Below are positions 1 to 39,304 of a stretch of 39,304 nt of DNA, piece after piece. Location: positions 1-39,304 of the forward strand of contig SFNW01000004.1 in NCBI GenBank assembly GCA_004554105.1, in the 5' to 3' direction. Source of the DNA: Clostridiales bacterium (GTDB lineage: Bacteria > Bacillota > Clostridia > Oscillospirales > CAG-272). The notes under the pieces were generated by a model. The model had not been told where the DNA came from, searched no databases, and saw nothing but the letters and a program-made list of their open reading frames with translations. Both the position numbers and the translations under genes were made by a program. How positions within the stretch are numbered: position 1 is the first letter of the stretch; the number at the start of each line of letters is the position of its first letter.

Positions 1-1153
1 CAAGCATATCAATGACGTCGACATAGTAAACCGAGAAGGTAATCGTGTTGTTCATATAGGCTTCGGAAAAGCCGTAGTCCTCGCACATGGTCGCAAGGTC
101 GTCATAGTTGTAGTAGGCGAGGAAGGAAGCAAGTTCCTCCGCGCGGCGCTCGTCGCTGATGGTAAAGCCCTCGGCTTTCGCAATCGCGAAGATGACCATT
201 TCTTCCTTGACCGATTGCTCCGCGTTGGCTTTGACCTGCGCCTCGTATTCTTCGACCGACATACCGCTCACGCCCGAGACGAAATCCGCGTATGCCTTGC
301 CGTACATCGATGCGTAATACTTGATGTAGTCAAGCTGCTGCGCCATGTAATCCTCGACGACGCCCGCGGGGTACTTCAGCACCTCGGCGTTGTCGACCGC
401 AATCGAAAGCGCACCGCTCTGCTTCTCGGCGAGGATTTCGCTCTGCCGCTCCTCCGTGAGCACCGAGCGGACGTATGCCTCATACTCCGCCATCGTCGCG
501 TAATCGAAGTTTTCGCGGACGAAAGTGTCGTTATACTCGGGGTAAACCGTCTCGGTAATCGAGTGGAGCACAATCTCAAACTTTGCCGGCTTGCCCGCAT
601 AGTCGGGATTGTTCGGGTACGGGTCGGGGAAGGTGACGTCAATCGTCTTGGTCTCGCCGACGCGCATACCGACGATGCCTTCTTCAAAGCCGTCAATCCA
701 GCCGCCCGCGCCGAGCGTCATCGAGACGTTCTCGTCCTTGCCGCCCTCGAATTCGACGCCGTCCATCGTGCCGGTGTAGTCAATCACCAGCGCGTCGCCC
801 TCCTTTGCGGGGCGGTCGGTAATCTCAACCGTGCTGCTGTGCTGCGTCAGCACGGTTTCGATATATTCGTCGACATCGGCTGCGGTAATCTCGCTCGAGG
901 TCGTGAGCGTCACGGTCACGCCCTTATACTTGCCGAGTTTGATATACTCGTCGAGGTTGACTGCCGTATAATCAAACCCGTCGGGGTTGTTCATCACGGT
1001 TTCGGTAAACGAGGTTGCCTCGGTGGTTTCGGCTGCTTCGGTCGAAGCCTCGGTTTCGGACGAGGTCACGTCCGCATCGGGCTTCCCCGCGCCGCAGGAG
1101 ACTGCGGACAGCAGCATCAGCGCGGCAAGCGTCGCCGCCAGAAGTCTTTTCAT
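1..1153 (-). CDS. Trigger-factor-like FKBP-type peptidyl-prolyl isomerase lipoprotein (C-terminus runs off the window edge)
   Basis: There is no stop inside the window, so this gene is absent from the ORF track. Hand translation from ATG 1153-1151 (AAAGGA upstream) gives MKRLLAATLAALMLLSAVSC (signal peptide plus lipobox Cys). This is followed by the PPIase core EGDALVIDYTGTMDGVEFEGGK..GWIDGFEEGIVGMRVGETKTIDVTFP and a trigger-factor-like C-terminal helical region. It is a paralog of 1189..2526. Confidence 0.75.
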   Translation of the reverse strand, partial: MKRLLAATLAALMLLSAVSCGAGKPDADVTSSETEASTEAAETTEATSFTETVMNNPDGFDYTAVNLDEYIKLGKYKGVTVTLTTSSEITAADVDEYIETVLTQHSSTVEITDRPAKEGDALVIDYTGTMDGVEFEGGKDENVSMTLGAGGWIDGFEEGIVGMRVGETKTIDVTFPDPYPNNPDYAGKPAKFEIVLHSITETVYPEYNDTFVRENFDYATMAEYEAYVRSVLTEERQSEILAEKQSGALSIAVDNAEVLKYPAGVVEDYMAQQLDYIKYYASMYGKAYADFVSGVSGMSVEEYEAQVKANAEQSVKEEMVIFAIAKAEGFTISDERRAEELASFLAYYNYDDLATMCEDYGFSEAYMNNTITFSVYYVDVIDML

Positions 1154-1188
1154 GTTCGTATTCCTTTATTCAAATGAATTTTCATACA

Positions 1189-2526
1189 TTATGAGCCGCT
1201 GACGGCAAAGTTTGCCTCGGCGACGATTTTCGTAATGATCTCGGCATAGAGCTTGTCCTCTTTGAGTGTCGTTTTCGAGCTGCCGAGCTGCGCAATCAGC
1301 GCGTCAACACTGTCGAGTCCGAGAATCGCGGCGGTTGCCTCAAGCTCGGCTTCAAACTTCTCGTCGCTCGTATCCAGCCCCATGTCCTTGGCAATCGCAT
1401 AGAGCAGAAGCCGCTGTGCAACGAGGTTTTTCGCATTATTGAAAAGAATCGCCTCGGCGTCCTCGACCGCGAGACCGTAGAACGTCGGGAAAAGCTCCTC
1501 GTAGGTCAGACCGTACATCGCCGCAAGCTGCTCGTATGCCGCGACATTGCTGTCAAACGTCTCGGAAAGCACGCTCTCGGGGTACGCCTTAATGCGCGAA
1601 TTGGCAAGTGCCTTGGTCCACGCCGCCTCTTCTTTTGCGACTTCAAACGCGGCTTGCGCCTCGCGCTCGAGGTCTGCGCGCAGGGTCTCGCGATAGGCGT
1701 CGAGCGATTCCGCGCCGAAATAGGCAACGGCAAGCGCGTCGTCCGCCGCAGGGTAAATATGGTTGAGCGTGACCGTGAAGGTCGCCGCCTTGCCCGCATA
1801 AGCGGGGCTGTAATCGGCAGGGAACGTGAGGTCGAGGACTTTTTCTTCGCCCGCGCGCATACCGACGACGCCGGCTTCAAAGCCGTCAATCAATGCGCCC
1901 GAGCCGAGCGTGAGAACAAAGCCCGACGCACTGCCGCCGTCAAACAGCGCACCGTTCATCGTGCCGACAAAATCAATGCTGACCGTGTCCCCGATTTCCG
2001 CAGGGCGGTCGGTAATCATCGCCTCGGCGGGCAGAGACTGCACCGCTTGTGTCAGGCGTTCTTCCACATCGGCGTCGGTGACCTTCTCCGCAGCGGTTAC
2101 CGGCACCTCGATGCCGAGGTATTTGCCGAGTTCGATATAAGGCGAAAGGTCGCTCTTTGCAAAGTCAAACGGCTCGTCGGTTTCCTGTGCTTCCGAAGTC
2201 TCGGAACTTTCAACCGGGTCGGTGACCTCGCCGGTCGGCTCGGTCACGGGCGCGGGTGCGCTCGTCGGCTCGGTCGTCGCACTCGAAGGCTCGCTCGTTG
2301 CGGGTGCGGAAGTCGTCGCCGCTTCCGACGTCGGCTCGGTCGTCACATCGACGCCCGAAGAAACCGGCTCGGTCACGGTATCGGAGGACACGGGCGGCTC
2401 CGACGTCGGCTCGGTCACCGCACTCGAGGGTGCGGTCGGCTCGGTAACATCGGGCTTGCCGTGCGCACAGCTCCCGAGTGAAAATGCAAGCGTCAAAACA
2501 AGCACCGCAATCAGAATTTTTTTCAT
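1189..2526 (-). CDS. Trigger-factor-like FKBP-type PPIase lipoprotein with Thr/Glu/Pro/Ser-rich linker
   Basis: ORF track, 445 aa. MKKILIAVLVLTLAFSLGSC is a lipoprotein signal, followed by a ~95-aa TEPTS-type low-complexity linker. The PPIase core is GDTVSIDFVGTMNGALFDGGSASGFVLTLGSGALIDGFEAGVVGMRAGEEKVLDLTFP. A GGAGGG RBS precedes ATG 2526. Confidence 0.8.
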   Translation of the reverse strand: MKKILIAVLVLTLAFSLGSCAHGKPDVTEPTAPSSAVTEPTSEPPVSSDTVTEPVSSGVDVTTEPTSEAATTSAPATSEPSSATTEPTSAPAPVTEPTGEVTDPVESSETSEAQETDEPFDFAKSDLSPYIELGKYLGIEVPVTAAEKVTDADVEERLTQAVQSLPAEAMITDRPAEIGDTVSIDFVGTMNGALFDGGSASGFVLTLGSGALIDGFEAGVVGMRAGEEKVLDLTFPADYSPAYAGKAATFTVTLNHIYPAADDALAVAYFGAESLDAYRETLRADLEREAQAAFEVAKEEAAWTKALANSRIKAYPESVLSETFDSNVAAYEQLAAMYGLTYEELFPTFYGLAVEDAEAILFNNAKNLVAQRLLLYAIAKDMGLDTSDEKFEAELEATAAILGLDSVDALIAQLGSSKTTLKEDKLYAEIITKIVAEANFAVSGS

Positions 2527-2630
2527 TCCCGCCCTCCATAGTCGTTAGACTTCAATATGATAGCACAATTCTACCCAAAAGTAAATGAATTTCAGGTGAA
2601 TTTTTTCGATATTTTTCTCAATTTTCCCGG

Positions 2631-3456
2631 TCACAGACCGAGGTCGCGTTTGGTAAAGGTATATGCGGCATTGCAGAAGCGGCAGGAAAGCTCGAGTTCC
2701 TCGGGCTTGCCCTCCGCGACCTGCTCGGCAAACATTTCTTCGAGGTCGCGCCGCCCGACCGAAAGAAGCGCGCGCTTCATGCGGTCGCGCGAGCAGTTGC
2801 AGCGATAGTCGACGTCGAGCGTGTCAAAGAGGTCGTATTCGATGCCGCGAAGCGCGATGTCGGCGATGTCGGAAAGGCTCTTGCCCTCGTCAAACAGGTG
2901 CGACAGCCCCGTGAGCGACGCGGCGTTTTCCTCGAGCTTTGCAATCACGCTCTCGTCGGCAAACGGCAGAAGCTGCACCAGCACGCCGCCCGCCGCGTCC
3001 CGCCACGTCCTCTGCAATCTCGCCGCTGCGCAGCTCGACCGTGCCGATGTGCGGCTCAGCCTGTCCGCATTCGCGGATAACGGTCAGTCTGCCGCGCCCG
3101 ACCGCACCGCCCACATCGAGCTTGCCGTCGGCGCGCACCGGCAGATGCGCCATGGGGTTTTCGATATAGCACTTTGCGTTGCCGTAGTAGTCGCCGACCG
3201 CAATCAATTTGCCGATACAGCCGTCGCCCGCAACGGTCAGGCTGACCGTGTCCTGCTTCTCGCCGCACATCGAGCCGAGAATCGACGCCGCCGTCAAAAG
3301 TCTCCCCGCGGCGGCGGTCGCCGTGGGCGCGGTCGAATGAATTTTCCGCATTTCTTCGACCATTGCGGTCGAGTTGATGACATGAATCCGCGCACTGCCG
3401 TCGTGCGTCATCGCGCGCAGCATCTGCGCCTTCTGTTTATTCGTCGTATTTTCCAT
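2631..3456 (-). pseudogene. hslO: Hsp33 redox-regulated chaperone, disrupted by an out-of-frame internal deletion
   Basis: Two overlapping ORFs lie in different frames. ORF 2890..3456 gives the Hsp33 N-domain (MENTT..GTVELRSGEIAEDVA, then nonsense). ORF 2631..3017 gives the C-terminal part (AAGGVLVQLLPF..CNCSRDR..CRFCN zinc centre). The junction is at about 2994-3003. The conserved YY..SEQ.PS..GVLV segment (about 20-25 aa in E. coli and B. subtilis Hsp33) is missing from both frames. A GAGGA RBS precedes ATG 3456. Confidence 0.6.
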
Positions 3457-3497
3457 TGGAATTCCTCAACAATAATGTAATATTGAAACTTGACTTT

Positions 3498-3659
3498 GCC
3501 TTCCCCCTTGGGGGAAGGTGGTGCGTCAGCACCGGATGAGGGGTAGCCGTTCGCAAAGCGGCGTTGCCGCAGTCTCGACCGAAGAAAAGCAGACGGACGC
3601 GGCGCGTCCTACCCCTCATCAGTCAACTTCGTTGACAGCTTCCCCCCGAGGGGAAGCCT
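3498..3659 (+). repeat. Structured intergenic repeat, family A/B, copy A1 (about 160 nt, five hairpins)
   Basis: The element reads gccttccccc-ttg-ggggaagg / ggtgc-gtca-gcacc / long stem tgaggggta..tacccctca enclosing two small hairpins / gtcaac-ttc-gttgac / cttcccc-ccga-ggggaag. The same architecture occurs at 28130, 5968 and 12509. Confidence 0.8.
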
Positions 3660-3663
3660 GTTT

Positions 3664-4443
3664 TCATACTCGCTTTGCAACAAAATAGATGCGCTCGGTA
3701 TTGCTCGCGGGCGCGCTGCCGTCGAGGTCGCCGTGCTCGGCGACGACTTCAAAACCGCGCTGTTTCAGCATTCGCCGAATCTCGGCTGCCGTAAAGCAGG
3801 TCTCGCGCTCGTAGTCGTCGCGCCGCGTATACCTGCCGTCGGCGTCCTCTGTGAACACGCTTGTGAAAAACTCGCACAGGCGGCTTTGCGGGTCATAGAG
3901 ATTCTGCCACGCGCAGAGGACGCCCTCGTCTTCGAGCACATAGGCGTTTGTCCCGTAGATCTCCTTGAATTTATACGGCGTGTTGACGTCGAACAAAAAG
4001 AGCCCGCCCGGCTCGAGGTAATTGTGCACGAGCGAGAGCATCGTCAGAAAATCGGCTTTTCCGTCAACGTGATTGACCGAATCGAGGCAGGAAACAACCG
4101 CCTGCACCGTGCCGTACAGTTCAAACGAGAGCATATCCTGACAGAGGAACAAAATCGCGTCCGCGCGCCCCGCAGCCTCCGCCTTGCCTCTGGCGATGTC
4201 AAGCATCTCGGGCGAGCGGTCGACGCCGGTCATGTCGTAGCCGCGCCGGTCGAGCGCAAGCGTCATCGTCCCCGTGCCGCAGCAAAGGTCAAGCACGAGC
4301 TTTGCCGCAATGTCCGAATGCGCCTTGATTTGCGCGTCGATGTAGTCCGCCCACTTCTCGTAGTCGAGGTCGGCGTTCAGCCTGTCGTAGACGGCAGACA
4401 GCGCACTGTAATCATCGGTCACGGTATCCCTCCTCCGCAGCAT
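3664..4443 (-). CDS. Class I SAM-dependent methyltransferase
   Basis: ORF track, 259 aa. Motif I is LDLCCGTGTMTLALDRRGYDMTGVDRSPEML, in a typical Methyltransf_11/25-like layout. Confidence 0.85.
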   Translation of the reverse strand: MLRRRDTVTDDYSALSAVYDRLNADLDYEKWADYIDAQIKAHSDIAAKLVLDLCCGTGTMTLALDRRGYDMTGVDRSPEMLDIARGKAEAAGRADAILFLCQDMLSFELYGTVQAVVSCLDSVNHVDGKADFLTMLSLVHNYLEPGGLFLFDVNTPYKFKEIYGTNAYVLEDEGVLCAWQNLYDPQSRLCEFFTSVFTEDADGRYTRRDDYERETCFTAAEIRRMLKQRGFEVVAEHGDLDGSAPASNTERIYFVAKRV

Positions 4444-4553
4444 TTTCGCTTTATATTTTAAAGCATTTTCTCCTGTTTGTAAATGATTTTTTCACCGAAG
4501 CGTATCTTCCTTTACAAAATGTCAAAAAATAAACAAAATATTCGTGAAATCGG

Positions 4554-4582
4554 TTGAATTTCCAAAGCGGTTGTGCTATATT
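4554..4582 (+). promoter_or_regulatory. Sigma-A-type promoter for pgk
   Basis: TTGAAT (4554-4559), 17-nt spacer, TATATT (4577-4582), in an AT-rich divergent spacer 45 nt upstream of the pgk ATG. Confidence 0.5.
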
Positions 4583-4626
4583 GTTATGTGGATAATCAGG
4601 AAATTTATATAAAAGGAGTGTCTGTT

Positions 4627-5934
4627 ATGTACAACAAGAAAACCATTGAGGACGTCGAAGTCAAGGGCAAGAGAGTCCTTGTCCGCTGCGATTTCAACGT
4701 CCCGCTCAAGGACGGCAAAATCACCAGTGACAAGCGTATCGTTGCGGCGCTGCCGACCATTGAGTATCTGCTGAACCACGGCGCAAAGGTTATTCTCTGC
4801 TCCCACATGGGTAAGCCGCACGCCATCTTCACCGAGGGTTTCGGTCTCGACAAGAAAGAAAAGAAGAAGATTGAGGAACTGCCCGAGGCAGAGCAGGCAG
4901 CCGCAAAGGCAGAGCTGCTGGAAAAAGCAAAGAAGAACGACCCCGTCAAGTTCACGCTGAAGCCGGTTGCCGACCGCTTGAATGAGCTGCTCGGCGGCAA
5001 GGTCGCTTTCGCCGCCGACATCGTCGGCGAGGACGCCAAGGCAAAGGCAGCCGCTCTCAAGGAGGGTGAGGCGCTTCTGCTCGAGAATGTCCGCTTTGAC
5101 GCGCGCGAGACCAAGAACGACCCCGCGTTCTCCAAGGAGCTGGCTTCGCTTGCCGATGTTTACGTCAACGACGCGTTCGGCACTGCGCACCGCGCACACG
5201 CTTCGACCGCGGGCGTTGCCGCTTACCTCCCCGCTGTCTGCGGCTACCTGATTCAGAAGGAAATCGGCATTATGGGCAAGGCACTTTCCAACCCCGAGCG
5301 TCCGTTCGTCGCGATTCTCGGCGGCGCGAAGGTCTCCGATAAGCTCAATGTCATCAACAACCTGCTCACCAAGGTCGACACGCTCATCATCGGCGGCGGC
5401 ATGGCGTACACCTTCCTCGCAGCCAAGGGCTACGGCGTCGGCACTTCTCTGCTCGACAGCGAGAAGATTGACTACTGCAAGGACATGATGAAGAAGGCGG
5501 AAGAAAAGGGCGTCAAGCTCCTGCTCCCCGTCGACACCACGATTGCGAAGGACTTCCCCGACCCGATTGACGCCGCAATCGAGACCGAGATTGTTCCCTC
5601 AAACGAAATTCCCGCAGACCGCATGGGTCTCGACATCGGCACAAAGACGATGGAGCTCTATGCCGACGCGGTCAAGAGCGCAAAGACGGTCGTCTGGAAC
5701 GGCCCGATGGGCGTATTTGAGAACCCGATTCTCGCAAAGGGCACGATTGCGGTTGCCAAGGCACTTGCCGAGAGCAGCGCGACGACCATCGTCGGCGGCG
5801 GCGACAGCGCGGCTGCCTGCGAGCAGCTCGGCTTTGCCGATAAGATCACCCACATTTCGACCGGCGGCGGCGCATCGCTCGAATTCCTCGAAGGACTCGA
5901 GCTGCCCGGCATCGCTTGCCTCGAAGACAAATAA
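4627..5934 (+). CDS. pgk: Phosphoglycerate kinase (with about 40-aa Lys/Glu-rich insertion)
   Basis: The ORF track frame starts at 4573, but the start is moved to ATG 4627, which is preceded by AAAGGAG. Diagnostic sequence: [26 protein letters not shown].., [34 protein letters not shown]. Confidence 0.95.
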
Positions 5935-5967
5935 GCAAAACAGAGGAGTACAGGGCTGCCGAACCTT

Positions 5968-6076
5968 GCCTCCCTCTTTGAGGGAGGTGGCACGCGGAGC
6001 GTGACGGAAGGAGTAACCATACGCAATGAAACTCCTTCAGTCGCTAACGCGACAGCTCCCTCTCGGAGGGAGCCTT
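5968..6076 (+). repeat. Structured intergenic repeat, family A/B, copy B1 (about 110 nt)
   Basis: The element reads gcctccctc-ttt-gagggagg / cacgc-gga-gcgtg / ggaaggagt..actccttc / gtcgc-taac-gcgac / ctccctc-tcg-gagggag. It lies inside the pgk-tpiA spacer. Confidence 0.8.
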
Positions 6077-6152
6077 GATAGATTCGATAGATTCGTTTAA
6101 AAAGTAGCTTCTGTAGTAAGCAAAATTTCGGCAATCTTTCATCTCCCCCGTC

Positions 6153-6180
6153 TTTCGGTCTGCGCCGAAGGCGACAGCCC
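6153..6180 (+). repeat. Partial copy of the family C repeat 3' end
   Basis: tttcggtctgcgccgaaggcgacagccc matches the 3' ends of the copies at 22793-22820 and 30852-30879. Confidence 0.45.
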
Positions 6181-6186
6181 ACAATT

Positions 6187-6948
6187 ATGAAAATGAGAAG
6201 AAAAGTTATTGCGGGCAACTGGAAAATGAACCAGACCCCGAACGCGGCGCGTGAATTTGTCAAGGCGCTTGCCCCCATGGTCGCGGATAAAACGAACTGT
6301 GACGTCGTCCTCTGCGTTCCCTTTGTCGACATTTGGGTCGCTGCCGAGGCGGCACGCGGCACGAATATCAAAATCGGCGCGCAGAACGTCCACTTCAAGG
6401 AGAGCGGTGCATACACCGGCGAAATCAGCGCGGATATGCTGACCGAAGTCGGCGCGGAATACGTCATCATCGGACACAGCGAGCGCAGACAGTATTTCGG
6501 CGAGACCGACGAGACAGTCAATCTGCGCACCAAGACCGCGCTTGCCAAGGGACTCAAGGTTATCCTCTGCGTCGGCGAGCTGCTCGAAGCAAGACAGGCG
6601 GGCATCACCGACGAGGTGGTCGCCATGCAGATCAAGCTCGACCTTGCGGGCATCGAAAAGAAGGACCTCGCCAATATCATCATCGCCTATGAGCCGGTTT
6701 GGGCAATCGGCACGGGTCTGACGGCAACGCCCGAGCAGGCGGACGAGGTCTGCGGACTCATTCGCGAGACCATCGGCAAGCTCTACGGCACGGATGCAGC
6801 CGAAGCGATGATCATTCAGTACGGCGGCTCGATGAACGACAAGAACGCCGCAGAACTGCTGAGCAAGCCGAATGTAGACGGCGGACTCATCGGCGGCGCT
6901 TCGCTCAAGACCGACGCGTTTACCGCTATCGTCACCGCCGCACAGTAA
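6187..6948 (+). CDS. tpiA: Triosephosphate isomerase
   Basis: ORF track, 253 aa. Diagnostic sequence: VIAGNWKMN, IIGHSERR, AYEPVWAIGTG, GGASL. No clear Shine-Dalgarno sequence precedes ATG 6187 or ATG 6193. Confidence 0.95.
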   Translation: MKMRRKVIAGNWKMNQTPNAAREFVKALAPMVADKTNCDVVLCVPFVDIWVAAEAARGTNIKIGAQNVHFKESGAYTGEISADMLTEVGAEYVIIGHSERRQYFGETDETVNLRTKTALAKGLKVILCVGELLEARQAGITDEVVAMQIKLDLAGIEKKDLANIIIAYEPVWAIGTGLTATPEQADEVCGLIRETIGKLYGTDAAEAMIIQYGGSMNDKNAAELLSKPNVDGGLIGGASLKTDAFTAIVTAAQ

Positions 6949-7016
6949 AGCGCGGCATTCACGCCCCTCGAATCGTTTGACAGTATCGAATTTTTTGACA
7001 CTACAGGAGAACGGCC

Positions 7017-8147
7017 ATGACTGAATATGTAAAGTTTCCGGTCGAGTTGCTTGACGACTTCTGCATGAAGGCGTTCGGCAAGCTCGGCTTCAAGAAGAGC
7101 GAATGCCGGATTATCACCGATGTTTTGATGATGTCCGACAAATTCGGTATCGAGTCGCACGGTATGCAGCGTCTCGTCCGCTATCACAAGGGCATCGAAA
7201 AGGGACTCATCGACGTCCACGCCGTCCCCGAAGTTGTGCATGAGACCCCGACAACCGCGGTCATCGACGCGCACGACGCAATGGGACAGCTCGCCGGTCA
7301 CAAGGCGATGAAGCTTGCGATCCGTAAGGCGAAGCGCAGCGGCGTCGGTATCGTTTCGGTGCGCAATTCCAACCACTTCGGCATCGCGGGCTACTACGCA
7401 AAGATGGCTTGCGACGCGGGGCTGCTCGGCATGGCGTTCACCAACTCCGAGGCGATTATGGTCCCGACCTTCGGCAAGCTGGCGATGATCGGCTCCAACC
7501 CGATTGCCGTCGCGATGCCCGCCGAGCCGTATGACTTCTTCTTTGACGCCTCGACGACGGTCGTCACGCGCGGCAAGCTCGAGATGTACAACAAGATGGG
7601 CAAGCCCCTGCCCGAGGGCTGGGCGCTCAACAAGGACGGCAAGGCGTCGACCGACGCGCCCGATGTCTTAAAGAACATCGTCGCGAAGAACGGCGGCGGC
7701 ATCATGCCGCTCGGCGGCAATACCGAGACGCTCGGCAGCCACAAGGGCTACGGCTACGGTATGCTCTGCGAAATCTTCTGCTCGATTCTCTCGATGGGCA
7801 CGACCTCGAACTACGCGATGCACGGCGGAAGAAGCGGCATCTGCCACGGCTTCATCGCCATCAATCCCGCTTCGTTCGGCGATCCCGAAGCCATCAAGGA
7901 GCATCTGTCGACCTATCTTCGCGAACTGCGCGAATCGCCCAAGGCGGAGGGTGCGGCACGCATCTACACGCACGGCGAAAAGGAAGTCGAAGCAACCGCG
8001 CGCATCATGAAAGAGGGCGTTCCGGTCAACGTCAACACCCTGCGCGAGATGATTGAATTTGCCAAGTTTGTCGGCATCGACCCGAAGAAATACTTCGGCG
8101 AGCACGCCGCGGCAGACGACAGCAAGATGTTCTCGGGCAACTATTAA
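7017..8147 (+). CDS. Ldh_2 family (malate/L-lactate/sulfolactate-type) NAD(P)H-dependent dehydrogenase
   Basis: ORF track, 376 aa. SHGMQRLVRY, NSNHFGIAGYYA and GSHKGYGYGM are typical of the Ldh_2 family. Confidence 0.85.
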   Translation: MTEYVKFPVELLDDFCMKAFGKLGFKKSECRIITDVLMMSDKFGIESHGMQRLVRYHKGIEKGLIDVHAVPEVVHETPTTAVIDAHDAMGQLAGHKAMKLAIRKAKRSGVGIVSVRNSNHFGIAGYYAKMACDAGLLGMAFTNSEAIMVPTFGKLAMIGSNPIAVAMPAEPYDFFFDASTTVVTRGKLEMYNKMGKPLPEGWALNKDGKASTDAPDVLKNIVAKNGGGIMPLGGNTETLGSHKGYGYGMLCEIFCSILSMGTTSNYAMHGGRSGICHGFIAINPASFGDPEAIKEHLSTYLRELRESPKAEGAARIYTHGEKEVEATARIMKEGVPVNVNTLREMIEFAKFVGIDPKKYFGEHAAADDSKMFSGNY

Positions 8148-8154
8148 GCAAACG

Positions 8155-8193
8155 ACTCCCCCGTGCGGCGTTTGACCCGTGCGGGGGAGTTTT
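8155..8193 (+). terminator. GC-rich hairpin with short T-run after the Ldh_2 gene (terminator or attenuator)
   Basis: actccccc(gtgcgg)..(ccgtgc)gggggagt followed by ttt. Only about 30 nt separate it from the next start codon. Confidence 0.45.
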
Positions 8194-8224
8194 CGTCAAA
8201 TCTCAATACATAAGGAAAAGTGAA

Positions 8225-9154
8225 ATGGAAAACCAAAACGCATTTGAACGGCTCGGCATCGAGCCGAAAAGCGGCAAGCTGACCCCCGACCAGATTGCCA
8301 AGGTCAAGGGACTCGGCTGCCTCAGGGACAAACGCTACGCGGATATTTTCAATGTCCGCGTCATCACCCGAAACGGCAAAATCACGAGTGACGAGCAGCG
8401 CACCGTCGCCGAGGCGGCAGACCGCTTCGGCTCGCATGAGGTCACGCTGACGACCCGACTGACGCTTGAAATTCAGGGCGTCCCCTACGATAAAATCCCC
8501 GAGCTTATCCTGTTTTTGAAAGAGCGCGGACTGGAGACCGGCGGCACGGGCGCAAAGGTGCGTCCGATCGTCTCCTGCAAGGGTACGACCTGCCAGTTCG
8601 GTCTGATTGACACCTTCGCCCTGAGCGAAAAGATTCACGAGCGGTTTTACGTCGGCTGTCACGACGTCGCCCTGCCGCACAAATTCAAGATTGCGGTCGG
8701 CGGCTGCCCGAACAACTGCGTCAAGCCCGACTTAAACGACCTCGGCATCATCGGTCAGCGCGTTTTCACGCCCGACCTTGACAAATGCCGCGGCTGTAAG
8801 AAATGCGCCGTGGAAGCAGCCTGCCCGATGAAGGCGGCGTCGCTCGTCGACGGAAAGATTCATATTGACCCGTCAAAATGCAACAACTGCGGCAGATGCA
8901 CGGGCAAATGCCCGTTCGGCGCGTTTGAGCGCGCAAGCGAGGGCTACAAGGTCTGCATCGGCGGTCGCTGGGGCAAAAAGACCGCCATGGGCAGACCGCT
9001 GTCGAAGCTTTTCACCGCCGAAGATGAAGTTCTCGCGGTGATTGACAAAGCGATTGCGCTGTTCCGCGACGAGGGCGTCAAGGGCGAACGCTTTGCGGAC
9101 ACGGTTGCGCGACTGGGATTTGAGAATGTGGAAAAGAAGCTCCTCGGCGAGTAA
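8225..9154 (+). CDS. AsrC-like small sulfite/nitrite reductase-type Fe-S protein (siroheme-type fold with inserted 2x[4Fe-4S] ferredoxin)
   Basis: ORF track, 309 aa. Diagnostic sequence: SCKGTTCQFG, VGGCPNNCVKPDLNDLGIIGQ, CRGCKKCAVEAACP, CNNCGRCTGKCP, CIGGRWGKK. The architecture matches anaerobic sulfite reductase subunit C. Confidence 0.7.
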   Translation: MENQNAFERLGIEPKSGKLTPDQIAKVKGLGCLRDKRYADIFNVRVITRNGKITSDEQRTVAEAADRFGSHEVTLTTRLTLEIQGVPYDKIPELILFLKERGLETGGTGAKVRPIVSCKGTTCQFGLIDTFALSEKIHERFYVGCHDVALPHKFKIAVGGCPNNCVKPDLNDLGIIGQRVFTPDLDKCRGCKKCAVEAACPMKAASLVDGKIHIDPSKCNNCGRCTGKCPFGAFERASEGYKVCIGGRWGKKTAMGRPLSKLFTAEDEVLAVIDKAIALFRDEGVKGERFADTVARLGFENVEKKLLGE

Positions 9155-10097
9155 ATCGGCGCGTATTGTCTGCTGCCTGCTTGTCCCGATGCTCCTGCTC
9201 GGAACGCTCGGCTGTGCGGGACGCGCCGAGCAGCCGTCAGGCGCGGCAAATCTCGCGTTCACCGACGACCTCGGCAGAACGGTTTCGCTCTCCGAAACGC
9301 CGAAGCGGGTCGCCGCCCTGCTCGGCAGCTTTGCCGAGGTCTGGACGCTTGCGGGCGGCAGCCTGTGCGCCGCCGCAGCAGATGCGTGGGAGGATTACGA
9401 CCTGCCGCTTGAAAATGCCGTCAGTCTCGGCGGCGCACATTCGCCGAGCGTCGAAACACTGCTTGCCGCCGCGCCGGATTTTGTGCTTGCCAGTGCCTCG
9501 ACCGCAGCCGACGTCGAACTGATGGGGACGCTTGAAGCGGCGGGCATTCCGACCGCCTACTTTGACGTCGACGACTTTGCGGATTATCTGCGTATGCTGA
9601 AGATCTGCACCGACCTCACGGGGCGCAAGGACTTGTACGAGCAAAACGGCGTCGCAGTAGGCAAGCGGATTGCGGAAATCAAAGCCGAATTTGCCGCGGC
9701 GAACTTACCCGAGGAAAAGAAAACCGTCCTTTTGCTGCGCGTGTCGTCGGGGCTTGTCAAAGCCAAGGGCAGCAACGGGACCGTGCTCGGCGAAATGCTC
9801 CGCGACCTCGGCTGTGTCAACATCGCGGACAGCGACGAGACCCTGCTCGAAACGCTGAGTGTCGAAAGCGTGATTCGCAGCGAGCCCTACCGCATTTTCG
9901 TTGTGCCGATGGGCAGTGACACCGACGCGGCAGCCGAAAACCTCAAGCGCATGATCGGTGAAAACCCGGCGTGGGGAACGCTTGCGGCAGTCGCCGAAAA
10001 CCGACTGCACCTCATGGACAGAAATCTCTTCAACCGCAAGCCGAACGCAAATTGGGGGACGGCGTATGAAACACTCACCGAAATCCTGCTCAAATAA
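9126..10097 (+). CDS. ABC transporter substrate-binding lipoprotein (FecB/BtuF, PBP type 2 family)
   Basis: The ORF track frame starts at 9042. The start is set at ATG 9126, giving MWKRSSSASKSARIVCCLLVPMLLLGTLGC (lipobox). PKRVAALLGSFAEVWTLAGG is typical of iron-siderophore/cobalamin binding proteins. Confidence 0.8.
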   Translation: MWKRSSSASKSARIVCCLLVPMLLLGTLGCAGRAEQPSGAANLAFTDDLGRTVSLSETPKRVAALLGSFAEVWTLAGGSLCAAAADAWEDYDLPLENAVSLGGAHSPSVETLLAAAPDFVLASASTAADVELMGTLEAAGIPTAYFDVDDFADYLRMLKICTDLTGRKDLYEQNGVAVGKRIAEIKAEFAAANLPEEKKTVLLLRVSSGLVKAKGSNGTVLGEMLRDLGCVNIADSDETLLETLSVESVIRSEPYRIFVVPMGSDTDAAAENLKRMIGENPAWGTLAAVAENRLHLMDRNLFNRKPNANWGTAYETLTEILLK

Positions 10098-11091
10098 CCG
10101 CAAACGAATCCGAGCGCTCTATCTGCTCGGATTTGTTTCGTTGCTTGCGGCGGCACTTCTCGGCGTCGCGCTCGGCGGCACGCCGCTGCCGTTCTCCGCG
10201 CTTTGGAAAGTGATGCGCGAGGGACTTACCGCCTCCGCCGACGGGCGCATTCTGCTCTATGTCCGTCTGCCGCGAACGGCGGCGGCACTGCTCTGCGGCG
10301 GTGCGCTCGCCGTTTCGGGCGCGGTCATTCAGGGCGTGCTTGCCAACCGTCTGGCGTCGCCAAGCATCATCGGCGTCAATGCGGGCGCGGGGCTTGCCGT
10401 CACGCTCTGCACCGCGCTCGGGATTTACGGCGGCTGGCGCATGGCGCTCGCCGCATTTCTCGGCGCGTTTGCTGCAGTGACGGTCGTCAGTCTCGGCGCA
10501 CGGAAATGGGGCGCGTCGCGCGGCACGGTCATTCTGCTCGGCGTGGCGATGAACAGCCTGCTCGGCGCGATTTCGGACGCAATGATCACCTTTTTCCCCG
10601 AGGTCGGCACGATGAGCCGCGACTTCAAGGTCGGGCAGTTTATGGCGGTGACCGGGCAAAAGCTGCTCCCCGCCGCGGTTTTGATTCTTCTTGCGCTCGC
10701 GATACTCCTGACCCTGACAAACGAGCTGGACGTGCTGACGCTCGGCGAGGACAGCGCACGCGGACTCGGCATGAACACATCGCGAATGCGCACGCTGTTT
10801 TTGCTGCTTGCCGCCCTGCTCGCGGGCTGCGCCGTCAGCCTTGCGGGACTGTTGTCCTTTGTGGGGCTTGTCGTCCCGCACGCCGTTCGTCGCGTCGCAG
10901 GCAGCAAGTCGTCGCATCTGCTCGGGCTGTGCGCACTGTTCGGCGCCGCGTTCATCTGCCTTTGCGACACGGCGGCGCGGACGCTGTTTGCGCCCTACGA
11001 GCTGCCGGTCGGCATTCTCATGGCGTTTCTCGGCGCGCCCTTCTTCGTCTTTATCTTAATCCGCGGCAAAGGAGGGCATTCGCGTGATTGA
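10066..11091 (+). CDS. FecCD-family ABC transporter permease
   Basis: The ORF track frame starts at 9958. The start is set at ATG 10066 (GGGGGA RBS). The protein is polytopic, with RLPRTAAALLCGGALAVSGAVIQGVLANRLASPSIIGVNAGAGL as the FecCD signature. Confidence 0.85.
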   Translation: MKHSPKSCSNNRKRIRALYLLGFVSLLAAALLGVALGGTPLPFSALWKVMREGLTASADGRILLYVRLPRTAAALLCGGALAVSGAVIQGVLANRLASPSIIGVNAGAGLAVTLCTALGIYGGWRMALAAFLGAFAAVTVVSLGARKWGASRGTVILLGVAMNSLLGAISDAMITFFPEVGTMSRDFKVGQFMAVTGQKLLPAAVLILLALAILLTLTNELDVLTLGEDSARGLGMNTSRMRTLFLLLAALLAGCAVSLAGLLSFVGLVVPHAVRRVAGSKSSHLLGLCALFGAAFICLCDTAARTLFAPYELPVGILMAFLGAPFFVFILIRGKGGHSRD

Positions 11092-11842
11092 ACTGCAAGA
11101 CCTCTGCGCCGGCTACGGCAAAAGGCAGATTCTGCACGGCATTTCGCTGTCGATTCATTCGGGCGAGCTGCTCTCGGTCATCGGTCCGAACGGCTCGGGC
11201 AAAAGCACGCTTCTAAAGGCGATTGTCGGTATTCTCCCGCCCGAAGCGGGCACGGTACTGCTCGACTCTGCGCGTGCGAACGCGCTTTCCCGCACCGAGG
11301 TGGCAAGAAAAATCGCCTACCTCGCGCAGGGCAAAAGCACGCCCGACATGACGGCGGAGCAGATGGTTCTGCACGGCAGATTCCCGCATCTGCACTACCC
11401 GCGCCGCTACAGTGCGCGCGACCGCGAAATCGCCGCCGCCGCGATGGAGCAGACCGGCATTTCGGCGTTTGCCGACCGACCGATGGCGTCGCTGTCGGGC
11501 GGTATGCGGCAAAACGCCTATATCGCCATGGCACTGGCGCAGGACGCCGACTATATTCTGCTCGACGAGCCGACGACCTATCTCGACATTGCGCATCAGC
11601 TTGAACTGATGAAAATGCTGCGAAGGCTCGCCGACGGCGGCAAGGGCGTTGCCGCCGTACTGCACGACCTCCCGCTCGCCTTTACCTTTTCGGACAGAGT
11701 CGCCGTCCTTGCAGACGGCGGCATCGCCGCCTGCGATACGCCTGCGGCGCTCTGCGAAAGCGGCGTCGTCAAGAAAATCTTCGGCGTCGAGCTTGTCGGC
11801 GACGGCGACGCGGGCTACCGCTACCGCTACCCGCTCGACTGA
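11084..11842 (+). CDS. ABC transporter ATP-binding protein (FecE/BtuD-like)
   Basis: ORF track, 252 aa. Walker A is GPNGSGKSTLLK, the signature motif is LSGGMRQ, and Walker B is ILLDEP. It overlaps the permease stop by 8 nt. Confidence 0.9.
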   Translation: MIELQDLCAGYGKRQILHGISLSIHSGELLSVIGPNGSGKSTLLKAIVGILPPEAGTVLLDSARANALSRTEVARKIAYLAQGKSTPDMTAEQMVLHGRFPHLHYPRRYSARDREIAAAAMEQTGISAFADRPMASLSGGMRQNAYIAMALAQDADYILLDEPTTYLDIAHQLELMKMLRRLADGGKGVAAVLHDLPLAFTFSDRVAVLADGGIAACDTPAALCESGVVKKIFGVELVGDGDAGYRYRYPLD

Positions 11843-11874
11843 TTTTCATTTCAAAATACAAAGGAGAAAAAACA

Positions 11875-12333
11875 ATGCTTGCAATCGGCGATAAAGCACC
11901 GCAGTTTACCTTAAGTGACAAGGACGGAAACCCCGTTTCGCTGTCGGATTTTCTCGGCAAGCGCGTCGTCCTCTATTTTTACCCGAAGGACAACACACCC
12001 GGCTGTACGCGGCAGGCGTGCGCCTTTGCGCAGAACTATCGGGCGTTTCGGGATAAGGGCGTCGAGGTCATCGGCGTCAGCCGGGACAGTGCCGCGTCGC
12101 ACACAAAGTTTGCGGAAAAGTACGACCTGCCCTTTATCCTGCTGTCCGACCCCGAGTTGACCGCAATTCAAGCCTACGGCGTCTGGCAGGAAAAGAAGCT
12201 GTACGGCAAAGTCAGCATGGGCGTGGTGCGCACCACGTTCCTCATCGACGCAGAGGGCAAAATCGAGAAAGTCATGCCCAAAGTCAAGCCCGACACCAAC
12301 GCCGCAGAGATTCTCGCTGCGCTGAATGTATAG
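11875..12333 (+). CDS. bcp: Thioredoxin-dependent thiol peroxidase (peroxiredoxin Bcp)
   Basis: ORF track, 152 aa. Diagnostic sequence: YFYPKDNTPGCTRQAC. Confidence 0.9.
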   Translation: MLAIGDKAPQFTLSDKDGNPVSLSDFLGKRVVLYFYPKDNTPGCTRQACAFAQNYRAFRDKGVEVIGVSRDSAASHTKFAEKYDLPFILLSDPELTAIQAYGVWQEKKLYGKVSMGVVRTTFLIDAEGKIEKVMPKVKPDTNAAEILAALNV

Positions 12334-12350
12334 TTGAAAAGTGCGGAATG

Positions 12351-12424
12351 TCGGGGCTTTGCCCCGAACCCCACACAAGGGGCTTTTTTGTAAAAAAGCC
12401 CCTTGTGAATCCGCAAAAAACTTT
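12351..12424 (+). repeat. Family D repeat, full-length copy D1
   Basis: The element reads tcggggc-ttt-gccccga accccacac aaggggcttttttgtaaaaaagcccctt gtgaatccgcaaaaaactt. It is near-identical to 30529-30600 and to the reverse complement of 25544-25614. Confidence 0.75.
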
Positions 12425-12466
12425 TAGGAAAAGGGGTAAGAACACGCCGCCGCTTCCAAATGCAAG

Positions 12467-12491
12467 AAAAACCGCCCGAACGGGCGGTTTT
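12467..12491 (+). terminator. Rho-independent terminator-like hairpin (first of two identical copies)
   Basis: aaaaaccgcccgaacgggcggtttt. The same hairpin occurs again at 12679-12705. Confidence 0.55.
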
Positions 12492-12508
12492 CAGGTTATG
12501 CGAAAACA

Positions 12509-12619
12509 GCCTCCCTCCTCGAGGGAGGTGGCACGACGAAGTCGTGACGGAAGGAGTTTGGCTTTGAACGCACTCCTTCAGTCGGCTCCGCCGACAGCTC
12601 CCTCGGCGAGGGAGCCTTT
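12509..12619 (+). repeat. Structured intergenic repeat, family A/B, copy B2
   Basis: The element reads gcctccctc-ctc-gagggagg / cacgac-gaa-gtcgtg / ggaaggagt..actccttc / gtcggc-tcc-gccgac / ctccctc-ggc-gagggag. Confidence 0.8.
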
Positions 12620-12678
12620 GTAAAATCGAGCTGCGGCACAAACCTTCAGCTACCTTAAAGATATATTCAAAGCAACGT

Positions 12679-12705
12679 AAAAAACCGCCCGAACGGGCGG
12701 TTTTT
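12679..12705. terminator. Bidirectional terminator hairpin (second copy), serving radC
   Basis: aaaaaaccgcccgaacgggcggttttt, with an A-run and a T-run on either side, 15 nt beyond the radC stop. Confidence 0.6.
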
Positions 12706-12719
12706 ACCTATTTTCACTT

Positions 12720-13448
12720 TTATTTTTCATAAAATGCGCTTGTCTTACCGCGCTGCCAGAACACGCCCTCGGTTTTCGAGAGCAGCGGCTCGTAGCGGTT
12801 ACCCGCCACCAGCAAATGCTCGAGAAATTCGACATTGACGCTGCGAAGGACATTTGCAATCTCCGCCGTCGTCGCGATGTCGTCCGCGGAGGGCGTCGCA
12901 CTGCCGTTCGGGTGATTGTGCGCCAACACGACCATCGAGACATTCGGGCGCAGACAATATTCAACAAGCTTGCGCGTTTCAAGCCGCACGCGGTTGACCG
13001 AGCCTTCGCCGACCTTGACCACGTCGAGCAGCCGATAGCTGTTGTCGAGCAGAACGAGATAAACCGTCTCGACCGTCACGCCGGTGTAATAGCGCACGAG
13101 CAGCTCCCCGATTTTGTTGAGGCTGTCGTACCGCTCGGTTGGCAGCGTCTCGCGCAGAGACGCGCGGTAAATTTCGGGAACGAGTTTTAACAGCGCGGCG
13201 GTATGCTCGCTGACGCCGTCAACCTGACACAACTCGTCCACCGAGGCGGAAAACACGCCCGACAGCGAGCCGAAGCGCTTGATGAGCGCGTGCGCAATCG
13301 GGTTGGTGTCGCGCTGCGGAATGGCATAAAACAAGAGCAGCTCGAGCATATTATGCTTCTCAAAGCCCGCAAGCCCCTCGCGCAGGAATCTGTCCTTCAG
13401 CCGTTTACGATGTCCGCCGTGCGGGTGTCCCGCATTTGAATTTGCCAT
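12720..13448 (-). CDS. radC: RadC-family JAB/MPN-domain protein with N-terminal HhH region
   Basis: The ORF track frame starts at 13496. The start is set at ATG 13448 (MANSNAGHPHGGHRKRLKDRF..). The JAMM-like motif is VVLAHNHPNGSATPSADD. Confidence 0.85.
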   Translation of the reverse strand: MANSNAGHPHGGHRKRLKDRFLREGLAGFEKHNMLELLLFYAIPQRDTNPIAHALIKRFGSLSGVFSASVDELCQVDGVSEHTAALLKLVPEIYRASLRETLPTERYDSLNKIGELLVRYYTGVTVETVYLVLLDNSYRLLDVVKVGEGSVNRVRLETRKLVEYCLRPNVSMVVLAHNHPNGSATPSADDIATTAEIANVLRSVNVEFLEHLLVAGNRYEPLLSKTEGVFWQRGKTSAFYEK

Positions 13449-13449
13449 A

Positions 13450-13875
13450 TCAGAGGAGTTTTTCAAAGGTCGCGGGGGTATAGACCTTGCAGTCAAACGC
13501 GCGGCTGCCGGGCGTGACTGTGGTTACACAGCCCTTGCCTATCTCCAGCGCGGGAACTTCGCCGTCGAGCAGCAGAAGTCCAACGCAGGGCTTGCCGTTC
13601 GGTCCCTCTGCAGGAAAATCGGGGCGCACCCACATATAGTCGCTGTCGCCGCCCTCTCCCTTGACCGTCAAGTAGCCGCCGACGCGATGGAAGTAGACGC
13701 GGTGCGCGTCCTCGCCGAGCGTCAGCACCTTAACCGCGTAATAGGTATCGGGCGTCTCGACGTAAAAATCGCATTTGCCACTGTCGTTTTTGCCGATGCC
13801 GAAGAGACTTGCCGCGCGGAATGCGTACCCCTTCTCCTTGCAGAGTTTTTTGATGCCGCCGAGCGAGATTGCCAT
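13450..13875 (-). CDS. Hypothetical protein (141 aa), translationally coupled to radC
   Basis: ORF track. The stop TGA (13452-13450) is 1 nt from the radC ATG, and GGGGGTG lies upstream of ATG 13875. No family was recognised and there is no TM segment. Confidence 0.55.
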   Translation of the reverse strand: MAISLGGIKKLCKEKGYAFRAASLFGIGKNDSGKCDFYVETPDTYYAVKVLTLGEDAHRVYFHRVGGYLTVKGEGGDSDYMWVRPDFPAEGPNGKPCVGLLLLDGEVPALEIGKGCVTTVTPGSRAFDCKVYTPATFEKLL

Positions 13876-13926
13876 AGCCGAACACCCCCATCAAAAGTCG
13901 TTTTCAAAATTCGTGCAGTCTGCGAC

Positions 13927-13955
13927 TTGCAATACACACCGCAATTTGGTATACT
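13927..13955 (+). promoter_or_regulatory. Near-consensus sigma-A promoter-like element reading toward rsmA, antisense to tRNA-Thr
   Basis: TTGCAA (13927-13932), 17-nt spacer, TATACT (13950-13955). Confidence 0.4.
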
Positions 13956-13981
13956 GAGTACGTCAAAACCGCACATAAAGC

Positions 13982-14006
13982 AAAAACCTCGCCGAGGCGA
14001 GGTTTT
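13982..14006 (-). terminator. Terminator downstream of tRNA-Thr
   Basis: aaaaa-cctcgc-cgag-gcgagg-tttt. On the minus strand the stem is followed by tttttgcttt. Confidence 0.6.
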
Positions 14007-14010
14007 CGGT

Positions 14011-14086
14011 TGGAGCTGGTAGCCGGACTTGAACCGGCGACCTGTTGATTACGAATCAACTGCTCTACCAACTGAGCCATACCAGC
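14011..14086 (-). tRNA. tRNA-Thr (anticodon CGU), CCA encoded
   Basis: The reverse complement folds as a cloverleaf: GCTGGTA-TG-GCTC-AGTTGGTA-GAGC-A-GTTGA-TTCGTAA-TCAAC-AGGTC-GCCGG-TTCAAGT-CCGGC-TACCAGC-T-CCA. Confidence 0.95.
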
Positions 14087-14095
14087 ACGCTCATT

Positions 14096-14125
14096 ATTAT
14101 ACTACAGGCTTTCCGCCTTTGTCAA
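14096..14125 (-). promoter_or_regulatory. Promoter for tRNA-Thr
   Basis: On the minus strand: TTGACA (14125-14120), 18-nt spacer, TATAAT (14101-14096), about 10 nt before the tRNA 5' end. Confidence 0.5.
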
Positions 14126-14135
14126 GGGGTAATTT

Positions 14136-15011
14136 ATGAATTTATGCGATATACGAACGGTGCGTGAACTGCTTGCGGCATTCGGCACGGGAACGAAAAA
14201 GGGCTTCGGGCAGAATTTTCTCATCAACGCCGCCGTGCCCGAGCGCATCGCCGAAGAATGCTGCGACGCGCGCGACAGCGTGATTGTCGAGGTCGGTCCG
14301 GGCATCGGCTGTCTGACGGCGGAGCTTGCGAAACGCTACAAGCGCGTCATCGCCTTTGAAATCGACAAGACGCTGATGCCTGTTCTGAAGTATACGCTCG
14401 GCAGCTTTTCCAATGTCGAGGTCATCAATGAGGACATCTTGAAGGTCGACCTTCCCGCCGTCCTCGCCGAAAAAGCGGCGGGCGAGCGCGTTTCGGTCTG
14501 CGCCAATCTTCCTTATTATATTACCACGCCGATTCTGATGCGCCTTGTCGAATGCGGCGCGGCGTTTGAGAGCATCACGGTGATGGTGCAGGCGGAGGTT
14601 GCCGCGCGGCTGACCGCCGCGCCCGGCAGCGCGGACTACGGCGCGATTACCGCCTCGCTCTGCTACTACGGCGTGCCGAAAAAACTCTTCACGGTGACGG
14701 CGGGCAACTTCATGCCCGCGCCCAAGGTCGATTCCGCCGTCGTGCGCATCGACCTCTACCGCGACAAGCCGGTAAAGCCGAAAAGCCCCGACCTCTTCTT
14801 CAAGGTGATTCGCGCGGCGTTCGGACAGCGGCGCAAGACGCTGACCAACGCGCTCGGCACGGCGTTTCCGACCCTTAATAAGGAGCAGCTTTCGGACGCG
14901 CTCACCTCGCTCGGCTTTGACCCCCGCATTCGCGGCGAGCGGCTCTCGACCGCCGAATTTGCGGCGCTCGCCGACGCGCTGCTGCCGCTTCTTCCCGATT
15001 CTACAAAATAA
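14136..15011 (+). CDS. rsmA: 16S rRNA (adenine1518/1519-N6)-dimethyltransferase
   Basis: ORF track, 291 aa. Diagnostic sequence: KKGFGQNFLIN, VVEVGPGIGCLT, ANLPYYITTP. Confidence 0.95.
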   Translation: MNLCDIRTVRELLAAFGTGTKKGFGQNFLINAAVPERIAEECCDARDSVIVEVGPGIGCLTAELAKRYKRVIAFEIDKTLMPVLKYTLGSFSNVEVINEDILKVDLPAVLAEKAAGERVSVCANLPYYITTPILMRLVECGAAFESITVMVQAEVAARLTAAPGSADYGAITASLCYYGVPKKLFTVTAGNFMPAPKVDSAVVRIDLYRDKPVKPKSPDLFFKVIRAAFGQRRKTLTNALGTAFPTLNKEQLSDALTSLGFDPRIRGERLSTAEFAALADALLPLLPDSTK

Positions 15012-15040
15012 TGCTCGAAACCGCTTGAAAGGACACCGTC

Positions 15041-15649
15041 ATGGCAAAACTCTACTTTAAGTTCGGCGCGATGGGCAGCTCCAAGACCGCGCAGGCGCTG
15101 ATGACCAAGTTCAACTATGAAGAAAAGGACAAGACCGTCTGGCTGATCAAGCCCGCGATAGACACGCGCGACGACCGCATCGAAAACGGGCGGCGCATCG
15201 CCGAGGCGCGCTCGCGCATCGGGCTGTTCGCCCCCGCCGACGCCGTCGCCGAGGGCGACGACCTGCTCGCGCTTTTCCGCGCACGCAGCGAAAGCGCGCC
15301 GACCGACGTCATCATCTGCGACGAATGCCAGTTCCTCACCGGAAAACAGGTCGAGCAGCTCAAATACATCGTCGACCGCTTTGACGTGCCGGTGCTCTGC
15401 TTCGGGCTTCGCGCCGACTTTCAGACCAAGATGTTCCCGGGCAGCAAGCGGCTGTTCGAGATTGCCGACAGCATTTCGGAAATCAAGTCGATTTGCCGCT
15501 GCGGCAGAAAGGCGACGGTCAACGCGCGCTTCGACGAAAACGGGAAGATTATCACCGAGGGCGCGCAGGTCTGCCTCGGCGGCAACGACAAATACGTCGG
15601 TATGTGCTACAAATGCTACTACGACCGCATTCACGGCGAAGAAATGTGA
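15041..15649 (+). CDS. tdk: Thymidine kinase
   Basis: ORF track, 202 aa. Diagnostic sequence: GAMGSSKT, ICDECQFL, and the C-terminal zinc ribbon CRCG..CYKCY. Confidence 0.95.
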   Translation: MAKLYFKFGAMGSSKTAQALMTKFNYEEKDKTVWLIKPAIDTRDDRIENGRRIAEARSRIGLFAPADAVAEGDDLLALFRARSESAPTDVIICDECQFLTGKQVEQLKYIVDRFDVPVLCFGLRADFQTKMFPGSKRLFEIADSISEIKSICRCGRKATVNARFDENGKIITEGAQVCLGGNDKYVGMCYKCYYDRIHGEEM

Positions 15650-15677
15650 CCGTCGCGTGAATTTTTGCAAACCTCGC

Positions 15678-15706
15678 TTGACAAATTTTGCACGATATGG
15701 TATACT
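15678..15706 (+). promoter_or_regulatory. Consensus sigma-A promoter of the riboswitch/ATPase transcript
   Basis: TTGACA (15678-15683), 17-nt spacer, TATACT (15701-15706). Confidence 0.65.
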
Positions 15707-15716
15707 GCTGTCTGTT

Positions 15717-15803
15717 CCGTGAGGGAGTAGTCGGCGCGAAGGCGCTTCGATGCCAACAACCGACCGTTTTGGTCTGGCGCGAATGAAATGACAAGACTCA
15801 TGG
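15717..15803 (+). promoter_or_regulatory. yybP-ykoY (Mn2+) riboswitch-like aptamer
   Basis: 5' CCGUGAG-GGAGUAG and 3' GACAAGA-CUCAUGG: P1 (CCGUGAG/CUCAUGG) closes two internal stem-loops (GCGC-GAAG-GCGC and GCCA..GACC-GUUUU-GGUC..UGGC). GGAGUAG and CAAGAC resemble the conserved L1/L3 strands of the family. The 3' P1 strand is shared with the downstream terminator. Confidence 0.65.
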
Positions 15804-15835
15804 ATAGGCAGTTGTCTATCCATGAGTCTTTTTAT
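15794..15835 (+). terminator. Intrinsic terminator (expression platform) overlapping riboswitch P1
   Basis: agactcatggatag-gcagttgt-ctatccatgagtct followed by ttttatt. Confidence 0.75.
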
Positions 15836-15879
15836 TATAAAAAATACAAGGCAAGTTCACATACGAAAGGGAGTTTTCA

Positions 15880-18510
<2,631 letters not shown>

Positions 18511-18513
<3 letters not shown>

Positions 18514-18530
18514 ATAAATAAATAAATAAA
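18511..18530 (+). repeat. (TAAA)5 microsatellite starting at the ATPase stop codon
   Basis: taaataaataaataaataaa read directly. The first TAA is the stop codon. Confidence 0.9.
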
Positions 18531-18537
18531 AAACGTC

Positions 18538-18569
18538 GGGGGAAACTTTCGTGTACGAAAGTTTCCCCC
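18538..18569 (-). terminator. Perfect 14-bp palindromic hairpin, likely terminator of the minus-strand macro/SIR2 transcript
   Basis: gggggaaactttcg-tgta-cgaaagtttccccc. On the minus strand it is followed by the T-rich (TTTA)n run. Confidence 0.55.
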
Positions 18570-18633
18570 GAACCCCTTTCAAAGGACTTTGAAAAAAGGA
18601 AATCGGCTCGTTCCGAGTTAAGCGGAAGTGCCG

Positions 18634-18696
18634 AAAGGCGGTCGGGAAACCGACCGCCTTTTTGTTGGGATAGCCCCTCAAAATCCGCAAAAACTT
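18634..18696 (+). repeat. Left copy of the direct repeat bracketing the SIR2/macro islet (terminator hairpin plus short family D tail)
   Basis: aaaggcggtcgggaaaccgaccgcctttttgttgggat..cccctcaaaatccgcaaaaactt. Compare with 21600-21689. Confidence 0.6.
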
Positions 18697-18698
18697 GA

Positions 18699-19571
18699 TT
18701 ATGTCCCGACGGCGCAAATCACTTTGCCGATGTCGCCGTCGATGCAGACCGACCGTTTTGCAAGTTCGGCGGGGCAAAAGCATTCGTGCAGGTTCACGCA
18801 GGCATACACCGCTTTTGCGTTCGCCGCCGTCATCCGCCAAAACGGATATTTGATAATCCCGGGCGTGTTCATGCCGACGCCGAGTTCGAGAAACAAGATG
18901 TGCGCCTCTCCGTGGTGGCGAAGAAACGACGCATAACGGTTCGCCGCGGCATACCAACCCTCGTCCTGCACAAAGGTGTCGTCACAACGCAGATTCATCG
19001 TCATCGGCGCGCCGCATATCGGGCATTTCGGAATCAGTTCGGACGGAATCCGCATATCCGTTTGCCGTATGTACATCTGCCGCACGGCTTCTTCATTGTC
19101 GTAGGTTTTATTATGGCAAGACTTGGAGCATTGCCACAGACCGTAATCGCCTTGCGTGTAAAACAAGTGCTGTTTATCAAATCCCGCCCGCTGAAACTGA
19201 TGGTCAACATTTGTCGTCAGCACAAAATAGTCCTTGTTTTGCACAAGCGCCAGCAAGTCGGCGTAGGGTTTGCCGACCGGACAATCATATCGGTTTACAA
19301 GAATATGCCTTGACCACCACGCCCAGTATTCTTCAAGTGTGGCATAGGGGTAAAAACCGCCCGCATACATATCGGTTATGCCGTACTTTCGGTTAAAATC
19401 CGCAAAATACGTTTCAAACCGCTTCCCGCCGTAGGTCAGCCCCGCCGACGCGGAAAGTCCCGCGCCCGCGCCGATCACGACAGCATCGGCGCTTCGGATT
19501 TCTTCGCGCAGCCGTTTGATCCTATCCGAGAAGCCTTCGGTAGATTTCGTAGTCAAAATCTTTGAAAACAT
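18699..19571 (-). CDS. SIR2-family protein, class-M-like (SirTM-type, predicted protein ADP-ribosyltransferase)
   Basis: ORF track, 290 aa. Diagnostic sequence: GAGAGLSASAG (NAD-binding), LTTNVDHQFQRAG (catalytic region with His), and the zinc ribbon CSKSC..CPICG. The start overlaps the upstream macrodomain gene by 50 nt. Confidence 0.75.
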   Translation of the reverse strand: MFSKILTTKSTEGFSDRIKRLREEIRSADAVVIGAGAGLSASAGLTYGGKRFETYFADFNRKYGITDMYAGGFYPYATLEEYWAWWSRHILVNRYDCPVGKPYADLLALVQNKDYFVLTTNVDHQFQRAGFDKQHLFYTQGDYGLWQCSKSCHNKTYDNEEAVRQMYIRQTDMRIPSELIPKCPICGAPMTMNLRCDDTFVQDEGWYAAANRYASFLRHHGEAHILFLELGVGMNTPGIIKYPFWRMTAANAKAVYACVNLHECFCPAELAKRSVCIDGDIGKVICAVGT

Positions 19572-20295
19572 TGAATATCACCTCGAGTTTGCTGTTCGTC
19601 TGTGCCTGATAGTCCCGCACGGTTTTGATTGCGATTTCGGCGGCTCTCTCATTCGGAAAATGAAATTCGCCCGTAGAAATGCAGCAAAACGCGATGCTCC
19701 GTATATCCTCCCGTTCGGCGAGTTCCAAGCACGAACGGTAGCAGGAAGCGAGCAAGTCACAGTCCTGCTGTGTCAGTTTTCCGCTGACAATCGGTCCGAC
19801 TGTGTGGAGAACATATTTGCAGGGCAGATTGTAGGCTTTTGTCAGCTTTGCCCTGCCTACCGGCTCTGCGTACCCCTGCTTTTCCATAATCTCTGCACAT
19901 TCCAAGCGAAGCTGTATGCCCGCGTAGGTATGAATCGCGTTGTCAATGCAGCCGTGGCAAGGGCAAAAGCAGCCGAGCAGCCCCGCATTTGCTGCATTGA
20001 CAATCGCATCGCAGCGAAGCGTTGTAATATCCCCCTGCCACAAATAAATATCCTTTGCAATCGGAGAAAGCGCCGACAAATCGGTGATACCCTTTGACGC
20101 GATTTCTTCCCGCAGATACTCGTCCTGCACCTTTAGGAAATCCGCACAGGCAGCCTGCGGCGGGCGAAGATTCAGCAAAGCGCGCAGAAGCCGTTTTTGC
20201 TCTGTTTCCTCGCTCGGTATCTGGATTCCCTTGTACCGCGGCTGCTCCGCCGATAACCGTTGAATCAATTGGATTCTTCTTTCCGCCTGTGTCAT
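19522..20295 (-). CDS. Macrodomain protein (protein-ADP-ribose hydrolase, zinc-dependent subclass)
   Basis: ORF track, 257 aa. The macro core is GDITTLRCDAIVNAANAGLLGCFCPCHGCIDNAIH..HTVGP..CISTGEF. A Cys/His cluster (C.C.CH.C) is embedded in the core, and there is an ~80-aa N-terminal helical extension. Confidence 0.85.
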   Translation of the reverse strand: MTQAERRIQLIQRLSAEQPRYKGIQIPSEETEQKRLLRALLNLRPPQAACADFLKVQDEYLREEIASKGITDLSALSPIAKDIYLWQGDITTLRCDAIVNAANAGLLGCFCPCHGCIDNAIHTYAGIQLRLECAEIMEKQGYAEPVGRAKLTKAYNLPCKYVLHTVGPIVSGKLTQQDCDLLASCYRSCLELAEREDIRSIAFCCISTGEFHFPNERAAEIAIKTVRDYQAQTNSKLEVIFNVFKDFDYEIYRRLLG

Positions 20296-20307
20296 CGGAT
20301 TTCCTCT

Positions 20308-20937
20308 TTACTCGGAAACAACGCTGATACGCTGTTGAATATGGTTCCCGCTTACGGCTTCGTCAACCATGGCGATTGCATAGTCCGCATAGCTGATGAC
20401 ACTTTCACCCTTGGCGTTCAGCGTCAGCTCCTCGCCGCCGAGTATATACTTGCCCGTGCGCGCACCGTCCGCGCGGAAATCACCGGCAGGACTGATGAAG
20501 GTCCACTTGACGTCCTTTCTTGTTCTCAGCTCTTCAAGCGCTTTTCCCTGTGCGGCTGCAAGCGGCTTAAACATCTCGGGAAAGCCGGGACCGTCCATAA
20601 CCTGAACGGTATGCTCGGGGTTTACATACAAACTGCCTGCGCCGCCGACCACAAGCAGACGGGTATTCGTGCCGGAAAGAATATCGCACAGATGCTTCAA
20701 AGAAGTGCTGTGCTGCGAGAGGGTTTCTGCCGTCCATGCGCCGAAGGCGTCAACCACGACATCAAAGCCCGCCAAATCGGCGGCAGTCAAATCGAACAAG
20801 TCCTTGTTCAGCACATTCCGTGCCGCAGTCCGATTCTCTCCACGCACGACGGCGGTCACATCGAGTCCTCTGTCTGCGGCTTCCTTGACAATGAGCTTGC
20901 CTGCTTTTCCGTTTGCACAAACAACTGCAATTTTCAT
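20308..20937 (-). CDS. NAD(P)H-binding oxidoreductase (NmrA/YwnB-like atypical SDR)
   Basis: The ORF track frame starts at 21009. The start is set at ATG 20937 after AAGGAGGA. Diagnostic sequence: MKIAVVCANGKAGKLIVKEA. Confidence 0.8.
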   Translation of the reverse strand: MKIAVVCANGKAGKLIVKEAADRGLDVTAVVRGENRTAARNVLNKDLFDLTAADLAGFDVVVDAFGAWTAETLSQHSTSLKHLCDILSGTNTRLLVVGGAGSLYVNPEHTVQVMDGPGFPEMFKPLAAAQGKALEELRTRKDVKWTFISPAGDFRADGARTGKYILGGEELTLNAKGESVISYADYAIAMVDEAVSGNHIQQRISVVSE

Positions 20938-21175
20938 TTTCTGTTCCTCCTTGGTTTTGGTTCGGTCATTTCCGAAAGTTCTTGAATGTTCCTTTTTGTC
21001 TGCGAGCATCGGAGCGGCCGTTCCCCTAAGCTCGTCTTCATTATAGACCGCATCGTTTCTTTTGTAAAGTAAGCACTAATTTGTGCTGTAGTTACCGAAT
21101 CGAAACAATTGTGTATTCATGCGGCATTTCGGCATAAGAATTTTTTCAAAGCAGGCTGAATTTTGCTTTCGGGCA

Positions 21176-21204
21176 TTGACAAATTCGGGTGCGGGGCGTA
21201 CAAT
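21176..21204 (+). promoter_or_regulatory. Promoter of the HxlR-family gene with flanking inverted repeat
   Basis: TTGACA (21176-21181), 17-nt spacer, TACAAT (21199-21204). TTGACAA (21176-21182) and TTGTCAA (21209-21215) form an inverted repeat. A further palindrome, agcac-N6-gtgct, lies at 21072-21087. Confidence 0.45.
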
Positions 21205-21246
21205 TTAGTTGTCAAATCCTTTCGGAAATGCTTGAGGAGACATTTT

Positions 21247-21594
21247 ATGTGCGAACAAAAAACAATCAAGGAACTCCCCGCCTGCCCCGTGGAAACAACG
21301 CTGACCTTAATCGGCGACAAGTGGAAGGTTTTGATTCTGCGAGACTTGATGTCGGGGACAAAGCGGTTCGGCGAACTGAAAAAGTCTGTCGGCAGCGTGT
21401 CGCAAAAGGTTTTGACCGCGCAGCTTCGCGACATGGAAGCGAGCGGGCTGGTCAGCCGAAAAGTCTATGCAGAAGTGCCGCCGCGGGTAGAGTATTCCCT
21501 GACCGCGCTCGGGCAGAGCCTGAAGCCGATTCTCGATGCGATGTGGAGTTGGGGCGAGGATTACAAAGCGTCCAATCTTGCAAAATCCAAATAA
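21247..21594 (+). CDS. HxlR-family winged-helix transcriptional regulator
   Basis: The ORF track frame starts at 21163. The start is set at ATG 21247 after GAGGAG. Diagnostic sequence: CPVETTLTLIGDKWKVLILRDL..RFGELKK..SQKVLTAQLRDMEASGLV.RKVY.EVPPRVEYSLT. Confidence 0.9.
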   Translation: MCEQKTIKELPACPVETTLTLIGDKWKVLILRDLMSGTKRFGELKKSVGSVSQKVLTAQLRDMEASGLVSRKVYAEVPPRVEYSLTALGQSLKPILDAMWSWGEDYKASNLAKSK

Positions 21595-21599
21595 AGTGC

Positions 21600-21689
21600 A
21601 AAAGGCGGTCGGAAAATCCGATCGCCTTTTTTGTTGGAATGCAAATTGCGGGGCGTTGCCCCGCCCCTTCGAAACCCGCAAAAAACTTT
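21600..21689 (+). repeat. Right copy of the direct repeat bracketing the SIR2/macro islet (terminator hairpin plus family D tail D3)
   Basis: aaaaggcggtcggaaaatccgatcgccttttttgttggaat..gcggggcgttgccccgccccttcgaaacccgcaaaaaacttt. Confidence 0.6.
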
Positions 21690-21828
21690 ACAATGATTTA
21701 TATACCGTCCGCCCGACGAAGCCCGACGCCGCCACGAGCGCGGAAAACAGCGTTTCCGCCATTCCGCAGAAATAGGTGCAGCTGTTGCCGATGAAGAAAA
21801 TCCAATAAGTTTTTTCTTTCGTCAGCAT
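21688..21828 (-). CDS. Possible small hydrophobic protein (46 aa) downstream of ymdB
   Basis: An internal ATG at 21828 in ORF 21688..21930 is preceded by AAGGAGGA with 5-nt spacing, 11 nt after the ymdB stop. The product is MLTKEKTYWIFFIGNSCTYFCGMAETLFSALVAASGFVGRTVYKSL. No family was recognised. Confidence 0.35.
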   Translation of the reverse strand: MLTKEKTYWIFFIGNSCTYFCGMAETLFSALVAASGFVGRTVYKSL

Positions 21829-21838
21829 AGCGTCCTCC

Positions 21839-22603
21839 TTACAGTACAATCCGCTCGATTTTCTCGGCGCGTAGCCCGTTTGCCGTAATGCGTGCGCCGC
21901 GCAGGACAATTTTGCCTGTTGCGGGAACAAAGCGCTGCGGCAATCCGGTCGTAAAGCGGCGCAAAATCACGGCACGGTCTGTGCCGAGGACGCCGCCCTC
22001 GGGACCGCACATACCGAGGTCAGTCATGTATGCCGTGCCGCCCGCAAGCAGCTTTTCGTCGGCGGTCTGGACGTGCGTATGCGTACCGGCGACCGCCGTC
22101 ACCCTGCCGTCAAGGTAATAGCCGAGTGCTTCCTTTTCGGCGGTCGCCTCGCCGTGCAGGTCAACCAGTGCAAGGTCGTATTCGCCCTTGCGGCGGGAGA
22201 GAATGCGGTCAGCCGTCTCAAACGGGTTGCCGGCGTGTTCCATGCCCATCATGCCGACGAGATTCATCACGAGTACGCGCACGCCGCCGCAGTCGAACAC
22301 CGTGTCGCCGCAGCCCGGCGCGGCGGCGGGCAAATTCGCGGGACGCAGCACAAAGCGGCTGTCGTCCAGCAAGGTATAAATCGAACGGTTGTGCAGCGTG
22401 TGGTTGCCGCCGGTCAGCACATCGACGCCCGCGTCGAGCAGCCGTCCCGCGTCCTCGGCGGACAGCCCCATGATGCCGGTGGCGTTTTCGCCGTTGGCAA
22501 CAACCATGTCGCAGGCAAGCTCGCGCCGCAGTCCCCACAGCTTTTTGCAGAGCAAATCGACGGCATCGCCGCCGACAATGTCACCGAGCATTAAAATCTT
22601 CAT
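21839..22603 (-). CDS. ymdB: YmdB-like metallophosphoesterase (2',3'-cyclic-nucleotide 2'-phosphodiesterase family, TIGR00282)
   Basis: The ORF track frame starts at 22918. The start is set at ATG 22603 after GGAGGA. Diagnostic sequence: MKILMLGDIVG, ANGENATG, LTGGNH, DLHGEATAEK, GTHTHVQTAD. Confidence 0.9.
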   Translation of the reverse strand: MKILMLGDIVGGDAVDLLCKKLWGLRRELACDMVVANGENATGIMGLSAEDAGRLLDAGVDVLTGGNHTLHNRSIYTLLDDSRFVLRPANLPAAAPGCGDTVFDCGGVRVLVMNLVGMMGMEHAGNPFETADRILSRRKGEYDLALVDLHGEATAEKEALGYYLDGRVTAVAGTHTHVQTADEKLLAGGTAYMTDLGMCGPEGGVLGTDRAVILRRFTTGLPQRFVPATGKIVLRGARITANGLRAEKIERIVL

Positions 22604-22709
22604 CGTTCGCTCCTCCGATGCAAAGACAGGCTGCACAAGTGTGAGCGCACCGTGCAGCCTGCTGCTTTTTATGTTTATGCCACTATTAAGGCAAGGGCTC
22701 GGAAAAAAA

Positions 22710-22820
22710 GATGCAGAATCGTTGAAAGGCGCTTCGTCGCCGTACTTTGTACGGCAGAAGCGGCTTTCGGCGAGAGAAAAAGCAAAATTGCTTTTTCGGT
22801 CTGCGCTTTTTTTACAGCCC
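22710..22820 (+). repeat. Family C structured repeat, copy C1
   Basis: gatgcagaatcg, then a long imperfect hairpin (tcgttgaaaggcgcttcgtcgccgtac / gtacggcagaagcggctttcggcga), then hairpin aaaaagcaaaattgcttttt, then cggtctgcgc..acagccc. It matches 30763-30879. Confidence 0.7.
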
Positions 22821-22826
22821 ATGCGC

Positions 22827-24374
22827 TTATTTCGCAAAGTCGACCGTGCGGCTCTCGCGAATGAGATGCACCTTGATCTGCCCGGGATAATCCATCTCGC
22901 TCTCGATTTTCGACGCAATCTCGTGCGCCAAAACCGTCATCTGATCGTCCGAGACCTGCTCGGGCTTGACCATGACGCGAATCTCGCGTCCCGCCTGAAT
23001 CGCAAAGGTCTTTTCGACCCCCGAGAATCCGTTGGCAAGTTCTTCGAGCTTCTGCAGACGCTTGATGTAGTTCTCCAGATCCTCACGCCGTGCGCCGGGA
23101 CGTGCCGCCGAAATGGCGTCCGCCGCCTGTACGATAAACGCGGTCAGCGTCTCGGGCTCCACGTCGCCGTGGTGCGCCTCGATGGCGTTGATGACTTCGT
23201 GCGATTCCTTGTGCTTCTTCGCAACCTCTACGCCGAGCTGAATGTGCGAGCCCTCCGCCTCCTGCGTGAGTGCCTTGCCGATGTCATGCAAGAGACCCGC
23301 GCGCTTGGCGACCGTCACATCGGCGCCGAGTTCGCTTGCGAGAATGCCGGAGAGCAGCGAAACCTCGATGGAATGGCGCAGAACATTCTGCCCGTAGCTC
23401 GTGCGGTAACGCAGTCTGCCGAGCAGCTTGATAACGTCGGGGTGCAGACCGTGTACGCCGGTCTCAAAGGTTGCCTTTTCACCCGCCTGCTTGATGGTGG
23501 CGTCAACCTCGCGGCGTGCCTTTTCAACCATCTCTTCGATGCGCGCGGGGTGAATGCGCCCGTCGGCAATCAGCTTTTCAAGCGCGATGCGCGCGATTTC
23601 GCGGCGCACCGAGTCGAAGCCGGAGATCGTAATGACCTCGGGCGTGTCGTCGATGATGAGATCGACGCCGGTCAGCGTCTCGATGGCGCGAATGTTTCTG
23701 CCCTCACGTCCGATGATACGACCCTTCATGTCCTCGTTCGGGAGCTGAACGGTCGAAATCGTGATTTCACTGACATGGTCGGCAGCGCAGCGCTGGATAG
23801 CGGTCGAGAGAATATCCTTTGCCTTCTCCTCGGCTTCGTCCTTGAACTGCTCTTCAAAGTGTGCGATTTTAATCGCTTTTTCGTGCGTCAGTGCCGTCTC
23901 CATGCGGGAAAGCAGCTCGTCCCTTGCCTGCTCGCGCGTAAAGCCCGAAATGCGTTCGAGCATTGCGACGTGCGAGTCAAGGGTCTGCTGAATCTCCCCG
24001 CGGAGATCTTCCGTCTCTTTGATTTTCTGGTTCAGAAGTTCGTTCTTGTTTTCAATGGCTTCGGTCTTTGCGTCAAGCGATTCTTCCTTCTGCTGAATTC
24101 TGCGTTCCTGTCTGGAGACTTCCTTGCGGCGCTCCTTGAGTTCGTTCTCGGTATCCGTGCGAATTTTGAGAACTTCCTCTTTCGCCTCGAGCACGGCTTC
24201 CTTCTTCTTGCTCTCGGCGGTCTTAATCGCATCTTCAACAATTCTTGCCGCTTGCTCTTCCGCGCTGCCGATTTCCTTTTCGGCGACGCGCTGGCGATGA
24301 ATCGAACCGATCACCGCGCCAAGCAGCAATCCCACAACCAAGGCGACGGCACCGACTGCAATGTAAACTACCAT
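22827..24374 (-). CDS. rny: Ribonuclease Y
   Basis: The ORF track frame starts at 24650. The start is set at ATG 24374 after GAGGAGG. The protein has an N-terminal TM helix, a coiled coil, a KH domain and an HD domain (LLHDIGKA). Confidence 0.95.
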
Positions 24375-24518
24375 TGCAGCGTACCTCCTCGTTCTTTTCG
24401 GGAAATTATGCAAACCCCGTTTTGCCAAGGCAAAGCGGGGAATACCTGCACGTTGTTTATTATACAATATTTTTAGGTACGGTGTCAAGACGCTCGCCGA
24501 ATTCTTTTCCGAAATCGG

Positions 24519-24547
24519 TTGCAAAAGCGGCAAAAAAACGCTATAAT
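24519..24547 (+). promoter_or_regulatory. Promoter of pdxK
   Basis: TTGCAA (24519-24524), 17-nt spacer, TATAAT (24542-24547). Confidence 0.55.
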
Positions 24548-24579
24548 GGGAGAGTAAAAACGAAAGTGAGGTGTGCCGT

Positions 24580-25455
24580 ATGAATCCGTCCCCCGTGCGC
24601 CGCGTGGCGGCAATGCACGACCTTTCCTGCTTCGGGCGGTGCGCGCTCACCGTCGTGATTCCCGCCCTCTCCGCGCTCGGCGTGCAGGTTTTGCCGCTGC
24701 CGACCGCCCTGCTCTCGACGCATACCGGCGGCTTTGAGGGCTACAGCTTTGAGGATCTGACCCCCTCGCTGTGCAAAATCGCCGACCATTGGGAAAGCCT
24801 CGGCATTCGTCCCGACGCAGTCTATACCGGCTTTCTTTCGGGTGCGCCGCAGTGCGATTTTATCGAGGATTTTCTTCGTCGCTTTGCGTCGGACGATACG
24901 CTGACGCTGATTGACCCCGTGCTGGGTGACGACGGCGTGCTTTATTCCGCCTGCACGCCCGCGCTTGTCGAGCGAATGCGCACGCTCTGCACGCACGCCG
25001 ACATCATCGTGCCGAATCTGACCGAAGCCTGCCTGCTCTGCGATACTCCCTACCCCGACACCGCGAAAATGTCCCCCGCCGCGCTCAGCGCGTATATTTC
25101 GGACTTGCTCGACCGCCTGACCGCGCTCGGTCCGCGCCGCGTGGTCATCACCGGCATCGTCACCGACCGCGAAAGCGGCGTTTCCACCGCGGGACTCGAC
25201 CGCACCGAGACCTCGCTCGACCGCTCGCCCTTTTTCGTCAATCTGCGCAGAGTCGGCGGCTCTTATCCCGGCACGGGCGACCTGTTTGCCTGCGTCCTGC
25301 TCGGCAAGCTGCTGACCGGCACGCAGTTTCCCGCCGCAGTTGCCGCCGCCAGCGCCTTTGTCCGCGACGTCATCGACTATTCGGCGAAATTCGACACCCC
25401 GCACCGCGACGGCGTCCTGCTCGAGCCCTGCCTGCGACGGCTCGCCGAGATGTGA
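24580..25455 (+). CDS. pdxK: Pyridoxal/pyridoxamine kinase (PfkB ribokinase superfamily)
   Basis: The ORF track frame starts at 24571. The ATG is at 24580. Diagnostic sequence: [26 protein letters not shown], and GTGDLFA near the C-terminus. Confidence 0.85.
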
Positions 25456-25470
25456 AGTCATAAACTACAG

Positions 25471-25496
25471 AAAAAACCGCCCGAAGGCGGTTTTTT
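25471..25496. terminator. Bidirectional terminator between pdxK and the metal ATPase
   Basis: aaaaaaccgcc-cgaa-ggcggtttttt. Confidence 0.6.
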
Positions 25497-25543
25497 CCTT
25501 GTTCTAAGCAACGAGACGGCGGGAGCAAGCCCCCGTTTTCCCG

Positions 25544-25614
25544 AAAGTTTTTGCGGATTCTAAAGGCGCTTTTTACAAAAAGCACCTTAAGCGGGGCGCG
25601 GGGCGGCGCCCCGC
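25544..25614 (-). repeat. Family D repeat, full-length copy D4 (reverse orientation)
   Basis: The reverse complement reads gcggggcgccgccccgcgccccgc ttaaggtgctttttgtaaaaagcgccttt agaatccgcaaaaacttt. Confidence 0.7.
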
Positions 25615-25626
25615 AACGTTTTTCTC

Positions 25627-27687
25627 TCAACTTCTCATCGTCCGCAGTGCGTTGGCGACGGCAAGCAGACAGACGCCGACGTCGCTGAAAACGGCGACCC
25701 ACAGGTTGGTGATGCCGAACGCCGAAAGGAGAACGACCGCGACCTTGACGATAATCGAAAAAATGATATTCTCGCGCACGATACGCATGGTCTTGCGCGC
25801 AATGCGCAAAACGGCGGGCAGCTTGGTCAGCGAATCGCCCATAATCACCACGTCTGCGGCTTCGAGCGCGGCGGCACTGCCGATGCCGCCCATCGCAACA
25901 CCGACGTCGGCAAGCGCGAGGACGGGCGCGTCGTTGATGCCGTCGCCCACATAAACCATCTTTTTGCCCTCGTCACGCGCGGCGGAAAATGCCTCGACCT
26001 TGTCGGCGGGCAGCAGCTCGGACTTGCAGGTCTTCACGCCGACTTCCTTTGCGACCTGCTCGGCAATCGCGCGCTTGTCGCCGGTCAGCATCATCGTATC
26101 GGTCACGCCGAGCGCGGCGAGAGAGCGAATTGCCTCGGCGCTGTCGGGCTTGATCTCGTCGGCAAAGAGCGCACAGCCGAGATACTTGCCGTCCGCGGCG
26201 GCGTAGACCGCCGTACCGAGCGCGTCGGTCTCGGTAAACGCAATACCGCTTTCCCGCATCAGCGCGGCGTTGCCGCACAGGCAGGCGACGGTCCTGCCGC
26301 CGATTTCCGCCGAAGCGCGAACGCCCTTACCCGGAATGGCGACCGCATCGGTGACGTCGATGCCGTCGGCAAGCGCACCGAACGTGCGCACGGCGGCGAG
26401 CGCAATCGGGTGCGTGCTGTACTTTTCGCAAATCGCCACAACGCGGCAGAGCGCTTCCTCATTCGGCGCGTCCTTGGCGCCGACATAGGCGAAGCTGCCG
26501 CGCGTCAGCGTGCCGGTCTTGTCAAAGGCGGCGGCGTTCACGGCGGTCAGGGCCTCAAGATAGTTGCCGCCCTTGACGAGCACGCCGTTTTTCGACGCCG
26601 CGCCGAGTCCGCCGAACAGACCGAGCGGCACCGAAATGACCAGTGCGCAAGGGCAGGACGCCGCCAGTGCGCAGAGCGCGCGGTAAATCCATGTCCCGAA
26701 GTCGCCGAGACCGAAGAGCGGCGGCAGAACCGCAATCAGCGCCGCAAACACGCAGACAATCGGCGTGTACACCTTGGAAAAGCGTCGGATAAAGGTCTCG
26801 GTGCGGCTCTTGCGCTCCTTGGCGTCCTCCAGCATCGCGAGAATCTTCGCGACCGTGCCGTTTGCATAATCGGCGGTCACGCGCAGCTTGAAGGTCGCGT
26901 CGACGCTCATGCTGCCCGACAGCACCTCGTCGCCGACCGTCCGGGAGACCGGCAGGCTCTCGCCGGTCAACGCCGACAAGTCCATATCGCCCGTCCCCTC
27001 GGTCAAAATGCCGTCGAGCGAAACCTTTTCGCCCGGGGCAACAACGACAATGTCGCCGATTTGCACGTTTTCGGGACTTACGGCAACAAGCTTGCCGTTC
27101 TGCTCGACCGTCACGGTCTCGGGGTGCAGTTCAAGCATCTTGCGAATGCTGCCGCGGCTCTTTGCCACCGCTCTGCCCTGCAAATACTCGCCGAATTCAA
27201 AGAGAATCACCACGGCGCAGCTCTCGGCAAATTCGCCGATGGCGAACGCGCCGAGCGAGGCAATGCTCATCAAGAATTCCTCGCCGAACCAGTCGCCCCT
27301 GCGAATGCCCTTCCATGCGCCGAGCAAAACGCGGTAACCCGCTGCGAGATAGGAGGCGGCAAACAGGAGTGCCGAAACCAAAGTCGGCAGGGGCAAAAAT
27401 CCCGCGCCGAGACCCGCCGCAAACAGCACCGCCGCAATCCCGAGGCGAATCAAAAGCGACTTTCCGTCGCCGTCGTCGTCCGCGTCGTCATGGTCGTGAC
27501 AGCACCCGCAGCCGCAGCCGTCGTCGTCCTCATCGTGCCGATGTCCGTGCTTGTGTTCGCCGTCCCGCGAGCAGCAGCAGCAATCATCATGTTCATGCTT
27601 ATGTTCATGCCCGTGCTCATGTTCATGTTCATGCTCGTGCGCACAGCACGGCTCTTTTTCTTTTTCGGTATCGTTGCTCATCTTCAT
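25627..27687 (-). CDS. Heavy-metal (Cd2+/Zn2+/Co2+-type) translocating P1B-type ATPase with His/Cys/Asp-rich N-terminal tail
   Basis: ORF track, 686 aa. Diagnostic sequence: CPC motif (ASCPCALVISVP), DKTGTLT, GDGINDAP. The N-terminus is EPCCAHEHEHEHEHGHEHKHEHDDCCCCS..DDDGCGCGCCHDHDD, with no GMxCxxC HMA fold. Confidence 0.9.
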   Translation of the reverse strand: MKMSNDTEKEKEPCCAHEHEHEHEHGHEHKHEHDDCCCCSRDGEHKHGHRHDEDDDGCGCGCCHDHDDADDDGDGKSLLIRLGIAAVLFAAGLGAGFLPLPTLVSALLFAASYLAAGYRVLLGAWKGIRRGDWFGEEFLMSIASLGAFAIGEFAESCAVVILFEFGEYLQGRAVAKSRGSIRKMLELHPETVTVEQNGKLVAVSPENVQIGDIVVVAPGEKVSLDGILTEGTGDMDLSALTGESLPVSRTVGDEVLSGSMSVDATFKLRVTADYANGTVAKILAMLEDAKERKSRTETFIRRFSKVYTPIVCVFAALIAVLPPLFGLGDFGTWIYRALCALAASCPCALVISVPLGLFGGLGAASKNGVLVKGGNYLEALTAVNAAAFDKTGTLTRGSFAYVGAKDAPNEEALCRVVAICEKYSTHPIALAAVRTFGALADGIDVTDAVAIPGKGVRASAEIGGRTVACLCGNAALMRESGIAFTETDALGTAVYAAADGKYLGCALFADEIKPDSAEAIRSLAALGVTDTMMLTGDKRAIAEQVAKEVGVKTCKSELLPADKVEAFSAARDEGKKMVYVGDGINDAPVLALADVGVAMGGIGSAAALEAADVVIMGDSLTKLPAVLRIARKTMRIVRENIIFSIIVKVAVVLLSAFGITNLWVAVFSDVGVCLLAVANALRTMRS

Positions 27688-27968
27688 TCCTCCACGTGTT
27701 CAAGCCCTGCACTCAGAATCGTTTTGACATGGTCGTCCGCCAGCGAGTAAAGCATCTGCTTGCCGTCGCGGCGGCAGCGGACAAGGTGGCTCTGCTTCAA
27801 GATGCGGAGCTGATGCGAAATCGCGGTCTGACTCATTTCGAGCGCGGCGGCAATGTCGCCGACGCAGCACTCCTGCTCAATCAGGCAGTACAGCACGCGA
27901 ATGCGCGTGGAGTCGGCAAATATCTTAAACAGGTCGGCTAAATCGTAGATCAGTTCTTCGTCTTCCAT
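27684..27968 (-). CDS. ArsR/SmtB-family metal-sensing repressor
   Basis: The ORF track frame starts at 28181. The start is set at ATG 27968. Diagnostic sequence: LADLFKIFADSTRIRVLYCLIEQECCVGDIAAALEMSQTAISHQLRILK. There is an ATGA overlap with the ATPase start. Confidence 0.9.
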   Translation of the reverse strand: MEDEELIYDLADLFKIFADSTRIRVLYCLIEQECCVGDIAAALEMSQTAISHQLRILKQSHLVRCRRDGKQMLYSLADDHVKTILSAGLEHVEE

Positions 27969-27992
27969 GCTTTGACCCTCTCTATTTGAATA

Positions 27993-28010
27993 TATGAATA
28001 TTTGTTCATA
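27993..28010. promoter_or_regulatory. Candidate ArsR/SmtB operator (inverted repeat) in the arsR promoter
   Basis: TATGAA-tatttg-TTCATA lies 25-42 nt upstream of the arsR ATG, with a further overlapping palindrome TCATA-cgt-TATGA at 28006-28018. Confidence 0.45.
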
Positions 28011-28073
28011 CGTTATGATACAATACCGCCCTGCGTTTGTCAATAGGGTAAGCAAAAATAATTTGCGAAATGC

Positions 28074-28104
28074 AAAAAAAAAGCCGCCGAACGGCGGCTT
28101 TTTC
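28074..28104 (-). terminator. Strong terminator ending the yabP..fumarase-alpha transcript
   Basis: aaaaaaaa-agccgcc-gaac-ggcggct-tttt. On the minus strand the stem is followed by a T8 run. Confidence 0.65.
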
Positions 28105-28129
28105 GTGTAGATAAAATTCGGGCAGATTT

Positions 28130-28293
28130 GCCTTCCCCCTTGGGGGAAGGTGGTGCGAAGCACCGGATGAGGGGTAGCCATTCGCAGAATGGCGTCGCGG
28201 CGGTTATCTTGGAACTTCTTTGACGGGCACTTGCGTGCCCTACCCCTCGTTCCCCGCCTATGGCGGTACCTTTTCCCCCAAGGGGGAAGGCTT
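28130..28293 (+). repeat. Structured intergenic repeat, family A/B, copy A2
   Basis: The element reads gccttccccc-ttg-ggggaagg / ggtgc-gaa-gcacc / tgaggggta..tacccctc / ccgcc-tat-ggcgg / ccttttccccc-aa-gggggaagg. The 5' 50 nt are almost identical to copy A1. Confidence 0.8.
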
Positions 28294-28304
28294 TTTAGAC
28301 TGTC

Positions 28305-28346
28305 AAAGTTTTTTTCGGAATCTCAAGGGGCTTGGGGCGACACCCC
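28305..28346 (-). repeat. Family D repeat, short copy D5 (reverse orientation)
   Basis: The reverse complement reads ggggtgtcgcccc aagccccttgagattccgaaaaaaacttt. Confidence 0.6.
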
Positions 28347-28354
28347 AAACTATC

Positions 28355-29227
28355 TTATATCTCCACCTCCGCGTGGCGGAGAACATGGCAGTTGATGTTG
28401 ACCGCGACGGGCAGCCCCGCAATGTGCGTCGGATAGGCGGCGACGGCGACCGAAAGCGCCGTGGTGTCGCCCGAAAAGCCCTGCGGACCGATGCCGGTGC
28501 GGTTGATTTCGTCGAGCAGACGCGCTTCCAGCGCGGCGTAGCGCGGGTCGGGATTGTGCGTCCCGACAGGGCGCGTGAAGCACTCCTTGGCGAGCGACGC
28601 GCATTTCTCAAAGTCGCCGCCGATGCCGACGCCGACCGAAATCGGCGGGCAGGGGTCTGCGCCCGCGCGCTCGACCGTGTCGACGACAAAGCGCACGATG
28701 TCGTCCTCGGTCGCGGCGGGGGTGAACATCTTCAGCGCGCTCTTGTTCTCACTGCCAAAGCCCTTGGGCAGCGCGACGATGCGGACGCGGTCGCCCGAAA
28801 CCGCGCGAATATGCAGGACGGCAGGCGTGTTGTCGTTTGTATTGCGGCGGTCGTAGAGCGGGTCGGAGACCACCGACAGGCGCAGCGCACCGTCGACATA
28901 GGCACGGCGCACGCCGCGGTCGACCGCCTCGGCAACATTGCCGAGGATATGCGCGTCCTCGCCGACATAGAGAAAGACCACCGCCATGCCGGTGTCCTGG
29001 CAAATCGGCACGTCAATCTCCTTTGCCGCCTCGACGTTGTCGACAAGGCGATGCAGCACGCTTTTGGCAAGCGGGCAGCGCTCCTTTTCTGCCGCGCAGG
29101 CGATGCAGTCGGTCACGTCGCTCGTCAGGGTATAATTTGCCTTGACAAACAGTTCCGCCACTGCGTCCTCAATGCGCTTCGCCTCAATCAGGCGAAGCGT
29201 TTTTCCGTCAACCGTAATTCTGTCCAT
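28355..29227 (-). CDS. Class I (Fe-S) fumarate hydratase / L(+)-tartrate dehydratase alpha subunit
   Basis: ORF track, 290 aa. Diagnostic sequence: CQDTGMAVVFLYVG, GFGSENKS, PCPPISVGVGIGG. The start is 2 nt after the divIC-like stop. Confidence 0.85.
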   Translation of the reverse strand: MDRITVDGKTLRLIEAKRIEDAVAELFVKANYTLTSDVTDCIACAAEKERCPLAKSVLHRLVDNVEAAKEIDVPICQDTGMAVVFLYVGEDAHILGNVAEAVDRGVRRAYVDGALRLSVVSDPLYDRRNTNDNTPAVLHIRAVSGDRVRIVALPKGFGSENKSALKMFTPAATEDDIVRFVVDTVERAGADPCPPISVGVGIGGDFEKCASLAKECFTRPVGTHNPDPRYAALEARLLDEINRTGIGPQGFSGDTTALSVAVAAYPTHIAGLPVAVNINCHVLRHAEVEI

Positions 29228-29229
29228 GT

Positions 29230-29523
29230 TTACTCTTCCAAATCGTTGAAATAAATGATCTCGCCCGGCATACAGTAGCCGAGTTTGCGCCGCGCGACCC
29301 GTTTGACATATTCGTCGTCAAACGGCGCGGCAAGTTCTTCCTTGAGGCGCGCCTGCTCTTCTTTTGCCGCGGCGAGCTGCGCCGCCAGTTCCTCGTTGCG
29401 CGCGTGCATCTCGTTGGTACGCATCCAGATGATACCGACGAAAATCAGCCCGAGAACCAATGCGACGGCAAGCGCCGCGCGCGCCGAAGCAGGCGTGCGC
29501 ACTCTTTCGTTTTTTTGTTTCAT
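29230..29523 (-). CDS. divIC: Septum formation initiator family protein (DivIC/FtsB-like)
   Basis: The ORF track frame starts at 29934. The start is set at ATG 29523, giving 97 aa with an N-terminal TM helix and a coiled coil (NEELAAQLAAAKEEQARLKEEL) followed by YVKRVARRKLGY. Confidence 0.75.
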   Translation of the reverse strand: MKQKNERVRTPASARAALAVALVLGLIFVGIIWMRTNEMHARNEELAAQLAAAKEEQARLKEELAAPFDDEYVKRVARRKLGYCMPGEIIYFNDLEE

Positions 29524-29584
29524 TTTATTTTCGGCAAAGCCCGCCTGTCGGCAAAAGGCTTCCTTTCCTGCGAGCGGCGGCGCG

Positions 29585-30157
29585 TTAGCCCTCCGTGCCG
29601 TTGCGGCAGACATCGCCGCAGCGTTCCATGCGCCGTTTGGCGCGCCGCTTTCGCTTCTTTTCGAGTTTTGCTTCTTTCTTCTTATTATACCAAGCCGAAA
29701 CGCGGCTGACAATAGGCTTTGCGATTTTTCCCGCGAAAGCGCGCAAATGTCTGCCGAGAAAACGCAACGGCAGCCAAAGCAGACGGGCAAGACAGCGCAG
29801 CCCGCGCTTGACCCACGCGGCGACCGTCTCGCAGACCGCGATAAACAGCCGCCCGACCGTGTTGTAGTAGACGAGAAAGCCGCAGAACGCGCCGAGCAGC
29901 GCAAAGCCGCGCACCTCCCCGTTGTTGGTGACAAAGAAAAAAACGCACATCAGCACCGCCGCGACCGCGAAAAACAAAAGGTCGCCGAGCGCGACGATAA
30001 AGCTGCGCACCCACCCGCGCCTGCCGCGCGGCGGACGCACGTCGACGCAGAGCAGCACGCGCGTAAAGCGGATTACATCGTACAAAATGCCGTACAGGAC
30101 GCCGAGGACAAGCGAGGCGGCGAAGCTCGCCGCCTGTCCGACCATCGAAACTTCCAT
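29585..30157 (-). CDS. yabQ: Spore cortex biosynthesis protein YabQ
   Basis: ORF track, 190 aa. It is polytopic, with GVLYGILYDVIRFTRVL as the YabQ signature. There is a TAATG overlap with the yabP stop. Confidence 0.7.
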   Translation of the reverse strand: MEVSMVGQAASFAASLVLGVLYGILYDVIRFTRVLLCVDVRPPRGRRGWVRSFIVALGDLLFFAVAAVLMCVFFFVTNNGEVRGFALLGAFCGFLVYYNTVGRLFIAVCETVAAWVKRGLRCLARLLWLPLRFLGRHLRAFAGKIAKPIVSRVSAWYNKKKEAKLEKKRKRRAKRRMERCGDVCRNGTEG

Positions 30158-30423
30158 TATTTCACGCGGCGGGAAAACAGTCCCTTTTTCTCGCCGGGCG
30201 CTGCGGAATAGTAAAGACCGTCCACCCGTCCCTCAAGCGTGAAGTCGCCGCTCTCGGCGGACATTTGGATAATTTTCAGTCCCTTGCCCTCAATCTCGAC
30301 CTTGCCGAGCGCGGTCATAACCGCGACGAAGTCGTCGTCAAAGGACAGCACCTCGGAAACGCCGTCCATCTTCAGAAATTTGCGGTTTTTCAGCATGATG
30401 CTGCTGTCGCCTGCTTCGGTCAT
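30157..30423 (-). CDS. yabP: Sporulation protein YabP
   Basis: The ORF track frame starts at 30687. The start is set at ATG 30423, giving 88 aa: LKNRKFLKMDGVSEVLSFDDDFVAVMTALGKVEIEGKGLKI..GRVDGLYY. Confidence 0.85.
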   Translation of the reverse strand: MTEAGDSSIMLKNRKFLKMDGVSEVLSFDDDFVAVMTALGKVEIEGKGLKIIQMSAESGDFTLEGRVDGLYYSAAPGEKKGLFSRRVK

Positions 30424-30528
30424 ACGCCAAGGCTCCCTTCCCGAATATTCATAAAAATATATGAGAAAAGCCGACGCTCTATGCAAAACCGAAAGAGCGC
30501 AGGAAGAGCACAGGGCGGCGGGAAGAGC

Positions 30529-30600
30529 GCGGGGCTCTGCCCCGCCCCCGCTCAAGGGGCTTTTTTGTAAAAAAGCCCCTTGAGAATCCGCAAAAAACTT
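30529..30600 (+). repeat. Family D repeat, full-length copy D6
   Basis: gcggggctctgccccgcccccgctcaaggggcttttttgtaaaaaagccccttgagaatccgcaaaaaactt. Confidence 0.75.
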
Positions 30601-30628
30601 CAAGAATGGGACAGACCGTCGGGGTCGA

Positions 30629-30702
30629 GGGACGGACCGTCGAGGACGCCGGTCCCTACGGATTTGTGTGCGGGGCGGCGGGAGCAAGCCCCCGCCCTAC
30701 GG
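30629..30702 (+). repeat. Two tandem family E units (GC hairpin ending in CCCTACGG)
   Basis: Unit 1 is gggacggaccgtcgaggacgccggtccctacgg and unit 2 is gcggggcggcgggagcaagcccccgccctacgg. The core ggcgggagcaagcccccg recurs at 25518-25535. Confidence 0.55.
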
Positions 30703-30762
30703 TTGGTGCGCAGCCGCGCTTTGTCCCCAGACAGCACTTTGCTCCCGGGGGCGGCGGATTTG

Positions 30763-30879
30763 GATGCAGAATCGTCGAAGAACGACGCCGCCGTATACGA
30801 TACGGCAAGTCGCTCCTCGGCGATAGAAAAACGGCACGGAAACCGTGCCGTTTTCGGTCTGCGCCAAAGGCGTCGTCCC
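30763..30879 (+). repeat. Family C structured repeat, copy C2 (abuts the histidine kinase stop codon)
   Basis: gatgcagaatcg, then a long hairpin (tcgtcgaagaacgacgccgccgtat / atacggcaagtcgctcctcggcga), then hairpin aaaaacggcacggaaaccgtgccgtttt, then cggtctgcgccaaaggcgtcgtccc. Confidence 0.7.
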
Positions 30880-32331
30880 TTATAATTCGAAGTAGAAGGT
30901 GCTGCCTACACCCACCTCACTCGTCACCCCGAAGGGCGCACCGTGTGCGGTCAGGATATTCTTCACAATCGACAGCCCCAGCCCCGTGCCGGTGACCGCC
31001 CGTTTGTGCACCTTGTCCACCTTATAATAGCGGTCGAAGATATAGGGCAGGTTCTCCTTGTCAATGCCCTCGCCGTGGTCGATGACCTCAACCCGCAGTC
31101 TGCCGTCCGCCGCGTCACAGAGGCGGATCATGACGGTCTTGTCGTCGCCCGCGTAGTTGATGGCGTTGTTGACGAGGTTGTAGATGACCTGCAAAATGCG
31201 CTTCTTGTCGCAGTCCGCATAGCGTGCGCCGACGCTCTCATAGACGAAGGTGTAGCCCTTGCCCGCCATCAGCTTGCGATAACGGTCAACCACCTCGACG
31301 AGCAGCGCGTCCATGTCAACGTGCTCGATTTCAACCTTCTGCGTGCCGCTTTGGTACTTCGACAGTTCGACGAGATCGTTTACAAGCGAGGTCAGCCGCG
31401 CCGTCTCGTCCAAAACGACCTGCATATTCTCGGGCGTGTTCTCGCCCTCGATGTCGCGCATCATCTCGCAGTAGCCGGTAATCATGGTCAGCGGCGTGCG
31501 CAAATCATGCGAAATATTTGCAATCAGCTCTTTCTGCATCTTGTCGGTGCGCTGCAGTTCCTCCGCCGTGCGATTGAGCGTGTCGGACAGCTCGACAATC
31601 TCGCGATAGCCGCCGCCGTCAAACTGCACGTCGTATTCGCCCGCGGTGAGCTGCTTTGCCGCGCGGTTGACGTCGGCAATCGGACGCGACAGCCACTTGG
31701 CAAGCGAATTGGCAACAAAACCTGCAATCAGCAGCAGCATGACGGTCACCAGCATCAGCTGCAGCATGAGCGCCCCCTTAATCATATTGACCGGAGAAAT
31801 CGCGCTGTCAAACAGCAGAATCAGCGTGCCGCGCGAGGTTTCCTTGACCGAAGCGTAAAGCAGGCGGTCGCGCACGCTGTAATTCTTGCCGATGAATCCG
31901 CCGTCCGTACCGTTTTGGAATCCGCTCAGCGCGGCGCGATGGAAATAGTCCCCGCCCTTGGACAGCGCGCGCTGATAGAGCTTGTTCAGCATATCGTCGC
32001 TGACATTGTGAATCATGCAGCCGCCGATGTCCGCCGTGGTCACCAGCCTGCCGTCCGCGCCGAAGACGCTGATACAAAGTTCGTTGTTCAGCCCGATGCC
32101 CGCGACATTGCCTATAAAGTTTTCGTCCTCGTTGTCGTAGAGCGCGGCAATCTCGTTCGCCGCCGAAACCATGCGGCTCTTGGTCACCTCATAGTAAAAG
32201 CGGTCGAGGAACAGAATCTGAAAACCCCAGAGCAGCACAATCGCCGCCACCGTAAAGGCGGCAAAACTGGCAAAGAGTTTTGCCCGCATCTGCATGACGC
32301 GGTGCGGGTGTTTTTCGGTCTTATGCTTCAT
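30880..32331 (-). CDS. Sensor histidine kinase (2 TM, HAMP, HisKA, HATPase_c)
   Basis: ORF track, 483 aa. The H-box is ISHDLRTPLT and the G-box is GTGLGLSIVK. It overlaps the response-regulator stop by 11 nt. Confidence 0.9.
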   Translation of the reverse strand: MKHKTEKHPHRVMQMRAKLFASFAAFTVAAIVLLWGFQILFLDRFYYEVTKSRMVSAANEIAALYDNEDENFIGNVAGIGLNNELCISVFGADGRLVTTADIGGCMIHNVSDDMLNKLYQRALSKGGDYFHRAALSGFQNGTDGGFIGKNYSVRDRLLYASVKETSRGTLILLFDSAISPVNMIKGALMLQLMLVTVMLLLIAGFVANSLAKWLSRPIADVNRAAKQLTAGEYDVQFDGGGYREIVELSDTLNRTAEELQRTDKMQKELIANISHDLRTPLTMITGYCEMMRDIEGENTPENMQVVLDETARLTSLVNDLVELSKYQSGTQKVEIEHVDMDALLVEVVDRYRKLMAGKGYTFVYESVGARYADCDKKRILQVIYNLVNNAINYAGDDKTVMIRLCDAADGRLRVEVIDHGEGIDKENLPYIFDRYYKVDKVHKRAVTGTGLGLSIVKNILTAHGAPFGVTSEVGVGSTFYFEL

Positions 32332-33007
32332 CGCTGTAGCGGTAGCCTACGCCGCGCAGGGTCACAATGTACGAACTGTAGCGTCCGAGGCTCTTGCGCA
32401 GCAGCTTGACGTGCGTGTCCAGCGTGCGGTCGCCGCCGAAAAAGTCGTAGCCCCAAACCTTGCTGATGAGCGTTTCACGCGAGAGCGCAATATCCCGATT
32501 GCGAATCATGTAAAAGAGAAGATCATATTCTTTCGGCGAAAGTTTGACCTCCTCGCCGTCGACATAGACGCGGCGCGCCGTGAAGTTAACCTCCAGCCCC
32601 TCGCTCTTGTAAATCTCGGCGGCGGGCTGCTCCTCGGTCTGCGGCTTCTGCGCGCGCTTCAGAATCGCCTCCACGCGCAGCATCAGTTCCTTCGGCGAAA
32701 AGGGCTTGACGACATAGTCGTCGATGCCGAGTTCAAAACCGTTGATTTTGTCGTATTCCTCGCCGCGTGCCGACAGCATCAGAATCGGCACGTCGGACTT
32801 TTTGCGAATCTCGCGGCAGGCGGAAAAGCCGTCGAGATTCGGCATCATGATGTCCATAATCACGATGTCGTACTTGTTGTCGCGGCACTTTTCGATTGCC
32901 TGCATACCGTCCTCGGCATAGTCCACCTCGTGCCCCTCGAATTTTGCGTATTTGCCGATGAGTTCGCGGATTTTTTCTTCGTCGTCTACTACAAGTATTT
33001 TGTACAT
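32321..33007 (-). CDS. OmpR/PhoB-family response regulator
   Basis: The ORF track starts at a TTG at 33019. ATG 33007 with a GAGGG RBS is preferred. Diagnostic sequence: MYKILVVDDE..DIVIMDIMMPNLDG, with a winged-helix C-terminus ending ..LRGVGYRY. Confidence 0.9.
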   Translation of the reverse strand: MYKILVVDDEEKIRELIGKYAKFEGHEVDYAEDGMQAIEKCRDNKYDIVIMDIMMPNLDGFSACREIRKKSDVPILMLSARGEEYDKINGFELGIDDYVVKPFSPKELMLRVEAILKRAQKPQTEEQPAAEIYKSEGLEVNFTARRVYVDGEEVKLSPKEYDLLFYMIRNRDIALSRETLISKVWGYDFFGGDRTLDTHVKLLRKSLGRYSSYIVTLRGVGYRYSDEA

Positions 33008-33023
33008 CGTTTCCCTCAATCCC

Positions 33024-33052
33024 GAAAATGCCCCGTAAAGCGGGGCATTTTC
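33024..33052 (-). terminator. Hairpin between htrA and the two-component genes (terminator or attenuator)
   Basis: gaaaatgccccg-taaag-cggggcattttc, a perfect 12-bp stem. Confidence 0.5.
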
Positions 33053-33062
33053 GTTTTATTTG

Positions 33063-34328
33063 TTACTGTATCTCGGTCGAAAGTTCAATCTTGGTCTCGG
33101 CGGGTTTGTCCTCAATCAGAGTGACGTCGATCTCGGCATATTTGCCGGAGCGAATGACCGTAATCGTGACCTTGTCGCCGACCTTATAGCTTTGGAGCGC
33201 GCTCTTCAGCGTCGCGGAGTTTGAAACCTCATAGTCGCCGAAGCGGACGATGCGGTCGCCGTTCTGCAAACCGGTTTCGCCGCCGTCATAGACGTAGATG
33301 CCGTAGGAGTTGACTCTGTAGCGCATCAAATCCATGTAGTCGTCGATTTCGATATACGAAATGCCGATGGCGGGACGACCCGAAACATAGCCGTTGGTCA
33401 TCAGTTCGGTTGCGATGGTATACGCCGTGTTAATCGGAATCGCAAAGCCGAGTCCCTCGATGTCGCTGCCCGCCGCCTTCGCATTGACGATAGCGATAAG
33501 CTCGCCGCGCATATTGAAGAGACCGCCGCCGCTGTTGCCGGGGTTGATTGCCGCGTTGGTCTGCAGGAGCGTCATCGACTGACCGGATACGATAATCTCA
33601 CGGTCAAGCGCACTGATGATGCCGTTGGTCACGCTGCCGCCCAGCGAGCCGAGCGGGTTGCCGACGGCAAGCACCTCGTCGCCGACAGCCAATTTTGTGC
33701 TGTCGCCGAGCGTGGCGCAGGGCAAATCCGTTTCCTCAATCTTGATGACCGCGATGTCCTCCTGCGAGTCGGCGCCGATGAGCTTCGCCTCATATTCGTC
33801 GCCACTGGTCAGTCTGACCGTGATTCTGGTCGCGCCCTCAATGACGTGGTTGTTGGTGATGATATAGCCGTCCGCCGTGATCAGAACGCCGCTGCCCGCG
33901 CCGCTCTGCACATACTGCGAGAAATACGAGCCGTTGACCGTCTGTTCGGTGGTAATCTCAACGACCGAGGGCTTGACCTTTGCCGCAACCTGCGCATAGG
34001 TCATGCCGCCGTCGGACGAAAGCGCCGTATTGGCGGTCTGCGCACCCGGCATCGTGACGACCGGCGTCGAAACCGTCGTCTGCGCGGGCGCTTCGGTCGC
34101 CGTCTCGCCGCCGCCCGCCAGCATTGCGCCGAGCGCGCCGCTGCCTGCGGACAAACCGACGATCAGAAGACCGATTGCAAGGTTTTTAACGACTTTTTTG
34201 CTCTTTTTCTTGTCTTTTTCCACGGGTTTCGGCTCGCCCTCAAAGTGAAGAACAACAGGCTCGCTCGTGTTGCGCTCCGCCTCCTGCGAATAGCTGTTTT
34301 CGGAATTGTTGAATTGATATTCAGCCAT
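33063..34328 (-). CDS. htrA: HtrA/DegP-family serine protease (TM anchor, trypsin-like domain, PDZ)
   Basis: ORF track, 421 aa. Diagnostic sequence: TNNHVIEG, DIAVIKI, GNSGGGLFN, with a C-terminal PDZ domain. Confidence 0.9.
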   Translation of the reverse strand: MAEYQFNNSENSYSQEAERNTSEPVVLHFEGEPKPVEKDKKKSKKVVKNLAIGLLIVGLSAGSGALGAMLAGGGETATEAPAQTTVSTPVVTMPGAQTANTALSSDGGMTYAQVAAKVKPSVVEITTEQTVNGSYFSQYVQSGAGSGVLITADGYIITNNHVIEGATRITVRLTSGDEYEAKLIGADSQEDIAVIKIEETDLPCATLGDSTKLAVGDEVLAVGNPLGSLGGSVTNGIISALDREIIVSGQSMTLLQTNAAINPGNSGGGLFNMRGELIAIVNAKAAGSDIEGLGFAIPINTAYTIATELMTNGYVSGRPAIGISYIEIDDYMDLMRYRVNSYGIYVYDGGETGLQNGDRIVRFGDYEVSNSATLKSALQSYKVGDKVTITVIRSGKYAEIDVTLIEDKPAETKIELSTEIQ

Positions 34329-34462
34329 GATAAGACCTCCGTTTTCCGTTTTGTGCTATCAGTATACCCCGCCATTGTGACGATTTTATGACCGCGTTTG
34401 GAAATTATACTGAAAATTTTATGCAGTTCAAGCAAGCATTTGATTCTGCACGCGCGATCGGG

Positions 34463-34906
34463 CTATTCTCTTTTATTTTTGAGCATATCAAGGTAGTTTT
34501 GCAGGATAATTTCGGCGGAAAGCGTGTCGACCACGCTTTTGCGCTTTGCGCCGCGCGTATCGGTCAGGTTGAGAATTTGATGCGCCGCCATCGTCGTCAC
34601 CCGCTCGTCGAAAAAGACGATTTCCGCGTCGGTCAGCGGGCGCAAAAGTTCCGCAAACGCGCGGATTTTCTCGGCGCTCGCCCCCTCGCTGCCGTCCATA
34701 TTCTTCGGCATACCGATGACAATAACGCCCGCGCCGCGCGCCGCCGCCGTCTCGGCGACCTTTTGCGCCGTCGCGCGCATACCGCCCTCGCTTACCGTGC
34801 CGATGCCGCCGGCGAGAAAGCGCTTTTCGTCCGACAGCGCAAGCCCCGTGCGCCGGTCTCCGTAATCCACGCCCAGCACGCGCGAAGCATTTTTGTTTTC
34901 AAGCAT
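34463..34906 (-). CDS. ruvX: Holliday-junction-resolvase-like nuclease YqgF/RuvX
   Basis: The ORF track frame starts at 34957. The start is set at ATG 34906. Diagnostic sequence: VLGVDYGDRRTGLALSD, VIGMPKNMDGSEG, DERVTT. Confidence 0.9.
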   Translation of the reverse strand: MLENKNASRVLGVDYGDRRTGLALSDEKRFLAGGIGTVSEGGMRATAQKVAETAAARGAGVIVIGMPKNMDGSEGASAEKIRAFAELLRPLTDAEIVFFDERVTTMAAHQILNLTDTRGAKRKSVVDTLSAEIILQNYLDMLKNKRE

Positions 34907-35057
34907 AAATATAACCTTTCTTTTGAAATATATCAATCGGAGAAGCAAAATGTTCATTCAAGAAGCAAGCGAGACAAGGCGCACCGGAGCCGCCCTCCCG
35001 AAGGCGTAGTTCTCTACGTCGAGCCGCTTTCGAGGAGCAACAAAGTATTGCGGAAAA

Positions 35058-36119
35058 TTATTCGATGAACATCGCATCTCCGAAACTGAAAAACCGGTAC
35101 CCCTCGCGCACCGCCAGCTTGTACGCCTCGAGCATCTTTTCGCGGTCATAGAACGCGCTGACCAGCATCAAGAGGGTGCTTTCGGGCAGATGAAAATTCG
35201 TAATCAGCGCGTCGGTCATCTTGAAGCGATAGCCCGGATAGATGAAAATGCCTGTATCGTCCGCCATGGGGTGCAGAATCCCGTTTTCGTCCGACGCGCT
35301 CTCCAGCACGCGGCAGGAGGTCGTGCCGACGGCAATCACGCGCCCGCCCGCCGCGCGGCGGCGATTGATTTCGTCCGCGCTTTCGGGGCTGACCGAAAAA
35401 TACTCGCTGTGCATGACATGGTCGCCGACCTTCGACTCCTTGACCGGGCGGAAGGTCCCGAGCCCGACGTGCAGCATGACCGGCACGACGGCGACGCCCT
35501 TTTCGCGAATGCGGTCGAGCAGCTCGGTTGTGAAATGCAGCCCCGCCGTCGGCGCAGCCGCACTGCCCTCCTCCTTGGCGTAGACCGTCTGATAGCGGCT
35601 GCCGTCCTCGAGTTTTTCGGTAATATAGGGCGGCAGCGGCATACTGCCGATTTTGTCAAGCAGCGTGTAAATTTCGGCGCCGCCCGCCGAAAAGGTCACG
35701 ATGCGGTTGCCCTCCTCGACGATGTCAGTGATTTCGCCCGTGAGCAGTCCGTCGCCGAAGATAAACTTCCTGCCGAGCTTCGCCTTTTTGCCCGGACGCA
35801 CCAGCGTCTCCCACGCGCGGTCGCCGCGGCGGCGCAAAAGGAGAAATTCGACCGTGCGGTCGGCTTTTTCCGCGTCGGTTCCGTAAAGCCGCGCGGGAAT
35901 GACCTTGGAATCGTTAATCACCAAAACGTCCTCGGGACGGAGATAGTCAATGATGTCGTAAAAATGCTTATGCGCGATTTCCCCGCTTTTGCGGTCAATC
36001 ACCATCAGCCGCGAGGTGTCGCGCGGCTCTGCGGGGTGCTGCGCGATTTGGCTCTGCGGCAGCTCATAAAAAAAGTCTTCCTTGCAGAGGTCGGTTTTGA
36101 TTCGTTCGTTCTTTACCAT
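35058..36119 (-). CDS. queA: S-adenosylmethionine:tRNA ribosyltransferase-isomerase
   Basis: ORF track, 353 aa. Diagnostic sequence: FFYELPQSQIAQHP, PLPPYI, GTTSCRVLES, FFSFGDAMFI. Confidence 0.95.
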   Translation of the reverse strand: MVKNERIKTDLCKEDFFYELPQSQIAQHPAEPRDTSRLMVIDRKSGEIAHKHFYDIIDYLRPEDVLVINDSKVIPARLYGTDAEKADRTVEFLLLRRRGDRAWETLVRPGKKAKLGRKFIFGDGLLTGEITDIVEEGNRIVTFSAGGAEIYTLLDKIGSMPLPPYITEKLEDGSRYQTVYAKEEGSAAAPTAGLHFTTELLDRIREKGVAVVPVMLHVGLGTFRPVKESKVGDHVMHSEYFSVSPESADEINRRRAAGGRVIAVGTTSCRVLESASDENGILHPMADDTGIFIYPGYRFKMTDALITNFHLPESTLLMLVSAFYDREKMLEAYKLAVREGYRFFSFGDAMFIE

Positions 36120-36208
36120 ATTGCTCGCTTTCGCAAAATTTCCAAACTTTCATAAGATACTACTGGTATTATAATACGGTTTCCGTAGAATTTCAAGTAG
36201 AGGCTGCT

Positions 36209-37105
36209 ATGAAAGAACATACAACGAATTTTCCGCTCTTTACGGGCGCGGCGACGGCGCTGGCAACGCCGTTTTCGGGCGGAGAGCCCGACCTCGCCGC
36301 GTTTGAAAGCCAGGTCCGCTGGCAAATCGACATGGGCATCGACGCGCTCTGCGTCGCGGGGACGACCGGCGAGGCGGCAACGCTTTCGCGGAGCGAACGC
36401 CGCAAGCTGCTCGCCGCCGCAAAGCCGCTGACCGAGGGCAAAATTCCGCTGATTGCCGGCTGCGGCAGTGCCGACACGAAAACGGCGTGTACGCTCTGCG
36501 AAGACGCCAAAAATCTCGGTGCGGACGCCCTGCTCGTCATTACCCCCTATTGCAACAAGGGCACAAAACAAGGCATTTTGGAGCATTATCGGCGCGTCGC
36601 AGAGGCGGCGGACGGCATACCGATCATCGTCTACAATGTCCCGTCGCGCACCGGCGTCGATTTGACGCTCGAACAGTACAAAGCCCTTGCCGCAATTCCG
36701 AATATCCGCGCGGTCAAGGAGGCGTCGCCGAATATGACAAAAGTCACGCGGCTCTGCGCCGAAACGCCGCTTGCCGTCTACAGCGGCAACGACGACATGA
36801 CTTTGCCGGTCGTGTCGCTCGGCGGAAGCGGTGTCATCTCGGTGCTGTCCAACCTCGCGCCCGCCGCGGTCTCGGCAATGGCGCACGCGGCAGCGGACGG
36901 CGATTTTCAAACGGCGCGGCGATTAGCGCACAAATACGCGCGTCTTGTCTCGCTGCTCTTTGCCGAGACCAATCCCGCGCCGCTGAAATACGCGATGGAG
37001 CTGCTCGGGCTCTGCGCGGGCGAGCTTCGCCTGCCGCTCGCCGAGGTCGACGGCGCGCTCAAGGAAAAAATCCGCGCCGAAATGACCGCCCTCTCCATGC
37101 TGTAG
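36209..37105 (+). CDS. dapA: 4-hydroxy-tetrahydrodipicolinate synthase
   Basis: ORF track, 298 aa. Diagnostic sequence: TALATPF, GTTGEAATLS, YNVPSRTG, IRAVKEAS. Confidence 0.95.
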   Translation: MKEHTTNFPLFTGAATALATPFSGGEPDLAAFESQVRWQIDMGIDALCVAGTTGEAATLSRSERRKLLAAAKPLTEGKIPLIAGCGSADTKTACTLCEDAKNLGADALLVITPYCNKGTKQGILEHYRRVAEAADGIPIIVYNVPSRTGVDLTLEQYKALAAIPNIRAVKEASPNMTKVTRLCAETPLAVYSGNDDMTLPVVSLGGSGVISVLSNLAPAAVSAMAHAAADGDFQTARRLAHKYARLVSLLFAETNPAPLKYAMELLGLCAGELRLPLAEVDGALKEKIRAEMTALSML

Positions 37106-37168
37106 GCATTTCGGGAAAAGGCGTCGACCTTTTCGGCGTCTTTTCCCGCTTTTTGTTCATTCTTGCCG

Positions 37169-37197
37169 TTGACACGGACGGCGTTTGCGGATATAAT
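37169..37197 (+). promoter_or_regulatory. Consensus sigma-A promoter of guaA
   Basis: TTGACA (37169-37174), 17-nt spacer, TATAAT (37192-37197). The leader is only about 45 nt. Confidence 0.6.
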
Positions 37198-37247
37198 GTA
37201 GGTTGTACTATTATTTCGTTCTTTCGTCGGAAAGGAATTCTTAAACC

Positions 37248-39110
37248 ATGGAAAAACTTGCGATTCTCGACTGCGGCGGTCAGTACACAAAGGTCATCGA
37301 CCGCAAGGTGCGCGAGCTCGGCGTTTATTCGGACATTTTCCCGATGGGCGTCGGCGCGGACAAGCTGATCGGCTATGACGCGATGATTCTCAGCGGCGGT
37401 CCGTCCAGCGTCTGGGCAAGCGGTGCGCCTACCTACGACCCGAACATTTTCTCGCTCGGTATCCCGACGCTCGGCATCTGCTACGGTATGCAGCTCATCA
37501 ACGAGCATTTCGGCGGCATTGTGCGCCCCGAGGTCAAAACCGAGTACGGTCCGACCGAAATCGACATCGTCGCGCCCTGCCCGCTCACCGACGGGCTGGA
37601 TAAAAAGCAGACCGTCCTGATGAGCCACGGCGACGCCGTGCAGAAGCACGCCGACGGCTTTGTCACCTTCGCGGTTACGGGCGATGTGGTCGCCGGTATC
37701 TACAACGCCGAAAAGAAGATTATCGGCGTGCAGTTCCACCCCGAAGTCGACCTTTCCGAGCACGGCGTCGAAATGCTCGAAAACTTCCTGCGCAAGTTCT
37801 GCAATCTGAAAGAGACCTACGCGCTCGAGGACCGCATCGAGACCTCGGTCAAAATGATTCGCGAAAAGGTCGGGAATAACAAGGTCATCGTGCTGGTTTC
37901 GGGCGGCGTCGACAGCGCCGTCACCGCCGCGCTGCTCGTGCGCGCGCTCCCGCCGGAAAACGTCTATGCGATCCACATCGACCACGGCATGATGCGCAAG
38001 AACGAGAGCGACCTCATCTGCGAAAACCTGAAGAAGCTCGGACTTGTCCACATGAAGCGCGTCAACGCCGAAAACGAGTTCTTCAACGGCGCGGTCGACG
38101 ACGGCGACGGCAAGATTATCGGGCCGCTGTCCAAGACGGTCGACCCCGAAAAGAAGCGCAAGATCATCGGCTCGATGTTCATTAAGGTCACCGCCAAGGC
38201 GGCGGAGGAGATCGGCATCGACTTTGAAAACACCTTCCTTGCGCAGGGAACGCTCCGCCCCGACTTAATCGAGAGCGGCAACCCCGACGTCAGCGGCTAC
38301 GCAAACAAGATCAAGACGCATCACAACGACGTCGATATTATCCGCAAATTCCGCGAGCGCGGCAAGATTATCGAGACCAACTGGGACTGGCACAAGGACG
38401 AGGTGCGCCAGGTCGCCCGTATGCTCGGGCTCGATGAGGAGATTGCCTCGCGCCAGCCCTTCCCCGGTCCCGGGCTCGGCGTCCGCATTATCTGCAATGA
38501 TTCGACCGTTGCCTTTACGACCGAGCAGCGCGAACAGCTCGCCGCATTCCTCGGCAGCTATGCCGGCGGCAAATACACCGGCAGAATCGCGCCGATTCGC
38601 AGCGTCGGCGTGCAGGGCGACAACCGCTCGTATAAGAGCCTTGTGATTCTCGGCGGCGGTCTGCCCGCAAACTTTGAGGAGGCGTTTGACGTCGCGCGCG
38701 CGATTCCGAACAACCTGCCCTTCATCAACCGCGTTGCCTACCGCGTCGACAGCACCGACCCGATTTCGGTCTTCTCCTGCTCTCCGATGCACATTTGCCA
38801 TGAGACGGCGGAAATTCTCCGCGAGGCGGACGCCATCGTGACGGGCACCGTGATGAACAAGAAAATCGCACAGTGCTTCGCCGTTCTAATTCCGGTCTCG
38901 ACCGTGCAGGACAAGCCCTATTCGGTCGTCATTCGCGCCGTCGTCACCAGCGACTATATGACAGCCCGCGCCGCCGTCCCCGGCGTCCACTTCGCGCCCG
39001 AGGCACTTACCTCCGCCGCAAAGCAGATCAAGGACAAGCTCGGCGATAAGGTCGATATGGTCCTCTACGACATCACCGGCAAACCCCCGGCAACCATTGA
39101 ATGGGAATAA
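37248..39110 (+). CDS. guaA: GMP synthase (glutamine-hydrolysing), long eukaryote-like type (620 aa)
   Basis: ORF track. The GATase domain has ILDCGGQYTKVIDRKVRELGVYSDIFP and GICYGMQ. The ATP-PPase domain has VSGGVDSAV. Further matches: LAQGTLRPDLIESG..IKTHHNDVDIIRKFRERGKIIE..HKDEVR, FPGPGLGVRIIC, VGVQGDNRSY, KPPATIEWE. Confidence 0.9.
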   Translation: MEKLAILDCGGQYTKVIDRKVRELGVYSDIFPMGVGADKLIGYDAMILSGGPSSVWASGAPTYDPNIFSLGIPTLGICYGMQLINEHFGGIVRPEVKTEYGPTEIDIVAPCPLTDGLDKKQTVLMSHGDAVQKHADGFVTFAVTGDVVAGIYNAEKKIIGVQFHPEVDLSEHGVEMLENFLRKFCNLKETYALEDRIETSVKMIREKVGNNKVIVLVSGGVDSAVTAALLVRALPPENVYAIHIDHGMMRKNESDLICENLKKLGLVHMKRVNAENEFFNGAVDDGDGKIIGPLSKTVDPEKKRKIIGSMFIKVTAKAAEEIGIDFENTFLAQGTLRPDLIESGNPDVSGYANKIKTHHNDVDIIRKFRERGKIIETNWDWHKDEVRQVARMLGLDEEIASRQPFPGPGLGVRIICNDSTVAFTTEQREQLAAFLGSYAGGKYTGRIAPIRSVGVQGDNRSYKSLVILGGGLPANFEEAFDVARAIPNNLPFINRVAYRVDSTDPISVFSCSPMHICHETAEILREADAIVTGTVMNKKIAQCFAVLIPVSTVQDKPYSVVIRAVVTSDYMTARAAVPGVHFAPEALTSAAKQIKDKLGDKVDMVLYDITGKPPATIEWE

Positions 39111-39142
39111 TGCCCCAAACGATTCGCGATTCATAAACAAAG

Positions 39143-39177
39143 AGCTAACTGATTTCGTGTCAGTTAGCTTTTTTTAT
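39143..39177 (+). terminator. Rho-independent terminator of guaA
   Basis: agctaactga-tttcgtg-tcagttagct followed by a T7 run. Confidence 0.8.
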
Positions 39178-39272
39178 TTCCGGTGCAGACGCAAATATTC
39201 AAAAATAGTATTGCTATTATTCGAGATATAGAATATAATTGTTACAAACAGCAAAAGCATTGCGAGGTTGTT

Positions 39273-39304
39273 ATGGAATTTATGTCTGCAAGAGAAGCCG
39301 CTGA
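39273..39304 (+). CDS. 5' end of an unidentified gene in an AT-rich segment (only 10 codons visible)
   Basis: ATG 39273 is preceded by GAGG with 5-nt spacing. The visible product is MEFMSAREAA... The gene runs off the window. Confidence 0.3.
   Translation, partial: MEFMSAREAA

Follow-up and report, generated by a model that had tools for sequence, protein, structure and literature searches.

Intergenic five-hairpin repeats of a Clostridiales bacterium and their link to a DUF559 endonuclease mini-cassette

What are the five-hairpin elements that recur between the genes of contig SFNW01000004.1 from a Clostridiales bacterium, and how did they get there? The window analysed here, the whole stretch of 39,304 nt, had been proposed to hold two A-type copies (A1 and A2) and two B-type copies (B1 and B2) of one structured element. 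Re-examination of the window placed all four copies at the proposed positions and recovered each named hairpin (H1 to H5). The features are as follows.

3498-3659, + strand: A1, an ORF-less A-type frame, recognised by its hairpins and by matches to the end-module profiles in a scan of the window (left E=2e-4, right E=2.6e-5)
3499-3518 (H1), 3520-3533 (H2), 3537-3545/3610-3618 (H3), 3622-3636 (H4), 3638-3657 (H5), + strand: hairpins of A1
3543-3612: inner H3 loop of A1, with two REP-like units (GTAG plus palindrome) facing each other
3543-3562, + strand: REP-like unit GTAGCCGTTCGCAAAGCGGC of A1
3595-3612, - strand: REP-like unit GTAGGACGCGCCGCGTCC of A1
2890-3456 (hsp33) and 3664-4443 (methyltransferase gene), both - strand: neighbours of A1, which is antisense to both
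5968-6076, + strand: B1, an ORF-less B-type frame (left-module profile match, E=1.6e-8)
5969-5987 (H1), 5991-6003 (H2), 6006-6014/6031-6038 (H3), 6040-6053 (H4), 6055-6073 (H5), + strand: hairpins of B1; the H2 loop is GGA, inside GCGGAGC
4573-5934 (pgk) and 6187-6948 (tpiA), both + strand: neighbours of B1, which lies in sense within their spacer
12509-12619, + strand: B2, an ORF-less B-type frame (left-module profile match, E=2.8e-10)
12510-12528 (H1), 12532-12546 (H2), 12549-12557/12572-12579 (H3), 12581-12595 (H4), 12597-12615 (H5), + strand: hairpins of B2; the H2 loop is C-GAA-G
11875-12333 (bcp/AhpC, + strand) and 12720-13496 (radC, - strand): convergent neighbours of B2
12467-12492 and 12680-12705: terminator hairpins bracketing B2
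28130-28293, + strand: A2, an ORF-less A-type frame, recognised by its hairpins
28131-28150 (H1), 28152-28164 (H2), 28168-28176/28241-28248 (H3), 28254-28266 (H4), 28269-28291 (H5), + strand: hairpins of A2; H2 is a GCGAAGC mini-hairpin
28174-28243: inner H3 loop of A2, with REP-like units GTAGCCATTCGCAGAATGGC (28174-28193, + strand) and GTAGGGCACGCAAGTGCCC (28225-28243, - strand)
28355-29227, - strand: fumarate hydratase gene; A2 is antisense and lies between its stop codon and a terminator at about 28075-28105

All four copies are intergenic and lie on the + strand, as had been described for this window. Their placement in operon spacers and 3' UTRs holds for three copies, but B2 sits between convergent genes. 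The predicted folding energies of A1, A2, B1, and B2 are -88.5, -107, -58.8, and -61.9 kcal/mol, with z-scores of -6.3, -8.1, -5.9, and -4.6, and none of 200 shuffles was equally stable. The window contains eight perfect 7-bp CT-rich hairpins, all located at the eight element ends, compared with 0.025 expected by chance in first-order Markov simulations. The four repeats are real and far exceed chance. The profile scan revealed no further full or partial copies in the window, which has a local density of four copies per 39 kb.

The initial annotation held that pairing rather than sequence is conserved, with compensatory changes in every stem. Across 42 aligned elements, H1 and H3 show changes on both sides of their pairs, not one H1 pair is broken, and a G-T pair at the base of H1 is invariant. 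Because MAFFT left H2, H4, and H5 out of register, length-selected sub-alignments and ViennaRNA statistics were used in its place. In 19 sequences selected on length alone, H2 is paired at 92%, versus 61% in shuffles and 21-42% in slid controls; its covariation score is 0.66, versus 0.14 in shuffled sequences, and was reached by 0 of 500 shuffles. The 15-mers of H4 are fully paired in eight of nine cases, with five distinct inner stems. Pairing is thus kept more than sequence in H1 and H3 (42 elements), H2 (19 sequences), and H4 (8/9). The compensatory changes are upheld by the covariation in H1 to H4, but part of the variation comes from hairpin modules swapped whole between copies, as in the orthologous copies L021 and L025, in which the entire H4 stem differs. 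Half-elements are frequent, as are mosaics with other repeats.

The two ends were confirmed to be terminal inverted repeats of a genuine dispersed repeat. H1, H2, and the 5' arm of H3 are mirrored by the 3' arm of H3, H4, and H5, forming a structured terminal inverted repeat of approximately 55 nt. The left and right profiles cross-match in reverse complement, and in L113 the left-end pattern is present on both strands, 246 nt apart. The ends of A2 can alternatively pair as a single long stem. The frame ends start with GCCTYCCYC and carry no GTAG head.

The insert within H3 of the A copies had been described as variable and made of covarying hairpins. Such hairpins are present in A1 and A2, and the inner stems of A2 differ from those of A1 by paired changes, but the description was incomplete in that these hairpins are inverted REP-like units, each a GTAG plus a palindrome. 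The GTAG repeats belong to a separate family, which also stands alone, for example in the L131 spacer, and adjoins many half-elements. A tblastn search with a RAYT-like protein matched only L132 and L003; it gave no match in the window or next to a frame. Likewise, no Y1 transposase gene was found inside or beside any frame examined. The inner loop of A1 occupies the position at which ORF-bearing relatives carry a DUF559 gene.

A BLAST and profile search for copies beyond the window was proposed in the initial annotation. The genome scan found the frame in at least 120 Clostridia genome stretches, mainly of Oscillospirales from gut and rumen, and 75 full elements of 70 to 349 nt were parsed, in addition to many half-elements. 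The family is high-copy and phylogenetically patchy, its copies are intergenic, and lineages differ in their presence or absence. The pgk-tpiA spacer of 67 relatives from the metagenome scan lacks the element; with TpiA identities of at most 77%, these relatives make the absence visible but not clean boundaries. An exact look-up of the TpiA protein gave no sequence other than a contig identical to the window. All-against-all BLAST of flanks gave a single pair with a filled (L069) and an empty (L036) version of the same spacer, too diverged for defining the element ends or a target-site duplication. The flanks of 70 elements, A-rich on the 5' side and T-rich on the 3' side, contain no consistent direct target-site duplication, and in 11 of the 70 they form an inverted rather than a direct repeat. 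Metagenome contigs of this species end at the elements, where the depth is 5-10 times that of the flanks; none of the contigs in its pig-gut metagenomes skips an element, and strain-level polymorphism was not seen there. Turnover may be slow, since some copies, such as those of L021 and L025, occupy orthologous sites in different species. A plasmid collection contained no B1-like DNA, and a phage collection gave partial A-type matches only, in nine unannotated faecal 'Bacteriophage sp.' fragments.

The A-type frame also occurs as the shell of a cassette of approximately 450 bp with a 121-aa DUF559 endonuclease ORF inside the H3 loop. The order is H1, TGG, H2, CGGATGAGGTGGAA, and then the ATG of the ORF, which ends with ..AACACCTCATCAGTC and is followed by H4, CAGC, and H5. 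The 5' arm of H3 supplies a Shine-Dalgarno-like sequence directly ahead of the start codon. At the other end, the C-terminus ..NTSSVTS is encoded by the 3' arm of H3 and H4; the final seven codons consist of this arm and H4, so gene and frame have evolved in close step. The H3 loop holds the DUF559 gene in L044, L202-L211, L213, L215, L216, and L220, and also in L047, where it is a pseudogene. Three DUF559 genes were found among the first 120 loci, and each is in contact with an element. The cassette DUF559 has matches in at least 8000 protein clusters at E<1e-10. The best 120 of them are 69-78% identical to the query, and the tail ..TS[SP].., which is translated H3 3' arm, is present in 99 of the 113 top homologues. 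The ORF within the frame is intact and conserved in nearly all of the close homologues examined. Approximately 8% of tails indicate an inverted gene, and the gene orientation in L047 is opposite to that in L044 relative to the slightly asymmetric ends. In a published prediction of programmed-inversion targets, 'DUF559 domain-containing protein' was enriched with an odds ratio of 14.3 (PMC9881135), which independently flags inverted repeats around DUF559 genes.

Copies with and without the ORF have one architecture and almost the same end sequences. In L063 and L090 (two copies), ORF-less elements still carry GGTGGAAATG, in which the Shine-Dalgarno-like sequence is joined to the start codon, a state more easily explained by deletion. 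None of the four window copies contains an ORF, and DUF559 genes are absent from the 39,304-nt window. At least A1 and A2 are gene-less versions of the DUF559 mini-cassette; the earlier reading was right that the repeat is real but missed this endonuclease context. Its remark that the element generates spurious peptides was also well founded, as AFPLRGR.., ..PSPQGEGG.., and ..LPLKGKP.. occur at the ends of DUF559 proteins, whose N- and C-terminal read-throughs are translated H1, H2, and H5. In L001-L201, approximately 120 of which were retrieved on the strength of an A- or B-type left end, DUF559 was found in A-type frames only. No DUF559 was present in 42 B-type loci from viral-labelled contigs, and pairing of ends over all loci revealed no recurrent ORF in any B-type frame; a stricter parser based on H3-arm pairing yielded too few elements for use. 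B1 and B2 are tied to the DUF559 system only by common architecture and motifs. The link between DUF559 and the frame suggests a family of selfish DNA elements, of which the literature searched contained no description, nor was any tie of DUF559 to repeats found there.

To our knowledge, DUF559 is a huge family with a solved structure (3hrl) and no known role, and we know of no transposition chemistry for it. All homologues listed for the cassette protein carry Pfam PF04480 and PF18741, and PDB 3hrl was matched by sequence with E=8e-12. An AlphaFold2 model of the protein (pLDDT 71) gave Foldseek matches in the order 3hrl, I-Bth0305I (3r3p; TM 0.65/0.80, rmsd 3.0), and Vsr (1vsr; TM 0.62). D54, E65, D67, and H71 are invariant within the motif VDFY..ELDGSQH. 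By Pfam assignment and predicted fold, the cassette protein belongs to the DUF559/Vsr-like PD-(D/E)xK nucleases. A published classification unites VSR, DUF559, and a group I intron homing endonuclease (PMC3424549). I-Bth0305I, the best structural match besides 3hrl and likewise a small, selfish-looking gene, is encoded in a self-splicing group I intron that interrupts the recA coding sequence (PMC3239194); the 'fractured genes' family is linked to split inteins (PMC2677866). As with the Vsr-like/EDxHD homing endonucleases, the cassette gene sits in the loop of a structured nucleic-acid element. Unlike I-Bth0305I and 'fractured genes', however, the cassette is intergenic, has terminal inverted repeats, and is accompanied by abundant ORF-less copies, and it lacks the extra N-terminal DNA-binding region.

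The loop of H2 bears on the nucleic acid that folds. GCGNAGC is present in 26 of 71 unique H2 hairpins, compared with 1.06 expected, and its reverse complement in only one of the 71. GCGNAGC forms an extraordinarily stable DNA mini-hairpin (PMC13037366, PMC3201870), and its enrichment in H2 loops argues for single-stranded DNA rather than RNA. In other genomes, orientation splits 23:16 with respect to GC skew, and the window copies belong to the less frequent class; among 39 elements nine are in sense with flanking genes, seven are antisense, 16 lie between convergent genes, and seven between divergent genes. An orientation rule based on the replication or transcription strand was rejected on these counts. 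The same-strand pattern that the initial annotation noted for the four copies does not hold outside the window, and L071 contains both orientations. Within the window, two copies are antisense, one is in sense, and one lies between terminators, and four copies would share one orientation by chance with a probability of 1/8. The same-strand pattern in the window is probably chance, because orientation follows neither transcription nor GC skew. Of the earlier candidate classes, a MITE/REP-like or ssDNA element is in the right neighbourhood, but a strand-specific structured RNA is unlikely given the GCGNAGC motif and the lack of an orientation preference relative to flanking genes.

Comparison with Rfam, also proposed earlier, identified no family for the element. 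At gathering score, the window matched only tRNA in Rfam 15, and 18 element-rich loci matched only the unrelated Gut-1 RNA. An E-value scan around A1 gave whalefall-1 (RF01762) as the best sub-threshold match, with 23.7 bits against a gathering score of 37 (E=5e-4). The minus strand of A1 resembles whalefall-1 in having a CT-rich hairpin, approximately 22 variable nt, and then AGGGNNAGGAC, but its score in the window is below the gathering level and no match at that level was found in the 18 loci. One end module may be distantly related to whalefall-1. No contig from low-depth metatranscriptomes spans B1.

Taken together, we hold it to be fairly probable that the four copies are ORF-less members of a palindromic, modular repeat family of Clostridia, whose A-type full form is the DUF559 cassette. 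The short copies would have arisen from ORF-bearing ones by internal deletion or loop replacement, and the loop of A1 and A2 would now be occupied by a REP-like doublet. The ends may work as hairpins in single-stranded or cruciform DNA. A Vsr-like DUF559 nuclease encoded elsewhere in the genome might nick the hairpin structures or their empty target, and by analogy such nicking might drive copying in trans, as RAYT is thought to do for REPINs. The window copies are probably passive passengers, that is, neutral insertions in tolerated sites, and any effect on mRNA would be secondary. A bolder proposal, which we put forward only tentatively and do not rate as probable, is that DUF559 in Clostridia is the engine of an unrecognised class of minimal mobile elements, an analogue of REPIN-RAYT built on a PD-(D/E)xK nuclease and not on an HUH enzyme. 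The cassette ends would fold into DNA mini-hairpins while also providing the Shine-Dalgarno-like sequence, start context, and C-terminus of the gene. A Vsr-like nickase could act on these hairpins or on mismatches within them, such as the G-T pair at the base of H1, and this would spread the cassette together with swarms of ORF-less five-hairpin copies. Against the cassette model, pairing could also persist by palindrome correction (template switching) without recognition by a protein, and the data examined include no ORF-bearing B-type, target-site duplication, or clean empty site.

The same observations were weighed under other explanations. Causality could be reversed, with an older palindromic repeat that spreads by itself and into whose H3 loop a free-standing DUF559 gene homes like a homing endonuclease, the ORF-less copies being unoccupied targets. 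The H3 loop would offer a multi-copy, nearly palindromic target, the gene is always found there and in both orientations (L047 versus L044, and the tail counts), and the closest fold is that of a real homing endonuclease (3r3p); moreover, B-type frames are known without an ORF-bearing form, and ORF-less copies are far more numerous than ORF-bearing ones. We consider homing into the repeat unlikely nonetheless: retention of GGTGGAAATG without the ORF fits deletion more easily, the ORF takes its last seven codons from the frame (H3 3' arm and H4), and the spread of empty frames is left unexplained. Selection on pairing could instead act at the transcript level, in a structured RNA serving as mRNA stabiliser, RNase III or processing site, weak terminator or insulator, or translational control element. 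The H2 loop motif speaks against this: it is the DNA-specific GNA triloop closed by a C-G pair, and its strand asymmetry is strong. The very stable predicted folds, the covariation in H1 to H4, the weak sub-threshold likeness to whalefall-1, and the sites in an operon spacer and a 3' UTR would suit an RNA, as would the elements of L021, L025, and L115, which lie directly downstream of an extended -10-like TGTGTTATAAT. In ORF-bearing copies, the Shine-Dalgarno-like GAGGTG is base-paired within H3 to the ORF's 3' end, an arrangement that could repress translation. A similar fold would also form from either strand, since every hairpin is a palindrome. However, the family shows nine sense versus seven antisense elements with 16 of 39 between convergent genes, in the window itself two copies are antisense, one is in sense, and one is between terminators, orthologous spacers lack the element (the 67 pgk-tpiA relatives and L036), and no Rfam family matches at gathering score. 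On balance, an RNA-level role as the source of the conserved pairing seems quite unlikely.

Two further explanations are very improbable. Under one, the repeat is a REP/BIME or an IS200/IS605-type PATE mobilised as ssDNA by an HUH Y1 transposase (RAYT/TnpA), and DUF559 is cargo. The same-sequence terminal hairpins on one strand and the evidence favouring ssDNA hairpins are compatible with this, and GTAG-plus-palindrome units occur in A1 and A2 and beside many half-elements, with RAYT-like genes in related genomes (L132, L003). Yet these GTAG repeats form their own family (L131 spacer), the frame ends have a true terminal inverted repeat and lack the GTAG signature, no Y1 transposase gene lies in or beside any frame, and the 23:16 split shows no replication-strand bias. 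Under the other, the elements are inert relics, old palindromes without function or mobility kept paired by template switching and gene conversion. Palindrome correction alone, however, cannot yield selection of a loop motif, and inert relics fit poorly with a patchy, lineage-specific distribution, the high local density in the window, and a DUF559 ORF that is intact in the frame, matches at least 8000 clusters, and has its tail in 99 of 113 homologues. The points in favour of relics are the whole modules exchanged among similar or orthologous copies (H4 of L021 versus L025), the frequent half-elements and mosaics, and the flanks of 70 elements, in which target-site duplications were not found.

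The favoured reading, ORF-less members of a family whose A-type full form is the DUF559 cassette, can be placed beside several known systems. REPIN-RAYT systems consist of REP doublets and a REP-associated tyrosine transposase (PMC3116915, PMC3337134). Similarities to them include a short palindromic non-coding repeat scattered between genes in many copies, a small nuclease gene from that genome family which itself has inverted copies of the repeat on either side, hairpin structure that outweighs sequence with probable ssDNA hairpins, and an excess of copies between convergent genes (16 of 39 here). In contrast, the associated gene here is a PD-(D/E)xK Vsr-like DUF559 and not an HUH Y1 enzyme, its start and stop are built into the repeat, and each end comprises two hairpins and half of a third, without a GTAG head. 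The frame itself was rejected as a REP or REPIN: the GT(A/G)G head is absent from its ends, and only the nested inner hairpins of A1 and A2 fit.

MITE-, ERIC-, Correia-, BOX-, and bcr1-type repeats are intergenic, ORF-less, multi-copy, modular or mosaic, and form long hairpins. The present repeat resembles MITE/ERIC-type elements in its size of 100-170 bp, its terminal inverted repeats, and its ability to end up in operon transcripts, and it is multi-copy with presence/absence differences between lineages; it has no sequence similarity to ERIC, Correia, BOX, or bcr1, and no target-site duplication was detected. A coding relative with the same ends, as expected of the autonomous partner of a MITE, was found for the A-type only, and its gene is a nuclease and not a recognised transposase. 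IS200/IS605 elements have no terminal inverted repeat, need the TnpA (Y1) transposase, and show a lagging-strand orientation bias. The very small size, similar subterminal hairpins on one strand, and ssDNA logic are reminiscent of IS200/IS605 and PATEs, but an IS200/IS605-derived PATE was rejected in view of the terminal inverted repeat, the lack of a Y1 gene among the frames, and the 23:16 orientation relative to GC skew. Integron attC sites are imperfect palindromes of 57-141 nt in which structure prevails over sequence and which are recombined as folded ssDNA. Both attC sites and the present frames conserve structure without conserving sequence and bound small gene cassettes; however, no R/L core-site consensus (ends judged by eye), integrase, or cassette array was noticed. 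In contrast to integron cassettes, the DUF559 cassettes lie singly among housekeeping genes (L212 and L213, Pfam-annotated), and the window copies are dispersed.

The frames are abundant in gut and rumen Clostridia, where they break metagenome assemblies, create spurious peptides, and lengthen called proteins at the N- or C-terminus. These assembly and annotation problems would be remedied by a family model. DUF559 may gain a testable hypothesis, namely that it serves as the nuclease in a very small selfish cassette that leaves non-autonomous descendants. Should this be true, the enzymes driving bacterial repeat families would extend beyond DDE and HUH transposases, and the cassette would be a natural system in which DNA mini-hairpins (GCGNAGC) serve as recognition elements. 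DUF559 is one of the large nuclease families that are still uncharacterised, and a single query retrieved at least 8000 protein clusters.

The window copies are best read as representatives, without an ORF, of a family of palindromic repeats that in its coding form is a minimal cassette for a DUF559 (Vsr-like) endonuclease. Four copies, in two sequence classes (A-type and B-type), lie beside ordinary genes:

3498-3659 (+), A1, A-type copy; neighbours, a methyltransferase gene and hsp33
5968-6076 (+), B1, B-type copy; neighbours, pgk and tpiA
12509-12619 (+), B2, B-type copy; neighbours, bcp/AhpC and radC
28130-28293 (+), A2, A-type copy; neighbours, the fumarate hydratase gene and arsR

Direct reading of the sequence recovered every stem named in the initial annotation. 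All four copies share one order of parts: a G, the terminal hairpin H1 (CCTYCCYC, a loop of 2-4 nt, GRGGRAGG) and TGG; the variable hairpin H2; (A)CGGA, the H3 5' arm, a variable loop, the H3 3' arm and CA; H4, which starts with GTC and ends with GAC in three of the four, the exception being A2 (CCGCC/GGCGG); and AGC, H5 with a stem identical to that of H1, and CC. Their fold stability is far above that of shuffled sequence (z-scores -4.6 to -8.1). The minimum-energy fold of A2, B1 and B2 joins the ends in one closing stem, as the initial annotation had proposed for the whole element. The window contains eight perfect 7-bp CT-rich hairpins, all of them at the eight element ends (0.025 expected by simulation), and a profile search of the window retrieved no further copy.

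A near-identical terminator hairpin (AAAAACCGCCCGAACGGGCGGTTTT) is present on both sides of B2 (12458-12492 and 12671-12705). Hairpins of this type also occur at 25463-25497, 28068-28102 (28 nt left of A2) and 13973-14007. They may simply form a family of ordinary terminators, or mark a preferred insertion neighbourhood.

Among the first 120 listed stretches, mostly from other Clostridia (L-numbers), tblastn identified DUF559 in three loci only, and the element touches it in all three. L044 has an intact DUF559 gene of 123 aa, located entirely inside the H3 stem. In L047, ATG comes directly after the left module and opens a DUF559 reading frame, there a pseudogene, that reaches into H5. The same DNA layout was confirmed on independent contigs (L202-L211, L213, L215, L216 and L220). 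A protein search with the L044 protein returned at least 8000 clusters at E<1e-10. Among the best 120 of these, 99 of the 113 proteins with a recognisable core end in the tail ..TS[SP].. (typically ..INTSSVTS), which is translated ACCTCATCAGTCAC.., i.e., the H3 3' arm and H4. Mis-called longer forms start ..AFPLRGRCQRKLTDEVEMNKT or ..KPSPQGEGGPLAVDEVEMN, or finish ..TSSVTSWQLPLKGKPL; these are translations of H1, H2, H3 and H5. The Shine-Dalgarno-like sequence directly before the ATG comes from the H3 5' arm (GATGAGGTGGAA). Based on the tails of the best 120 homologues, the gene runs from the left to the right end in approximately 90%, and approximately 8% of tails (TSSE, TSSDS) point to an inverted gene, as in L044. 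The inverted tails fit the published enrichment of 'DUF559 domain-containing protein' among predicted inversion targets (odds ratio 14.3; PMC9881135).

The cassette protein matches PF04480 and the sequence of PDB 3hrl (E=8e-12). Its AlphaFold2 model, of moderate confidence (pLDDT 71), has structural matches to 3hrl, the homing endonuclease I-Bth0305I (TM 0.65/0.80) and Vsr, in agreement with a published classification that groups VSR, DUF559 and this homing endonuclease together (PMC3424549). A 79-aa '23S rRNA intervening sequence protein' (PF05635) is encoded directly before the cassette in L208 (408-647) and L209 (348-587). In this group of loci (L208, L209 and L202, 3656-4221), a second five-hairpin element begins approximately 85 nt past the cassette and an RVT_1 reverse-transcriptase gene lies approximately 2 kb downstream.

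A1 and A2 are nearly base-for-base identical to the cassette at the left end (GCCTTCCCC..GGGGAAGGTGG, H2, CGGATGAGG) and the right end (CCTCATCAGTC, H4, CAGCTTCCCC). At the gene's position they have a 64-nt loop containing two GTAG-plus-palindrome units in inverted orientation, a REP-like doublet. GTAGGG-hairpin repeats of the same kind adjoin many half-elements (one end alone) and also stand alone in other genomes; RAYT-like genes were identified in L132 and L003 only, and none was found in the window. A stand-alone REP-like unit (GTAGGGCGGGGGCTTGCTCCCGCC) of the kind nested in A1 and A2 occurs at approximately 30677-30700 (-) in the window. The ORF-less copies of L063 and L090 (two copies) keep GGTGGAAATG, a Shine-Dalgarno-like sequence with a start codon, which favours an origin of ORF-less copies by internal deletion. 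L090 also carries a Gut-1 RNA (RF01706, 72 bits) at 3079-3153 (-), between two A-type elements; we know of no function for this RNA family.

B1 and B2 match the A-type in the order of their parts and in their junction motifs, and a single profile matches A-type, B-type and DUF559 frames. The DUF559 search of the first approximately 200 loci (L001-L201) matched A-type frames only, 42 further B-type loci (viral-labelled contigs) contained no DUF559, and no ORF recurred within B-type frames when ends were paired over all loci. A link to DUF559 is thus demonstrated for the A-type, and we only infer it for the B-type.

The repeat family is real and is unexplained by any catalogued family tested. 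An exact-pattern scan for the left end, with one genome per species, matched at least 120 stretches, and nearly all listed matches are from gut and rumen MAGs of Oscillospirales and other Clostridia, with a few from Selenomonadales. The listed stretches contain at least 75 complete elements of 70-349 nt and at least 87 left ends with no recognisable right end nearby. Several copies and several hairpin 'alleles' occur within many single loci. The left-end pattern is present on both strands of L113, indicating that the element ends form a long terminal inverted repeat (H1+H2+H3 5' arm versus H3 3' arm+H4+H5). The initial annotation had recognised no named family, and Rfam likewise gave no gathering-score match to the element in the window or 18 element-rich loci; the strongest sub-threshold match was whalefall-1 on the minus strand of A1 (23.7 bits versus a gathering score of 37).

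The compensatory changes first reported for every stem are borne out by covariation in H1 to H4, but part of the variation is not stepwise. In a 42-element alignment, H1 contains four pairs with changes on both sides (e.g., C-G in 27 and U-A in 15) and no broken pairs, and H3 shows many such changes. To avoid circularity, a single structure was imposed on H2 in all left modules with a 17-nt H2 segment (19 distinct sequences). Paired cells reached 92.1%, versus 60.7% in shuffled sequences and 21-42% in slid controls, and the covariation score was 0.664 versus 0.142, a value that none of 500 shuffles reached. Hairpins with four or more base pairs are present in 96% of 71 unique H2 segments versus 47% of shuffles. 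Eight of nine H4 15-mers pair completely and have five distinct inner stems between them. L021 and L025 hold orthologous copies that share flanks and are otherwise similar, but whose H4 stems are entirely different (CCCGAC/GTCGGG versus GTCAGC/GCTGAC), which shows that modules reassort.

The H2 loop motif, together with orientation relative to transcription and GC skew, leads us to argue for a DNA-level structure without a strand rule. Most H2 loops are GNA triloops closed by C-G (C-GNA-G in 41 of 71 unique H2 hairpins). GCGNAGC, an extraordinarily stable DNA mini-hairpin (PMC13037366, PMC3201870), occurs in 26 of the 71 versus 1.06 expected, and its reverse complement once. The window copies have GCGAAGC (A2), GCGGAGC (B1) and C-GAA-G (B2). 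H4 bears the complement of this motif (TTC or TNC loops), so that on either strand the motif is found in that strand's 5' module. The single orientation noted initially holds for all four window copies but follows no rule elsewhere. Neighbouring genes could be assigned for 39 elements: convergent genes flank 16 of them and divergent genes 7, and those within co-directional pairs comprise 9 sense and 7 antisense copies. Relative to GC skew the ratio is 23:16 overall and 19:9 at absolute skew above 0.02, and the window copies belong to the smaller class. It is thus unremarkable that all four share one strand (chance probability 1/8). An extended -10-like sequence (TGTGTTATAAT) lies 15 nt upstream of orthologous B-type copies in L021 (5140-5155), L025 and L115, where the next gene downstream would have the copy as its 5' leader.

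Support for mobility is indirect. The element is missing from the pgk-tpiA spacer in 67 relatives; the L069 spacer is filled with a copy, and its L036 equivalent is 24 nt. Same-species contigs from four pig-gut metagenomes end at elements, where depth is 5-10 times that of the flanks. Identical DUF559 proteins in L213 and L214 have partly different neighbourhoods with the upstream flank in common. Certain copies, including the orthologous pair in L021 and L025, are old. No target-site duplication emerged in the flanks of 70 elements, which are typically AAAG/CC..GCC/TTT or CTTG/CC..CC/AAG; flanking triplets are reverse-complementary in 11 of the 70 versus about one expected, extending the closing stem. 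REPIN-RAYT systems and MITEs are closest in kind, but their enzyme class is unlike DUF559, and here the start and end of the gene are built into the repeat. In the proposed mechanism, DUF559 would nick DNA hairpins or the empty target, and copying would proceed in trans. Within the part of the literature covered, no publication on this element or the DUF559-repeat link was found, and an earlier description may exist.

In L132, the pgk-tpiA spacer contains a B-type right-end fragment and a gene for a RAYT-like Y1 transposase with an internal GTAGGGGCGAAC..GTTCGCCC repeat. The L131 spacer contains a GTAGGG REP doublet, so this spacer has been colonised in different lineages by distinct repeat systems. 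A second intergenic repeat family is present in the window at 12358-12424, 18562-18693, 21663-21689 and 30535-30601. Its palindrome (CCCC..CAAGGGGCTTTTTTGTAAAAAAGCCCCTTG) resembles a bidirectional terminator and precedes conserved GAATCCGCAAAAAACTT; over a stretch of 55 nt, two of the copies share 95% identity. Of the 273 positions in the Pfam profile, the hsp33 ORF (2890-3456, -) covers just 2-140, and same-species contigs from four pig-gut metagenomes have 74 extra letters between 2997 and 2998, so the window gene seems to be broken by a 74-nt deletion. A tRNA gene (14014-14086, -; 73.7 bits) is accompanied by a perfect promoter-like site (TTGACA-18-TATAAT, 14125-14096) and by a hairpin resembling a terminator (14008-13981).
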